This document shows positions 1 through 64,000 of a stretch of 64,000 nt of DNA, in pieces (the stretch's first letter is position 1; each line of letters begins with the position of its first letter). The position numbers were made by a program, and so were the translations under genes. The notes beneath the pieces were generated by a model. The model did not search any database. It was not told where the DNA came from and saw only the letters and a list, made by a program, of their open reading frames with translations. The DNA is from an uncultured Chloroflexia bacterium (GTDB lineage Bacteria; Chloroflexota; Limnocylindria; Limnocylindrales; CSP1-4). The stretch lies in contig CAWHDR010000002.1 in the NCBI GenBank assembly GCA_963828165.1, positions 1-64,000 of the forward strand. Direction: 5' to 3'.

Positions 1-408
1 CGGGTCGGTGCCGAACTTGCGCAGGGCGTCCGACACCGGATCGCCGGCCAATCCGGACAGCTCGGCGTCGTAGGCGAGCTCGAGGCCGGCCCGCCCATAG
101 CGACTCGAGGCGTAGCCCACGACCTGGCTCACGGACTCGCCGCGGTAGACGCGATACAGCTCGCCGTTCGCATCCTTCTCGTTGCGCGCCAGGACCTCGC
201 CGTCGCGGTCGAAGATGGTGCCGCGCGGCACGGTCCGGGCCGCCTGGATGACGGCGGGATCGAGCGGCGAGCGGACGAGCTCGGGCGCCTTGATGACCGC
301 CCAGTAGCCACCCGCCGCGGCCAGGGTTCCGAAGGCGATCGAGAGGGCCAGCGCGACATGGACGATGGTGCGCCCGAGCGGCCGTCGACGGGAGGTCGTC
401 GCCAGCAT
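1..408 (-). CDS. pbpA: Penicillin-binding protein, class B PbpA-like; 5' part only, runs off the window edge
   Basis: Hand translation MLATTSRRRPLGRTIVHVALALSIAFGTLAAAGGYW...PRGTIFDRDGEVLA...YRVY...VVGY...GRAGLELAYDAELSG: N-terminal TM helix, RG-I-DR-G and GLE motifs. Start codon overlaps the rodA stop. Confidence 0.9.
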   Translation of the reverse strand, partial: MLATTSRRRPLGRTIVHVALALSIAFGTLAAAGGYWAVIKAPELVRSPLDPAVIQAARTVPRGTIFDRDGEVLARNEKDANGELYRVYRGESVSQVVGYASSRYGRAGLELAYDAELSGLAGDPVSDALRKFGTDP

Positions 409-1838
409 CAGGCCGTGCCCCGTCGAAGCCGGCGGCGCCAGCCGGTCGCCGTGCTCGGCGGCGGCGGCGGCTCGACGCCACGGTCGGACAGTGCGAGCAG
501 CAGCCCAACGACGACAGCGTTGGCGAGCAGCGACGACCCGCCGTAGCTCACGAACGGAAGGGTCACCCCGGTGAGCGGCAGGACCTTGAGATTGCCGGCC
601 GCGATGATGAAGGCCTGGACGCCGACGATCAGGGCCAGCCCGGTCGCCAGGATCGCCCGGAAGTCGTCGGCCGCGGAGGCACCGATGCGCAGCCCGCGCT
701 GGATGACCACGAAATAGAGCCCGAGGATGGCGATCACGCCGACCAGGCCGAGCTCCTCGCCGAGTGCCGCGAGCGGGAAGTCCGTCTGGATCTCGGGGAT
801 CGGCAGCCGGCCGCCGACCATCGGCAAGCCATTGCCGAGACCCGTTCCGAGCAGGCCACCGCGGGCGAACGCGTGGAGCGACTGGACGATCTGATAGCCG
901 GTACCTAGGGGGTCCGCGAACGGATCCAGCCAGATATCGATGCGATCGCGGACATGCTCGAACAGGTTCGCCATCAGCGCGCTGCCGGCCAGGAACAGGA
1001 CCAGCCCGATCACGACCAGGCTGAGCCGGCCTGTCGCCGCGTAGGTCAGGGCGAGGAACACCGCGAAGAACAGGAGGGCCGCTCCAAGATCCCGCTGGAT
1101 GACCACGATCCCGAGCGCGATGGCCCACATCGCGACCATCGGCGCGAGATACGGCAGCGGCGGGAGCCGGAGCGGCCCGAGGCGCGTGTCCTGCTCGATC
1201 AGCAGGGGTCGGTTCTCTGAGAGGTAACCCGCGAGGAAGACGACGAGGATGACCTTGAGCAGCTCGGACGGTTGACCGCTCACCGGCCCGAGCCGCAGGG
1301 TCAGGCGTTGTCCCGCGACATCCGCCCCGAAGATGAACGTCAGGAGCAGCAGGGCGATCCCGACCGCCGCCCAGGTGTACTTGTAGCGCCGAAGCCACGC
1401 GTCCGAGCGCACGACGATCGCGAGCGTGGTCGTGACGGCGATCCCGAGGACGAGCCAGACCAGCTGGACATCACCCAGGCCCAGGGCTGATTCGCCTTCG
1501 CCCAGCGTGACCAGCTCCTGCGGCAGCCGTTGCATGAGGAGCAACGAGATGCCTCCCAGCAGGCCGACGACCGGCAGCAACACCTGGTCGGTGCGCCGTC
1601 CCGCGAGCACCTGGGCGAGGTGCGCGAGTCCAAGGGCGCCAAGGTAGATGCCGAGACCCGGGGCGTTGGCGAGGCCGAACTCGCCCTCCAGCCCGAGACG
1701 CAGGGACACGCTGCCGACGAGCAGCGCGATCGCCGCCAGGGCCAGGAGACGAGCCTCCGTCCAGCGCGGCCGTGGACGGATCGGGCCGAGGATGCGCGGG
1801 AGCGCGGAGGCGGGCGCGCGACCGCTCGCCGCCGTCAC
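408..1838 (-). CDS. rodA: FtsW/RodA/SpoVE (SEDS) peptidoglycan glycosyltransferase
   Basis: Multi-TM protein with QPSELLK, QRDLG, GYQ, PEIQTDF and TGVTLPFVSYGGSS motifs; adjacent to the PBP gene. Confidence 0.95.
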   Translation of the reverse strand: MTAASGRAPASALPRILGPIRPRPRWTEARLLALAAIALLVGSVSLRLGLEGEFGLANAPGLGIYLGALGLAHLAQVLAGRRTDQVLLPVVGLLGGISLLLMQRLPQELVTLGEGESALGLGDVQLVWLVLGIAVTTTLAIVVRSDAWLRRYKYTWAAVGIALLLLTFIFGADVAGQRLTLRLGPVSGQPSELLKVILVVFLAGYLSENRPLLIEQDTRLGPLRLPPLPYLAPMVAMWAIALGIVVIQRDLGAALLFFAVFLALTYAATGRLSLVVIGLVLFLAGSALMANLFEHVRDRIDIWLDPFADPLGTGYQIVQSLHAFARGGLLGTGLGNGLPMVGGRLPIPEIQTDFPLAALGEELGLVGVIAILGLYFVVIQRGLRIGASAADDFRAILATGLALIVGVQAFIIAAGNLKVLPLTGVTLPFVSYGGSSLLANAVVVGLLLALSDRGVEPPPPPSTATGWRRRLRRGTA

Positions 1839-2275
1839 GAGGTGCGGGCTCGTTCGAGACGAAGACGGACCTGCCCGATCGATACCTCATCCCCGAAGCC
1901 GAGCGGCGAGACACCGGCGACGGCCCGCCCGTTCACGAACGTCCCGTTCGTGCTTTCGAGGTCCTCGACGTACCAGCTTCGGCCCCGAAACGTCAGCACG
2001 GCGTGCTCCGTGGACGCGAACGGATCGTCGATGACGATCGCGTTGTTCACGTCGCGTCCGAGCGTCGTGATCGCGTCGAGGTCGAACGAGCGGCCGGCCT
2101 CTGGCTCCCCGGTCGGGGATTCCACCACGACCAGGCGACCCAGCGACGCCCCGGGTTCGCGTGCTGCGGCTCGTAGATCGCGCAACAGTGAGCCCACGAC
2201 CCTCGCGAGGAACAGGTACAGCAGCGCCAGGAACAGCAGTCGGATGATCCAGATGACGAGCAGGAACGGGTCCAT
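1835..2275 (-). CDS. fhaB: Membrane-anchored FHA-domain protein (FhaB/FipA-like)
   Basis: Start MDPFLL at 2275 overlaps the fhaA stop. N-terminal TM; FHA motifs LGR, S-x-x-H, DLESTNGTFVNG. Confidence 0.88.
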   Translation of the reverse strand: MDPFLLVIWIIRLLFLALLYLFLARVVGSLLRDLRAAAREPGASLGRLVVVESPTGEPEAGRSFDLDAITTLGRDVNNAIVIDDPFASTEHAVLTFRGRSWYVEDLESTNGTFVNGRAVAGVSPLGFGDEVSIGQVRLRLERARTS

Positions 2276-3096
2276 CAGTCGGCGTCCCCGGTCGCCTCGA
2301 CGACGAGGACCGTGTCCCCGAGCTCGATCCGATCGCCCGCCCCCAGGACCAGCTCGCCGACCGGGGCGCCGTTGACGCGCGAGCCGTTCGTACTGCCGAG
2401 ATCGGTGTAGACGAGCGTCCCGCGCCGACCCGTGACGCGGGCGTGATGACGGGACACGCGGCCGTCGGCCAGCACCAGGTCGTTGTCGGGGCCACGCCCG
2501 ATGGTCAGGCTCGAGCCGTCGAACTCGCACAGGAACTCCGCGCCGTCGGGCGGGGTGACTCGCATGCGCGCGGTGGGTGCGCTCGGCCGGGGGATCGTGA
2601 AGACCATCGTGTCGGTGGGTCCGCTACCTCGGTCGTCGGCCGGGCCGCGGCCTGCGTCCGTGTCACCGTCGGAGGCATCGTCTGCCTCGAGCTCGGGAAG
2701 CAGGTCTCGTCGCTCCCGTCCCGCGATCGGGTCGGCGAACCGGGCCACGACCTTGATATCGGCCCGCTGCACCGTCGTGTCGGCCAGGAGGTCGACGCGT
2801 GGGCGGTCCACCAGGGTGAATTTGCGGCTTCGAGCGAAGACCAGCGCGCCATCGGCCAGTTCGGACGCGAGCGACCCGGTCATGTCGCCGAACCCTTCGA
2901 GATCGGTGGGATGGAGATGGATCACGAACCGGTTCGGGGCGAGCGTGCGATCGGCGGAAGACAGCCGTTCGGCCTCCATGGCGCGCTCGATGCGGCGCTG
3001 CAACTGGATCGGCTGGAGGCGTGCCCGGAACAGGCGCGCGGACGGACGCTCGAAGAGGCGTTCGAAAAACCGCTCGATGGCGGCCAGCGGCGGCAT
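2275..3096 (-). CDS. fhaA: FhaA-like protein (DUF3662 N-terminal domain plus C-terminal FHA)
   Basis: N-terminus IERFFERLFE...LQPIQL...APNRF..HLHPTD; C-terminal IGR..VSRHH..DLGSTNG. Start taken at MPPL (3096). Confidence 0.88.
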   Translation of the reverse strand: MPPLAAIERFFERLFERPSARLFRARLQPIQLQRRIERAMEAERLSSADRTLAPNRFVIHLHPTDLEGFGDMTGSLASELADGALVFARSRKFTLVDRPRVDLLADTTVQRADIKVVARFADPIAGRERRDLLPELEADDASDGDTDAGRGPADDRGSGPTDTMVFTIPRPSAPTARMRVTPPDGAEFLCEFDGSSLTIGRGPDNDLVLADGRVSRHHARVTGRRGTLVYTDLGSTNGSRVNGAPVGELVLGAGDRIELGDTVLVVEATGDAD

Positions 3097-3281
3097 ATCG
3101 GTCGCGGAGTCTAGCAGAGGGTTCGTTTGCGCCCCCGTGACGCCAAGTTCACCCGGGACCATCCGCAGGACGGCCGAAGTACCCCCGGCGGAGGGGCGCG
3201 AAAGTCCCTGCGGTATACTCTCGGCCCTGTTCGAGCCGGTGCGCCCGCTCAACACGTCCAGCGCAAACCCCCGGGGTCCTG

Positions 3282-5435
3282 ATGCCGGAAGTCCTCACCG
3301 AATCATTCTGCGAACGCTGCGGGACCCGCTACACGTTCGAGTCCGCGGTTCCTCGGGTCGCCCGCCTCAAGGGTCTACGGGTCATGTCGCGTGGCCTGAA
3401 GAATTTCGTCCTGTCGGACGACACGTCCATGGACGAGGCCTTCGCCGCGGCGCGCAACGAGACCGACCGCGAGGTCACGTCGCAACAGCTCGACGCATTC
3501 CACAAGACCTTCAACTTCTGCATGTCGTGCCGGCAGTACACGTGCAGCAACTGCTGGAACACGGCCGAGGGTCGCTGCCTGTCGTGCGCTCCGCTCCTCG
3601 GCGAGGAGATGCTCGCCGCGCCCTTCCCGGATCTCGATCTCTCGGGCGGCGCGGTGATGGCCGACACGAACGGACACGCCGCGGTCGGGGACGGTCGCGA
3701 GGATGGCTCGCCGCTGGACACGCTGGCCTGGCCGACCGCGGACGTCCCCCACGAGGATGGCGCGATCCCGGCCCCCACGTTCGAGGCCGGGCCGACCGAT
3801 GACTCGGGGGACGTCGATATCATGGCCCGCCTCGCTGGGCTCGGCACGACTCGAGCGGCCGCGTCGGTCGACGCCGTCGAGCCCGACGTCGAGGCTGGGC
3901 TACGGGCGGAGATCGAAGCCGCCGCGGAAGCCGAGGCCGCGGCGCAGGCGGAGGCCGAGGCGGCCAGGGTCCAGGCGGAGGTCGAGGCGGCCAGGGTCCA
4001 GGCGGAGGCCGCGGCCGAGGCTGAAGCGATGGCCGAAGCGGCCAAGGTCCAGGCGGAAGCCGAGGCAGCAGCTGCGGCCGAGGCCGCCAGGCTCGAGGCG
4101 GAGGCCGAGGCCGAGGCTGTAGCGGCGGCCGAGGCCGCCCGGGTGGAAGCGGAGGCCGAGGCTGCCAGGCTGGAGGCTGAAGCCGCAGCGGCGGCCGAGG
4201 CCGCAAGGCTCCACGCCGAGGCGGTGGCGATCGCGGCGGCGGAAGCAGCCGAGTCCAAGCGCCGCGCGGAGGCGGAGGCCGAAGCGGCCGAGACCAGGCG
4301 TCAGATGGAGTTCGCGGCTGCGGCCGCGTTCCTGGCCGCCGAGAGCCGACGGCAAGCGGAGGCCGAAGCGGCGGCCAAGGCCGAGGCCGCCAGGCTCCAG
4401 GCTGAGGCCGAAGCTCGCGCGGAGTTCGAGGCTGCCGAGGCCAGGCGCCAGGCGGAGGCGGCAGCCGCCGCCGAGGCCGAAGCCGAACAGATCCGGGCGG
4501 AGGCCGAAGCGGCCGCGCAGGCCGAAGCGGCCCGGCAGGAAGCGGAGGCCGCAGCACGAGCCGAATTCGAAGCCGCCGAGGCCAGGAGGGCGGCGGAGGC
4601 CGCAGCGGCCGCGGAGGCGGAGGCTGCCCGACGCCAGGCGGAGATCGAGGCCGCGGAAGCGGCTGCCGCAGCCGAGGCGGAGGCCGCGAGGCTCAAGGCC
4701 GAAGCCGAGGCGGAGGAAGCGCGCCTGGCCGAAGAAGCCCGTTTGGCGGAAGAGGCGGAGGCAGCCCGGCTCACGGCAGCGGCCCTCGCGGCCGCGGAGG
4801 CAGCCCGAGCCCAGGAAGAGGCAGAAGCCGAGGCAGAGAGGATCCGGGTCGCAGCCGCAGCGGTTGCCGCCGCCGAAGCCGAGGCCGCCCGCGTCGCCGC
4901 CGAAGCCGAAGCCGCCCGCGTCGCCGCCGAAGCCGCCCGCGTCGCCGCCGAAGCCGCCCGCGTCGCCGCCGAAGCCGAAGCCGCCCGTGTCGCCGCCGAA
5001 GCCGAAGAAGCCCGCATCGCGACGGAGGCCGCCGCTGCCGCCGAAGCCGAAGCGGCCCGCGATGTCGTGGCGCAGCCGACGTGGCAGACGATCGCTCCGG
5101 ACAGCACGCCCGCCACGCCACCGCCCCCGGGCACGGTCCAACCGGGCGGTCCAGCTGCCCCGGCCGACCAGATCTCCGCAAGCGCCGAGCCGGAATGGCC
5201 CACCCAGCCCGAATGGCCCAGCCAGCGGCCCGCCGCAGGGCTTCCGTTCCTGGGCCGGCCGGCCCAGCCCACCGGCGGGATCGAGGCCCTCTGGGCCGAG
5301 TCCGCCCGCGAGGTCGCGTCGACCGCCGACCCGGCGGCGCGAGCCGCGGGAGGCGTCCAGCCATGCGTCAGTTGCGGGCTGTCACTCTCCGCCACGGCTC
5401 GATTCTGCCGGCGTTGCGGGACCAGGCAGGGCTGA
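3282..5435 (+). CDS. Zinc-ribbon protein with a long Ala/Glu-rich coiled coil (717 aa), function unknown
   Basis: CERC and CMSC..TCSNC..CLSC at the N-terminus, about 390 aa of AEAEAAR-type repeats, Pro-rich linker, C-terminal CVSC..FCRRCG. TATACT upstream at about 3215. Confidence 0.85.
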   Translation: MPEVLTESFCERCGTRYTFESAVPRVARLKGLRVMSRGLKNFVLSDDTSMDEAFAAARNETDREVTSQQLDAFHKTFNFCMSCRQYTCSNCWNTAEGRCLSCAPLLGEEMLAAPFPDLDLSGGAVMADTNGHAAVGDGREDGSPLDTLAWPTADVPHEDGAIPAPTFEAGPTDDSGDVDIMARLAGLGTTRAAASVDAVEPDVEAGLRAEIEAAAEAEAAAQAEAEAARVQAEVEAARVQAEAAAEAEAMAEAAKVQAEAEAAAAAEAARLEAEAEAEAVAAAEAARVEAEAEAARLEAEAAAAAEAARLHAEAVAIAAAEAAESKRRAEAEAEAAETRRQMEFAAAAAFLAAESRRQAEAEAAAKAEAARLQAEAEARAEFEAAEARRQAEAAAAAEAEAEQIRAEAEAAAQAEAARQEAEAAARAEFEAAEARRAAEAAAAAEAEAARRQAEIEAAEAAAAAEAEAARLKAEAEAEEARLAEEARLAEEAEAARLTAAALAAAEAARAQEEAEAEAERIRVAAAAVAAAEAEAARVAAEAEAARVAAEAARVAAEAARVAAEAEAARVAAEAEEARIATEAAAAAEAEAARDVVAQPTWQTIAPDSTPATPPPPGTVQPGGPAAPADQISASAEPEWPTQPEWPSQRPAAGLPFLGRPAQPTGGIEALWAESAREVASTADPAARAAGGVQPCVSCGLSLSATARFCRRCGTRQG
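4872..5020 (+). repeat. Intragenic tandem repeat of 21/27-bp units encoding (AE)AEAARVA
   Basis: gccgaagccgcccgcgtcgcc repeated about five times, nearly identical. Confidence 0.85.
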
Positions 5436-6293
5436 CGGACGCTCCGGCGCGACGGACCGGTCGTCGCGGACGCGGACCCACGCCGCGCCGAGCAGCAACA
5501 CCTGGAACGTGAACGACAGCCAGGCCAGCGCGATGAACGCGGTGGCAAGCGAGCCCGCGAGGATTGCGGCGCTGATCAGGCGTGGTGCCACGAATAGGAA
5601 CAGCTGGCTGAGGGCCACGATCCCCGCCCCGGCCACGACCGCCGGCAGCCAGAGCGTATGCCACGATGGGTTCCGTGGTGGCACGACCCGGTAGACGATG
5701 GCGATCACCATCACGCCGATGGCGGTCACGACCGGCACCGACGCGAGCAGGCGACCGAGGGTAGCCAACGCCGGTGACGCGTTCGGCAGGAACGCCTCGG
5801 CTGCCGCCGCGAGCGACCCCCCGACGATGAGCGCAACGATGACGCCGACGAGCCCGGCGACCGAGACGAAGCCCCGCGCCGTGCGGCGGAATACGTCGCG
5901 CTCCGGGCGGTCCGTGAACACCCGAGCAAAGGCGATATCGAGCGTCGCGTAAAACTGGCTGACCGTCCATACCAGCCCCACGAGCCCGACCACCGAGGTG
6001 ACGGCCGCCCCGTCCGACAGGGCCAGCAGGGCCTGATTGACGATGTCCTGGAGCGGTGGCAGGAGTTCGCCGATCGCGCGCGCCAGCCGAGCCTGGATGG
6101 TCGGGTCGTCGACGATCCACCCGGCCACTCCGAGCGTCACGAGTGCGACCGGGAACGCGGCAAACAGCGCGGCGAACGCCAGGCCGTTGGCGAGCAGTCC
6201 ACCCGGCGCACGCCCGTAGACGTCGAGGACGGCCCGCAACAGGGCGACCCGTGGCCGATCGAGGAACCGTTCGAGGATCGCGGCCGGATCCAT
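5382..6293 (-). CDS. YihY/BrkB family inner-membrane protein
   Basis: LLANGLAFAALFAAFP, IVYRVVP and FIALAWLSFTFQVLLLGA motifs; about 6 TM helices. Confidence 0.85.
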   Translation of the reverse strand: MDPAAILERFLDRPRVALLRAVLDVYGRAPGGLLANGLAFAALFAAFPVALVTLGVAGWIVDDPTIQARLARAIGELLPPLQDIVNQALLALSDGAAVTSVVGLVGLVWTVSQFYATLDIAFARVFTDRPERDVFRRTARGFVSVAGLVGVIVALIVGGSLAAAAEAFLPNASPALATLGRLLASVPVVTAIGVMVIAIVYRVVPPRNPSWHTLWLPAVVAGAGIVALSQLFLFVAPRLISAAILAGSLATAFIALAWLSFTFQVLLLGAAWVRVRDDRSVAPERPSALPGPATPAESSRGGE

Positions 6294-6304
6294 CGATCGG
6301 CGGG

Positions 6305-6544
6305 TCAGTCCCGCAGCTCCTCGAACAAGGCCGGTTGGACGGCATCTGCCGGCACGCGACGTGGCGCGGCGATCAGCGCCCGGATCTCACCGCGTCGCAC
6401 GTAGCGGCGACCACCCAGCTTGATGCTCTGGAGCCGCCCGTCCCGTGCCCATCCACCGATCGTGGAGGTCGTGAAGTGCACGTTCGAAGCGGCCAGGAGG
6501 GCTTGCGCCTCCGAGAGCGTGATCCAGTCCGCGGCCGACGGCAT
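6305..6544 (-). CDS. Small helix-turn-helix protein (excisionase/MerR-like)
   Basis: WITLSEAQALL...STIGGWARDGRLQSIKLGGRRYVRRGEI pattern. Confidence 0.75.
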   Translation of the reverse strand: MPSAADWITLSEAQALLAASNVHFTTSTIGGWARDGRLQSIKLGGRRYVRRGEIRALIAAPRRVPADAVQPALFEELRD

Positions 6545-6547
6545 CGG

Positions 6548-6949
6548 TCAGTCGGCGTCGCGGGTCGGCGTCTTGGTCGCCGTCCCCGACTTCGATGGCT
6601 TGGGCGCTCCCGTCGACGAGTCGCCCGTCCCGGCGGCGGCCGGGACCGCCGGGGACGATTCGGTGTCCGAGCCGGACGATGCCGAATCCTTGGATGAGCC
6701 GTCGCCGGAGGCAGTCCCGTCGGAGGAACCGTCGTCACTGCCACCAGACGATGAACCGCTCTTGACCGCTGCGCGCCGCTCCTTCTTGGCCCAGCCGGAG
6801 CCTCGGTAGTGGACCGTGGGGGCCGTGATGGCCTTCCTCACGGGTCCCTCGCCACACAGCGGACACGAGGCCGGCGGATCGGCCGCGATGCCGTGGATCA
6901 CCTCGAAGCGGCGGCTGCAGGCCGCACAGACATAGTCGTACAGGGGCAC
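6548..6949 (-). CDS. FmdB-family zinc-ribbon protein with Ser-rich tail
   Basis: GTG start, PLYDYVCAAC..RFE..CPLCG..VRK..YRGSGW signature. Confidence 0.88.
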   Translation of the reverse strand: MPLYDYVCAACSRRFEVIHGIAADPPASCPLCGEGPVRKAITAPTVHYRGSGWAKKERRAAVKSGSSSGGSDDGSSDGTASGDGSSKDSASSGSDTESSPAVPAAAGTGDSSTGAPKPSKSGTATKTPTRDAD

Positions 6950-6965
6950 CCGGGCGGCCTCGCGG

Positions 6966-7721
6966 TCAGCCGCGCAGCAGGCGCATGCCGCACTTCGGGC
7001 AGTAGAACGCCCGCTCGTGTGCGGACGCGAATCCGCAGTGGGCGCAGACCAGCCCGCCGCGGCCCGCCGCGGGCATCGGCCGCTCGACGGCGGTGAGACC
7101 CATCGAGTACTGGTTCGCAAGGACGTTGCTGAGGATCCCGGCCAGCAGCTTCGCCCCGATCCGATCCGTGTCGCCGCGGACACCGCGACCACCCCAGCCG
7201 ACCACGGCGCGAACGATCATGTCGCCGGTCGCCTCGTCCCAGTGCGCGGCGACGCCTCCGAGGACCGCGTTGTACTCCGGGTATCCGCTCGTATCGACCT
7301 CGCCGTCCAGCAGCGAGCACACGAACGTGTCGAACGCGAGGTCGATCGCATCGATGGACTCGAGCACGACCAGGGCGTGCCGGGTGATCGGGGAGTGCAC
7401 GTGATGCGCGTTCAGCCACTGCATGGCTTCGGACGGCCGCGAGATCGTCGGTGTGGCCTGGCTGAATTCGATGGCCAGCGGTTCGACGACCTCGATCTCC
7501 GACTTGGCGAGTCCGACCAGCATCGAGGGCAGGTCCGACATCGCCTGCTGTCCCGCCCGCATCCGCACGCCTTCGCTCGTCTTGCCCGCGTAGTAAAGCT
7601 TGAGCTGGAACTCCTGGGCGACGACCTCCTCGGGCATCACCGCAGACCCCGTGGGCGCGGGCGTGGCGGCCGTCGCGGCGGCCTCATTGGCGTTCTTGCG
7701 CTTCAGGAAATCAAGCGGCAC
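6966..7721 (-). CDS. Hypothetical protein with C-terminal zinc ribbon
   Basis: Protein-like composition, GGGGAG RBS, C-terminal CAHCG..YCPKCG. Confidence 0.8.
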   Translation of the reverse strand: MPLDFLKRKNANEAAATAATPAPTGSAVMPEEVVAQEFQLKLYYAGKTSEGVRMRAGQQAMSDLPSMLVGLAKSEIEVVEPLAIEFSQATPTISRPSEAMQWLNAHHVHSPITRHALVVLESIDAIDLAFDTFVCSLLDGEVDTSGYPEYNAVLGGVAAHWDEATGDMIVRAVVGWGGRGVRGDTDRIGAKLLAGILSNVLANQYSMGLTAVERPMPAAGRGGLVCAHCGFASAHERAFYCPKCGMRLLRG

Positions 7722-7810
7722 AGATGGGCTCCCCGAGGATCACGTGGATTCGCCTGCATCGTAGCAGGGCACGGGGCACCAGACGCCCGCGCACGAAGGC
7801 AGGAACCGGG

Positions 7811-9485
7811 CTAGCCCCGTTCGAGGATGACGACCTCGAGGCCGCGCAGCTTCAGCGACCCAGAGCCATCCGGCGCGCTGGGATCCTCGTGCGACCCACC
7901 GATGGGTAGCCACGGACCGTCGCCCGCCGGACCGAGATCGACCGTCGAACCCTCCCGCACGAAGTTCGCGACGACGAGCGTCGCCTCCGCGTTCGTCTCT
8001 CGGAGGTAGGCCAGCACGTCGTCGCCCCCGATGTCGAGACGACGCAGCGCCCCGCGGCGCAGGCTCGAGCGGCCCTGTCGCAGGGCGATCAATCGCTGGT
8101 AGGTGGCCAGCACAGACGGCGGATCGGGGGCCTGCGCAGCCACGTTGCGCGTGTCGGCGTCGTCACCGAAGCGGATCCACGGACGACCCGTGGTGAAGCC
8201 GTGGCCGGGTTCGCCCGTCCATGGCATCGGGGATCGGCATCCGTCCCGGTTCCACCAGACCCAGCCCTCTTCTACCCGTCGCGCGGGTGGATCGATGATC
8301 TCGTCGAACGGGACCTCGACATCGCGCAGCCCGATCTCCTCGCCGTAGTACAGGAACGGCGTCCCACGCAGGGTCAGCAGGACGGCCGCGGAGGCCCGCG
8401 CCACGGCATCGGTGTCATCGATCCCCGCCGAGGCGGACAGGCGGCTGGCGTGGCGTGACTGATCGTGGTTCGAGAGCACGACCGTCGGCCAGGTGTCGCC
8501 GAAGATCGCCTGACGCCGGTCGAGCAGCGCCGCGGTACTCCGCGGCGGACCACGGGGCCCGAACGAGCTCCCAGTCGAAGACGAGGTGGTTCTGGTTCGA
8601 CAGGCTGGCCGAGGTCTCCGGGCCGCCGTAGAACAGCTCCCCGACCGACATCCGACCCGGCACCTCATCGACGATCGCGCGGAACCGGGCGATCAGCTCC
8701 GGAAAGTCGGGCTGGTCGCGGTCGTACTTGTGCTCCTGGCGATCCCAGGCACTCGACCCCTCCACGACCTCCTCCAACTCCGGGTTCGAGAGCATCTCCG
8801 GGTCCTTGAGGAAGATGTTGAAGACGTCGAGTCGAAAGCCGTCGACGCCGCGATCGAGCCAGCCGCGGACCATCTTCAGCTGCGCCTCCTCGACCACCGG
8901 GTTGCGCCAGTTCACCTCCGGTTGCTCCACCAGGAAGGTGTGCATGTAGAACTGGTCCCGGGCCGGCTCGTACTGCCACGCGGAACCACCGAAGAACGAC
9001 AGCCAGTTGTTCGGCGGCAGCGGGTTGCCGTCCGCGTCCCGGCCGGCCGGATCGCGCCACAGGTAGAAGTCGGCGTACGGTCCCTCGCGCGACTGCCGGC
9101 TGGCCTGGAACCAGGCGTGCTGGTCGCTCGTGTGGTTCATCACGAGGTCGAGGATCACGCGAAGGCCTCGTGCGTGCGCCTCCCGGACCAGCCGGTCGAA
9201 GTCGTCTTCCGTCCCCAGGAGCGGATCGACCGCCGAATGGTCACTGACGTCGTAACCGACGTCGAAGCCCGGGCTCGGGAAGATCGGCGACAGCCAGACG
9301 CCGTCGACGCCCAAACCATCGGGTCCCAGGTGATCGAGGTGCTCGATGATGCCCGGCAGGTCGCCGATCCCGTCCCCGTCCGTGTCGCCATAGCTGCGCG
9401 GATAGACCTGGTAGACGATCCCCTCGCGCCACCACTCCGTCCCGTGGCGGGCGAGGGACGACGCGGGTGGCGTGACGTCGGACAT
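7811..9485 (-). CDS. GH13 alpha-glucosidase/oligo-1,6-glucosidase; one extra base near 8530
   Basis: YQVYPRS, GYDVSD, DLVMNHTS and DGFRLD in one frame; SNHD, PFLYYGEEIG and RDGCRSPMPW in the next frame. Confidence 0.9.
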
Positions 9486-9580
9486 CCGAGCGAGTCTGCG
9501 GGAGGGCGCCGCCGACGGTCAAGAAGGAGCGGGCCGTCACCTCTCGCCGGCATCAGGTGCGCGTCCGTATACTCGGACCG

Positions 9581-10810
9581 ATGGCCCAATCCCCTTCCCT
9601 TCGGGTGGACCGCCGACCCGTGCGGGTCGGCGTGGCGGGCCTCGGGGCGGTCGCCCAGGCCGTCCACCTGCCCCTGTTGGCGCGTCTCCCCGGCACGTTC
9701 GAGCTCGCCGCGATCTGCGACCTGTCGACGGCGCTGACGACGGCCCTTGGGGAGCGATACCGGATCCCGGCCCAGCACCGGTACCGGGATGTCATGACCA
9801 TGCTCGACAGCGTGGAGCTCGACGGCCTGGTCGTGCTCACCTCCGGGTCGCACGGTGACGTGGCGCTCGCGGCGCTCGAGCGCGGGCTTGCCGTCCTGTC
9901 CGAGAAACCACTCGCGTCGACGCGTGCCGAGGCCGATCGTCTTACGGCCGTCGAAGGGCCCGATCGTGACGGCGAGCGGCTGATGGTCGGGTACATGAAG
10001 CTGTTCGACCCCGCCGTCGAGGAGGCGGTCCGTGTGGCCCGGGACCCGGATGCGCCCATGGGCGCGCTGCGGGCGGTCGAGGTGACGGTCCTCCACCCCT
10101 CGAGCGAGAGCCAGCTCGCACATGCCCACTTGCTGCCGCCGCCCGAAGACATCGATGCCGCGACACTCGCGAGCCTTCGGGGACGCTCGAGCGACCTCGA
10201 CACCGAGGCGCTGGGCGCTGGCGCGTCATCGCTCGGCCCGCTGTACAGCGGCATCCTGCTTGGCAGCGTCGTCCACGATCTCGCGGTGGTTCGAGCGGTC
10301 GCCGGCGACCCGACCGAGATCGACCACGTTGCGACCTGGCCCGAGGGTGCCTGGCCTCCGTCTGTCGCCATCGAAGGGCGCCTGGCGGGGGACGCGCGCC
10401 TCTCGATCGGGTGGCATTTCCTGCCCGACTACCCCGCGTACCGCGAGGACGTCCGCTTCCACTTCGAGCGCGGCTCCGTGGAGCTGTCCTTCCCGGCGCC
10501 CTACCGCCTGCACGAGCCGACGGGCCTGGTGGTCTCCACGGGTCACGGCGAGACCCGCCGGCGGATCCTGCTGGATTCGATCGAGGAGGCGTTCGAACGT
10601 GAGCTCCTCGCGTTCGCGTCGATGATCACGGATGGCACTCGCGCCCGGTCGGGCATCGCCGATGGCCGTGCCGACATCCTCACCTGCCAGCGCATCGTCG
10701 CGCGCCTGGCGCTCGATCGCGGGGTCGAGATCGGCGGTGAGGCCGCCGAGGCCGCGGCGACGACTCCCACCAGGGACGGGACTGCCGCCGCGCCCAGCGC
10801 GACCGCATGA
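9581..10810 (+). CDS. Gfo/Idh/MocA family oxidoreductase
   Basis: VGVAGLGAVA Rossmann motif, SEKP, VGYMKLFDP, VHDL. TATACT lies 7 nt before the ATG. Confidence 0.9.
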   Translation: MAQSPSLRVDRRPVRVGVAGLGAVAQAVHLPLLARLPGTFELAAICDLSTALTTALGERYRIPAQHRYRDVMTMLDSVELDGLVVLTSGSHGDVALAALERGLAVLSEKPLASTRAEADRLTAVEGPDRDGERLMVGYMKLFDPAVEEAVRVARDPDAPMGALRAVEVTVLHPSSESQLAHAHLLPPPEDIDAATLASLRGRSSDLDTEALGAGASSLGPLYSGILLGSVVHDLAVVRAVAGDPTEIDHVATWPEGAWPPSVAIEGRLAGDARLSIGWHFLPDYPAYREDVRFHFERGSVELSFPAPYRLHEPTGLVVSTGHGETRRRILLDSIEEAFERELLAFASMITDGTRARSGIADGRADILTCQRIVARLALDRGVEIGGEAAEAAATTPTRDGTAAAPSATA

Positions 10811-13620
10811 CGACGGCCAGGCCGGCGACCGGCCGCACGATCGTCCATCTGATCCCGCACACCCACTGGGACCGGGAGTGGTACGAGCCGTTCCAGACCT
10901 TCCGATTGCGCCTGGTGGATCTCGTCGACGAGCTGCTGGCACGCATGGAAGCGGACGGTCGGCTGCGATTCACGCTGGACGGGCAGTGTGCGACGGTGGA
11001 TGACTACCTCGAGGTCCGGCCGGAAGCCGAGCCGTTGATCCGCCGGCTCGTCGCCGAGGGCCGGCTCGCGATCGGGCCGTGGCAGATCCTCATGGACGAG
11101 TTCCTCGTCTCAGGCGAGACCCTGGTCCGCAACCTGGAGCTCGGCTGGGCTCGGGCCACGGAGCTCGGCGGCGCGATGCGGGTCGGCTACCTGCCCGACA
11201 TGTTCGGCCACGTCGCGCAGATGCCACAGATCCTGCGGGGGGCCGGCATCGACCGGGCCGTCGTCTGGCGAGGCGTCCCCGCGGTCGTCGACCGCAACAC
11301 CTTCGCCTGGGAGTCGCCCGACGGCTCCGTGGTCGAAGCCGAGTACCTCGTGGGCGGCTACGGCAACGGTGCCCACCTCTTCGACGTCCCGGGCCGGCTG
11401 AAGGCGAAGCTCGCCGAGCACGTCGACGCGAACGAGCCGTTCTATGGCCGGCACTCGATCCTCGCGATGTACGGCACCGACCACGCGGTCCCCTCCCCTC
11501 GCCTCGCGGATCTCGTCGACGCCATCAACGCCGACGACTCGCCGGTCGTCGTCCGGCTGGAGACGCTCGCCGAGTACGCGGCCCGGACGGACATCGAGCC
11601 ATCGAGGGGCGTCGGGTCGCATTGGACCGGCGAGCTCCGCTCCGGGGCACGCGCGAACATGCTGATGAACGTCACGTCGGCGCGGGTCGACGTGAAGATC
11701 GCCGCGGGCCGCGCGGAACGGCTCCTCGAACGGTACGCCGAGCCGCTCACCGCTCTGCACGCCACGGCTTGGCCGGGGCGACCGCTCGAGCTGGCCTGGC
11801 GGCGGCTGGTGGACAACTCTGCCCATGATTCGATCTGCGGCTGCGCCCACGACGATGTCGTCGCGCAGGTCCTGACCAGGTACGCGGAAGCGGAGCAGAT
11901 CGGGCGGGGCGTGCTGTCCCGCACGCTCGGCGAGATTGCGAGCCAGGTCCCGACCGGCAGCTGGGCGGCCATCAATCCCTCGCCCGCTCCGCGCGAGGAC
12001 TTCGTGGAATTTGACGTGGCGGTCCCGCCGGAATGGGAGTCCGTCGAGCTCCGCTCCGGTGATCGCCGCATCTCGTCGCAGGAATGCGGCCGGGCCGACC
12101 CGGTGGTCGCCGATCTCAAGCTCCATGGCTCCGAGATCCCCGAGCTGTTCCGTCGTCGGCGGCACGGCCGTGAGCTGTTCGGGCGCCAGATCAATTCGAT
12201 CGAGATCCAACCCGACCACCCCGACGGGACGCCGACCGTGCGCGTGTTCGCCGATGACATCGCCGACCCGCCCGAGCTCGACGTCGAGGAGCTGCTCGGC
12301 CACGTCGACGCGGCCGTCCTGGCGCGACCGGACGAAGCGTGGCGGCTCACGGTCCGCGCCGCGGAGCGTCGCCGGATCCTTGCCTGTGTGCCGATGCCCG
12401 CGCTCGGCTGGTCGGCGATCGAAGTCGTCGCCGGGGGAGCCGCCGATGTGACGGGCCCGGAGCCCGTGGCCGATGCCGTGACCCACGGGGAGCGTCGCCT
12501 CGACAACGGGATCGTCGCCATCGAGGTGGACGACGACGGCACGTTCCGGCTCGAGGGTGGGGGTGTGACGCTCGAGGGGGTCGGGCGGATCGTCGACGGC
12601 GGGGACCTGGGTGACAGCTACAACTACGGCCCGCCGAACCCCGATGTCATCGTCCAGAGACCCACGGAGATCGAGGTCGTGGCGGGACCGTCCGGCGCGC
12701 TCCGCGGGCGCCTGACGATCCGGCGCCGCTTCGAGTGGCCGGTCGGGATCGACCCGCGCGCGCGCGTTCGGACCGACGCCACCGTCCCGACCGACGTCAT
12801 CACGACGCTCGAGCTCCAGGCCGGCGAGCCCTTCGTCAGGGTGGAGGTGAGCTTCGAGAACCGGTCGCGCGATCACCGGGTCCGATTTCACGTGCCGCTT
12901 TCGGAGGCAGCGACGGGGAGTTCGGCGCAGGGCCAGTTCGCCGTCGTCGACCGAGGTCTCGAAGTCGAGGGCGGGCACGGCGAGGTTCCGCTGGCGACCT
13001 TCCCCGCCCATGGCTTCGTCCAGACCGAGGGCGTCAGCGCGCTGCTCGATCACATCGTCGAGTACGAGGTCGTCGAAGGGCGCGAGCTGGCGCTCACGCT
13101 GCTTCGGTCGTTCGGCTGGATCAGCCGCAACGCCAACCCGTACCGCGAGGACCCGGCAGGCCCGGAGGTGCCGGTGCCCGGAGCGCAGCTGATCGGCGAG
13201 CGGTCGATGCGCTTCGCGCTCATGCCCCATGCCGGCTCGTGGGCCACGGCGTCAGTCGTGCCGAACGCCGAGCGTTACCAGCACGGGGTGCTCGTCGTGC
13301 GCGGCACGGCACCGCTCGGCGATCAGGTCGCCTCGGGGGCCGCCCATGCCGAGGCCGCCGCCCCGACCGATGAAGGCCTGGCCATCGCGGGCGACGGCAT
13401 CGTGCTGACCGCGCTCCGGCGCCGTGGCGAGTGGCTGGAGCTGCGAGTGGTCGCGGAGACCATGAGCCCGACGGAGGCCGTGATCCGGGGGCCGTTCGAC
13501 GAGGCACGCGACGCCGATCTGCTCGGCCGCCCGATGGGCGCGCTGACGAGCGAGCCGGGCGTCCTGCGCCTCTCCCTGCGCCCGTGGGAGATCCGGACGA
13601 TCCACCTGCGCTCTGCCTGA
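10807..13620 (+). CDS. GH38 alpha-mannosidase (MngB-like)
   Basis: HTHWDREWY, FTLDGQ, YLPDMFGH and HDSICGC motifs. Confidence 0.92.
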   Translation: MTTARPATGRTIVHLIPHTHWDREWYEPFQTFRLRLVDLVDELLARMEADGRLRFTLDGQCATVDDYLEVRPEAEPLIRRLVAEGRLAIGPWQILMDEFLVSGETLVRNLELGWARATELGGAMRVGYLPDMFGHVAQMPQILRGAGIDRAVVWRGVPAVVDRNTFAWESPDGSVVEAEYLVGGYGNGAHLFDVPGRLKAKLAEHVDANEPFYGRHSILAMYGTDHAVPSPRLADLVDAINADDSPVVVRLETLAEYAARTDIEPSRGVGSHWTGELRSGARANMLMNVTSARVDVKIAAGRAERLLERYAEPLTALHATAWPGRPLELAWRRLVDNSAHDSICGCAHDDVVAQVLTRYAEAEQIGRGVLSRTLGEIASQVPTGSWAAINPSPAPREDFVEFDVAVPPEWESVELRSGDRRISSQECGRADPVVADLKLHGSEIPELFRRRRHGRELFGRQINSIEIQPDHPDGTPTVRVFADDIADPPELDVEELLGHVDAAVLARPDEAWRLTVRAAERRRILACVPMPALGWSAIEVVAGGAADVTGPEPVADAVTHGERRLDNGIVAIEVDDDGTFRLEGGGVTLEGVGRIVDGGDLGDSYNYGPPNPDVIVQRPTEIEVVAGPSGALRGRLTIRRRFEWPVGIDPRARVRTDATVPTDVITTLELQAGEPFVRVEVSFENRSRDHRVRFHVPLSEAATGSSAQGQFAVVDRGLEVEGGHGEVPLATFPAHGFVQTEGVSALLDHIVEYEVVEGRELALTLLRSFGWISRNANPYREDPAGPEVPVPGAQLIGERSMRFALMPHAGSWATASVVPNAERYQHGVLVVRGTAPLGDQVASGAAHAEAAAPTDEGLAIAGDGIVLTALRRRGEWLELRVVAETMSPTEAVIRGPFDEARDADLLGRPMGALTSEPGVLRLSLRPWEIRTIHLRSA

Positions 13621-13676
13621 AAGACGCTCGGCGACGAGCCGCTCGCCGGCACCGCGACTGCGATGCGGCCGCAACG

Positions 13677-13729
13677 TTGACAGAACATCCGAGCGGACTC
13701 TAGGCTCGCCCGTGATGGCAACTTGCCAT
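13677..13729 (+). promoter_or_regulatory. Sigma70-type promoter with downstream palindromic operator for the sugar ABC operon
   Basis: TTGACA(13677)-N18-TAGGCT(13701), followed by ATGGCAA-C-TTGCCAT (13715-13729). Confidence 0.7.
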
Positions 13730-13949
13730 TGGCCTTTCCAGTCCGCCCGACCCCCAGCGGCGGGAGACCGTGGAGGAGCCGGGAGCGACCGTTGGCAGGC
13801 CGACGACCTTCGATGTGAAGCGAGGCGTCGGTCACGCGGCCCGCACCGAGGAGGAGACCGCGAATGGTCATGCGTTCGACCGCAAGTCGCGCCACGTCAT
13901 GGACCCACCCGACGTCCGGGTCGAGGGCCATTCCCCAAGGAGTTTGTCG

Positions 13950-15296
13950 ATGACCCGATCCTTACGATTCTCCGCGTTGTTCCTGGCGGCTGCCCTGCTG
14001 GCGACAGCATGCGGCCCCGCCGGAACGACCCTCCCGCCCGCGAGTGGCGGCCCGGCCGGCAGCGCGCCCGCGAGCGGCCCCGCGACCAGCGTCGAGCCGG
14101 GCCCCGCGGGCTCGATCAACGTCCTGTCGCTGTGGGGCGGCAGCGAGGAGCAGGCCTTCCAGGCCGTCCTCGCCGACTTCACCGAGAAGACCGGCATCAC
14201 GGTCAACTACGAGGCTGACCGCCAGACCTACTCCACGACCCTCCAGTCCCGGATCACCGGTGGCAACCCGCCGGACATCGGGATCATCCCGGGCATCGGC
14301 TTCCTGCGCCGATTCGCCAAGGACGGCTCGCTCAAGAAGCTGTCCGACCTGGGCGTCGATACGTCCGGCCTCGCGGCGAACTACCCCGAAGGCTTCCTCG
14401 GTGCGGGTTCGGTCGATGGCGAGCTGTATGCCGTCCCGGCCAAGTACAACAACAAGGGCACGATGTGGTACCGCCCCGACCTCTTCACGGAGAATGGCGT
14501 CACCACCAACCCGACCACCTGGGATGAGTTCAAGGCGGCGCTCGACGCCAACGTGGACAAGCCCGGAGCGATGGCGCTCGGCGCCAAGGACGACTGGAAC
14601 CTGACGGACTGGTTCGAGAACATCTATATCCGCCAGGCCGGCGTCGAGGCCTACGACAAGCTGTTCAGCGCCGAGGGCGACTGGGCCGACCCGTCGGTCC
14701 AGACCACGGTCACCACGATGCTCGAGGTCATCAACGACAAGTACGTCGTCGGTGGCATCGACGCAGCCGTCGGCCGCGCTTGGACGGACGCCATCGCCCA
14801 GGTCTTCAAGCCTGAGCCCGAGGCAGCCGTCTTCTACGAGGGTGGCTTCGTCGGCGGCATCGCGACCGGCCAGACCAACACGGCCCTGGTGATCGGGGAG
14901 ACCATCGATTGGTTCCCATTCCCGACGCTCGGCAACACCGAAGATGTGACCACCTTCGGTGGCGACGTCGTTGGTGCCTTCACCGACAGCGAGGGCGCCA
15001 AGGCCTTCGTCGAGTACATCGTCACGCCCGAGGCCAACCAGGTCTGGGCGGGGACCGGCGCCATCGTGTCGCCGCACAAGGGTGTCGGCACGGACGCGTA
15101 CCCGAACGAGCTCGTTGTCCGTGAGGCCGAGTCCCTCACGAACGCTGCCCAGATCCGCTACGACGGCGCCGACCTCCTGCCTGCCGGCATCGCCGGTGAG
15201 AGCCTGGGTGCCCTGCTCCAGCGCGCCATCCGTGGCGACACCATCGATTGGGCGGACTACCAGACGCGCGTGAAAGCCGCCTGGGACGCCGAGTGA
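13950..15296 (+). CDS. Carbohydrate ABC transporter substrate-binding lipoprotein
   Basis: AAGGAG RBS, lipobox LATAC, GNPPDI, W..TDWFEN motifs resembling AglE-type binding proteins. Confidence 0.9.
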   Translation: MTRSLRFSALFLAAALLATACGPAGTTLPPASGGPAGSAPASGPATSVEPGPAGSINVLSLWGGSEEQAFQAVLADFTEKTGITVNYEADRQTYSTTLQSRITGGNPPDIGIIPGIGFLRRFAKDGSLKKLSDLGVDTSGLAANYPEGFLGAGSVDGELYAVPAKYNNKGTMWYRPDLFTENGVTTNPTTWDEFKAALDANVDKPGAMALGAKDDWNLTDWFENIYIRQAGVEAYDKLFSAEGDWADPSVQTTVTTMLEVINDKYVVGGIDAAVGRAWTDAIAQVFKPEPEAAVFYEGGFVGGIATGQTNTALVIGETIDWFPFPTLGNTEDVTTFGGDVVGAFTDSEGAKAFVEYIVTPEANQVWAGTGAIVSPHKGVGTDAYPNELVVREAESLTNAAQIRYDGADLLPAGIAGESLGALLQRAIRGDTIDWADYQTRVKAAWDAE

Positions 15297-15325
15297 CCCT
15301 GGGACACACCTGAGGTCTAGCACCC

Positions 15326-15355
15326 GACGCGGGCGGCCACATGGCCGCCCGCGTC
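15326..15355 (+). terminator. GC-rich stem-loop after the binding-protein gene (mRNA stabiliser or partial terminator)
   Basis: gacgcgggcggcc-acat-ggccgcccgcgtc perfect inverted repeat, no long U-tract. Confidence 0.7.
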
Positions 15356-15415
15356 TGAATCTCGCGGGAAGGAGGGCGATCCGTGCAAGCCGATCCACCC
15401 GGTGGGATCGAGCGG

Positions 15416-16369
15416 ATGGCAGTCAGTGAGTTGCCACTCGCCGCACCCGCCAAGACGCCGGCTCCCCAGCCGGCCGGGCGGCGCTACGACAAGACGACCC
15501 TGCTCTTCCTTGGACCGCCGGCGATCCTGCTGGCGATCTTCCTCGTCTACCCCACGATCTACACCATCGCTCTCAGCTTCAACCGCGGCCGGCGCGGCGA
15601 GTTCACCGAGTGGGTCGGCTTCAGCCACTACATCAACCTGCTGACCGGCGACAAGAGCTTCCTCGACGTCGGGGTCTTCCCGCCCGAGGGCGCCATCTGG
15701 AACAACCTCCTGTGGGCGATCTTCTACACGACCCTGGTGATCTTCCTGGGGCTCGTCGTCGCCGTCCTGGCGTCGCGTGTGCGCTACGAATCGATCATCA
15801 AGGCCGTCGTCTTCCTGCCGATGGCGATCGCGGCCACGGCGCTGGCGATCATCTGGAATTTCGTCTACGCCCCGGACACCAATATCGGCCTGCTGAACGC
15901 GATCCTGGATCCGTTCACGGAGCGCGGGATCTCCTGGCTCGGCAACCCATCCCTCGTCAACGCGGCGCTGATCGCCGCCGGCATCTGGGGATCGGTCGGG
16001 TTCGCCACGGTGATCCTGTCCGCGGCGCTGAAGAGCATCCCGAGCGAGATCCTCGAGGCCGCCCGCGTGGATGGGGCGACCGAGCGCCAGGTCTTCTTCG
16101 GGATCATCATCCCGATGGTCAGCCTGCCGATCTCCGTCCTGGCCGTCACGCTCCTCGTCAACGTCGTCAAGCTGTTCGACCTGATCTATGTCCTGACGAA
16201 CGGCGGGCCAGGCGTCAAGAGCCGGGTCATCGCGTTCACGATGTATTACGAGTCGATCCCGGGAGGTCAATTCGGCCGAGGCGCCGCGGTCGCGGTGATC
16301 ATGCTGATCCTGTTGCTCCCGATCATGGCCTACAACATCAGGCGATTCCGCAGCTCGAGGGTGACGTAG
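15416..16369 (+). CDS. Carbohydrate ABC permease (MalF-like)
   Basis: TM helices, EAARVDGA EAA loop, FDLIYVLTNGGPG. Confidence 0.92.
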   Translation: MAVSELPLAAPAKTPAPQPAGRRYDKTTLLFLGPPAILLAIFLVYPTIYTIALSFNRGRRGEFTEWVGFSHYINLLTGDKSFLDVGVFPPEGAIWNNLLWAIFYTTLVIFLGLVVAVLASRVRYESIIKAVVFLPMAIAATALAIIWNFVYAPDTNIGLLNAILDPFTERGISWLGNPSLVNAALIAAGIWGSVGFATVILSAALKSIPSEILEAARVDGATERQVFFGIIIPMVSLPISVLAVTLLVNVVKLFDLIYVLTNGGPGVKSRVIAFTMYYESIPGGQFGRGAAVAVIMLILLLPIMAYNIRRFRSSRVT

Positions 16370-17257
16370 ATGACGGCTGTCGCAGAGCCGCGGGTGACCG
16401 CTCGGGAGCGGACCACCAGCGAGCGGATCGTCCGGTTCCTCAACAAGACGCCCATCCACATCGCCCTGGGGATCATCGCCCTGATCTGGCTGGCGCCCAC
16501 GATCGGGCTCTTCGTGACCTCGTTCCGACCACGCAGCGACATCCAGGTGACGGGCTGGTGGGAGAGCTTCCTGCAATTCCGGTACACGCTCTCCAACTAC
16601 CAGGAGGTGCTCAGCGGGCAGGGCATGCTGCAGGCGTTCCTCAACACCCTGCTCATCGCCGTGCCGTCCACCCTCATCCCGCTGGTGCTCGCGTCGATGG
16701 CCGCCTACGCCTTCTCGTGGCTGCACTTCCCCTTCCGCGATGGGCTCTTCCTGCTCGTCGTGGCGCTGCTGATGATCCCGGCACAGGTCGCGTTCATCCC
16801 GCTCCTCAAGCTGTTTGCCCCGACCGGGCTGCTCAACAGCTACGGGGCGATCTGGCTGACCCACACGGCGTTCGCGCTGCCATTCGGGATCTTCCTGTTA
16901 CGCAACTTCTTCATCACGTTGCCGCGTGACCTCATCGAGGCCGCCCGCATCGACGGCTCGTCGACGATCGGGATCTTCCGCACGATCGTGGTGCCACTGT
17001 CCGTCCCGGCCATCGCCGCCTACGGGATCTTCCAGTTCCTGTGGGTCTGGAACGATCTCCTGATGGCCCTGGTGTTCGTCCAGGACGGCTCGCAGTGGCC
17101 CATGACGAAGGCGATCCAGAACCTGCTCAGTCAGTACGGCACGGAATGGCATCTGCTGGCTGCGGGCGCCTTCATCCTGATGGCCGTTCCGCTCGCGGTG
17201 TTCTTCAGCCTGCAGCGCTACTTCGTCCAGGGATTGCTGGCCGGATCCGTCAAGTAG
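16370..17257 (+). CDS. Carbohydrate ABC permease (MalG-like)
   Basis: EAARIDGS, WVWNDLL, QRYFVQGL. Confidence 0.92.
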   Translation: MTAVAEPRVTARERTTSERIVRFLNKTPIHIALGIIALIWLAPTIGLFVTSFRPRSDIQVTGWWESFLQFRYTLSNYQEVLSGQGMLQAFLNTLLIAVPSTLIPLVLASMAAYAFSWLHFPFRDGLFLLVVALLMIPAQVAFIPLLKLFAPTGLLNSYGAIWLTHTAFALPFGIFLLRNFFITLPRDLIEAARIDGSSTIGIFRTIVVPLSVPAIAAYGIFQFLWVWNDLLMALVFVQDGSQWPMTKAIQNLLSQYGTEWHLLAAGAFILMAVPLAVFFSLQRYFVQGLLAGSVK

Positions 17258-17262
17258 GCAGG

Positions 17263-18135
17263 GTGGTTCCCGCCCCGCCGACCGTCCGGGTCGCCACCTG
17301 GAATATCCGGGCGGCCATCGGCCCGCAGGAGCCGTTCCCGCCTGCCTGGTGGCGGCACGTCCGGCGCGATCGGTTCGAACGCATCGCGCAGCAGATCGTC
17401 GATCTCGACGCCGACATCGTCGCGCTGCAGGAGGTCGCCCTGCTGACGCCGGACGGCGAGCTGCTCGACCAGCCGCTCGAGCTCGCGCGGCTGACCGGTC
17501 GGCAGGTCCGGTATTCGGCCGTGCACGCATTCGCGCTGGTCGAACCCGAGACCGGCCGATCGATCGGCGCCGCGACGTGGGGCAACGCCGTCCTGACGCG
17601 GGTGCCGGTCGACGACGGCTTCGCGGTCGGGCTGCCGCTGGGCGGCGACGACGAGGCGGTCGAACCGGAGGGCAGCGGTGGCGTCCTCGCCGGCGTGACC
17701 TTCGCCGAGGCGCCGTACGGCACCCGCGAACCGCGCTGTGCGCTGGGCGGCCGCATTTCCGGGCCGTGGGGAGACCTCACGATCGTCAACGCCCACCTCA
17801 CCTACGCCGGGACCGAGCAGCGACGGGCGCAGGCCGACGAGCTGGCGCGGATCGCCGACGGCCTGGATGCGCCACTCGTGGTGACCGGCGACTTCAACGC
17901 GGCCATCGAGGCACCCGCCCTGCGTTCCCTCGCGAGCGCCTTCGATGACGCCTTCAGCGCGGTCGGCATCGAGGCCGGCGACCCGCGCCGGGCCTCGTGC
18001 GGGCCGCTCCGGATCGACCACCTGCTCAGCCGCGGCCTGCGGGCCATCGAATGCCGCGTCGTGCCCGAAGCGGGCGACGCGTCCGACCATCTGCCGGTCG
18101 TCGCCACGTTCGAGGTGCTGCGGGGCCCTGGCTGA
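17263..18135 (+). CDS. Endonuclease/exonuclease/phosphatase family protein
   Basis: ATWNI, DIVALQEV, GDFN, RIDH and ASDHLPV motifs. Confidence 0.88.
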   Translation: MVPAPPTVRVATWNIRAAIGPQEPFPPAWWRHVRRDRFERIAQQIVDLDADIVALQEVALLTPDGELLDQPLELARLTGRQVRYSAVHAFALVEPETGRSIGAATWGNAVLTRVPVDDGFAVGLPLGGDDEAVEPEGSGGVLAGVTFAEAPYGTREPRCALGGRISGPWGDLTIVNAHLTYAGTEQRRAQADELARIADGLDAPLVVTGDFNAAIEAPALRSLASAFDDAFSAVGIEAGDPRRASCGPLRIDHLLSRGLRAIECRVVPEAGDASDHLPVVATFEVLRGPG

Positions 18136-18141
18136 GGCGGC

Positions 18142-20868
18142 TCAGCCGGCGAGCCGGTCGCGCAACCGTTCCACCTGCTCGGCCAGCTCCGCTTCCCGGG
18201 CGCGCGCGCCCTCGACGACGGCGGGTGGGGCCTTGCCCATGAACGACGCATTGGCCAGCCGCTCGCGGGCAGCGGCCAGCCAGCCCTCGGCCTCGGACAG
18301 CTCGCGTTCCAGCCTGGCCCGTTCCCGGGCGCTCGCCCCCTCGTCGACCGCGGCGGGCCGGATGGTCGCCTGGATATCGCCGGCGGCAGCCACGACCGTC
18401 AGGTCGCCGGGGACTCGGTTGGCATCGAGCGCTTCGGGCGTCAGCTCCCGATGCAGGGGTCGTGCGCGCGCCATCCGCTCGAGCGCCGGCCGCAACGCCT
18501 CGAAGGTCGCGCCGAGCTCCGTGGGCACGTGCACCCGGGTCTCGAGCCACTCCCCGGCGGGGAGCTTGGCCGTCGTCCGGGCGTTGCGCAGGTCGCCGAC
18601 GAGACCGATCAGGGCCGACACCTGGCGCTCGGTCGCGGTGTCCCGCTCCAGGGCGGCCGGCCAGCGGGCGACGATGAGCAGGTCGGGATCCGACGCTCGG
18701 TGCGGGATCGCCGCCCAGAGGGCCTCGGTCACGAACGGCATGACCGGGTGGAGCAGGCGCAGGTAGGTGTCGAGCGCCTCGACGAGGGCCCACCAGGTCG
18801 CCTCGCGCACGTCATCGGGCAGCGACGCGTCGGCGAGCCGGACCTTGGCGAGCTCCACGCCCCAGTCGCAGAATTCGTTCCAGATCGCGTCGTACAGGAG
18901 GCGGGTCACCTCGCCGAACGCGTAGTCCGCCATGGCAGCGTCCACGGCCGAGACCGTGGCCGACGCCCGGGACAGGATCCAGCGCTCGGCCGGCCCCACG
19001 TGTCGCGCGTCCGGCGGGCGGCGCTCCGCGTCTTCCGCGATCGAGGACGGGCGGGCCCCGGCGACGAACCGTGTCGCGTTCCACAGCTTGTTGGCGAAGT
19101 TCCGCGCGTTCTCGAGCTTGACCGTGCCGAATCGCTGGTCCTGCCCGGCCGCCGACCCGTGGATCAATGCGAAGCGAAGGGCATCGGCACCGGTCTCGTC
19201 GATCACTCCGAGGGGGTCCACGACGTTGCCTTTGGTCTTGGACATCTTCTTGCCTTCCGGGTCGCGGATCAGCCCGGACAGGTAGACCGTGTGGAAGGGC
19301 TCGGTCCCGGTGAGGTGGATGCCGAGCATCATCATGCGGGCGACCCAGAAGAAGATGATGTCGTAGCCGGTCTCCATCACCGACGTCGGGTAGTAGCGGG
19401 CGTAGTCGGGCGTCTCGTCCGGCCAGCCGAGGGTCGAGAACGGCCACAGGCCGGAGCTGAACCAGGTGTCGAAGATGTCCGGGTCCTGCTGGAGCTCGCC
19501 GGCAGGGCGCGCACACACCTCGCAGGCGGTAGGGCCGTCCGGGTCCGCGGTGACCGTGACGTGGCCATCGGGGCAGTACCACGCGGGGATCCGATGGCCC
19601 CACCACAGCTGCCGGCTCACGTTCCAATCGCGGATGTTCGTGAGCCAGTGCTCCCAGGTCTTCTCGAAACGTTCCGGCAGGATGGTGGTGCGTCCGGACC
19701 TCGTGGCGTCCAGCGCTCGGGCGGCCAGCGGTTCCGTGCGGATGAACCACTGCGTCTTGAGCCGTGGCTCCAGCACGTCGTCGCTGCGCTGGCAGCGCCC
19801 GACGATCATCTCGTGGACCCGCCTCTCGACGAGGTCGCCGCGATCCGTCAGGGCCTCCACGATCCGGCGTCGCGCCTCGTAGCGGTCGAGGCCATCGAAC
19901 TCCGTCCCCGTGTTCACCACGGTGGCGTCGTCCGCGAGGATCGTCGGGGCGGACAGGCCGTGGCGCTTTCCGGTCTCGTGATCGGCCTGGTCGTGGGCGG
20001 GCGTGATCTTGACCGCGCCCGTGCCGAACGCCCGGTCCACGACCTCGTCGGCGATGATCGGCACGTCGCGGTCGACGAACGGGATCCGCACGCGCCGGCC
20101 GACGAGCTCGCGGTAGCGCTCGTCGTCGGGATGGACGGCCACGGCTGTGTCGCCCAGGATCGTCTCGGGGCGGGTGGTGGCGACGACGACGGACCGGTCT
20201 GGAGCGGCATCGAGCTCACCGGTCGTCTCGTCCAACAGGTGGTAGCGGACGAGCCAGAGGGTCCCCGTCTCGGGCGTTGGGACCACCTCGAGGTCGCTCA
20301 CGCTCGTCCGGCAGCCCGGGCACCAGTTGACGAGCGCCTCGGTCCGGTAGGCGAGCCCGTCGCGGTAGAGGCGCTCGAACGCTACGCGCACGGACTTGGC
20401 CGAGCCCTCGTCCATCGTGTAGCGCAGCCGCCCCCAGTCCGCCGAGGCGCCGACCCGCCGTTGCTGAGCGAGCATCATGGGCCGCGTCGACTCGGAGAAG
20501 GCGACCATCCGCTCGAGGTATCGCTCGCGTCCGAGCGACTGGCGGCTCTCACCTTCCTTGGCGAGGATGGCATCGAGGACGAACTGGGCGGCAATGCTCG
20601 CGTGGTCGAGACCCGGCAGGAACAGCGCGGCATGGCCGCGCATCCGGGCGTGGCGGGTCATCAGGTCCTCGACGGTCGTCCGTTGGGCGTGCCCCAGGTG
20701 CAGAGAACCCGTCACGTTGGGCGGCGGCTGGGTGATCGTGAACGGCGGCAGCGCCGGGTCGGCGGTCGAGCCGGCACCATCGGGCGCGAACACGTCGGCG
20801 GCGAGCCAGCGCTCGTAGATCGCGCCTTCCACGTCGCGCGGGGTGTAGGCCTTGGGCAGATCCGTCAT
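18142..20868 (-). CDS. valS: Valine--tRNA ligase
   Basis: PPPNVTGSLHLGH, TTRPET, DWNVSRQLWWGH, KMSKT, C-terminal coiled-coil arm. Confidence 0.98.
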   Translation of the reverse strand: MTDLPKAYTPRDVEGAIYERWLAADVFAPDGAGSTADPALPPFTITQPPPNVTGSLHLGHAQRTTVEDLMTRHARMRGHAALFLPGLDHASIAAQFVLDAILAKEGESRQSLGRERYLERMVAFSESTRPMMLAQQRRVGASADWGRLRYTMDEGSAKSVRVAFERLYRDGLAYRTEALVNWCPGCRTSVSDLEVVPTPETGTLWLVRYHLLDETTGELDAAPDRSVVVATTRPETILGDTAVAVHPDDERYRELVGRRVRIPFVDRDVPIIADEVVDRAFGTGAVKITPAHDQADHETGKRHGLSAPTILADDATVVNTGTEFDGLDRYEARRRIVEALTDRGDLVERRVHEMIVGRCQRSDDVLEPRLKTQWFIRTEPLAARALDATRSGRTTILPERFEKTWEHWLTNIRDWNVSRQLWWGHRIPAWYCPDGHVTVTADPDGPTACEVCARPAGELQQDPDIFDTWFSSGLWPFSTLGWPDETPDYARYYPTSVMETGYDIIFFWVARMMMLGIHLTGTEPFHTVYLSGLIRDPEGKKMSKTKGNVVDPLGVIDETGADALRFALIHGSAAGQDQRFGTVKLENARNFANKLWNATRFVAGARPSSIAEDAERRPPDARHVGPAERWILSRASATVSAVDAAMADYAFGEVTRLLYDAIWNEFCDWGVELAKVRLADASLPDDVREATWWALVEALDTYLRLLHPVMPFVTEALWAAIPHRASDPDLLIVARWPAALERDTATERQVSALIGLVGDLRNARTTAKLPAGEWLETRVHVPTELGATFEALRPALERMARARPLHRELTPEALDANRVPGDLTVVAAAGDIQATIRPAAVDEGASARERARLERELSEAEGWLAAARERLANASFMGKAPPAVVEGARAREAELAEQVERLRDRLAG

Positions 20869-20883
20869 CGCTTCGAGGCTCCG

Positions 20884-21124
20884 AAAAACAAGAAGCCCGC
20901 TCGTCCAGCGGACGAACGGGTCGTGGTACCACCTGCTGGTTCGGTGTCGGTCCCGTGGCGGTCATCCCGCCCGGGCTGGCTCCGGCACCCTCTCGACGCG
21001 CTATCGGGCGTCATGCGCACGGCTCGCGAGCGACGTTCACGCCGGTGGATCCGCGCGGCTCGCACCATCCCGCGCTCGCTTCGGGCCGTCCCGACGCTAC
21101 TCTTCTGCGGTCATCGCCGTGAAG
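20884..21124 (-). promoter_or_regulatory. T-box riboswitch (Val) with intrinsic terminator
   Basis: Minus strand: GCGATGA..AGAGTAG..AGCGAG..GGATGGTGCGAG stem I motifs, GAAC-GTC candidate Val specifier (21032-21034), T-box AGCAGGTGGTACCACG (20922-20937), hairpin 20896-20920 plus U-rich tract, TACACT -10 at 21131-21136. Confidence 0.9.
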
Positions 21125-24075
21125 GCGGGGAGTGTAGCACGGGCGTAGGCTCGCTCCGCGACGCCGTGCGAGTCGACGCCCAGACCGCGATCTCCGCTCG
21201 CCGGCCCATGCCGAGCTTCGCGAGGATGTGTTCGACGTGCGACGCGACCGTCTTGCGGGTGATCGTCAGCTCCGCGGCGATCTCGACGTTGGTGGCGCCA
21301 TCGGCGATGAGGCGCGCCACCTCGAACTCCCGGCTCGTCAGCGGGGCCCATGGCTCAGGCTGCGCCCCACGACCGGCCACGCGCAGGACATCGTCGGCCG
21401 CGGCAACGATCGCCATGGCCCCGAATCGCGCGGCGATCTCGCGCGCTTCGGCCGCCCGTCGCGCCGCATCGGCGCGCTGGTTGGACCGCAGATGCGCACG
21501 GGCCAGGTCGGCCAACGCCCACGTGCCCTCCCAGGATCGTCGGCGCGCGGCCCAGCCCTCGACTGCCGCCGTGAGCGACAACCGCGCCCGGCCGGTCGCG
21601 CCTTCGGACGTGGCCAACAGGCCCTCGGCGTGGGCGATGGCTGGCGCGGTCCCGGGGATCGCCCGCGCCCGGATGGGCTCAGCGACCGCATCGAACCAGC
21701 GACTGGCGGCACGTGGGTCGTTCAGGGCCAGGTACGCCCGGGCGCCAGTGACGAGGAACGGGTAGAGGTACGCCGCGTCGTCGACCGCCGCGGACGCGAC
21801 GCGCGCTTCCTCCGCAAGGTCGGCGGCCGTCGCGGCGTCGCCGCGCGCCAAAGCCACCTCGGCCAGGCCCCACAACGCCGGCGACAGGCGCTGGAGCTCC
21901 CGCATCCGCGATCCCAGCTCACGCGCCTCTTCGAGTGCGGCCGTCGCGGCCAAGAGCTCACCACGCCCCAACGCCACATAGCCGAGTACGTGGAGGGCGG
22001 TGACGCGCGTGGTGATCCCGCCGCGCCCGTCGGCGAGCGCTCGTCTTGCGATCTCGTCCGCATCGGCCCAGCGGCCCACCGCCCAGAGCACGTGCGCCAG
22101 GTGCGCGGCCATGTAATGGCGATGGTTCCAGAGCTCGTGCCGTTCGGCCTCCTCGATCCCTTCGCCGAGCCATCGATCCGCCCGGTCGTACTCGACGAGC
22201 ACCGATGCGCACGAGCCGATCATCCGATAGGCGCGGGCCGCCGGACCGTCGAGGCCGTCGGCTCGCGCCCCGGTCACGGCCGCCTCGAGCAGGGACCAGC
22301 CTTCGTCCATCCGGCCGGCGAAGACGTAACACGACCCCGATGGTCGCGGCGGCGTCGTGTTCCGTGGCGCGGTCGCCGATGATCTCGGCCCCACGCCGCG
22401 CCTCGATCCCGTACTCCACCGCCTGATCGAGCCGCCGATCCAGCATGTAGGCGGCTGACAGTGCGCTGAGGAGCCGGGCGCGGACCCGGTCCGCCGCGGG
22501 ATCAGACGACGGCCCGTGGAGCGCCGGGGCCGCCGTGATCTCCTCGAGGGCGCCGCGCAACCGATCGGCCCGCGCTTCCAGGCCGTCCCCGAGCAGGTGG
22601 CGGGCCGCGACGAGCGGACCGACCACGGCTGCGGCAGCCAATAGCTCGCCGGCTGCCAGGTAGGCCTCGCGGGCGCGGTCGAAAGCCTCGCTCGCGGCCT
22701 CATTGTCGTCGGTGGCTGCCGCGCTCGAGCCATAGGCCTCCAGGATGCGCGCCCGGGTCGCCGGGTCCTGATCCGTGGGTGCGGTCCGAAGGGCGCAGGC
22801 ATAGAGCTCGCGCGCCTCCGCGTGGGATGACAGCGCCGACGCGGCATCCGCCGCCGCGAGAGCCGCCCCGAACGCTTCGTCGCGCCGGCCGGCCCGTTCA
22901 TAGTGGAGTGCCAGGAAGGCATCTGCCCCGACGTCGCTTCGACCGTTGGCCGCCTCAGCGATGCGCGAATGGAGCCGACGCCGCTCGGGTTCCGGGATGT
23001 CGGCGTAGATCGCGTCGCAGATCAGTCCGTGCCGGAACCCGTACCGCCCCGGAGCGTGGGCCGGCAGCAGGATGAAGTGGTCGGCCAGCTCCGCGAGCGG
23101 CGCTGACAGGTCGTCCGGCGCCTGGCCGGTCACGCTGGCGAGTAGCTCGAGATCGAACGACCGTCCGATGACGGCACCCGCCCGTGCCACGCTGGCCGCG
23201 GCCTCCGTCCGGCGGGCAAGCCTGGCGAGCACGGCGTCCTCGACCGTCTCGGGCACGTCGGCGTGGCGGACCTCGTCGGCCACCAGGGTCGAGGACCCCG
23301 CGAGGACGGCAAGGAGCTCCTCGACGTGGAGGGGGATGCCGTCCGTTCGCTCGTGGATCGCCTCGGCGACATCACGCGCCGGCGGCAGGTCGGAGCCCGT
23401 GAGCAACGTCGTCATCGTCGTCGTGTCCGCCGCGGTCAGTCGGTCCAGGCGGACCTCCTCGGCCTGCCGTCGGGCGAGCAGGCGGGAGCGCCACTCCCGC
23501 ATCGGGGCTCGCGGGAAGAGTTCGTCGCTCCGGTACGTCCCGATGACCAGCAGGCGTTCGTCGGGGACGCGGCGGGCCAGCGCCTCGAGGACCTCGAGCG
23601 TCAGGTCGTCGCTCCAGTGCAGGTCCTCCAGCGCCAGGACGGTCGGACCGCCGGCGGCCAGGCCGGCCAGGATCTCGGCGACGTCCAGGACGAGGAGGCG
23701 GCGGCGGCGCTGAGGATCGCCGGCGCCGGCTCGCTCCTCCTGGGCGCCAGCGTCCTCCAGGCGTCTGCCGAGCCGGGTCCCGATGTCGGCCAGCGCGGGC
23801 TGCCGCTGCATGGCGCGCGCGACATCGATGAGGATCGCGGCCGGGATTTGGATATCGCTCGGATACGCGCCGCCGCGGACCGTGCGGAGGCCGGCGGTCT
23901 CCGCGCGCCGCTCCATCGCGCCCAGGAGCCGGGTCTTGCCGACCCCGGCTTCTCCGGACAGCAGGAGGAAGCGCCCCCCGCCGGCCGCGACCTCGGCGAT
24001 CCGGCGATCCGCCAGCGCCAGGAGGTCATCACGGCCGACGAGCACCGGGCAGACAAGCGGTCGTCGGTCGTACAC
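21111..24075 (-). CDS. Large ATP-binding LuxR-family regulator (AAA ATPase, TPR-like region, LuxR HTH); one extra base near 22336
   Basis: LVGR, GEAGVGKT, LEDLHWSD, TDGIPL, FRHGL; C-terminal LTSREFEVARL..TNVEIA..TVASHVEHILAKLG. GTG at 24075 is 6 nt after TACACT. Confidence 0.9.
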
Positions 24076-24105
24076 GCCGAAAGTGTAGGTGACGGTCACG
24101 CGACC

Positions 24106-24127
24106 TCATCGGTCACATGACCGATGA
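24106..24127. promoter_or_regulatory. Perfect palindrome, candidate operator of the adjacent LuxR regulator
   Basis: TCATCGGTCA-CA-TGACCGATGA between divergent genes. Confidence 0.7.
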
Positions 24128-24196
24128 CGCTCCCCTGTTCGGGCCCCAGGTTTGCCGCAGTCCACGGCATGGACAGCACGACAGGAGGAAAACGAG

Positions 24197-24448
24197 ATGG
24201 CGAGATTCATGGACGTCCATTCGGGGTTCGTCGGCGTGACGGGCCCGCAGCTCCGCGAGGCGCACGAGCGCGACCTCGCGATCGAGCAGGACGAAGGCGT
24301 GCACTTCGAGCGCGCGTGGCTCGATCCCGAGAGCGGCAAGGTCTTCTGCCTCTCCCACGGTCCATCCAAGGAAGCCGTGATGCGCATCCACGAGCGAGCG
24401 GGTCACCCGACCGCCGAGGTCTACGCGATCACCGTGGAGGTGGAGTGA
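24197..24448 (+). CDS. DUF4242/SCO4226-like small metal-binding protein
   Basis: AGGAGG RBS; FMDVH, AHERDL, GKVFCL, IHERAGH motifs. Confidence 0.85.
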   Translation: MARFMDVHSGFVGVTGPQLREAHERDLAIEQDEGVHFERAWLDPESGKVFCLSHGPSKEAVMRIHERAGHPTAEVYAITVEVE

Positions 24449-24975
24449 TGCGTCGGTTGCTCATCGGGTCCATCGTGGTCGGCGCCCTGGTCATGACGGC
24501 GCTGGCCGGTGCCGTGGGCGCGTCGGCGCGTGCGGATGAGCTCGCGGCCGTTCGGTCGGCCACGGCTCGCTTCCATGATTTCGATAAGGCCGAGGCCGCT
24601 GGCTACGGCCTGTTCTACGTCTGCACCGATGAAGCCGGCCTCGGAGCCATGGGGCAGCACTACGTCAACGGCGGCCTCGTCGGGGATGCGGTCCTCGACC
24701 CCCGCGCGCCAGAGGCGATCATGTACGAGCCCACACCGGGCGGCGGCCAGCGGCTGGTGGGCGTCGAGTGGGTCGTGTTCCAGCAGGCATGGGTGGACGC
24801 CGGCAACACGGGCACGCCGTCGCTGTTCGGACGTTCGCTGAAGCTGGTCCCGTCCCCGAACCGCTACGGGATCCCGGCCTTCTACCAGCTCCACGCCTGG
24901 ATCTGGAAGCCGAACCCCACCGGCGCGTACCAGGACTGGAACCCGCGCGTCTCGTGCCGCGGCAACGGGGACTGA
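24448..24975 (+). CDS. Secreted hypothetical protein
   Basis: Signal peptide MRRLLIG..ARA; MGQHY, PEAIMYE, LVGVEW, LHAWIW, WNPRVSC. Start overlaps the upstream stop. Confidence 0.8.
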   Translation: MRRLLIGSIVVGALVMTALAGAVGASARADELAAVRSATARFHDFDKAEAAGYGLFYVCTDEAGLGAMGQHYVNGGLVGDAVLDPRAPEAIMYEPTPGGGQRLVGVEWVVFQQAWVDAGNTGTPSLFGRSLKLVPSPNRYGIPAFYQLHAWIWKPNPTGAYQDWNPRVSCRGNGD

Positions 24976-25041
24976 CGCCCGGCTGACACTCGCGTCATAG
25001 CGCGGTGCCGATCGACTGCCGGGCGGCGCCGCTACCTTTCC

Positions 25042-25789
25042 TTAGCGTCGGCGCCATGCGAACAATCGCGTGGCGCCGACATCGCACCACACAAGGCCGG
25101 GCTCGGACGGCGGGGCCGATCCTGTCATGAGTGCAGCGACCCACCCTCGCGACGACCCAGGAAATCGGCTGCCAAATGCCTCCGGATATCTCGCGACCAG
25201 TGCACGATTCCTCGCCGTCGCGCGCACGACCCAGACAAGTCCGGTCGAGCTGTCGCTGCCCCACCGCGCGATCGCGAGATCCTCGAGCTCCGCGCCCTTT
25301 CGGGCGCTGGATCGTGCGGCCGATCCGACATCCCCGATGGTGTTCCAGCATTCGACCTGGATCAACCGACGTAACGTCGCGGAAGCGAGGCCCACATCCA
25401 CGGAGCGCCACGGCTCCGCCGGGCGTGTCGGCAGTTCGAACGTCCCCGTGTAGCCCGCCAGGCGCCCGAGCCGCAGGACGAGTTCCTGGATCGCGAGATG
25501 GCCGGCGTCCGCCGTCGCCTCCAAGGGGTCCTTTCCGCCAAACGACACGATAAGCGGTCGATCGAGGGCAAGGGCGATCCGCTGCAGCGCATCGAGGTCG
25601 GGGTTTCCGATTCCCCGCTCGAATTCGACTCTCGACCATACGGCCGAGGCCGGCTCGCATGGCCAATTCGATCCGTGTCCAGCCGCGACGCTCGCGCATC
25701 GACTTGATCTCGGAACCGATGCGGGCCTGGAGATCGCGGTTCCGGCGATGGAGATCGATCGCGCGCTGGGGTCGTCTGACGCCGGGCAT
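25042..25789 (-). CDS. XRE-type HTH fused to a restriction-endonuclease-like C-terminal domain; one extra base near 25622
   Basis: IKSMRERRGWTRIELAMRAGL..SRI|ERG..NPDLDALQRIALAL HTH, then FE..SVDV..IQVECWN, a PD-(D/E)xK-like core. Confidence 0.7.
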
Positions 25790-25796
25790 GATCGTG

Positions 25797-25984
25797 CCAT
25801 GTTCATTCTTGGCACTTCACTGGCCGTTAGCCGCGGTGCGCAGCCTCATTCAAGCCGAACAACGAGGCCTAACGGGGCATCGCAGGCCACGGCATGTGCG
25901 TACCTGCGTGTACGGGTCCGTCGGTTCCGGCGCGATGACACCTTCGGCCCACAGATATGCTGGAAATGATCACGTGGCGTGCAT
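25797..25984. repeat. ~190-bp element with imperfect inverted-repeat ends (copy A)
   Basis: Ends CCATGTTCATT and AATGATCACGTGGCGTGCAT; both ends are shared with the element at 61982-62176. Confidence 0.55.
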
Positions 25985-26123
25985 CAAGGCCAAGTAGGGT
26001 CGTAGAGAGGCCCGGCCTCGCACGTGCGTTTCGTGGAGGACGACTCCGCGCTCGGGCACGTGCCCGAGCGCCCCTCGGTTCAGCCGAGTCCCCGGCAACT
26101 ACCGCGGTCGGCGCCTGCCTTCC

Positions 26124-27434
26124 CTACGCGCTCTCGGCGCGTTCGGCGAGCCACTCCTCGTAATTCGTCTCATCGACGCCGTCGTCGACGTCCGTCTTGG
26201 TGAGCAGCAGCGGGAGCCGGCCCTCGCGGATGGTCTCCTCGGTGATGATGCATTTGCGGATGTCCGTGCGCTCCGGGATGTCGTACATCACCTCGAGGAG
26301 CGACTCCTCCACGATCGAGCGCAGGGCTCGAGCCCCGGTCTTGCGATCCAGGGCCACCTCGGCGGCCGCCTTGAGCGCACCAGGTGTGAACGCCAGCTCG
26401 ACCTTGTCGAGCGAGAGGAACTTCTGGAACTGCCGCGTGACGGCGTTCTTCGGCTCGGTGAGCACCCGGACGAGGTCCTCGGCGCTCAGGGCCGTGAGCG
26501 TGACCATCACGGGCAACCGCCCGATGAACTCGGGGATGAGCCCGAACTTGAGCAGGTCCTCGGGCATGAGCTTCTCGAGCACCTTGCCCCGCTCGACCGC
26601 GCCCATCGGCGTCTCCGACCCGAAGCCGATGGCCCGCTTGCCCACCCGCTCCTCGACGATCTTCTCGAGGCCGTCGAAGGCGCCGCCGCAGATGAACAGC
26701 ACGTTCGTCGTGTCGATCTGGATGAAGTCCTGGTGCGGATGCTTGCGACCGCCCTGCGGCGGGACGTTGGCGACGGTGCCCTCGAGGATCTTGAGCAGGG
26801 CCTGCTGCACGCCCTCCCCGGAGACGTCGCGGGTGATGGACGGGTTGTCCGCCTTGCGCGCGATCTTGTCGATCTCGTCGATATAGATGATCCCGCGCTG
26901 GGCCCGGGCGACATCGAAGTCCGCCGCCTGGATCAGCCGCAGCAGGATGTTCTCGACGTCCTCGCCGACGTAGCCTGCCTCCGTCAGCGACGTGGCGTCC
27001 GCGATACAGAAGGGCACGTCCAACACCCTGGCCAGCGTCTGCGCGAGCAGCGTCTTGCCGGAACCGGTCGGTCCGACCAGCAGGACGTTCGACTTCTGGA
27101 GCTCGACGTCATCGACCTGGTGGCCGGCATTCACCCGCTTGTAGTGGTTGTAGACGGCCACCGACAGGACCTTCTTGGCCCGGTCCTGGCTGATGACGTA
27201 CGAATCGAGCGCGTCCTTGATCTGGTGCGGGTTGGGGAGCTTCGAAGCCGCCTGCTTGGGGCGCGGCGTCTCGAGCATCTCCTCCTCGATGATCTCCTGG
27301 CACAGGTTGATGCACTCATCGCAGATGTAGACGCCCTGCCCCGCGATGAGCTTGCGAACCTGTTCCTGGCTCTTGCCGCAGAAGGAACAGCGGTAGGGGA
27401 CCTTGGGTCCCTTGCTGCTGCTGGTGGAGGTCAC
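26124..27434 (-). CDS. clpX: ATP-dependent Clp protease ATP-binding subunit
   Basis: CSFC..ICDEC zinc domain, [25 protein letters not shown] loop. Confidence 0.98.
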
Positions 27435-27459
27435 GTGCCGGCCTGGCTCCCTTGCCTGT

Positions 27460-28146
27460 CTATTCGCCCTTCGTCGAGCGCTTCGTCTCGGGTGCCGGAG
27501 CTTCCACGGGTTCTTCCGCAGCCTCTTCGGCAGCCTTCTCGTCGTGGTGCTGCGCAGTCAGTGAATCCCACTGCTCCGAGTACACCGCGTCGATGATGCC
27601 ATAGTCCTTGGCCGCTTCGGGAGACATGAAGAAGTCCCGGTCCGTATCCTTTCGGACCTTCTCGAGGGGCTGGCCCGTGTGGCGCGACAGGATCTCGTTG
27701 TTGCGCTCGACGAGGAATTCCCACTCCTTCATCTGGATCAGCGCGTCCGGGGCATTGCCACGGAAGCCACCCGAGCCTTGGTGGATCATGACCCGCGCGT
27801 TCGGCAGCGCGTAGCGCTTGCCCTTGCGGCCGGCGGCCAGCAGCACGGCCGCCATCGACGCCGCCATGCCGATGCAGATCGTGCTGACCGGGGCCCGCAG
27901 GTACTGCATGGTGTCGTAGATGGCGAGCCCCGAATTCACGACCCCACCGGGCGAGTTGATGTAGAGGCTGATGTCCTTCTCAGGGTCCTCCGAGTCGAGG
28001 AACAGGAGCTGCGCGATGACGAGATTGGCGAGGTGGTCCTCGATCGCATCGCCGAGGAAGACGATGCGTTCGCGCAGCAGCCGCGAGTAGATGTCGTAGG
28101 CGCGTTCTCCGCGGCTGGAGGTTTCGATGACCATGGGGACGAGCAT
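27460..28146 (-). CDS. clpP: ATP-dependent Clp protease proteolytic subunit
   Basis: [25 protein letters not shown]. Confidence 0.98.
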
Positions 28147-28291
28147 TCGGGATCTCCTGGGCGAACCGTTTTCTTGTGTCTGGGTGGGTCCGTGTCAGCC
28201 GGCCCTGGCCGGCACGTCTGTGGGTTGATCGGTGGCGGCAGGTTCGGCGTCGGTCGACCCGGCATCGGATGACTCGGCATCCTGCCCATGG

Positions 28292-29719
28292 TCATCGCGG
28301 GTCGTGGTCGTGGTCGTGGTCGTGCGCCGCGTGGTCGTGCGCGCCGTGGTCGTGCGCTCCGTGGTCGTGGCCGGCCGTGCCCTCCGCGCCACCCACCTGG
28401 TCCTCGAGGTGCGGCATCGGCGGGTGCTCCGGATGGTCCGCCAGCCACGCATCCACGATCCGTTCGATGACCCGGCTCCGGCGTAACGTGCTGCGGATGA
28501 ACGACCGGCCCCGTTCCGAGGCGAAGTACTCCGTCAGCCGCTCGTCGCCAGCGTATCGCTCGCGGCCCAATGCGACCTCGGCGTCGACGTCCGCGTCGGT
28601 GACCTCGAGGCTCTCCTCGTCGGCGACCTTCGAGAGCACGAGCAGCGTCTTGGCCCGCTTCTCGGCGTTCGGGCGGAATTCGGCGTGGATGTCTTCGCTG
28701 GTCTTCTCGACGGCCTTGAAGTACGCCTCTTCTGTGATGCCCTGGCGCGCGAGCGAGGCCCGGAACTCATCGTGCATGACCTCGACCTCCTGGTCGATCA
28801 GCACGTCGGGCAGCTCGACCGTGGCGTTGGCCACCGCGTACTCGATGATCCGGTCCGCGAACCCATGCCGGGCGCGGTCGAGCGCGTTCTCCTCGAGCCG
28901 CTTGCGGATGTCGCCCCGCATCTCTTCGAGCGACCCGAACTGCCCGACGCTGGCGATGAAGTCCTCGTCGAGGTCGGGCTGGATCTTCTCGCGAAGCTCC
29001 TTGACCTCGACGCTGAAATGGGCGACTTGGCCGGCAAGCGCCGGCTCGCCGTAGTCCTCGGGGAACGTGATGTCGAACTCGGTCGTCTCGCCGACCTTGA
29101 CGCCGATGAGGTTCGTTTCGAACCCGGGGATGAGGCGCTCCTGGCCGATGATCAGCGGCATCCGCTCGGACGTACCGCCCTCGAACGGCTCGCCGTCCTT
29201 GGTGCCGATGAACGAGATCACCGCGTAGTCGCCGTCCTGGGCGCCGCGGTCCTCGACCGGCGCGAGGGTCGCGTTCTGGTCGCGCAGCTCCTCGACGACC
29301 TGGTCGACGCGGGCGTCGTCGATGACGTCGATCTCGGGCGCGAAGTTGAAGTTGCGATAGTCCCCGAGGGTCACCTCGGGGCGGACCGGGACCGTCGCCT
29401 TGAAGATGAGCGGCTTGCCCTCCTCGGCCTGGACCACCTCCACGTCGGCGTTGCTCAACGGCAGGATCGCCTCCTGGATGATCGCTTCGCGATAGGCGTC
29501 CTGCATCAGGTGATCGACCGCCTCGTCGAGCACGACACCAGGCCCCAGATGTCGCTCGAGGACCGGGCGTGGTGCCTTGCCCGGTCGGAAGCCGGGCACA
29601 CGGGTCCGCCGGGCAAGCGCTCGTACGGCGTCGTTCAGCGCTCGCTCGAGACGCTCCGGGGGCAGCTCGATCTCGAGCTGGACGGTGGACTTGGGGGCCG
29701 GGGTACGGGTGACCTGCAT
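28292..29719 (-). CDS. tig: Trigger factor with His-rich C-terminal tail
   Basis: PGFRPGK ribosome-binding motif, FKBP domain (IPGFE, FPEDY), tig-clpP-clpX order. Confidence 0.96.
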   Translation of the reverse strand: MQVTRTPAPKSTVQLEIELPPERLERALNDAVRALARRTRVPGFRPGKAPRPVLERHLGPGVVLDEAVDHLMQDAYREAIIQEAILPLSNADVEVVQAEEGKPLIFKATVPVRPEVTLGDYRNFNFAPEIDVIDDARVDQVVEELRDQNATLAPVEDRGAQDGDYAVISFIGTKDGEPFEGGTSERMPLIIGQERLIPGFETNLIGVKVGETTEFDITFPEDYGEPALAGQVAHFSVEVKELREKIQPDLDEDFIASVGQFGSLEEMRGDIRKRLEENALDRARHGFADRIIEYAVANATVELPDVLIDQEVEVMHDEFRASLARQGITEEAYFKAVEKTSEDIHAEFRPNAEKRAKTLLVLSKVADEESLEVTDADVDAEVALGRERYAGDERLTEYFASERGRSFIRSTLRRSRVIERIVDAWLADHPEHPPMPHLEDQVGGAEGTAGHDHGAHDHGAHDHAAHDHDHDHDPR

Positions 29720-29813
29720 CGCCGGGAAGTATAGGGCGGTGACCTGGTTCGGGCGGCCTGCGGGACCGTGACCCTGCGGCCGGGTGCCGAGTATGCCCGC
29801 TACACTCTGCGAC

Positions 29814-29901
29814 GGGCGAGTGGCGGAATGGCAGACGCGCCGGCTTTAGGAGCCGGTGCTGCGTGAGCAGCGTGTCGGTTCGACCCCGACCTCGCCTACC
29901 A
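29814..29901 (+). tRNA. tRNA-Leu (anticodon TAG), CCA encoded
   Basis: GGGCGAG/CTCGCCT acceptor stem, TGGCGGAATGGCAGACGC D-arm, CCGGC-TTTAGGA-GCCGG anticodon arm, long variable arm, GGTTCGAC T-loop, ACCA end. TACACT 7 nt upstream. Confidence 0.96.
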
Positions 29902-29946
29902 CCCCGCGGGCGGCGCCGATGCGACTCCGCGGCTGGTCTCATGGCG

Positions 29947-30594
29947 TCAGATGCCGGTTGGGGCTGTCTCGTCGGCCGGGCTCGCGGGGTTGCCGTCCTC
30001 GTGTTCCTGTCTGCGGACGCGCGCGATCCGTTCCTGGGCGGAAGCGCCGGCCCGTTGGGCACCGTCCCGTGCTCGCCCGACCCCTTGCCCGGCCCGTTCT
30101 CGGGCTTCGTTCAGACGCGCCGGGACCCCTTCCGAATCCGGGCTGAACAGGGCGTCGCCGATCGCCTTCGCGGTACGTCCGAGGAGGGGTCGAGCCACCG
30201 ACAGGAGCAGGATGCTCTTGAGGCCCTCTCGTTCCTTGTGCGCCTTCTTGGCGTAGTCGGCGAAGTCGCGCTCCAGCGCCGCGCCAACCTTCTCGCCGTC
30301 GTCACCAAGCTTGCGCAGCGTCTTCTCGACCTCTGGCGGCAGCATGCGCTTGGGCATGGGCTCGGGCTCTCCCCAGATCGCTCGCCGAACGGCCCTGAAG
30401 GTGCGCTGCGGACCCTTGAGCGCAAGGAAGCCGACTGCCGCAACGACGCCGACGGCCTTGGCCGGACTCTCCCGGACCCGTGCCGGGATGTCGACGGCCG
30501 CGCGCCCAGACGCCCCGAGCTGCTCGAGCTGCGTCTCGAATTCGGCCCGAGCCGCTAGGACCCGGTCCCGGGCGGCATCTTGCTCTGTAGCCAC
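29947..30594 (-). CDS. Hypothetical protein (DUF3618/YqjK-like, helical with one hydrophobic segment)
   Basis: RDRVLAARAEF..LEQL N-terminus; overlaps the upstream membrane-protein gene. Confidence 0.65.
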   Translation of the reverse strand: MATEQDAARDRVLAARAEFETQLEQLGASGRAAVDIPARVRESPAKAVGVVAAVGFLALKGPQRTFRAVRRAIWGEPEPMPKRMLPPEVEKTLRKLGDDGEKVGAALERDFADYAKKAHKEREGLKSILLLSVARPLLGRTAKAIGDALFSPDSEGVPARLNEARERAGQGVGRARDGAQRAGASAQERIARVRRQEHEDGNPASPADETAPTGI

Positions 30595-31398
30595 GTGAGG
30601 GTCTCCTTGCTGGTCTCGATCGTGTGGGTCGGGAGGAACCGGGCCTTGAGCACGTCGAGATCGACACCGGTCCGGGCGATGTCGGCGCCCATCAGTCCGA
30701 TCCAGGTGAGGTAGCCCACGGCGATGCCGATGCCGGCCCCGACCTGTGGTCCGGTGTTGACGGCCGTTACGGCGCCGACGAGTGCGCCGAGGACGACGCC
30801 ACCGAGCAACGCCCCGACGCGTCCGGCCCCGTCGGTCGCGCGCAGGGCCCCGACGAGGCCGCCGATCAGCCCGATGACCGCCCAGATGACCGCCCCGACG
30901 ACCAGCGGCCGGACACCAGCCTCGATCCCGGGCAGCGCGGCGTCACCGATGGCCGTATACAGCCGGTTTGGAAGCGCCAGCGCCATCAGCACGGACACAC
31001 CGACGGCCACCAGCAGGCCAAGGATGAATGCCCGGCCGATCCGCGCTCCGCTCATCCCGACCACGGCGAGGCCACAGGCCACCGCGATAGCCGTGAGCAG
31101 CAGCACCCCGTGAAGGACGCCCCAGCCCATCGAGCCCAGGAGCCACTCTCCCAGGAACAGCGATGAGCCGATGAACAGGAGGATGACGGCGAGGAGGCCG
31201 ACCGCGATCGCGATCGCGACGAAAACGACGACCTTGGCGATCTCGCTCTTGATCGCCGCCGCCTCGGCCTTCGCCAGGTCGATGTGGGCCGTCGCGAGGC
31301 GCACCGCGGATCCACGGGTGGAACGCAGCTGGGCGAATAGCCCCGGCGGCTTGGGCTTGTGCTCGGGCTGGCGAGGGTCGTCCAGGGTCCTGCTCCAT
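30555..31398 (-). CDS. YqjE/phage-holin-like membrane protein; start uncertain, possible extra base near 31386
   Basis: RLATAHIDLAKAE followed by TM helices and PTHTIETSKETLTWL. Removing one base joins ATG 31398 in frame. Confidence 0.7.
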
Positions 31399-31518
31399 CG
31401 CGGGCTTGAGGAGTACCGCCGGCTGGGACCGGGGCCGGCGGCGATGATAGCAGCGCTCGGATGACGCACGGCCACGAGTCGACCCCGGTCACCTCGCAGG
31501 ACCGTTACGCTGGCGCGC

Positions 31519-32736
31519 ATGTCCGAGCCACCGCCGATCCGTCGCATCCTGACTGCGGAGCTGCTCAGCATCGGCTCGGAGCTGACGGTCGGGGAGACCC
31601 GCGACACCAACGCCGCGGAGCTGGCTCGCTCCCTGACCGACGCAGGCGTGACCGTCGGCCGGATCACCGCCCTCCCCGATCGACTCGAGCTGGTCGCGGA
31701 CGCGTTCGCCACCGGGTTGGGACGCGTCGACCTCGTCGTCAGCACCGGCGGCCTCGGACCGACACCCGACGACCTCACCCGCGAGGCGATCGCCCGAGTG
31801 TGGGGTGAGACCCCCGTCGTGGACCCGGACCTCGAGCGCTGGCTGCGCGACCTGTGGGCACGCCGCAACATCCCGTTCCCAGAGGCCAATCTCAAGCAGG
31901 CCTGGCGGATCCCCTCAGGCGAGCCCCTGCCCAACCCGAACGGCACGGCCCCGGGCTGGTTCGTTTCGGGGGGGGACGGGCGGGTCGCCATCGCCCTGCC
32001 CGGCCCGCCGCGCGAGATGCGACCGATGTGGGCCGACCATGCCCTCCCCCGCCTGCGAACCCACGGGCTCGGTGCGGACGTCGCGGTGCGGACATTTCGC
32101 TTGATGGGGATCGGCGAGTCGCAGGTCGCGGAGATCCTGGGTGAGCCGATGCTTCGCAACACCAACCCGGAGGTCGCGACCTACGCTCGGGCCGAGGCGG
32201 TCGACGTCCGGATCAGCGCTCTGACCCAGCGCGATCCGACGGGTGTGACCAGGACGGCGGAGGCTCTCGTCGAGGACGCCGCCGCAACGGTCACGGAGCG
32301 GCTTTCGGCGAACATCTGGGCCGAGGGCGACCAGACCTGGGCGGGTGCGATCGGGGCGCGATTGGCGCACCGGGGCTGGCGCCTTGGGCTCGTCGAGATC
32401 GGCACGGGCGGGCAGCTGATGAGCCTGCTTGGCGACGTCGACTGGATCGGCCTCGCCGAGGCCCGCCCCGACGACGGGGCGATCGAACGTGAGTCCGAGT
32501 CCTCCCTGACCGAACTCGCCCACGCGATCCGGATGCGGGCGGGAGTTGAGGTCGGGTTGGCGGTCCGCGCCCGCGAGCGTGGTGGCGACACGGCCGTGAC
32601 CGTGGTGGTCGTGACCGCTGATTCGGAGCACCGCGAGACGCGCCGCGCATTCCTGGGCGGGAGTCACGGTCGCACCCGCGCGGCCCTGACCGCGGCCGGC
32701 GTGCTGTTCACGATGCTGCGGGACGGCGCGGAGTGA
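31519..32736 (+). CDS. cinA: CinA-like competence/damage-inducible protein
   Basis: IGSEL..DTN, TGGLGPTPDDLTRE, NPNGTAPG, LPGPPREM; degenerate C-terminal PncC-like domain (EIGTGG). Confidence 0.9.
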   Translation: MSEPPPIRRILTAELLSIGSELTVGETRDTNAAELARSLTDAGVTVGRITALPDRLELVADAFATGLGRVDLVVSTGGLGPTPDDLTREAIARVWGETPVVDPDLERWLRDLWARRNIPFPEANLKQAWRIPSGEPLPNPNGTAPGWFVSGGDGRVAIALPGPPREMRPMWADHALPRLRTHGLGADVAVRTFRLMGIGESQVAEILGEPMLRNTNPEVATYARAEAVDVRISALTQRDPTGVTRTAEALVEDAAATVTERLSANIWAEGDQTWAGAIGARLAHRGWRLGLVEIGTGGQLMSLLGDVDWIGLAEARPDDGAIERESESSLTELAHAIRMRAGVEVGLAVRARERGGDTAVTVVVVTADSEHRETRRAFLGGSHGRTRAALTAAGVLFTMLRDGAE

Positions 32737-32774
32737 GCGATCAGATCACCCGTGCGGCGTCCCGTGGCAGCCGC

Positions 32775-33473
32775 TCATCGGCGCGCGGTCGCGCCCAGGC
32801 CCTCCAGGTCGGTGACCACGATGGCGTCACGCTCGAGCCGGATCAGCCCGTCATCGGTGAATTGGCCCAGGAGCTTGTTCACGCTCTGGCGCGTGCAGCC
32901 GACCATCGCCGCAAGATCCGCCTGGGTCAGGTTCGTCCGAAGCCGAAGCGAGCCGTCCCCGAGCGGCAGCCCGCCGTCCTGCGCGAGCCTGACCAGCTGG
33001 GCCGCGAGGCGCCCGGTGATGTCGAGGAAGTGCAGCTCCTCGACGTGCGTGGTGAGGCGCCGGAGCTCGCCCGCGATCGAGGCCAACAGGGCATCGCGGA
33101 CGCCCGCTTCCGTGGCGATGAGTTCCCGGAACCGGTCGCGCGGCAGGATGACCGTCTCGGTCGGCGTGAGGGCCGTGGCGCTGGCCGACCGCGGTGCCCC
33201 GTCCAGCAAGGCCAGCTCGCCGAAGACGTCGCCGGGTCGAAGGGTGGCCAGGATGGCCTCGTCCCCGGTCTCCGACGGCAGGGAGATCTTGACCTCACCG
33301 CTGACGATGACGAACAGGGCGTCCCCCGGGTCGCCGACATGGAAGATGACCTCGCCGCGTCGGAAGCGACGCGATCGCATGCTCGCAGCAAGCCGATCGA
33401 GGGCCTCTGGCTCCAGCCCGCCGAAGAACGGGATCGCGGCGAGCGACGCGAGGACCGGCCGAGGGCTGAGCAT
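32775..33473 (-). CDS. Crp/Fnr-family transcriptional regulator
   Basis: FGELALLDGAPRSASA cNMP-binding cassette; HTH LTQADLAAMVGCTRQSVNKLL. Confidence 0.93.
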   Translation of the reverse strand: MLSPRPVLASLAAIPFFGGLEPEALDRLAASMRSRRFRRGEVIFHVGDPGDALFVIVSGEVKISLPSETGDEAILATLRPGDVFGELALLDGAPRSASATALTPTETVILPRDRFRELIATEAGVRDALLASIAGELRRLTTHVEELHFLDITGRLAAQLVRLAQDGGLPLGDGSLRLRTNLTQADLAAMVGCTRQSVNKLLGQFTDDGLIRLERDAIVVTDLEGLGATARR

Positions 33474-33479
33474 GACCGC

Positions 33480-33539
33480 ATCCTATCTTGGCGGATGTCA
33501 CGTAGGCGACATGCGAACCGAGCGCGGCGGCCCTAGCAT
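33480..33539. promoter_or_regulatory. Divergent promoters sharing a CRP/CooA-type box
   Basis: TGTCA-CGTAGG-CGACA at 33496-33511; -10 TAGGAT (minus, 33480-33485) and TAGCAT (plus, 33534-33539). Confidence 0.7.
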
Positions 33540-33547
33540 TTCCCGTG

Positions 33548-34408
33548 ATGACTGACTCCCCGGGCGCGCGCCTCCGTCTGACCGTGCTCGGCTGCAGCTC
33601 AGCCGCGCCCCATGAGGCCACCCCGGCCGCCGGGTTCCTCGTGCAATGGGAGGACACGAACCTGTTGCTCGACGTCGGACAGGGGGTCGTCAGAAATCTC
33701 CAGAAGCTCCTCGATCCGCATGAGCTCACGGCCATCGTCATCGGCCACATGCATGCGGACCATTTCCTGGATCTCGTCGGCCTTCGCTACCTGTATCCGT
33801 GGGGCGAGCCCGCCCCCGAACCGCTGCCCGTCCATCTGCCGACCGGCGGTCGAGCTCGTCTCGATGCCCTGTCGGTCGCGGTGAGCGAGCGCGACGGGTT
33901 CTTCGATGCGGCCTTCGACGCCGTCGAATACGACCCTGCCATGGAACTTCGGGTGGGCGACCTGCGATTGCGCTTCTTCCGCGGCCGGCACTACGTCCCT
34001 GCCTGGGGCGTGGTCGTCGAAGCGCCGGACGGCGCTCGCCTGGCGTACACGGGTGACACCGGGCCGTCGGGCGCCGTGGAGGATGCCGTCCGCGACGCCG
34101 ATCTTCTGCTCGTGGAGACCGCGCTCAGGTCGGCGCAGGACGACGATCTCGAGCGTGGCCACCTGACGGGCGACGAGGCGATCGCGCTCGCCCGATCGGC
34201 CGGGGTCCGTTCCGCTCTGCTCGTCCACTTCAATCCCGATCGCCTGGCCGAGCTCGAGGCGACGTGCGCGGCCGCAGGGTCGTGGGTACGCCCTGCCGTC
34301 GACGGCCTGACATTGACTGTGAGTCCCGCTCGGAGCGGGTCGGGTGTCAACGGCTCGCCGGCCCCGGATGCCATCGCCGACGCGGCCTCGGAGCCCAGTC
34401 CCGCCTAG
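33548..34408 (+). CDS. MBL-fold metallohydrolase (RNase Z/phosphodiesterase-like)
   Basis: LTVLGC, LLDVG, HMHADH, H(YVP), YTGDT, GHLT, LVH. Confidence 0.9.
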   Translation: MTDSPGARLRLTVLGCSSAAPHEATPAAGFLVQWEDTNLLLDVGQGVVRNLQKLLDPHELTAIVIGHMHADHFLDLVGLRYLYPWGEPAPEPLPVHLPTGGRARLDALSVAVSERDGFFDAAFDAVEYDPAMELRVGDLRLRFFRGRHYVPAWGVVVEAPDGARLAYTGDTGPSGAVEDAVRDADLLLVETALRSAQDDDLERGHLTGDEAIALARSAGVRSALLVHFNPDRLAELEATCAAAGSWVRPAVDGLTLTVSPARSGSGVNGSPAPDAIADAASEPSPA

Positions 34409-36531
34409 CCGCCGCCTGGCCCGGCCGAGGCCGCGGTCAGCGCTTTCGCGGCGCGCGCGAGATCGGCCGCCGCGGCAGCGGGATCCGCGGTCGCATTGAG
34501 CTCGCCGGCCTGCTGCCAGAACGCCGCGGCCTCCGATGCCGCCCCCAAAGCCAGCGCCGACTCGGCCGCCTCACGCAGCAGCGGAAGGGCTCGGTTCGCG
34601 TCGCCCGCTGCCACCCGATGCGTGGCGATCTGTCCCGGGGCCGCAGCCCGTGGCGGAAGGCCCTCCAGGTGGTCGGCCAAGCGGGCGTGGAGCGTGCGTC
34701 GCCGGCTCCCCAGCAAGCCCGCGTAGGCGGCATCGCGGATGAGTCCATGCGCGAACCGCCACTTCCCATCGTCAGCCCGCCGGATCAGGGCCGATTCGGC
34801 CAGGCGGTCCAACGTCCCGGGCGGCAGGGGGTCGCTGAGCAGCTGCTCGACCAGGTCCTGGCCGAACGTGATCCCGATGATCGAGGCCACGCCCAACGCC
34901 TCCCGCCCGGAGGGCTCCAGGGCATCGATCCGGGCGCCCAGCACGGCCCGCAGCGTCACCGGCACGCGGGGTGATCCGGTGTCGGTCATCGCGACCCGGC
35001 CATCACGCCACTCGAGCGTCCCGTCCTCCAGGAACGCGCGCACCGTCTCCCCGATGAAGAGCGGATTGCCGGCCGTCCGCTCATGGATGCTGCGGATGCC
35101 GTCGGCGTCCACCGCGGCCCTGGCCACCAACGTGGCGAGCCGGGCGGTCTCCGGCTCGGCGAGGCCGCGCAGGTCGATGCGCTGGACGTCGGGGCGGTCG
35201 ACCCAACCCGGGAGCGCGGTGGGTCGCGTGCCCGCGAACACGATCAACGGACGGTCGGCCGTGGCCTCCACCAGCAGCTCCGCGAGCGTGACACTGGACG
35301 GGTCCAGCCAATGCAGGTCGTCGATGATGACCGCACGCGGCCCGGCGATGGTGAGGAGCCGGTCGACGTAGCGCCTCGCGACATCCGTGAGCGCGCTCGC
35401 AACCTCGGTCGGGTCGCTGGGCGCGTACGGAGCCTCCTCTTCCCAGCCCGTGAACGAGGCGTCCCGGGCGATCGCCGCGATCGCGCCCCCGAAGCGGCGG
35501 GCATCGTCGGGCGCGAGGTCGTCGGTGAAGAGCAGGCGTCGAACGAAGGTGCCCGAGTCGACACCGTGCTCGTCGGCGACGGTCTGCGCGAACAATCGGC
35601 CGAACCGGTACGGCTCGCCCTTCCCATACGAGACGTTCTCCGTCCAGGTCCACGCGAGGCCGGCAGCGCGGGCATGGGCTTCTGCGGCGGCCAGCAAGCG
35701 CGACTTGCCCATGCCGGCCTCACCGACGACGACGACGATGCCGCCGTGCCCGGTCTGCTGGCACCGGTCGATCGCATCCGTCAGGACGGCCAGCTCCTCG
35801 GTCCGACCGACCAGCGGACCCGGCGCGACCGCGCGGAACGGGATCCAGGCGCCCGTCCCGGCCTCGCCCCGCAGGACATGGAGGGTCACCGGCGTCGACT
35901 GGCCACGCAGGACGACCGAACCACGTTCTTCGGTGGCGAGGCGGCCACGCGCCGCGGCCACCGTCGCTCCCTCGAGCAGGATCTCGCCGGGTCGCGCGAG
36001 TGACTGGATGCGAGCCGCGGTGGTGATCGCCTCGCCGATCAGGCCCAGATCGCCGCCGGAGGCCGAGCCGCTCGCGACGACCTCGCCCGTGGCGATCCCG
36101 ATACGGACCTCCATGGGCTCGCCACCGTCCGCGACGTCGTGCAACCCGGCGCGGATGGCCATCGCGGCGAGCGACGCTCGCACGGCGTCATCATCGTGAC
36201 CGCGCGGCCAGCCGAACACCGCGAAGACCGCATCCCCGATGAATTTCTCGCGCGTGCCGCCGAATCGTTCGATCGCGTCGCCCATCGTGGCAAGCGCGAC
36301 CGTGACCCGGGTCCGGACTTCCTCGGGATCGTGCTCGGCGATCATCCGGACGTAGTCGACGAGGTCCGCGAAGAGCGCCGTGACGATGCGTCGGTCGCCG
36401 TGTGCCTCTTCGGGCGGTCGTGCGGGCGAGCGGCTCGATTCGGTGGTGACCGCGGCGTCGAACGGGCTGCCACAGCGATCGCAGAAGCGGGCACGCTCTG
36501 CTCCCTGGGCCCCGCACGACGCACAGCGCAT
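34405..36531 (-). CDS. Zinc-ribbon, class III nucleotidyl cyclase, AAA ATPase and TPR-like multidomain protein
   Basis: CASCG..FCDRCG; LFADL, EKFIGD, RIGIATG, AARIQ; GEAGMGKS, DDLHWLD, AGNPLF. Confidence 0.9.
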   Translation of the reverse strand: MRCASCGAQGAERARFCDRCGSPFDAAVTTESSRSPARPPEEAHGDRRIVTALFADLVDYVRMIAEHDPEEVRTRVTVALATMGDAIERFGGTREKFIGDAVFAVFGWPRGHDDDAVRASLAAMAIRAGLHDVADGGEPMEVRIGIATGEVVASGSASGGDLGLIGEAITTAARIQSLARPGEILLEGATVAAARGRLATEERGSVVLRGQSTPVTLHVLRGEAGTGAWIPFRAVAPGPLVGRTEELAVLTDAIDRCQQTGHGGIVVVVGEAGMGKSRLLAAAEAHARAAGLAWTWTENVSYGKGEPYRFGRLFAQTVADEHGVDSGTFVRRLLFTDDLAPDDARRFGGAIAAIARDASFTGWEEEAPYAPSDPTEVASALTDVARRYVDRLLTIAGPRAVIIDDLHWLDPSSVTLAELLVEATADRPLIVFAGTRPTALPGWVDRPDVQRIDLRGLAEPETARLATLVARAAVDADGIRSIHERTAGNPLFIGETVRAFLEDGTLEWRDGRVAMTDTGSPRVPVTLRAVLGARIDALEPSGREALGVASIIGITFGQDLVEQLLSDPLPPGTLDRLAESALIRRADDGKWRFAHGLIRDAAYAGLLGSRRRTLHARLADHLEGLPPRAAAPGQIATHRVAAGDANRALPLLREAAESALALGAASEAAAFWQQAGELNATADPAAAAADLARAAKALTAASAGPGGG

Positions 36532-36548
36532 GCTCGGGCCCCGGCGGC

Positions 36549-37628
36549 TCAGGAGATCGAGATGAGCGGTCTGGCGGCGGCGGTCGCGGCCCGCACGCTC
36601 ATGCGCGCAGCCACCGTCTGGGCGACGGCGGTCAGCGCAAGGGCTGCGGGCCCTGGCTCGCGTTGGGCGACGGCCGGCACGCCGACGTCCCCACCCTGGC
36701 GCACGGTGATATCGAGCGGCACGCCGCCAAGGTACTCCAGCCCGTGCTTGGCGGCGAAGCGTTCCCCGCCGCCACGACCGAAGATCTCGGTCAATTCGCC
36801 GCAATGCGGACAGGCGAACGCCGTCATGTTCTCGACGACGCCGAGCACGGGCACGCTCATCCGCTGGAACATCGCGAGCGCCTTCGTGACGTCGCTCAGC
36901 GAAACCTCCTGGGGCGTCGTGACGAGGACCGCGCCGCTGATCGGGACAGCCTGGGCAAGCGTCAACTGGGCGTCAGACGTGCCGGGCGGCAGGTCGATGA
37001 CGAGGTAATCGAGCTCGCCCCACTCGACATCGCGCAGGAACTGCTGGATGGCTCCACCGACGAGCGGCCCGCGCCACACGATGGGCTGGCCCTCCGGCAC
37101 GAAGAACTGGATCGAGATCGTCTTGACGCCGTAGCGCTCGAGCGGCGTGATCTTGTTGTTGGCGCTGGCCTTCGGCTGGCCTTCGATACCCATCATCAGC
37201 GGGATGTTCGGGCCCGTGATATCGCCGTCGAGCAGGCCGACCGTGGCTCCCGCCTGCGCGAGGGCCACGGCCAGATTGACGCTGACCGTGCTCTTGCCGA
37301 CGCCACCCTTGCCGGACGCCACGGCGATGATGTTCTTCACCCCGGGAACGAGTTGCTCGGCCTGGCGCGGCGAGGCCCGTCGGACCATCGCGCCCCACGT
37401 GATCTGGACGTCGCTGACGCCGATCCCGGCGAGGACCGATCGGGTGTTGCCCTCGATCTCGTCCTTCAGCGGACAGGCCGGGGTCGTGAGCTCGATCGTG
37501 AAGGCAACGGCGTCGCCGTCGATGACGATCGACTTGACCATGTCCAGGGTCACGATGTCGCGACCCAGTTCCGGTTCCTGGACGGCGCGGAGCGCGTCGA
37601 GGACTGCCCCTTCGGTGATGACGGTCAT
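36549..37628 (-). CDS. mrp: Mrp/NBP35 (ApbC) iron-sulfur cluster carrier ATPase
   Basis: DUF59 N-domain (TTPACP), SGKGGVGKST, WRGP, DLPPGT, ENM..CPHC. Confidence 0.95.
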   Translation of the reverse strand: MTVITEGAVLDALRAVQEPELGRDIVTLDMVKSIVIDGDAVAFTIELTTPACPLKDEIEGNTRSVLAGIGVSDVQITWGAMVRRASPRQAEQLVPGVKNIIAVASGKGGVGKSTVSVNLAVALAQAGATVGLLDGDITGPNIPLMMGIEGQPKASANNKITPLERYGVKTISIQFFVPEGQPIVWRGPLVGGAIQQFLRDVEWGELDYLVIDLPPGTSDAQLTLAQAVPISGAVLVTTPQEVSLSDVTKALAMFQRMSVPVLGVVENMTAFACPHCGELTEIFGRGGGERFAAKHGLEYLGGVPLDITVRQGGDVGVPAVAQREPGPAALALTAVAQTVAARMSVRAATAAARPLISIS

Positions 37629-37917
37629 GCCTTGGTCGGGACCTCGTTCTGACACAGGAAACGTCGATATCGTACCGCGCCCACGGGAAGTGGCCCGGCA
37701 GTGGGGTCCCGGCGACCTACGCAGCGCCGACCTCGTTATCGACGGCGCCGGTCATTCGACGAGCTGGTCGAAGCCGAGACCCGCCTGGACGACCTTCAAG
37801 CCCTGGAGCTTCGGCGGCGACTCAATCCGCGAGACGGATGCGAAGCCCGAGGCGTAGGCGGCCATCGGCCACGAATCTCGCACGACCCAAGGCGTGTGAT
37901 CCGCGCATCCCGCGTCC

Positions 37918-37947
37918 TTGACACTCCGCGCGATGCGCCCATATCCT
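37918..37947 (+). promoter_or_regulatory. Sigma70-type promoter of the pot-like operon
   Basis: TTGACA-N18-TATCCT. Confidence 0.6.
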
Positions 37948-38063
37948 CGGCCGCATCCGATGTCCGGGTGCTCGAGTCGGACCGTGTCGTGGAGGAACGC
38001 GCGGACGGGCACCTCGCGTCCCCGCGTGGACGCCCCAGCCCACGCCCAGGAGTGCGAACGAAC

Positions 38064-39194
38064 GTGCCCGCCGTCGATGTCAGGCTCCTGGAGGTCGTGA
38101 AGCGATTCGGCGACATGGTCGCGGTCGATCACCTGACCCTCGACATCCAGGACGGCGAGTTCTTCAGCCTGCTGGGGCCATCCGGCTGCGGCAAGACCAC
38201 CACCCTGCGCATGATCGGCGGCTTCGAGGAGCCCACCGCGGGCCTCATCGAGCTGCAGGGCGAGGACGTAACCTGGCTGCCGCCCTTCAAGCGCAACGTG
38301 AACACCGTCTTCCAGAACTACGCGCTGTTCCCGCACCTCACGATCTACGACAACGTCGCCTTCGGCCTGCGTCGCAAGGGCGTCAAGGACGCCGAGGTGA
38401 AGCGACGCGTCACGGAGATGCTGGAGCTCGTCGAGCTCCCCGGCTTCGAGCGCCGCAAGCCCACCCAGATCTCCGGCGGCCAGGCGCAGCGCGTCGCCCT
38501 CGCACGAGCACTCATCAACCGGCCCGCCGTGCTCCTTCTCGACGAACCCCTGGGAGCACTCGATCTGAAGTTGCGCAAGCAGATGCAGGTCGAGCTCAAA
38601 CGCATCCAGCAGGAGGTCGGGATCACGTTCATCTACGTGACCCACGACCAGGAGGAGGCGATGACGATGTCGGATCGGATCGCCGTCATGAACCAGGGCC
38701 ATCTCGAGCAGCTCGGCGACCCGGAAAGCCTGTACGAGCGGCCATCGACCAGGTTCGTCGCTGGCTTCCTTGGAATCAGCAATCTGCTCCCTGGAGCGGT
38801 CGAAGGCACCGATGGGCGCTACGCCACAGTCCGGATGGCGGATACCACGAGCGTCCGTGCCCCCAGCGCACTCGTGGGCTCGCACGCCGACGTCAGCGTC
38901 GGCGTCCGGCCCGAGAAGATCCGCCTTCGCGAGCCCGCGGACGAGACACCCGATGGCCACAACCGGATGACCGGCGTCGTTCGGGACGCGTCGTATCTCG
39001 GCGTGAGCACCCAGTACCTGGTCGAGGCTCGTGGCGGGGCGCGTTTGACCGTCTACGAACAGAATGTCGAGCGCACGACCCGCGCCGAGCTTTGGGCCCC
39101 TGGCGAGGAGGTCCTCCTGACCTGGTCACCTGATCACAGCTTCGTCGTCGTGGATCAACCCACGCCGGCGGCCGATGGCAGCCCCCCGGCATGA
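38064..39194 (+). CDS. potA: Polyamine ABC transporter ATP-binding protein
   Basis: [37 protein letters not shown] domain. Confidence 0.9.
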
Positions 39195-39224
39195 ACCCGG
39201 ACCCCCGATGAGGAGCAGAACCCG

Positions 39225-40466
39225 ATGACGCAGGACCGCGACCCGGCCATCGCAGAACTCACCCGACGTCGTTTCCTCCAGGGCGCGACGTTGACCGGCG
39301 CGGCCGCATTCCTGGCCGCCTGCGGGCCGACTGGCGGATCCGGGGCACCTGCGTCCGCGCCGCCCCCAGCCGGGTCAGGCGCCGCCGGCAGCCCAGCGCC
39401 CGCGCCCAGCGGGGCTTCGACCCCGACCGGCCCCTTGCATTTCGCGAACTGGGATGCCTACATCGACGTCGAAGAGGACGGTTTGACCTCGCCGACCCTC
39501 GTCGATTTCCAGACCGAGTACGACGTTGAAGTGGACTACGCGAACGCGCAGATCGAGGACAACGAGTCCTTCATGGCCACGATCCGGCCACAGCTCGAGG
39601 CGGGCGTCTCGACGGGCTGGGACCTCATCGTGCTGACCGACTGGATGGCGGCCAAGGTCGTCGAAGCCGGTTGGGCAGAGGAGATCAACCCGGCGAATGT
39701 GCCGACTGCGCTCGCCAACGTTCGCGACGAGCTCAAGGGCCTGCCCTGGGATCCGGACATGAAGTTCCACTTCCCATGGCAGTCGGGTGGCACGGGCGTC
39801 GGGTACAACAGCAAGTCGGTGCCCGCCCCGCTGACGAAGGTGGCGGACCTGTTCGATCCCGCGCTGAGCGGCAAGGTCACGCTCCTGACCGAGACCCGGG
39901 ACACGCTGGCCCTGGTCCACATGGCCCTGCAGGCGCAGGGTCAGGCGTCGGCCAACCCATCAGAAGCGATGACCGTCGACGACGTGCAGGTCGTCCACGA
40001 CTACCTCAAGCCCCTGGTCGACAGCGGCCACATCAAGGCATTTACCGGCAATGAATACCTGACCGACTTCGCGAGCGGCGACACCTGGGCGGCGCTCGTG
40101 TGGTCCGGCGACCTCGCGTCGTCGGCCGGTCCCGACGACGTGTTCGTCTACCCCGAGGAGGGGTCGAACATCTGGACCGACAACATGCTCATCCCCAAGG
40201 GCGCCGAAAACAAGTACACGGCCGAGCTGATGATGGATTGGGTCTACGACGTCGACAACGCCGCGCGGCTGGCGAACTGGATCTACTACCTCAGCCCGGT
40301 GAAGGGTGTCGCCGAAGCGATCACGAAGCTCGACCCGGAGGCCGGCAGCAACCCGCTGCTGTTCCCGCCTGCGGACGTCGTCGCCAAGCAGCACCCTCTG
40401 CCGAACTGGAACGAGGCCGACGAGGCCAAGGTCAACGAGCTCTTCGCCGATCTGACGGGCGTCTAG
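39225..40466 (+). CDS. potD: Polyamine ABC substrate-binding lipoprotein with Tat signal
   Basis: TRRRFL twin-arginine motif plus LAAC; NWDAYI, WSGD, PEEG..WTDNM.IPK. Confidence 0.88.
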   Translation: MTQDRDPAIAELTRRRFLQGATLTGAAAFLAACGPTGGSGAPASAPPPAGSGAAGSPAPAPSGASTPTGPLHFANWDAYIDVEEDGLTSPTLVDFQTEYDVEVDYANAQIEDNESFMATIRPQLEAGVSTGWDLIVLTDWMAAKVVEAGWAEEINPANVPTALANVRDELKGLPWDPDMKFHFPWQSGGTGVGYNSKSVPAPLTKVADLFDPALSGKVTLLTETRDTLALVHMALQAQGQASANPSEAMTVDDVQVVHDYLKPLVDSGHIKAFTGNEYLTDFASGDTWAALVWSGDLASSAGPDDVFVYPEEGSNIWTDNMLIPKGAENKYTAELMMDWVYDVDNAARLANWIYYLSPVKGVAEAITKLDPEAGSNPLLFPPADVVAKQHPLPNWNEADEAKVNELFADLTGV

Positions 40467-40506
40467 CCCGGGCTGACGGGAGCCAGATGGTGCGCAGGGG
40501 TTCCGC

Positions 40507-41536
40507 TTGACCCGGCACCGCTGGCTCCTGCCGTACCTGTTGATGGCGCCGGGCCTGCTGTGGCTCGCCGCCTTTTTCGTCCTGCCCAACCTCCAGATGG
40601 TCCTGATGTCCCTCTCGACCGGGAGCATCAGCCAGGGCTGGACGTTCGCCTGGGACTTCGATAACTACTTCGGGGCGTTCGGGCGCTTCCCCGACAACTT
40701 CCGGAATTCGCTCGTGTACGGCGGCATGGCGACACTGGTCTGCTTCCTCATCGGCTATCCGATGGCGTACGGGATCGCGTTCCGTGGCGGCCGATACAAG
40801 ACCCTGCTGCTGTTCCTTGTCATCGCGCCGTTCTTCACGAGCTTCCTGATCCGGACCATCTCCTGGCGGATCCTGCTCGGGGACCAGGGGCCGTTCCTCG
40901 GCGGTGGTCCGTGACACGCTCGGCGTGGTCCCGCAGAACTTCAGCGTCATCGGGACGCCGCTGGCCGTCGTCGCAGGGCTGATCTACCAGTTCCTGCCGT
41001 TCATGGTGCTCCCGCTCTACGTCGCGCTCGAGAAGATCGACAAACGCCTGATCGAGGCTGCGCGCGATCTGTACGCGGGGCCATGGCGGCGCGGCGGGGC
41101 GATCGCGGGGTCGATCGCCGGAGGTTCCCTGGTCGCCTTCGTCCTGATGGGTCTCGGTCATGCCTCGTTCGAGGAGGGCGGGGTCGTCGGGTTCGCCGCG
41201 GCGGTCGCCGCCGGGGCGGTGGTCGGCGGCCTGATCGGGGCGTTCCTCATCTCCGAATCGTTCGTGCGGGTGACCTGGCCGCTCAGCGTGCCGGGGGTGT
41301 TCGCTGGCTCGATCCTCGTGTTCATCCCGGCGATCGGCGACTTCGTGAACGTCGAGCTGCTCGGCAACCCGAAGTCACAGATGATCGGGAACGTCATCCA
41401 GAACCGGTTCCTGCAGCAGAACGACTATCCGACGGCGGCCGCCCTCTCGTTCATCCTGATGGCCGGGATCCTCCTCGCCATCTTCATCTACGCCCGCGTC
41501 CTCGGCACCGAAGAGCTGACCGGAGGACGATCGTGA
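40507..41536 (+). CDS. potB: Polyamine ABC permease PotB-like; one extra base near 40900; insertion in the EAA loop
   Basis: APFFTSFLIRT, LPFMVLPLY, EAARDL, FIPAIGDF, MIGNVI. Confidence 0.85.
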
Positions 41537-42492
41537 GCGCGACACCGGACGTCGCCCCGGGCCTGACCGTCGCGGCGCGTCGGACCCCTGGCCGAGGCGG
41601 CGGAGTCCTGCGCGCGTTCGAGCGCTGGGGGGTGCCGCTTTTCACGGGCGCGGCGATCTTCTACCTGCTCATCCCGATCCTGGTCATGATCGCGTTCTCG
41701 TTCAACGACCCGCCCGGCCGGTTCAACTTCGTGTGGGGCGAATTCTCCCTCGCGGCCTGGGGGAACCCGTTCGGCCGACCACGGCTGGGCGACGCGCTGA
41801 CGACGAGCCTCGTCGTCGCCTTCATCTCGACGATCGTGGCAACGGCACTCGGAACGCTCATCGGGCTGTCGCTGACGCGGTATCAGTTCCGCGGACGATC
41901 GGCCACGAACCTCTTCGTGTTCATCCCGATGGCGACCCCGGAGATCGTGCTCGGAGCGAGCCTGCTGACGATGTTCGTGGGCACGGCCACCGAGCCCTGG
42001 CGGACGTTGACCGGCGGCGCGTTGTTCCCGCTCGGGATCCAGACGATCCTGATCGCCCACATCATGTTCAACATCAGCTACGTGGTCGTCACCGTGCGTG
42101 CCCGGATGCAGGGGTTTCCGCGGCACCTCGAGGAAGCGGCGATGGACCTCGGGGCGAACGGGTGGACGACCTTCTGGAAAGTGACGTTCCCGCTGATCCT
42201 GCCGGGCATCCTGGCCGCCGGATTGCTCGCATTCTCGCTGTCGATCGACGACTTCATCATCACGCAGTTCACGTCAGGGACCGAGCAGACCTTCCCGGTC
42301 TGGGTCTGGGCCAGCATCCGCAACAACCTGCCGCCACAGATCCACGTGATCGGCACGATGGTGTTCGTGGTGGCCGTCGGGCTCGTGGCGTTGAACACGA
42401 TCCTCACCGGTCGTCGAGAGGCGCGCGACCGCCGGATCGCGCTGGAAGAGGCGGCCGGCGCCAGGAAGGCGCGACTGGCAATGCCCGAGTGA
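41533..42492 (+). CDS. potC: Polyamine ABC permease PotC-like
   Basis: FSFN, PEIVLG, LEEAAMDLGA, FSLSIDDF. Confidence 0.88.
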   Translation: MSATPDVAPGLTVAARRTPGRGGGVLRAFERWGVPLFTGAAIFYLLIPILVMIAFSFNDPPGRFNFVWGEFSLAAWGNPFGRPRLGDALTTSLVVAFISTIVATALGTLIGLSLTRYQFRGRSATNLFVFIPMATPEIVLGASLLTMFVGTATEPWRTLTGGALFPLGIQTILIAHIMFNISYVVVTVRARMQGFPRHLEEAAMDLGANGWTTFWKVTFPLILPGILAAGLLAFSLSIDDFIITQFTSGTEQTFPVWVWASIRNNLPPQIHVIGTMVFVVAVGLVALNTILTGRREARDRRIALEEAAGARKARLAMPE

Positions 42493-42537
42493 CCGAGTCG
42501 TCGCCACGCTCAGCGCCAGCCAGTTCGCTCGACCTCC

Positions 42538-43425
42538 TCAGTCCGAGGTAGGCACCGCAGACAACGCCCCCGGACGAAGTCGCTCCAGGATGGCGCCGTG
42601 CAGCCGGCCGTTCGACGCCAGGAACGTGCCCGAATCGATCGCGCGGCGACCCTCGAAGTCGGTGGCGCGACCGCCGGCCTCCTCGATGATCACCGTCGGT
42701 GCGGCCGCATCCCAGGACGACAGGCCGACCTCGACCACCCCCTCGGCGGCGCCCTCGGCGAGCAGCGCGTACCCCCAGAAGTCGCCGAAGCCCCGTTCCC
42801 GCCAGACGTCGCGGAGCAGGTCATCGAAGCCCGGCGCGAGTCCGGACCCGACGATGTCTCGCCCCGAGCCGTAGAGGATCTGCGCGTCGGCAAGGTCGGC
42901 GACACCCGAGACGGCGATCCGGCGTGCGGCCACCCCCCGGTTCCGCGCCCATGCTCCGCCGCCGCGGTGCGCCCACCAGCGCTCGTCGAGGGCTGGCGCC
43001 GACATCACGGCAGCCTGGAGGTCCCCATCACGCTCCACGGCGAGGAGCGTCCCGAACAACGGCACCCCACGGATGTAGTTGTGTGTGCCGTCGATCGGGT
43101 CGATGTACCAGCGCACGGACGCATCGCCCGCCTCGGTGCCGTATTCCTCGCCGACGAGGCCGTGGTCAGGGAACGCGTCGGCCAGACGCTCGCGGATGCG
43201 GGCCTCGATCGCGGTGTCCGCCTGGGTAACGAACGTGTGGTCGGGCTTGGTCGTGATCTGCAGGTCCCGGCGGAAATGCTGCCGGGCGATGTCGTCGGCC
43301 TCGTCGCACGCGGCGATCGCGACCTCGAGCCAGCCGCGGAGCTCGGCATCCGTGCCACGCCGGAGCGAAGCGGACCACGCGGGTCCGAAGACGCCCTCGC
43401 CGGGCGCCACGTGCTGGTCAGTCAT
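42538..43425 (-). CDS. hisN: Inositol-monophosphatase family protein, histidinol-phosphatase-like
   Basis: GEE, IDPIDGT.NYIRG.P, RGFGDFWGY, WDAAA. Confidence 0.82.
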   Translation of the reverse strand: MTDQHVAPGEGVFGPAWSASLRRGTDAELRGWLEVAIAACDEADDIARQHFRRDLQITTKPDHTFVTQADTAIEARIRERLADAFPDHGLVGEEYGTEAGDASVRWYIDPIDGTHNYIRGVPLFGTLLAVERDGDLQAAVMSAPALDERWWAHRGGGAWARNRGVAARRIAVSGVADLADAQILYGSGRDIVGSGLAPGFDDLLRDVWRERGFGDFWGYALLAEGAAEGVVEVGLSSWDAAAPTVIIEEAGGRATDFEGRRAIDSGTFLASNGRLHGAILERLRPGALSAVPTSD

Positions 43426-45876
43426 GCACGGATCCTCTCGTTCGTCGGGTCGTACAGGGGCTCGCGGACGACCTCGAAGCCCACCCACTCGCCGAAGAGC
43501 TCGATCTCCCCGCGCGTCCCGACGCCGCGGTCCGGCGGAAGGTACGCGTACGCGATCGAGCGCTCGACCGTGAAGCCGTACCCGCCGCTCGTCACCCGAC
43601 CGACGACCTCGCCCTCCACGCGGACCGGTTCGTTGCCAAGGGCGACGGCGAGCGGGTGGTCGAGGACCAGGCATCGGAGGCGTTTAGCGGGACCCACCGC
43701 CTTGGCTGCGACCAGTGCATCGTGGGCCATGGCCGGGACCGATTTGTCGAGCGCCACCGCGAACCCGAGCCCGGCGTCGAACGGGGTCTCGTCAGGCGTG
43801 ATGTCGGACGACCAGACCCGGTAACCCTTCTCGAGCCGAAGTGCCTCGATCGCCCGGTAGCCGCCCGCGACCAGGCCATGGTCGTGACCCGCCTCCCAGA
43901 GGCTGGCCCACAGGACGCGGCCGTATTCGGTCGGCGCGTACAGCTCCCACCCGAGCTCGCCGACGTACGTGACCCGCACGGCGAGCACCGGCACGAAACC
44001 CACGGTGATCTCGCGCGCGGTGAGGTACGGGAAGCCGGCGTTCGAGACGTCGTCGCGCGTGACCGCCGAGAGGATGTCGCGCGCCCGCGGTCCCCACAGC
44101 CCGAAGCACACCCGGGCCGAGGTGATGTCGCGGACCTCAGCGGAACCATCGTCCGGCAGATTGCTGCGCAGCCACGCGGCGTCGTGGTTGCCGTAGGCGG
44201 TGCCCGTGACCAGCAGGAACCGCTCTGGGCCCAGGCGCGTGACGGTCAGGTCGGCCTGGATCCCGCCACGCCGATCGAGCAGTTGGGTGTACACCATCGA
44301 GCCGATCGCACGATCGACATCGTTCCCGGCCACACCCTGGAGGAAGGCGCAGGCACCCGGCCCCACGACCTCGAGTTTCGCAAACGACGTTTCATCGAAC
44401 AGCGCGGCGGCTCGGCGCGTGGCGAGGGCTTCCGCTGCGATCGCGGGCGACCAATGTCGTCCCGCCCAGCCCCGCGGGTCGCAGGCGCTCCAGCGTGTCG
44501 CGCCCACCAAGGCGCGGGTCGTCGGCGTTGGGCTCGAACCAGTTGGGGCGCTCCCAACCGGACTTCTCCCCAAAGACGGCCCCGAGGCCCTCCAGGACCT
44601 CGAACGTCGGCGACGTCCGCAGGGGACGCCCGGCCGTTCGCTCCTCGTTGGGGTAGTGGATGTCGTAGTAGGTCGCGTAGTTCTCGATCGATCGGGCCAG
44701 GGTGTACGCCCCCGACCGATACGCGGACCCGAATCGCCGGATGTCCATCTTCCAGAGGTCCAGCTCGGGTTCCCCTTCGACGATCCAGGTCGCCATCTGC
44801 CGCCCGATGCCACCCGCGCCGGCGATGCCGTGGGCCGAGAAGCCGGCGGCCACCCAGAAGCCCCGCACATCCGACTCACCGAGGATGAACTCGTTGTCCG
44901 GGGTGAAGGCCTCGGGTCCGTTGATCACGCGGCTGACCCGCGCATCCGCCATCGCTGGGACGCGCCGGATCGCCCCATCCATGATGGACTCGAAGCGCGG
45001 CATGTCCGGGGCGAGGAGCTTGCCGTTGAAGTCCGCTGGGATCCCGTCAAGTCCCCAGGGCGCCGGATCTCGCTCGTAGCCACCCATGCACAAGCCCCCG
45101 ACCTCTTCGCGGAAATAGACGAGGTTGTCCGGGTCGCGGAGCTGGGGCAGGCCGGGATGGACCCCGTCGATCGCTTCGGTGAACAGGTACTGGTGTGCGA
45201 TCGGGATCAGGGGCACGGTCACGCCGACCATCCGACCGATGTCGGGCGCGAAGATGCCGCCGGCGTTGACGACGACCTCGGCCCGGATCTCCTCCCGCTC
45301 GCCCCGATGCTCGACCGTGACGCCCGTGATCCGGCCACGTTCGGCCCCGATGGCGACGACCCTGGTGTGCGGCCGGATCGTGGCTCCGCGCTGGCGGGCG
45401 CCCGCTGCGAGCCCCTGGGCGAGGCCGCTCGGGTCCAGCCAACCGTCGGTCGGGAGATGGACGGCGCCCAGCACGCCGTCAGTCGACATCAACGGGAACA
45501 GCGACCTGGCCTCCTCGGGGCCGATGAGATCGACTGGAAGCCCGAAGGTCTTGGCCCAACCCGCCTGCCGGCGCAGCTCCTCGAGGCGCTCGGGGCTGGA
45601 CGCCAAACGAATGGACCCGACGTCGTGCCATGAGGGATCCACGCCCGTCTCGGCCGCGAGCCGGCGGTACAGCTCCGTGCCGTACATCATCATCCGGGTC
45701 AGCGTGGCCGAGCCGCGAAGCTGCCCGACGAGGCCGGCCGAATGGAACGTCGAGCCGCTTGTCAGCTCCGCCCGCTCCACGAGCACGATGTCGCGCCAGC
45801 CGAGCTCGGCAAGGTGATACGCGATCGAGGTGCCGCCCACCCCACCGCCGATGATCACCGCCCGGGCGTGCTGCAT
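43422..45876 (-). CDS. GcvT-family FAD-dependent oxidoreductase (dimethylglycine/sarcosine dehydrogenase-like); one extra base near 44477
   Basis: IIGGGVGG, TSGSTFHSAG, GPEAFTPD, GWERPNWF; then YVGELGWELY and LRLEKGY in the next frame. Confidence 0.92.
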
Positions 45877-46009
45877 CGCTGCGTGCGTCTCCCCTTCCTG
45901 AGCGACACCGATGGGATCCGAGCGACGGACACGGGCATCCGACCCATCGACAGCCTAGCGGGGCGGACGTTCGTGCGTCGGACCCGGTCGTGGACCCAGT
46001 GCGGACCAC

Positions 46010-46576
46010 TCAGTCCTGATCGATGGCCCGCGCGTTCACGACGACCCCTGTCCAGAACTCCACGGCCGCCCGTTCGTAGAGCAGCCCCATCCGCAACGTC
46101 TGGCCTCGCCAGTGTTCGATCGTCCGCTCGCCGGACCTACCAGGCTGGCGCTCGAGACGTTCGTCCTCCTCGTACGCCGCCAGCTTCGCCTGATGGAGCG
46201 CCAGCTGTTGCTCGGCGACGCGCACGCGAGCGTCCACCGGAGCAAGGTCTGCGAAGAAGAGCTGCAGTAGACCCAGGTCGCGAAGCTCGGTGGTCGCGCC
46301 AGACGGCCGTTCGAGCCACGAGCTCAGCGCCGCACTCCCGGCGGGGGTGATGGCAAAGAGACGCCGGCGGCGGCCCAATTCTTCGCGGGTCTCCGTGGCC
46401 AATCCCATCGCCGCCAGTCGGGGCGGTTCGCTGTAGAGCAGCGTGTGTGGGAAGGACCAAAAGTTTCCAAGGGTGGCCCGGACGTGCTGCTCCAGATCAT
46501 AGGGCGTTGAGGGTCCCTCTCTGGCAAGGAGGCCCAGGACGAGATACGACGTGGGGGACAGCCGTTCGGTTGACAT
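46010..46576 (-). CDS. PadR-family transcriptional regulator
   Basis: VLGLL..TPYDL..FWS..LYSEPPRL..RRLFAITPAG. Confidence 0.9.
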   Translation of the reverse strand: MSTERLSPTSYLVLGLLAREGPSTPYDLEQHVRATLGNFWSFPHTLLYSEPPRLAAMGLATETREELGRRRRLFAITPAGSAALSSWLERPSGATTELRDLGLLQLFFADLAPVDARVRVAEQQLALHQAKLAAYEEDERLERQPGRSGERTIEHWRGQTLRMGLLYERAAVEFWTGVVVNARAIDQD

Positions 46577-46598
46577 ACTGCGTACCGTACCATACGCT
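46570..46598 (+). promoter_or_regulatory. Sigma70-type promoter facing the M23 gene and overlapping the padR start
   Basis: TTGACA(46570)-N17-TACGCT(46593); opposing TATGGT -10 at 46589-46594. Confidence 0.55.
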
Positions 46599-46726
46599 TT
46601 GCATCATTCGCTTCGTAGGAACTTCGACCAGAAGCCGGGGAAATTCGGACCTGGTGAGCGCAACAAATGGCGCCCGATTTCTGGACACGAGCCTTTCGGC
46701 GCGGACCAAAGGAAGGGTGGTTCTCG

Positions 46727-47350
46727 ATGACCACACAGATCGAACATGCGACGGAGCGCATGCCCCGACGAGCAACGGCGACGCGACTGCGTCAACTCGG
46801 CAGTCTCGCCTTCGGCGTGATCCTGGCGACCGTCCTCGTGGCCGCTCCCGTATCAGCTCACACGGTGACCTGGAACGAGGCCACGTACACCACGCCAGTG
46901 ACAAATCCGTGTCGTGGGGTGAGTTCATGGTATGGCCAGGGCGGCCACACCTGGGCAAGCGGTCAGTACTACGCGATCGATGTCGTCGTCCCGACCGGAA
47001 CGCCGATCTATGCGCCCAAGGCCGGTTACGCCTGGTATCAGTGGAACACGGGCGGCGGCAACATGATCAATATCAAGCACACCGAGACCGGTGGCTCCTT
47101 GACGTCGGTACTCGCCCACCTGAGCTCCGTGCTGATCCGCACGGACGGCGTCACCCAGTGGGTCAACAAGAACCAGTTGATCGGATACTCCGGATCCTCC
47201 GGTCAGGTGACGGGCCCTCACCTGCATTGGCAGATGAACGTGTCCGACCATATGTCCGACAGCAATTACGGGGCAATCCTGAACGGCATCCCCGGAGTGA
47301 TGGACAACTGGTCGCCACGAAAGATCTGTGGAACCGAGGGCGGCGTCTAG
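46727..47350 (+). CDS. Secreted M23-family metallopeptidase
   Basis: Signal peptide, GHT..YAID, GTPIYAP, AHL, IGYSGSSG..TGPHLHW. Confidence 0.88.
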   Translation: MTTQIEHATERMPRRATATRLRQLGSLAFGVILATVLVAAPVSAHTVTWNEATYTTPVTNPCRGVSSWYGQGGHTWASGQYYAIDVVVPTGTPIYAPKAGYAWYQWNTGGGNMINIKHTETGGSLTSVLAHLSSVLIRTDGVTQWVNKNQLIGYSGSSGQVTGPHLHWQMNVSDHMSDSNYGAILNGIPGVMDNWSPRKICGTEGGV

Positions 47351-47370
47351 CACCCCCGACTCCCTGAACC

Positions 47371-47408
47371 TGAGGCCGGACCGCCGAGTGGCGGTCCGGC
47401 CTCATTTT
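47371..47408 (+). terminator. Intrinsic terminator between convergent genes
   Basis: tgaggccggaccgcc-gagt-ggcggtccggcctca 15-bp perfect stem followed by tttt. Confidence 0.85.
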
Positions 47409-47463
47409 CATGCGCAGCCTTCGTTGCGGACGGCCAGGGAACGACTCACCGACGAACTGGCCG

Positions 47464-48936
47464 TCAACTGGCGGGGATCGCCTCGTCGAGGTTCGAGACG
47501 GCGGCTTTGAGCTCCTCCATCGCGCCGCCCTGGACCCGGTCGTCGATCTTGTCGATATCGCCGCTCAGCCGGGCGGTCCGGTCCCGCGCCTGGCCGTAGT
47601 TGCCTGCCTCGAGCGCCCTCCTGATCTCGCCCGCGCGTTTCCGGAGCGTGTCGACGTCCTTCTTCCGGATCTCATCGTCGGCCGCGACGCCCTCGATCGC
47701 CGCGTCGACACGGTCGAGCCTGGTGAAGGCTTCTGCCGCCGGATCGGGCGGCGGTGTCGGTTCCGGGGTCCGTGTCGGCGCGGGGGTTGCCGACGGCGTC
47801 GCGACGGCCGACGGGCTCGCGCTGGTGGTCGCGGACGCGGTGGGCGTCGGGTCTGCGCCAGCCCCGCCGCGGTCGCCCAGGAGCGATGTCAGGCCCAGGA
47901 GCGCGACCAGGGCGAGCCCGATGACGCCGACGGCGAGCAGGCCGACCGGTGGGCCTGGGCGCTCGGCACGCGTGACACCTGGCGCATCTGCCGGCCACGC
48001 CGGGCGGATGTCGGTGACCGTTGCCTCGCTCGGGTCGCTCGGGTCGGCGGCCGCAGACATGGCGGGGACGATCGCGGGTCCGGCACCCGGGCGCCCGCTG
48101 GCGCCAGACAGCGCCGCCGCCAATCCCTCGGCCAGTTCCACCGGCGCCGGTCGCGCCATCGGGTCGGCCGTCAGTGCGGCGGCGATCGGCGCGTCGAACG
48201 CCGTGCCGAGCTCGGGGACGGTCGACGACACGGTTGGTGCCGGCTCGCCGTGCGATTGGACGAGCTCCGTTACCGCCGTGGCTGGCCTGGGAAGGTGTCC
48301 GGTCAATCCCTGGAACGCGACGACCCCGAGCGCGTAGACGTCACTCGCCGGCGTGGCGGGGTCTCCCCGCAGGAGCTCCGGGGCGATGTAGGCAAGCGTC
48401 CCGACCGTCGCCCCGCTCACGGTCAGCGAGGTCAGATGCGACGCTTGCTCGGAACGCGCCAGCCCGAAGTCCGCGAGTTGGGCGCGCTCATGGTCGAACA
48501 GGATGTTGTGCGGCTTGACGTCGCGATGGACGAACCCTCGAGCGTGCAGGTCCGCGAGCCCGGCCGCGACCGCGCCGATGACGTCGACGACCTCATCCGG
48601 CTCGAGGCGGCCGCGGGTGCGCAGTCGGTCCGCGAGCGACCCTCCGTCACACAGCTCCATGACGTAGAACGGCTCGCGGCCGGTGGTGGGGTCTCCCGCC
48701 TCCACGTCGAAAACCTTCACGACGCTCGGGTGGGACGTGGCGGCAAGCGCCAGGGCCTCGCGCTCGAAGCGCTGGGCCAGGATGGGATCCGCGGCCAGGT
48801 TCGGCAGGAGGACCTTGACCGCGACCTCGCGCTCGAGTCGGAGATCGGTAGCTCGATAGACCGAGGCCATCCCGCCGACGCCGATCGGCGCCTCGATCCG
48901 GTAACGCTCGGCGAGTACGTCACCGATGATGGGCAT
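47464..48936 (-). CDS. Membrane-anchored Hanks-type Ser/Thr protein kinase
   Basis: IGVGGMASV, VAVK, HRDVKPHN, DFG, APE, DVYALG; TM helix, P/T linker, helical extracellular domain. Confidence 0.94.
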   Translation of the reverse strand: MPIIGDVLAERYRIEAPIGVGGMASVYRATDLRLEREVAVKVLLPNLAADPILAQRFEREALALAATSHPSVVKVFDVEAGDPTTGREPFYVMELCDGGSLADRLRTRGRLEPDEVVDVIGAVAAGLADLHARGFVHRDVKPHNILFDHERAQLADFGLARSEQASHLTSLTVSGATVGTLAYIAPELLRGDPATPASDVYALGVVAFQGLTGHLPRPATAVTELVQSHGEPAPTVSSTVPELGTAFDAPIAAALTADPMARPAPVELAEGLAAALSGASGRPGAGPAIVPAMSAAADPSDPSEATVTDIRPAWPADAPGVTRAERPGPPVGLLAVGVIGLALVALLGLTSLLGDRGGAGADPTPTASATTSASPSAVATPSATPAPTRTPEPTPPPDPAAEAFTRLDRVDAAIEGVAADDEIRKKDVDTLRKRAGEIRRALEAGNYGQARDRTARLSGDIDKIDDRVQGGAMEELKAAVSNLDEAIPAS

Positions 48937-49014
48937 GCCCGGCAGCCTACTCGACGGCGTGCTTCGAGGCGCGCCACGCCGTCATGGACCGCCATCGTCT
49001 AGGCTGGCGCGCGC

Positions 49015-50163
49015 ATGTCCGACGAACCGAACGACGACCAGAACGCGCCGAGTCCGACGGCGGATCCGACCGCCGACCCGATTCCGGTTCGGCCAGGGCA
49101 GATGCCGCCCGGACGTATCGGCGTCGCGGTCGATCAGGTCGCGCTGGTGGCACTCGTGTTCGTAGCCACGCTGCTGTTGCTCCTGGGCGCGACGCGACTC
49201 GTCGATCGTGGGACGGGGTCGCCCGGACCCATCTCCAGCGTCGCCGGGGCGATCGCGTCGGCCAGCCCCACGCCAGTAGCCAGCACCAGCCAGGCACCCG
49301 GTCCATCCAGTACGCCCGGTGTCGAGACGAACACGCCGAGCGACCCGCCACTCGCTTCCCCGACCGGCGATCCCGTGCTGGTCGGCGCCGGCGACATCGG
49401 ACGGTGCGGTTCGGACGACGATGAGGCGACCGCGGCGCTGCTCGACGGGATCGCGGGCACCGTGTTCACAGCGGGCGACAACGCCTACGAGAGCGGCACG
49501 GCCGATCAGTTCCGCGATTGCTATGACACCAGCTGGGGTCGCCATCGCGCCCGAACCCGCCCGGCTCCCGGGAACCACGACTGGGAGACGACGGGGCTGG
49601 CTGGGTATTTCGGCTATTTCGGGGACGCGGCCAAGGGCCCGGGCGGGTCGTCGTGGTATTCGTACGACCTCGGGAGCTGGCACGTCGTCGTCCTGGATTC
49701 GATGTGCGCGAAGGTCGGCGGATGCGACCCAGGATCGCCCCAGGGTGCCTGGCTGGCGGCCGATCTCGCGGCCAACCAGGCGGCATGTACGCTCGCGATC
49801 TTCCACATTCCGCGATTCACCTCGGGAGAGCATGGGGACACCCCGGCGATGGACGCCTTTTGGCGGCCGCTGTACGCCGCCGGGGTCGATGTGGTCGTCA
49901 ACGGCCACGACCACGATTACGAGCGATTCGCTCCGCAGGACCCCGACGGTCGAATCGATGGAAACCGGGGCATCCGCCAGTTCGTCGTCGGCACGGGCGG
50001 GGCGCCGCTGCGCGACTTCGCCCGCGTGGCGCCCAATAGTGAGTTGCGGGCGACCATCGGCCACGGGGTGCTCGCCCTGACCCTGCGCGGCGACTCCTAC
50101 GAGTGGGCCTTCATCGCGGCGGGGTCCGACTTCCGGGACCGCGGGACGACGCCCTGCCACTGA
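49015..50163 (+). CDS. Membrane-anchored calcineurin-like metallophosphoesterase
   Basis: AGDI, GDNAY, GNHD, FH, NGHDH motifs after a TM helix and S/P/T linker. Confidence 0.9.
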   Translation: MSDEPNDDQNAPSPTADPTADPIPVRPGQMPPGRIGVAVDQVALVALVFVATLLLLLGATRLVDRGTGSPGPISSVAGAIASASPTPVASTSQAPGPSSTPGVETNTPSDPPLASPTGDPVLVGAGDIGRCGSDDDEATAALLDGIAGTVFTAGDNAYESGTADQFRDCYDTSWGRHRARTRPAPGNHDWETTGLAGYFGYFGDAAKGPGGSSWYSYDLGSWHVVVLDSMCAKVGGCDPGSPQGAWLAADLAANQAACTLAIFHIPRFTSGEHGDTPAMDAFWRPLYAAGVDVVVNGHDHDYERFAPQDPDGRIDGNRGIRQFVVGTGGAPLRDFARVAPNSELRATIGHGVLALTLRGDSYEWAFIAAGSDFRDRGTTPCH

Positions 50164-50207
50164 CACCGGTCTCGTCCTCGACCGGGTAGGCGCCTGCAGG
50201 CTGAATG

Positions 50208-51146
50208 TCAGCCGGCGACGTCCTCGAGGGCGTGCTCGAACCGCGGGGTCGAGGCATTCGAGCGCAGACGATCGAAATGCTCGCCCGCGTATGCGACGAA
50301 ATCGACATCGAGCGTGCTGATCCCCTGTTGGAGCACGGCCCACATCGCCTCGCGAAAATCCGACACCACGCGCATCAGCGTGAGGCGCGCCAGGTGGTCG
50401 ACGCGGCCGATCTCGCCGTACTCCGCCAGCAGGTACGCATCCTCATCGGGCGTCAGCTCGTGGTTGATGCTGAAGTTGCCGAGATCGAAGAACGGGTCAC
50501 CCATCCCGGCGTACTCCCAATCGACGATCCGGATGCGCTCGCCGTCGTCGATGAAGTTGGCGTTCAGGAGGTCGTTGTGGCACGGCCGCAGCTCGACCGG
50601 GTTGGCGAGGCAGGCCGCCTCGATCCGCCGGCCGATGAGCGACGAGACGTCGTACTCGGGTGGGATGCGGACGCCGCGCCCGGCAGCCAGCGCCCGGTAC
50701 GCCTCGACGATCCGCAGCGGCACGAACAGCCCGGGGATCGGCGGCCCGTCGTGGATGCGCCGAAGCGACTGGGCAACCCGCGCCAGGGTCTCTCGCTGGT
50801 GGACCGCCGCGTCACTCACCGGTGATCCGTCGATGAAGCGCGTCACGAGGTAGCCCTCCGGCCGGATGAATGCCGTGACCTCCGGTCCGACGCCGACCCC
50901 GGCGGCCGCGACGGTCGCCGCGTGCTCCACCTCGCGGCTGATGCCGAGCAGGTGGGTGTCGTTGCCGGCAAGACGGATGACGTAGCGATCGTCATCACCG
51001 GGGATGGTGACGAGGAAGTTGCGGTTCGTGATGCCGCCGCTGAGGGTCGTCAGGACGAGCTCACGCCCGGCCAGCTCCGGCACCCGCTGCATCGCGGCGA
51101 CGAGCTCGTCGCGCAGCTCGCCGACCAGCACCTCGTCGTCCGTCAT
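50208..51146 (-). CDS. Choline/ethanolamine kinase-like phosphotransferase
   Basis: LSGGITNRN, CHNDLLNANF, IVDWEYAGMGD. Confidence 0.9.
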   Translation of the reverse strand: MTDDEVLVGELRDELVAAMQRVPELAGRELVLTTLSGGITNRNFLVTIPGDDDRYVIRLAGNDTHLLGISREVEHAATVAAAGVGVGPEVTAFIRPEGYLVTRFIDGSPVSDAAVHQRETLARVAQSLRRIHDGPPIPGLFVPLRIVEAYRALAAGRGVRIPPEYDVSSLIGRRIEAACLANPVELRPCHNDLLNANFIDDGERIRIVDWEYAGMGDPFFDLGNFSINHELTPDEDAYLLAEYGEIGRVDHLARLTLMRVVSDFREAMWAVLQQGISTLDVDFVAYAGEHFDRLRSNASTPRFEHALEDVAG

Positions 51147-51231
51147 CGCGCCCACCCTATCCGAGGCGGGACGAGATGCGGCGCGACGATCGCTCGCCGC
51201 GCCGCATCGCCTCCTCCCGAGAACTTCGTGG

Positions 51232-52812
51232 TCAGCCGATCACGGCCTCGCCGGTGGCGGGGTCGACCTCGACGCGATCCTCGCGGCCTCGGGCCACCAC
51301 GGCGTAGTACACGATGCCGGCGATCAGGATGAGCAGCACGGTGCCTTCGAAGAACGGGATATCGGGCAGCCACGAGATCGGCTGGCCACCCGAGGTGATG
51401 GCGGTGAGTGACGGATTCGTCAGGTCACGTAGGTCGCTCCCGAAGTTGCCGAAGACGGCCGGGTCGCTCCACAGCGCGAAGTTGATGATCATCAATCCAC
51501 CCCAGACGAGGGCCAGGATGTTGATGATGAGACCCCATCCGCCGAGCTTGAACCATGCCCCCTCGCGCGGCCATCCACGGAGCCGCGCGAACAGCACGCC
51601 GAGGTTGCACATGAAGTACGACAGGTAGATCAGACCCGTCGCGCCGGTCGCGATGAGCCCCGGGCTGTCGGTGATGAGGAACGGGATGGCGGACAGCACT
51701 CCGACAGCCACGGCCGCGTTGGTCGGAGTCTTGAACGTCGGATTGACGGTGCCCCACAAGGAGCCGAGCGGCATGCGCCGGTCGCGGCCCATCGAGAACA
51801 TCAGTCGCACGGTGGCCCCCTGGATCGCCAGCGTGCACACGAAGACCGCGACGAGGATGACGAACAGGTAGAGGGAACCGAAGGTGTCGCCGAGCGCCGC
51901 CTTGACGGCCGTCGAGATCGGCGATGGATCCGTGAGGGCGGCCGTCATGTCCGGCGTCGCCAGGATGATCGCGAGGAGGAAGACCGCACCGACGATGCCG
52001 GACAGCCAGATCGCGGAAAGGATCCCGCGGGGCGCCTGACGGCTGGCATCGATCGTCTCCTCGCCGAAGGTTCCGGCGGTGTCGAACCCGTAGACCACGA
52101 ACAGGCTCATGAACATGGCGATCGCGAAGACCGGCAGGTAACCACCCGTTTCGGGCGTCTCGATCCCCGCTGTCGTGGTCAGGACAGACAGGTCCTGGAC
52201 CCGGAAGAACAGCAGCAGGATCAGCGCGAAGACCAGCATGCCGAGGATCTCAGCCGCGACGCCGATGTTGTTGATGATCGACAGGAGACGCGCGCCGGCC
52301 CCGTTGATGAACGTCGTCACGAGGAGCGTCAGGAGCGCGTAGAACACGAGGTTGTTGAAGAACGGGATGGGGGATGCCGCCTTCAGGTCGATCCCGAAGA
52401 TGCTCGAAAGGACCAGCGGGACGGTCCCGGCGACGGCGGTCACGGTGACCACCCCGGCCCAGAAGTAGAACCATCCAGTGAACCAGCCGAGCGTCCGGTT
52501 GGCGAGGCGTTTCGACCACTGGTAGATCGACCCGGCGACCGGGAAGTGGCTCGCCAGCTCGGAGAAGTTCAGGGCGACGAATGTCTGGCCCAGGATGATG
52601 ATCGGCCAGGACCAGAAGAACGCGGGGCCGCCGACGCCCCACCCCAGGGCGATGAGCGTGAACGTGCCAGTCGCGACGCTGATGTAGCTGAACGCGACCG
52701 CGAAGTTGGACAAGAAACCAAGGGAACGCTGGAGCTCGGGCTTGATCCCGAGCGAGCGCAAGTGGGCATCGTCGCGGTCGGCGACGTCCTGCGGATTGAC
52801 CGATCCCGCCAC
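51232..52812 (-). CDS. APC-family amino acid/amine permease
   Basis: GAGGAGGAG RBS with GTG; NFAVAFSYIS, SELASHFPVAG, YGFD..GEET; about 12 TM helices. Confidence 0.92.
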   Translation of the reverse strand: MAGSVNPQDVADRDDAHLRSLGIKPELQRSLGFLSNFAVAFSYISVATGTFTLIALGWGVGGPAFFWSWPIIILGQTFVALNFSELASHFPVAGSIYQWSKRLANRTLGWFTGWFYFWAGVVTVTAVAGTVPLVLSSIFGIDLKAASPIPFFNNLVFYALLTLLVTTFINGAGARLLSIINNIGVAAEILGMLVFALILLLFFRVQDLSVLTTTAGIETPETGGYLPVFAIAMFMSLFVVYGFDTAGTFGEETIDASRQAPRGILSAIWLSGIVGAVFLLAIILATPDMTAALTDPSPISTAVKAALGDTFGSLYLFVILVAVFVCTLAIQGATVRLMFSMGRDRRMPLGSLWGTVNPTFKTPTNAAVAVGVLSAIPFLITDSPGLIATGATGLIYLSYFMCNLGVLFARLRGWPREGAWFKLGGWGLIINILALVWGGLMIINFALWSDPAVFGNFGSDLRDLTNPSLTAITSGGQPISWLPDIPFFEGTVLLILIAGIVYYAVVARGREDRVEVDPATGEAVIG

Positions 52813-53009
52813 GATCTCCTCCTCGTGCCGCCGCGCTACGGGCGCGGGGACTGACTGTGGGAGTTGACGCAAGGACGCCGGGAATGCCCGCCCTGCGCTC
52901 CCTCAAGCGGGGCGGAACTGCGAGAGGATAGCACCACGAAGCGGCCCGTCAACGACGAGTTTTCGCCGCCCGCGGGCCACCTGGGCGAGCCGACGCGACC
53001 AGGCCGCGG

Positions 53010-54110
53010 CTACGGGTCGAGGCGGTACAAGCGGAACGCGTCGTGCTCGACCGGCAGGATCGTGAAGCCACTGAACCCAGCCTCACGCGCGATCGATTCC
53101 AACGCGGCGGGCCGCAGGACCGTGCCCGTTCCGACGGACGGCTGATCGGCGAGACCGTTGGCCAGGCACGCGACCACGCTATAGCCGAAGAAGAGCCGTT
53201 CGGTCTCGTCGCCAGGGGCCGTGAAGACCTCTGCCACGCGCTCGTCGGCGATCAGGACGGCGCCGCCCGGCTTCAGCAGCTTGCGGGCGGCCGCGAGGAC
53301 CTTCGCCGGCTGCGCCATGTCGTGCACCGCCTCGAAGATCGTGACCAGGTCGTAGCGACCCTCACCCTCGGCATCGGCGGCATCGGCGTACAGGAATGAG
53401 ACGAGGTCATCGATGCCTTCGCGCCCGGCGTGCATCCGGGCGCGCTCGATGGAGTCCGCGTCGATATCGATCCCGTCCACCTTGATCCCGGGGAATGCCC
53501 GCGCGATCGAGATGGACGACCAGCCGGTCCCGCAAGCCACATCGGCGATCCGGCCATCGCCGTCACGCAGCTTCGCCGCGATATCCGGCAGCGCGGCGAT
53601 CCAGTCGCCGACGTAGTTCGCGAATTGCGGCCGATTCAGGGCCTCCTGCGCCTCGATCACGTCGGGGCCGTAGTCGGCCCAGTCCACGCCCTCGCCCGTT
53701 CGATACGCCTCGAGCAGCGCCGGCATCGTCTGCGCGCTGCCCATGACGAACCGCGCGAGCGGGGCAACGAGCCATGGGCTCTCCGGATCGAGGAGGACCG
53801 CGGCATGGCCAACCGGCAGCGTGTAGCGGCGCGCCTCGGGATCGGCGGCGGTGTCGTCCACGTCGAGGATCGCCCCGACCGCCTGGTGCTCGAGCCACTC
53901 GCGTGCGTAGCGGGGATGGATGCCGGCCCGCTCGGCCAGCGCGGCCGGCGTCGCAGAGCCGTCCTCGGCCAGCGAGCGGTAAAGACCGAGCCGATCGCCG
54001 AGATACACGGCCTGCATGTCCAGCGCGCCCAGGGCGGCGGCCATGAGTCGGCCGGCGAGATCTTCGCGCCGAGCATCGGCAGTCGCGGCCGGCTTCCCGG
54101 TGACGGTCAT
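53010..54110 (-). CDS. SAM-dependent methyltransferase with N-terminal winged helix (Rv2258c-like)
   Basis: LGDRLGLY, YAREWL, DVACGTGW, FEAVHDM, LKPGG. Confidence 0.9.
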   Translation of the reverse strand: MTVTGKPAATADARREDLAGRLMAAALGALDMQAVYLGDRLGLYRSLAEDGSATPAALAERAGIHPRYAREWLEHQAVGAILDVDDTAADPEARRYTLPVGHAAVLLDPESPWLVAPLARFVMGSAQTMPALLEAYRTGEGVDWADYGPDVIEAQEALNRPQFANYVGDWIAALPDIAAKLRDGDGRIADVACGTGWSSISIARAFPGIKVDGIDIDADSIERARMHAGREGIDDLVSFLYADAADAEGEGRYDLVTIFEAVHDMAQPAKVLAAARKLLKPGGAVLIADERVAEVFTAPGDETERLFFGYSVVACLANGLADQPSVGTGTVLRPAALESIAREAGFSGFTILPVEHDAFRLYRLDP

Positions 54111-54159
54111 GGAACGCCCTCCAGTCCGGTGGTTCGCTTCGTGGACGTCCGCGCGCGGG

Positions 54160-55569
54160 TTAGCCGGCTGCGACGGCCTCGCGTAGCGCATCGGGGATCG
54201 GTCGATGGACTTCGACCGGTCGAATGTAGGCGGTGATCATCTCGCGCGTGCCGTTCACCCCGAGCTCCGTGAACAGGAACGACAGCTTGCGGCGCTGGGT
54301 GGCCAGGATCTCGTCCTTGGTCGCGAGATCCCAAAGCTCGCGCTTGAACGGCCCGATCGCCTTCTTGCGCGTGGTGTAGATGAACTGCTCGTCGGTCTGA
54401 TCGGGCTTGCGCTCGTCAGCGGCGTTCGCGGGGCACCAGGCCTCGATCTCTCGACGGAGGTCGTCCGGGAACGCGGGGTGGTCGTAGAGCGTGTTCTGGA
54501 AGCCGGTCGCGAGATGGATCTCGGCAGTCTCGACCGCGGGGAACTGGTGGAACAGCTCGTCCGGCAGGGTCGACGCACCGTGCTGGACGGCTCCGGACGC
54601 CCCGTACTCGCGCCGGGCGATGTCACCGAGATCGCGCAGGACGTCGAAATCGAGCTTGACCTCCGCGACCCCGCCGTCGGGGAGTGGCACGCCGCCGTGG
54701 CTCGTGCCGGTCTGGACGCTGACCTTGCTGACGCCGATCGCGCCTGGCATGCGCGCATCCAGCTCGCGCCGGTAGCCATCGAGGTACGCGCGCAACTCCT
54801 CGGCATTCGAATTCTGCGACCCGACCTCGCCGATCTCGCCACCGACGCTGACGGTGACCCCGTCGGTCTCGAGTGTCCGGATGAGCGCGGTCAGCTCGGC
54901 GGCACGCGTGTAGTTCTCACGCTGCTGCTCGTCTACCGTCGGCTTCGAGAGGTCCACGAGCGTCGAGGAATCGATGTCGATGTTGCGATAGCCGGCGTCG
55001 ATCGCCAGTCGGCAGGCCCGCCGGATCTCCTCGGTCATCGCCTCGGGGTCGGCGGCGTACTTCTTGGCGTTGAACTGGTAGTGGTCGCCCTGGATGAACA
55101 CCGGAGCGCGCCAGCCGGCCGCGATCGCCCCGGCCAGGACCGAGGTCGCGAAGTCGATCGGTCGCTGGTACGTGTAGGTCTGCTCGCTGCGCGCGATCTC
55201 GAAGATCACGGCACCGACCTCGGCGCTCGCGGCCGCCTCGAACGCCGTGCGCGCCATGTCGAACGTCTGGGCGCGCAGGTTGATCGCCGGCACCGTGAAG
55301 CCCGACACCTCACCGCGGCTGCGAGCCGTGTACAGGTCCTGGATGCTCGCGCTGTGCGCTCTGAGCGCCTGACTCGCCTCCCAGACGATCCACTGGGCGG
55401 CGGCCGTCGTGGCTTCGTCCGTCGAGAATGCCGCGGTCCAGGCCAGGTCGCGGATCGCGGTCGATCGGAAGGCCGTCTCGTCATCGATGACGAGCACGTC
55501 GCCGTCGAGGTGCGCGGCGGTGCGAATGGTCGAAAGCAGGTCGGCGGTCGAGGTCGCGACGTGGGACAT
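54160..55569 (-). CDS. Class II fructose-bisphosphate aldolase family protein, long form
   Basis: VPAIN, QGDH, GEIGEVG, GTSHGG, VQHGAS; about 80-aa N-terminal extension. Confidence 0.85.
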   Translation of the reverse strand: MSHVATSTADLLSTIRTAAHLDGDVLVIDDETAFRSTAIRDLAWTAAFSTDEATTAAAQWIVWEASQALRAHSASIQDLYTARSRGEVSGFTVPAINLRAQTFDMARTAFEAAASAEVGAVIFEIARSEQTYTYQRPIDFATSVLAGAIAAGWRAPVFIQGDHYQFNAKKYAADPEAMTEEIRRACRLAIDAGYRNIDIDSSTLVDLSKPTVDEQQRENYTRAAELTALIRTLETDGVTVSVGGEIGEVGSQNSNAEELRAYLDGYRRELDARMPGAIGVSKVSVQTGTSHGGVPLPDGGVAEVKLDFDVLRDLGDIARREYGASGAVQHGASTLPDELFHQFPAVETAEIHLATGFQNTLYDHPAFPDDLRREIEAWCPANAADERKPDQTDEQFIYTTRKKAIGPFKRELWDLATKDEILATQRRKLSFLFTELGVNGTREMITAYIRPVEVHRPIPDALREAVAAG

Positions 55570-56074
55570 CGGCGGGGCGTCTCCTTGGCAGGCGTTCCCC
55601 GTCATGGTACGGCGCGACCGGCGGGCAGTGCCGCCGGCCGCGCCGTTGGGCGGTCCCGCCGCGTGCTGCCGTTGGCCATTCCGTCGAGTGCGCTGTTAAT
55701 CGGCTCCGCCGGGCGATTCGACGCGCTTCCTGCCAGATCGTCACTCAGTGACGCTCAGACCATCGACGCTCGCCGCAGCGCGACATGGAAGTTCGTCAAC
55801 GCGGACCGGCCATGCGCCCCGCCGGGACGCCTTTCCTGCCAAATGTGCACCACCTGCACCCTCGGCGCGGTCGGTCGGGGGTACGGGTCAGTTGGAGACA
55901 CGATCTCGAGACCCGACGGCGCGATCCGTGCAGGGATCTGGCCGCAAGACAGCTCGGAGCCATCGATCTGCGGGAGCTCAGATGACCAAGGTTCTCCTAA
56001 CGTGCATCCCCTGCACCTTTGTCATGTTCCTGAGGTCGTGGGCCACGCCACGCGCGGGCGACGCCACGGCCGGG

Positions 56075-56563
56075 TCAGATCGTCGGCTTCACGACCATGA
56101 GGAAGATGATGATCACGAGCAGGACGCCCAGCATCATGCCGCCGCGCTGGATCTTGCCGACGAGCTCGACCAGCTCCGGTGGCGGACCGGTCGCCCCGGG
56201 TGGGGGTGGAGCCGACGAGAGCTCGATGACCCGCTCGACGTACTTGCGCTGGACGATGAACGAATAGCCGTAGGCGATGAGGTACAGGACGATCGCCACG
56301 GCGAGCCACCAATAGGCGCGCTCGAACGGATTGATCCCACGAACGGCCATCATCGCGAGCCCCGTGATCGGCAGCGTGAGACCGATCGGGTACACGAGCT
56401 TCGACGAGATCGTGTGCGACACCCGCGTCGCGAAGTTCGCATGTTGCGGTTCCGCGCCACCCGCGGCGCCGATGAACGAGAACGCGAATGTCGGACCGAA
56501 TGCCACGACCGCGCCAAGCACGTGCAGGAACAGCAAGAACGGGAACGTCCAGCTCAGATCCAC
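56075..56563 (-). CDS. DUF2269-like four-TM membrane protein
   Basis: LFLHVLGAV, TGL, C-terminal LMVVKP. Confidence 0.82.
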   Translation of the reverse strand: MDLSWTFPFLLFLHVLGAVVAFGPTFAFSFIGAAGGAEPQHANFATRVSHTISSKLVYPIGLTLPITGLAMMAVRGINPFERAYWWLAVAIVLYLIAYGYSFIVQRKYVERVIELSSAPPPPGATGPPPELVELVGKIQRGGMMLGVLLVIIIFLMVVKPTI

Positions 56564-56618
56564 GGCACCCTCACTCGCCCGGGTCGGCCGGTCGGCCGGC
56601 GTCCAGCGAGGATAGCCC

Positions 56619-58823
56619 CTAGGACACCCGCTTGGAGCGCCGTCCGACGAAGTCCACGAGCACGTACTCGCCGAGCCGTTCCGGCGTCGCGTAGAACGCC
56701 CGCCCACGGTTGAGCTTGGTCATGTGGGCCACGAACTCGGCCAGGGCGCGGGACCGCTCGAGCATGAACGTGTTGATCGTGATGCCCTCCTTCGTGCAGC
56801 GCTGCACCTCGCGGAGGGTCTCGCTGATCGTCCGTCGCGTCGGCGGGTAGCTGAACTCGACCTGGCCGTCCTCGAAATGGGCGGTCGGCTCGCCGTCGGT
56901 GATGACCACGATCTCCTTGTTCGCCGATGCCTCCCGAGCGAGGATCCGGCGGGCCAGCAACAGGCCGTGCTGGAGGTTCGTGCCGTACTCGTAGCCGTGC
57001 CACGAGAGCTCCGCGAGGGCGCCGGGCCGGATCTCGCGGGCGTAATACGCAAATCCGATCACGGTCAGGTGGTCACGCGGGTACTGCGTGCGGATCAGCG
57101 TGTCGAGCGCGACCGCGACCTTCTTGGCCGCCAGGAAGCAGCCGCGCAGGAGCATCGAGCGGCTCATATCCACCAGGAGCACGGTCGCCGTCCGGGTCAG
57201 CTGCTCGGTCCGGTAGACCTCGAAGTCGGCGGCGGTCAGACGCACTCCGCGGCCGCCACGGCGAACCGGCGCGTTCTCCTCGCGAGCGAGCGCATTGCCG
57301 AGCGTCCCCCGCAGGTCCAGGTGGAATGGGTCGCCGAACTCGAACGGCTTCGTGGTCTCCTCGCGCTCGCCACCTCGCCCACCACGATCCAGCCGATGGC
57401 CCCCGAACGCATCGCGCTCCAGCCGGGCGAACAGGTCGTCGAGCACCTTCTGGCCGATCTTCCGGCTGCCGCGGGGGGTGAGCTCGAGATGCTCCCCGTC
57501 GCGGGTCAGGTACCCAGCTTCCTCGAGCCGACGCGCGAGGTCATCGAGCACGTCGAGATCGCGGACCGCATCGTCACCCAGGAGCTCCCGGACCTGGTCG
57601 CGATCGATGTCGGCGAGGTCGCCAGGAGCCTCGACGTCGGTGAGCGCGTCCTCCAGCCGTTCCATCGCCTGAAGCCGTGCGATCTGCGCGAGCGCTCCAT
57701 CGAGCGTGAGGGACTCGTCACCATCGAAGCGCACGCGGTCGCCGAGCCCGCCCGGCATCAGCATGTCCAGGTTCGAGGCGAGCTCGGCGAGGTCCAGCAG
57801 GAGTCGGTCGTCGCGCAGGAGCGCCTCCATCATCGACTCGAGCTCGGCGCGCTGCTCCGGGCTCATCGAGCGCATGAGCGACTGCATCGCTGCCATCCGC
57901 TGCGCGAGCTGGTCGATGATGTCGTCGAAGCTCTGGGCGCCCGGGAAGAACCGGCCGTGCTTGGCGAGGAAGTCGCGCACGTCCGGGTCGCCGCCACCGA
58001 TCCGCTCGCGGATGAGCTCGTTGAGGTCGCGGACCATCTCGCGATTCGCGGCGAGGTCCTCGGGCGTCATGGACCGGATGGCATCGCTCATCCCGCCGAC
58101 GAACTGGTCCAGGACCTGCTTGCCGAGCCGCTCCACGAGCTCGTCGAAGCGGGCACGAGCGTCGGGCTCCAGGAAGTCGTATTCGCGCAGGTCGCGGATC
58201 CGCCCGCCGACGTCGCGCGGCAGGGCGTCCAGCTGATCGAGCCGCTTGGCGGCCACGTCGCGAAGCAGCTTCCGGAGGTCGGGGTCGGGGGCATCCGCGG
58301 GGCCATCGGCCGTCTCGTCGCCGGAGGCGTCGGGCGCGGGCGCATCGGGCTCGGTCGCGGGCGATGGGGCGGATGACTCCGGCGGGGCCGCACTCGAGCG
58401 CTCCAGCCGGCGTTCGACCCCGGCCCGCTCCTGCGCGACGATCTCGTCCAGCTCTCGCCGGATGTCGCCGAGGACATCCCCGAGCTCGAACCGCTCGCGC
58501 AGCTCCTCGCGGCGACGGGCCAGTCGATCCATGAGGTCCTGGAGGCCGGGCAGATCGGGCCGCGTCGGGTCGCCGCTGCGCCAGCCACGCTCCATCAGCC
58601 GGCGCAGTGCCTCGGCGAGATCGCCGTCGGCCATGACGTCGTTCGAGAGCTCATCGAGGATCTCGTCGGCGCCGAGATCGGGTACCTGCTGGCTCCCGTC
58701 CCAGCGCGAATAGCGGGCGCGCCGGGCGAGCGCGGCCAGGATGTCGTCCTCGGCCGCGCCCGGGGCTCGCGCCGGCGGAACCCGCCCGTCGAGATCGCGC
58801 GGATCCGGGGTGTAGGAGGTCAC
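56619..58823 (-). CDS. VWA-domain protein (Rv0959-like)
   Basis: RYSRWDG, LVDMSRSM MIDAS motif, TNLQHGL, ITDGEPTAH. Confidence 0.9.
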   Translation of the reverse strand: MTSYTPDPRDLDGRVPPARAPGAAEDDILAALARRARYSRWDGSQQVPDLGADEILDELSNDVMADGDLAEALRRLMERGWRSGDPTRPDLPGLQDLMDRLARRREELRERFELGDVLGDIRRELDEIVAQERAGVERRLERSSAAPPESSAPSPATEPDAPAPDASGDETADGPADAPDPDLRKLLRDVAAKRLDQLDALPRDVGGRIRDLREYDFLEPDARARFDELVERLGKQVLDQFVGGMSDAIRSMTPEDLAANREMVRDLNELIRERIGGGDPDVRDFLAKHGRFFPGAQSFDDIIDQLAQRMAAMQSLMRSMSPEQRAELESMMEALLRDDRLLLDLAELASNLDMLMPGGLGDRVRFDGDESLTLDGALAQIARLQAMERLEDALTDVEAPGDLADIDRDQVRELLGDDAVRDLDVLDDLARRLEEAGYLTRDGEHLELTPRGSRKIGQKVLDDLFARLERDAFGGHRLDRGGRGGEREETTKPFEFGDPFHLDLRGTLGNALAREENAPVRRGGRGVRLTAADFEVYRTEQLTRTATVLLVDMSRSMLLRGCFLAAKKVAVALDTLIRTQYPRDHLTVIGFAYYAREIRPGALAELSWHGYEYGTNLQHGLLLARRILAREASANKEIVVITDGEPTAHFEDGQVEFSYPPTRRTISETLREVQRCTKEGITINTFMLERSRALAEFVAHMTKLNRGRAFYATPERLGEYVLVDFVGRRSKRVS

Positions 58824-60250
58824 CGGTGGTAGACCGTCCCTCCTGGCACGCGCTCCTTGTTGATCCGTCGGGCAAGGTGGAGACCCTCGAGCAGGAACTC
58901 CACCGCCGATGCGACGACGGCCGGCTCCTCGGCCCCGTCCGTCACGTCGAACGTGCCCAGATCGCGGACGGCGTCGCGCAGGCCCGGCACTTCGCGCGCC
59001 CAGGCCACATATTCGCGCGATGGCGTGCGCTCGCCGGTCTCGACCGTGAAGCCGTCCTCGAAGGCGTCGACGACCGGATCGAGGTCGTCGAGCGTGACCC
59101 GACGGGTGAACGTGGCGTACAGCGCCTTCGTGATCAGCCGCTCGACGATGCGCTCCTCGGGCGACTCATCGCCGATGGACTCGAGCTCCACCTTGCCGAC
59201 GGTCGAGGCGACGACCGCTCCCAGATCCGAGACGCGGGGTGCGGCCAACGACTCCCCGAGCCGGATCGCGCGTTTCAGCGCCGTCGCCTCGAGCACCTCC
59301 ATGTTCGCCACGGAGACGCGGACCGACACGCCCGACCGCTGGCTGATCTCCGGGGAGCGGCGCGCGAGGTGCGTCAGCTCGGCGACCGCCTCCTCCATGA
59401 ATGGCGGCACGACCACGACCGGCGAGCCCTCGGCCACGGCGAATCGGTGCTTCTCCTGGCGGACGATCGACATCTCGTCGTCCAGCGTGAGTGGATAGTG
59501 CGTCCGGATCTGCGAACCCAGGCGGTCCTTGAGCGGGGTGATGATCCGGCCACGCGACGTGTAGTCCTCGGGGTTCGCCGAGGCGACCACGTACAGGTCC
59601 AGCGGCAGGCGGACGGTGAACCCGCGGATCTGGACGTCGCGTTCTTCCAGCACGTTGAGCAGCCCCACCTGGATCCGCTCGGCCAGGTCGGGCAGCTCGT
59701 TGATCGCCACGATGCCGCGGTTCGCGCGTGGGATCAGCCCGTAGTGGAGGGTCAGCTCGTCGGAGAGGTAGCGGCCCTCCGCGACCTTGATCGGGTCCAC
59801 CTCCCCGATGAGATCGGCGATCGTGATATCCGGCGTCGCGAGCTTCTCGGCGTAGCGACGGTCGCGTGGGAGCCAGTCGACCGCGGTCTCATCTCCGTCG
59901 CGTTCCACGATGGCCTTGGCGGCCGGGCTGACCGGCGCATACGGGTCGTCGTTGAGCTCACCGCCGCGAACGATCGGGATCCACTCGTCCAGGAGGCCGA
60001 CCAGCAGGCGTGCCATCCGGGTCTTCGCCTGGCCACGTTCGCCAAGGAACACGATGTCGTGTCCCGCCAGGATCGCATTCTCGATCGCGGGCAGCACTGT
60101 CTCCTCGAACCCGACGACCGTCGGAAGCACCTCGGCCCCGGTCTCCAGGCGATCGAGCAGGTTCGACCGAAGCTCTTCCTTGACGGTCCGGGAGCGCCAG
60201 CCGGCGGCCCGCAGTTCGGCGGTGGTGGCGGGACGGGCGGGGGTCGGCAT
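58820..60250 (-). CDS. Magnesium-chelatase/MoxR-like AAA+ ATPase (Rv0958-like)
   Basis: GERGQAKT, EKLATPD, NELPDL, ANPEDY, LKDR. Confidence 0.9.
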   Translation of the reverse strand: MPTPARPATTAELRAAGWRSRTVKEELRSNLLDRLETGAEVLPTVVGFEETVLPAIENAILAGHDIVFLGERGQAKTRMARLLVGLLDEWIPIVRGGELNDDPYAPVSPAAKAIVERDGDETAVDWLPRDRRYAEKLATPDITIADLIGEVDPIKVAEGRYLSDELTLHYGLIPRANRGIVAINELPDLAERIQVGLLNVLEERDVQIRGFTVRLPLDLYVVASANPEDYTSRGRIITPLKDRLGSQIRTHYPLTLDDEMSIVRQEKHRFAVAEGSPVVVVPPFMEEAVAELTHLARRSPEISQRSGVSVRVSVANMEVLEATALKRAIRLGESLAAPRVSDLGAVVASTVGKVELESIGDESPEERIVERLITKALYATFTRRVTLDDLDPVVDAFEDGFTVETGERTPSREYVAWAREVPGLRDAVRDLGTFDVTDGAEEPAVVASAVEFLLEGLHLARRINKERVPGGTVYHR

Positions 60251-60259
60251 GCGGTGACC

Positions 60260-61249
60260 TCAGTTCGCGATGGGCGTGGCGCCGGCGGCGCTGGTCGTGC
60301 TTCGGTAGCCGTCGATCGCGGCGCGCACGGCGTCGACAGCGACGATGCCGGCCTCAGCCAGGCCGGCGAGGTAGTCGCGACGGCGATCGACCTCGAGCTC
60401 GAAGTCGCCGGCCTTGCGCCCGACGCGCAGCGCAAGCTCGGGAGTGACGCCCCAGCCGAAGTGCTCGAACCGATCCTGATCCGGGTCCCACGTCGCGAGG
60501 ACGGCGGGGCCGAGTCGCTGGACATGGCCGTGCTCGTCGCGCGACGTCGGTCGCACGTAGTGCGCGGCGATGACCCGACGAACGCCCTCGCGGATGGACC
60601 GCAGGATCAGCACGATCCCGAGCCGCGACAGCTCGTCGTCGCTGAGCTCCACCGGCGGATGGCGAAGGGCGTCGAAGACCTCATCGAGTGAGTCGGCGTG
60701 GATCGTGGCGGCCAGGCCATAGCCGATGGTCACGGCCCGGATCGCGATGCGCGCCTCCTCGCCCCAGGTGTACGACGGGAGGTGATCGGAGAACTCGGGC
60801 ACGACGAGCACCGTGTCGTCGGGGCGGATCGGTGGGGTCGGGGTGTGGGCCGGCTGGTCTCCGCCGCGCGGCCGCCGCCAACCCAGCTCGGTGGCTTGCG
60901 GCAGCCAGTCGAAGGTCTCGGTCGCGCCCTGGAGCTCGACCGTCCGGCTGCCCCGCGGCAGGAAGTCGAGGAGGGCGTCGAGGAGCGTGGATTTGCCGAC
61001 CTGCCGGGCCTCCGCGGCCACGATGACCGGGACGCGGCCCTCGATGAGGACCCACAGCGTCGCCGCCAGCTCCGCATCGAGCGTGCCGGCACGCAGCAGT
61101 TCCACGATGGAACGCGGCGTCGGTGGCACGTGCCGGACGGCCCACCGGCCCCGCGCTGGCGAGGTGTCGGCCAAGGGGATCTCCGAACGCTCCAATGGTG
61201 GTTCCCCGTTCGGGGCGGCCAGCGTACGGCCGACCCCCTGGAGCGTCAA
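60260..61249 (-). CDS. Short VirB11/CpaF-like P-loop ATPase; start uncertain
   Basis: SIVELLRAGTLD, VGKSTLL.ALL, ATIHADS. Confidence 0.7.
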   Translation of the reverse strand: MTLQGVGRTLAAPNGEPPLERSEIPLADTSPARGRWAVRHVPPTPRSIVELLRAGTLDAELAATLWVLIEGRVPVIVAAEARQVGKSTLLDALLDFLPRGSRTVELQGATETFDWLPQATELGWRRPRGGDQPAHTPTPPIRPDDTVLVVPEFSDHLPSYTWGEEARIAIRAVTIGYGLAATIHADSLDEVFDALRHPPVELSDDELSRLGIVLILRSIREGVRRVIAAHYVRPTSRDEHGHVQRLGPAVLATWDPDQDRFEHFGWGVTPELALRVGRKAGDFELEVDRRRDYLAGLAEAGIVAVDAVRAAIDGYRSTTSAAGATPIAN

Positions 61250-61305
61250 ACGCCGCTCCGATACCTGCCGATCCGCGGCGTCATCGGTCGCCTACCATCG
61301 GGGAC

Positions 61306-61887
61306 GTGACCCTCGAGATCGTGCCGCTGACGCCGAAACGCATCTCCGACCTCGGGACCCTGTTCGACCAGGGTGGCGACCCGAAATGGTGCTGGTGCTC
61401 GTACTTCCGGGTCCGCGGGCGCGACTGGACGAACGCGTCTGTGGCCGAGAACCGCGAGCTCCTCGAGAGGGCGGCGCGAAGGCGCCACCACGCGCCCGGA
61501 CTGGTCGCGTACGAAGAGGGCACCGTCGTGGGCTGGGTGAGCCTCGGTCCGCGCGAGGATTACGAGCGACTGGCCTATTCCAAGGTCCTCGCCCCCGTCG
61601 ACGAGGTCCCGGTCTGGTCGATCGTGTGCTTCGTCGTCGGGCGGCTATCGCGCGGTCAGGGCGTGGCCGGCGAGCTCCTCGCCGCCGCCATCGACTATGC
61701 CCGCGCGCTCGGCGCGACGACGCTCGAGGCGTACCCGGTCGACGTGCCAAAGGGCGAACGGATCGCCTCGGCGAGCGTCTACCACGGCACGCTCGGCATG
61801 TTCAAGCGCGCCGGGTTCAAGATCGTGGAACGCCGCCGCGCCAACAAGGCCAGCCCGGTCCGGCCGATCGTCCGCCTCGCGCTCTGA
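61306..61887 (+). CDS. GNAT-family N-acetyltransferase
   Basis: CWC, VGW..GPR, WSIVCFVV..RGQGVA, LEAYP, MFKRAGF. Confidence 0.9.
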   Translation: MTLEIVPLTPKRISDLGTLFDQGGDPKWCWCSYFRVRGRDWTNASVAENRELLERAARRRHHAPGLVAYEEGTVVGWVSLGPREDYERLAYSKVLAPVDEVPVWSIVCFVVGRLSRGQGVAGELLAAAIDYARALGATTLEAYPVDVPKGERIASASVYHGTLGMFKRAGFKIVERRRANKASPVRPIVRLAL

Positions 61888-61981
61888 GCCTCGGGAGGCC
61901 GGCCGTGGGCGCGGGGGGCGGGGCGCTGCCAGGGGTGCCGCCGGGAGCCTGGACCTGCTGACCCTGGCGATGCAGCGGCGC

Positions 61982-62184
61982 ATGCACGCCACGTGTTCAT
62001 TCCGCGGGCATCGGTGCGACAACGGTCCGGCCGTCGACCCAGGTTCCTGTCTTCGACGGCGCGCTGCACACGACATGCGCAGCGGCACCGACAACGGCGT
62101 GATCCCAGGGCCCCATCGACCGTGGATGTCGGCGCGGCGCTGCTTGTCAGCGCGAAAACCCGGCAAATGAACATGGTGCGTGCA
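61982..62184. repeat. ~200-bp solo element with imperfect terminal inverted repeats (copy B)
   Basis: TGCACGCCACGTGTTCATTCCGCGGG versus reverse complement of the right end TGCACGCACCATGTTCATTTGCCGGG: 20 of 26 match. Confidence 0.55.
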
Positions 62185-62300
62185 CGTCGACGTCGTCGGC
62201 CACCGGCGGGTCCCGTCGACGGTCGTCGGCGAGAGCATCCGAGCCTCCGATGACGCGCCTACGTCATCTGTCGCGGCCCGGCCATCGTCATCCGACGACG

Positions 62301-62330
62301 TTGACATGGCCCAGCCCGAACGCCTAGACT
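62301..62330 (+). promoter_or_regulatory. Sigma70-type promoter
   Basis: TTGACA-N18-TAGACT. Confidence 0.7.
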
Positions 62331-62390
62331 GCCCGCTGGCGCGCAAGTCGCACGCCCTCGTCTAGCTCAAAGTTTGGAGGCGGTCTCCGA

Positions 62391-62474
62391 ATGAAGATGC
62401 TGCTGAATCTCCGACGCACCGTGGCGCCTATCGGCGCAGCGGATCGCGGGAGATCTGTGCCCATCTCGAGCTAG
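62391..62474 (+). CDS. Putative 27-aa leader peptide MKMLLNLRRTVAPIGAADRGRSVPISS
   Basis: GGAGG RBS upstream; lies between the promoter and the terminator that precede the ABC operon. Confidence 0.5.
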   Translation: MKMLLNLRRTVAPIGAADRGRSVPISS

Positions 62475-62510
62475 CCGCAGGCGGCAGGACCGCCTTCCGG
62501 ACAGAACCCG

Positions 62511-62542
62511 AGCCGTGGGCCAGATCAGGCCCCGGCTTTTTT
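62511..62542 (+). terminator. Intrinsic terminator in the 5' leader (attenuator)
   Basis: agccgtgggcc-agatca-ggccccggct followed by a T run, about 140 nt before the ABC ATPase start. Confidence 0.75.
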
Positions 62543-62683
62543 GATGTCCCTCCCCTGCCGCCCGGCAGGACCCAGGAACCGACATCACGAGCCGCGAGGC
62601 CACCCGACGAAGCGTCGGACGAGGCCCGCGGCTCGTTCTTTCCCCGGAACCTCCCTCCCACCCCACGACCCAGGAGCCACGAA

Positions 62684-63571
62684 GTGACCGCCACCTTGAC
62701 CAACCAACTGAAGACGACGACTCCGGTGGCTCGGCCGGCGTCCTCGGCCGTGACGTCGGCGGTGCCTGCCCTGCTCATGGAGGGCGTCAGCAAGTCGTTC
62801 GTCGTCGGCCGAAAGCGCAAGCCGGTGGCCGCGATCACCGATGTGTCGTTGCGCCTCGAGCGCGGCGACATCCACGGGATCCTCGGCGCCAACGGCTCGG
62901 GAAAGTCGACCCTCATCCGCCTCATCAGCGGGCTCCTGACCCTGGATTCGGGGCGGGTGGAGGTGTTCGGCCACGACCTGGAGCGCGAGGAGATGCAGGT
63001 CAAGCGACTGATCAACCGGGTCAGCGTGGACGCCGCGTTCTTCAAGAAGCTCAGCCCGATGGAGAACCTGTTGTTCGCGGCGCGGCTCTATGGCCTCGAT
63101 GGCAAGACCGCCCGCGCCGACGCGATCTCGATCATGGGCCGGCTCGGCATCAGCGAGAAGCGTGTCGGGCGGCCCGTGGAGCAGATGAGCCGAGGGATGC
63201 AGCAGAAGGTCGCGATCGCGCGAGCCCTGCTGACCAGCCCGACGCTCCTGCTCCTGGACGAACCGACGACCGGCCTGGACCCGCGCAGCAAGCTCGACGT
63301 CCAGACCTTCATCGAGGAGATCAACCAGACCCATGACGCGACGATCGTCCTGACGACCCACGACCTGGCCGAGGCCGAACGCCTCTGTGCACAGATCACG
63401 GTCCTCAACGACGGCCGGATCATCACCGACGGCACCCCGACCGAGCTCAAGGCGCAGACCACGCAACGCCTGGGCCGCGAGGCGTCCCTCGAGGACGTGT
63501 TCATGACCTACACCGGCCGCTCCCTCGACGACGACGTCGACGAGGACGAGAGCGGCGACGACGAAGACTGA
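62684..63571 (+). CDS. ABC-2 type exporter ATP-binding protein (DrrA-like)
   Basis: GANGSGKS, MSRGM, LLDEPTTGLDP, TTHD, SLEDVF. Confidence 0.92.
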   Translation: MTATLTNQLKTTTPVARPASSAVTSAVPALLMEGVSKSFVVGRKRKPVAAITDVSLRLERGDIHGILGANGSGKSTLIRLISGLLTLDSGRVEVFGHDLEREEMQVKRLINRVSVDAAFFKKLSPMENLLFAARLYGLDGKTARADAISIMGRLGISEKRVGRPVEQMSRGMQQKVAIARALLTSPTLLLLDEPTTGLDPRSKLDVQTFIEEINQTHDATIVLTTHDLAEAERLCAQITVLNDGRIITDGTPTELKAQTTQRLGREASLEDVFMTYTGRSLDDDVDEDESGDDED

Positions 63572-63591
63572 CCGGAAAGGAGGTGAGAACC

Positions 63592-63780
63592 ATGCACTTC
63601 AATCAGACGGCCTTGGAACTGGCGCGCATGCGCCAGGAGGAGCTGATCGCGGAGGCCGCGCAAGCGCGCCAACTCGAGCAGCGCCCATCGACCATCCGCC
63701 AATTCGTCGGTCGCCGCGTCATCGCGGTGGGCCAGAAGATCGCCGCGGAACCCCATTTCGAGCTGGCTCGGTCCCGATAG
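63592..63780 (+). CDS. Small helical hypothetical protein (62 aa)
   Basis: Strong AAAGGAGGT RBS; LARMRQEELIAEAAQAR helix. Confidence 0.7.
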   Translation: MHFNQTALELARMRQEELIAEAAQARQLEQRPSTIRQFVGRRVIAVGQKIAAEPHFELARSR

Positions 63781-63816
63781 GGCCGGGTCAGCTCCCTCGA
63801 ACCAGGAGATCCTCTC

Positions 63817-64000
63817 GTGACCATCGTCGCCCATGAGCTGAAGGCCTCATACGCCTTCATCGAGCGCAACTTCTTTCTCACTCGCCGCTACTGGGGTTGG
63901 GAAGTCGCCTTCCTGATCTATTCGGTCGCGGGCGCGCTTTCGATCTCGCTCATCGGTGCCGACCAGGGTGATCCCACGCTGTTGCTGACACTGATGGTGG
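63817..64000 (+). CDS. ABC-2 type permease, 5' part, truncated by the window edge
   Basis: AGGAG RBS with GTG; AFIERNFFLTRRYWGWEVAFLIY then hydrophobic helices; follows the ABC ATPase. Confidence 0.8.
   Translation, partial: MTIVAHELKASYAFIERNFFLTRRYWGWEVAFLIYSVAGALSISLIGADQGDPTLLLTLMV

Follow-up and report, generated by a model that had tools for sequence, protein, structure and literature searches.

The gene downstream of clpX in the window (the whole stretch of DNA that was analysed, 64,000 nucleotides) encodes an XRE-HTH protein with an endonuclease-like fold, and its start is overlapped by a short unit with inverted ends that recurs elsewhere in the window on its own. This raises the question of what the unit is, a mobile element, an RNA or a piece of regulatory DNA, and how it relates to the protein encoded beside it. 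The paired ends that an earlier note on this DNA had reported at 25797-25984 and, inverted, at 61982-62176 were as described when the sequence was read again. Copy 1 carries CCATGTTCATT at 25797-25807 and AATGATCACGTGGCGTGCAT at 25965-25984, and the reverse complements of both are present in copy 2, at 62166-62176 (11/11 identical) and 61982-62001 (19/20), respectively. The spans first described were 188 bp for copy 1 and 195 bp for copy 2, and the interiors align poorly.

A chance origin of the paired end motifs is excluded. With up to three mismatches, the window contained two occurrences of the 20-mer AATGAWCACGTGGCGTGCAT, where 0.01 would be expected, and two or more occurrences were found in none of 100 shuffles. 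In the whole source assembly (3.31 Mb, 6 contigs, 70% G+C, 87.7% complete) there were just two occurrences of the 11-mer and likewise two of the 20-mer when up to four mismatches were allowed, at copies 1 and 2 only. When read inwards, the two ends of a unit are variants of a single 20-mer with the consensus GTGCACGCCNCATGTTCATT, and copies 1 and 2 each possess an imperfect terminal inverted repeat of their own. Since the conserved ends measure 20 bp on both sides, the two units have the extents given in Table 1. The element had been said to start 8 nt upstream of the ATG of the gene; an end motif does lie there, but the conserved end is the full 20 bp, and the ATG at 25789 falls inside the proximal repeat.

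Table 1. Positions of the gene, the two modules and their sites in the window
Feature	Position	Strand	Description
XRE-HTH/restriction-endonuclease-fold gene	25042..25789	-	split into frames 24995-25789 and 25042-25815
Copy 1, three-site module	25788..25984	-	197 bp, lying between clpX stop and HTH gene; the minus strand runs from the distal to the proximal repeat
Copy 1, distal terminal repeat, 20 bp	25965..25984	-	minus-strand reading ATGCACGCCACGTGATCATT
Copy 1, central site, 17 bp	25884..25900	-	minus-strand reading CGCACATGCCGTGGCCT; degenerate palindrome
Copy 1, proximal repeat, 20 bp	25788..25807	-	AATGAACATGGCACGATCAT; overlaps the gene's ATG
Copy 2, solo three-site module	61982..62185	+	204 bp; GNAT acetyltransferase gene on one side, leader of an ABC-transporter operon on the other
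Copy 2, left terminal repeat, 20 bp	61982..62001	+	ATGCACGCCACGTGTTCATT
Copy 2, central palindrome	62065..62081	+	TGCACACGACATGCGCA
Copy 2, right terminal repeat, 20 bp	62166..62185	+	AATGAACATGGTGCGTGCAC
Stretch of ~340 bp holding copy 2	61897..62238	+	8 congeners lack it at the corresponding intergenic position

The element had been put forward as one present in several copies, and this was amply confirmed outside the window. When 401 genomes belonging to the same family were scanned with a strict end pattern, 5 of them, the source genome (G000) included, had matches, 8 of these being in genome G061, and control matches numbered 0. Two looser patterns were then applied to selected genomes. 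Pattern A, run on G061, G222, G390, G077 and G000, gave 21, 3, 2, 1 and 1 matches, respectively; it overlooks copy 1 of the window, where the distal repeat reads ATCATT. Pattern B, run on G061, G000 and two congeners of G061 (G100 and G127), gave 24 matches, 2 matches, 1 candidate match and 0, respectively. Both patterns gave 0 control matches. The matches listed for TGTTCATTN{143,173}AATGAACA, searched collection-wide, were chance occurrences in AT-rich genomes, from which no distribution was inferred. Likewise, WTCATNN{120,200}NATGAW and TGWTCATN{120,205}ATGAWCA were too loose for a census, with a coding-sequence background of 0–12 matches per genome above which G061 alone (29) stood out. 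A third copy in the source genome (G000:C1:2355831-2356012) is located downstream from a gene for a SpoU-type methylase, and G014 and G120 have orthologous copies at the corresponding place. BLAST of the regions of copies 1, 2 and 3 against the whole assembly revealed no donor and no common flank.

We aligned 30 copies from six genomes (21 from G061, three from G222, two each from G000 and G390, and one each from G014 and G077). The two ends of the ~190-bp element described earlier were retained in this alignment, and a third conserved site appeared in the middle. Imperfect terminal inverted repeats of 20 bp enclose a central 17-bp palindrome with the pattern TGCWC-N7-GTGCA, and TGMAC-N7-GTKCA describes all three sites. 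Besides the ends and the centre, some short subterminal motifs are present. Among the 21 copies from G061, the interiors were near random (mean identity 0.62 vs. 0.58–0.59 in shuffled and reversed controls), and open reading frames in the modules were not kept between copies.

The spacing of the sites is periodic. Total lengths fall into classes of 183–184, 192–197, 202–206 and 216 bp, and the 60 centre-to-centre distances group at 72, 81–84, 91–95 and 101–104 bp. The Rayleigh R was 0.90 for periods of 10.4–10.8 bp, a value matched in 0 of 2000 simulations with uniform distances, which does not amount to a strict probability because the copies are related. It is the existence of several length classes one helical turn apart that constitutes the evidence for phasing. 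The mean phase was approximately zero at 10.4 bp per turn, which places the sites on the same side of the helix.

With regard to the protein, the proposed combination of an HTH with a PD-(D/E)xK-like domain was borne out, the former by a Pfam match and the latter by a structural model. In the gene of the window, a single additional base (GAATTC, ~25622-25625) within the HTH breaks the coding sequence into two frames, and the gene is either a pseudogene or the result of an assembly indel; assembly indels are plausible, given that the adjoining large regulator gene (21111-24099) is split as well. The cognate gene is apparently frameshifted also in G222 and G061. Both pieces of the window's gene scored below the HTH_3 cut-off, and the intact ortholog P0001 from G077 (251 residues) was used for domain searches. 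It reached 41.4 bits for HTH_3 against a cut-off of 23, Pfam returned HTH families only, and its C-terminal domain matched no family in Pfam or NCBIfam. An AF2 model built with 30 homologs (pLDDT 77, pTM 0.72) has an alpha-beta-beta-beta-alpha-beta core; in the C-terminal domain, the majority of 10-residue blocks exceed a pLDDT of 80. Its fold matches by VIA, for which a Z below 8 can reflect merely a common arrangement, were AF2093 (Z 9.0, rmsd 2.5, 106 aligned), AF1548 (7.4), NucS (7.1), XisH (6.5), Hjc (6.1), FokI (5.9) and PaqCI (5.8), and the top Foldseek matches belonged to the XisH family (E 3e-3 and 4.6e-3). The C-terminal domain is thus predicted to have the restriction-endonuclease-like core fold of the PD-(D/E)xK superfamily. 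D131 is nearly invariant, and both E146 and K164, the latter in the next helix, are invariant; the canonical catalytic motif D...(D/E)xK is not preserved, its lysine position being taken by an invariant tryptophan (W148).

More than 1,100 homologs were found, and every one of known phylum belongs to Chloroflexota; the names given to homologous proteins point to Candidatus Limnocylindrales, Chloroflexota, for the group, and the ESM Atlas held unnamed Chloroflexota clusters only. A PDB sequence search matched the HTH part only, with restriction-modification (R-M) controller proteins and repressors of the SinR/HipB type as the closest solved sequences, and PADLOC also matched the HTH part only ('Control_protein', 1.5e-6). 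The protein is predicted to form a homodimer through its N-terminal helix and HTH region. The prediction scored 0.55 compared to 0.00 for the best of three controls, with at least 59% contact agreement between runs and a partner pLDDT of at least 77; of proteins with solved structures, 20 of 30 pairs and 1 of 23 single chains reach the mark that it passed, and the pass may reflect likeness to XRE dimers that have already been solved. In the window, the neighbours of the gene are clpX and a gene for a secreted protein, with no adjoining methylase gene.

Module and gene are linked well beyond the source genome. In four genera (G000, G077, G222 and G390) clpX is followed by the module and then by the gene, whose ATG lies under the proximal repeat, and clpX adjoins the gene at 7 of the 30 best homolog loci. 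The family includes paralogs; a match at an E value of 1e-20 or better was present in 73 of 121 genomes, with up to five matches per genome. Among 21 ortholog and paralog loci, the 20-mer at the start codon varies, and an inverted copy of it was present 160–226 bp upstream at 11 loci with up to six mismatches and at 7 with up to five (10/20 and 6/20, respectively, when locus L075, from the unpublished genome G121, is left out). Controls gave 0/21 for the reversed query, 0/21 for the complement, 1/21 for downstream coding DNA and 6/282 for foreign 20-mers. The remaining 10 loci had no clear upstream partner at up to six mismatches, and middle sites were often visible too.

The variants go together with the recognition helix of the protein: RMVES pairs with ATGAAC, QSTIS with ATATCGC, and SRSAVSA with GACCATGCAG. 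A second paralog of G000, which is intact (C1:482953-483699), fits this pattern with an SRSAVSA helix and a GACCATGCAG site, a site type that is not dispersed within G000. As to the co-occurrence of elements and paralogs that the earlier note had asked about, paralogs carry their own variant and one variant also occurs solo, in G058. Because the upstream partner changes along with the start-codon site, what had been called an attached element appears to be a control region with three operators that belongs to the gene itself. This region is best read as old and co-evolving, as would be expected of a protein and its own operators, and not as a mobile element that came to lie next to the gene. 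The suggested pairing of a protein with cognate, non-autonomous copies is partly supported by the gene linkage, the paralog variants and the solo copies. None of the outcomes named beforehand as overturning the earlier claim (no further copies, no association with paralogs, or the motif being the site of a known transcription factor) was obtained.

The slot downstream of clpX had looked variable, and comparison within the genus showed that it is. At least 10 congeneric genomes are without the gene and module (and the secreted-protein gene) at this place, with flanking matches 36–140 bp apart compared to 1,682 bp in the window; G435 and G396 do have them, and in G014 the slot is occupied by a segment of equal size whose sequence is too diverged for matching. 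At copy 2, the flanks are 0–83 bp apart in the 8 congeners compared to ~365 bp in G000, and the stretch of ~340 bp is therefore lineage-specific. It ends not at the repeats but ~85 and 53 bp beyond them. No target duplications were seen by eye at the 30 copies, and none at the filled and empty sites of copy 2, the comparison proposed in the earlier note. Regarding empty sites orthologous to copies in G061, one locus was unmatched in congeners and the other had broken synteny.

Solo copies persist. The orthologs of copy 3 in G000, G014 and G120 measure 183, 183 and 182 bp, and their sites are 0.70–0.81 identical compared to 0.54–0.63 for the arms, which is near random for the scoring used; length and site identity are thus kept in three species. 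A solo module of the QSTIS type, i.e., of another specificity class and in another genus, has no adjoining gene in G058. No family of near-identical copies was found; 2 of 210 pairs in G061 were above 0.75, one of the two inside a segmental duplication. For 26 copies with two called neighbours (own ORF calls), the flanking genes are convergent in 9 cases, divergent in 2 and co-directional in the others. The neighbouring genes have unrelated functions, and the 49 neighbouring proteins scanned included no transposase, integrase or recombinase. G061 and G058, but not G000, have a module upstream of sufB; as this concerns 2 of ~25 sufB loci examined, the idea of a sufB regulon was dropped, and no conserved regulon emerged.

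The gene locus of G061 has a more complex arrangement, in the order module E1, a 5' fragment of a paralog (residues 1–34), module E2, the full, frameshifted gene, module E3 and a 3' fragment (residues 223–250, 57% identity over 28 residues, E 1e-5). The boundaries of the E2-gene-E3 unit (L091 3938-5071) are the outer repeats, and the unit looks like one that was inserted into, or recombined with, a paralog. Elsewhere, a search of 67 flank sequences yielded no convincing gene remnant at solo copies outside this G061 locus (E1, E3), and a module downstream of the gene was clear in G061 only among 20 loci, with 2 further weak cases.

On the basis of these sequence comparisons, we consider it probable, albeit by no means certain, that the unit of ~195 bp is a DNA docking module for the XRE-HTH/endonuclease-fold protein, autoregulatory at the gene and present elsewhere as non-autonomous copies. 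We infer that the binder is the protein of the adjacent gene, a dimer of which would occupy each of the three 17–20-bp TGMAC-N7-GTKCA sites, i.e., the two inverted terminal sites and the central palindrome. With centres 7 to 10 whole helical turns apart, bound dimers would face the same side of the DNA, and they may join, probably via their C-terminal domains, into a wrapped or looped complex of ~190 bp. As the proximal site covers the start codon, such a complex would repress its own gene. Solo copies such as copy 2 would then be non-autonomous copies of the control region occupied in trans by the same protein, as architectural sites, roadblocks, titration sites or tolerated relics, a logic that resembles that of protein-binding repeats of the REP/BIME type. 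As to their origin, we can only guess that cassettes of module plus gene were duplicated or moved and that the gene part was then lost, rather than that classical cut-and-paste transposition took place. If the frameshifts in G000, G222 and G061 are real, the modules in those genomes would lack their binder.

Some observations count against the reading as a docking module. A repressor site placed between convergent genes has no obvious regulatory target. Nearly half of the gene loci (10/21) are without a clear partner, and the neighbouring genes are unrelated, with no conserved regulon. Furthermore, plain repression leaves the strongly conserved endonuclease-fold domain unexplained.

Several other explanations have to be weighed. 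An active mobile system, in which the protein recognises the repeats, its nuclease-like domain cuts or nicks, and both solo modules and module-gene-module units are mobilised by transposition or homing-like repair, seems rather unlikely; it corresponds in essence to the RAYT/REP-like idea of the earlier note. We regard as possible, although not probable, an undescribed bacterial mobile element in which the HTH/endonuclease-fold protein drives copying of the module, with the G061 unit as the autonomous form, solo modules (copy 2 of the window and at least 21 in G061) as the non-autonomous one and paralogs with matched specificities. Mobilisation by the protein would be in line with the terminal inverted repeats, the insertion holding copy 2 that 8 congeners lack, the 24 copies in G061 compared to 1 candidate and 0 in two congeners, the G061 unit between paralog fragments and the presence or absence of gene plus module behind clpX within the genus. 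The fold, which is like that of type IIS cleavage domains, Hjc, NucS and XisH, with D131, E146 and K164 conserved, also points in this direction. This contrasts with the lack of target-site duplications at 30 copies and at the filled and empty site, with an insertion at copy 2 that overshoots the repeats, with the lack of young, near-identical copies and with the invariant tryptophan at the position of the D...ExK lysine. Moreover, solo copies are without a convincing gene remnant, the G061 gene locus aside, and the downstream module is clear in that genome only. It is improbable that the unit is simply a MITE that adjoins the HTH gene incidentally and owes its movement to an unrelated transposase, encoded elsewhere or lost. 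The modules are small (183–216 bp), non-coding and intergenic, have terminal inverted repeats as MITEs do, and vary in copy number by species, but the module has the same placement at the start codon in four genera and co-varies with paralog specificity; neither transposase, integrase or recombinase genes (0/49 neighbours) nor target duplications were seen, and interiors at random level go together with a spacing held in helical steps.

A structured RNA (a small RNA or leader), with the paired ends closing a long hairpin, is very unlikely. The two ends are indeed complementary, and for either strand copy 2 gives a better fold than shuffled versions of itself (z -3.0 and -3.7), but copy 1 does not (z -0.1 and -0.45), variable positions in the repeats change in a non-compensatory manner, lengths go in steps of ~10.5 bp, and copies occur in all orientations relative to their neighbours. 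Rfam gave a tRNA-Leu only for the window at the gathering score and, for four copies at E values up to 1, two sub-threshold matches at chance level, i.e., no match for the module at either setting. The helical spacing, the non-compensatory changes, the unremarkable folding of copy 1 and the Rfam result together indicate a double-strand, protein-binding DNA module, so that of the DNA or RNA element envisaged earlier we favour the DNA alternative. Equally little speaks for an invertible or excisable cassette, in which the inverted repeats would be sites of a site-specific recombinase and the centre an accessory site, and we give this explanation hardly any weight. Partly palindromic inverted repeats around a short segment would suit it, as would the XisH-family excision factors at the top of the Foldseek matches (E 3e-3 and 4.6e-3); against it stand the 0 recombinase genes among the neighbours, the four gene-linked copies, for which same-orientation alignments are slightly better than flipped ones (5/6 pairs), and the segment itself, which is short compared with a known invertasome.

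Returning to the docking module as the preferred reading, parts of it have parallels in known systems. Correia elements of Neisseria are short, non-coding, intergenic MITEs with inverted ends, a central binding site and discrete length classes. The modules are like them in being short and non-coding, in their inverted ends, central site and discrete lengths and in their intergenic insertion; unlike them, they show no target duplication and form no family of near-identical copies, and their ends co-vary with a neighbouring regulator gene, with no transposase known. As for the autonomous partner of a MITE, a module-gene-module unit is present in G061, but its gene is not that of a known transposase, and none of the 49 neighbours is a transposase. 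In REP/BIME systems, one gene is tied to dispersed, extragenic, protein-bound palindromic repeats, often located between convergent genes and varying in copy number; REPs are hairpins of 20–40 bp, and RAYTs are HUH tyrosine transposases acting on single strands. The modules share with them the gene-associated dispersed repeats, some between convergent genes, and the copy number that varies between genomes. A double-strand module of ~195 bp with three phased sites differs from the 20–40-bp palindrome of a REP, and an XRE-HTH with a restriction-endonuclease fold differs from a RAYT, there being no Y1 transposase domain in the intact ortholog by Pfam. Because no target duplications, no transposase among the 49 neighbours and no near-identical copies were found, we place the modules neither among MITEs nor with REP/RAYT. 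The protein is not of the RAYT type, although the logic resembles that of the RAYT/REP or transposase/MITE pairs with which the earlier note had drawn an analogy.

The HTH part is closest to the controller (C) proteins of R-M systems (C.BclI, E 9.6e-8; C.AhdI), which are autoregulators acting on palindromic boxes (C-boxes) at their own start, like the site at the start codon of the present gene. C proteins have ~80 residues and lie beside endonuclease and methylase genes, whereas here the HTH is fused to an endonuclease-fold domain in a protein of 251 residues, three sites are spread over 190 bp, unlike in C-box systems, and no methylase gene adjoins in the window. Cooperative complexes over their own promoter, on operators whole turns apart, are formed by the lac, gal, lambda CI and phage 186 CI repressors. 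The modules are similar to the targets of such looping or wrapping repressors in having several operators spaced by whole turns; to our knowledge, operator arrays of the lac, gal and CI type are confined to single loci and are not copied round the genome as solo modules. Type IIS/IIF enzymes act only with two or more sites. Those such as FokI, PaqCI and BspD6I also have a recognition domain followed by a PD-(D/E)xK domain, with fold matches at Z 5.7–5.9, a range in which a match can reflect merely a common arrangement; the present protein is unlike them in showing no sequence similarity, in the replacement of the catalytic lysine by tryptophan and in having its sites in its own chromosome and at its own promoter.

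No description of the element or of the protein family was found in the titles and abstract openings returned by full-text literature searches. For annotation, the modules could pass for MITEs or small RNAs by mistake. If the proposal is right, it would link a repressor's own operator array with a family of dispersed repeats, two subjects that are usually studied apart, and a whole three-site control region would have been copied across the chromosome with its phase kept while the intervening DNA was randomised. The copies would then offer natural, phase-locked nucleoprotein modules for studies of DNA wrapping and looping, and mobilisation of the modules by the protein, should it occur, would be a testable candidate mechanism that does without any known transposase. 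The proteins themselves would represent an uncharacterised, Chloroflexota-specific HTH/endonuclease-fold family in which pairs of recognition helix and site can be read.

Besides the window's HTH/endonuclease-fold gene, the genome holding the window (G000) encodes a second paralog, which is intact. About 200–280 bp upstream of it lies a pair of GACCATGCAG-type sites spaced 72 bp from one another, and sites of this type are not dispersed in the G000 genome. A small SAM-dependent methyltransferase-like gene lies directly 3' of the intact HTH/endonuclease-fold gene of the related genome G077 (extracted locus L010, 2447-2977) and is absent from the corresponding position in the window. The large AAA-ATPase/LuxR-type regulator, like the window's own HTH/endonuclease-fold gene, appears split between frames, and since this second apparent frameshift adjoins the region of the HTH/endonuclease-fold gene, indel errors in the assembly are suggested.

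Features in the window and elsewhere in G000
Feature	Location	Strand	Description
AAA-ATPase/LuxR-type regulator, large	window 21111-24099	minus	read as a pair of ORFs, 603 and 713 aa long, that overlap in separate frames
Perfect 24-bp palindrome GCGCTCGGGCACGTGCCCGAGCGC	window 26048-26071		between module copy 1 and the clpX stop codon
27-codon ORF (MKMLLNLRRT...)	window 62391-62474		upstream of 62684-63571; good ribosome-binding site
Hairpin and T-run	window about 62521-62546		3' of the 27-codon ORF, ahead of the ABC-transporter ATPase gene
Second, intact paralog	G000:C1:482953-483699	minus	59% identity to P0001, the intact 251-residue ortholog from G077

With regard to other elements, the 24-bp palindrome may be a clpX terminator hairpin lacking a T-run. 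The 27-codon ORF and the hairpin with its T-run look like a leader-peptide attenuator; among congeners, the leader DNA is almost identical, while the DNA immediately upstream of it is not. The stretch just past module copy 3 (G000:C1:2356075-2356900; 776-1601 of locus L268) is 85–96% identical across the genus. A second occurrence of its last ~350 bp, at 99% identity, lies at C1:2373589. Many contigs of congeners stop there, and the stretch looks like the region preceding a ribosomal RNA operon. Among coding features, one gene contains an extended array of diverged repeats (window 3897-5047) that recur every 27 nt and encode Ala/Glu-rich sequence, and a His/Asp-rich tail (HDHGAHDHGAHDHAAHDHDHDHD) ends the trigger factor gene (window 28292-29719, minus strand).

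Two genera also have a module 130–240 bp ahead of sufB (loci L021 of G061 and L235 of G058), and none was found upstream in about 23 other sufB loci examined. These two modules belong to different specificity classes, and their shared position is either coincidental or marks a site where modules land preferentially.
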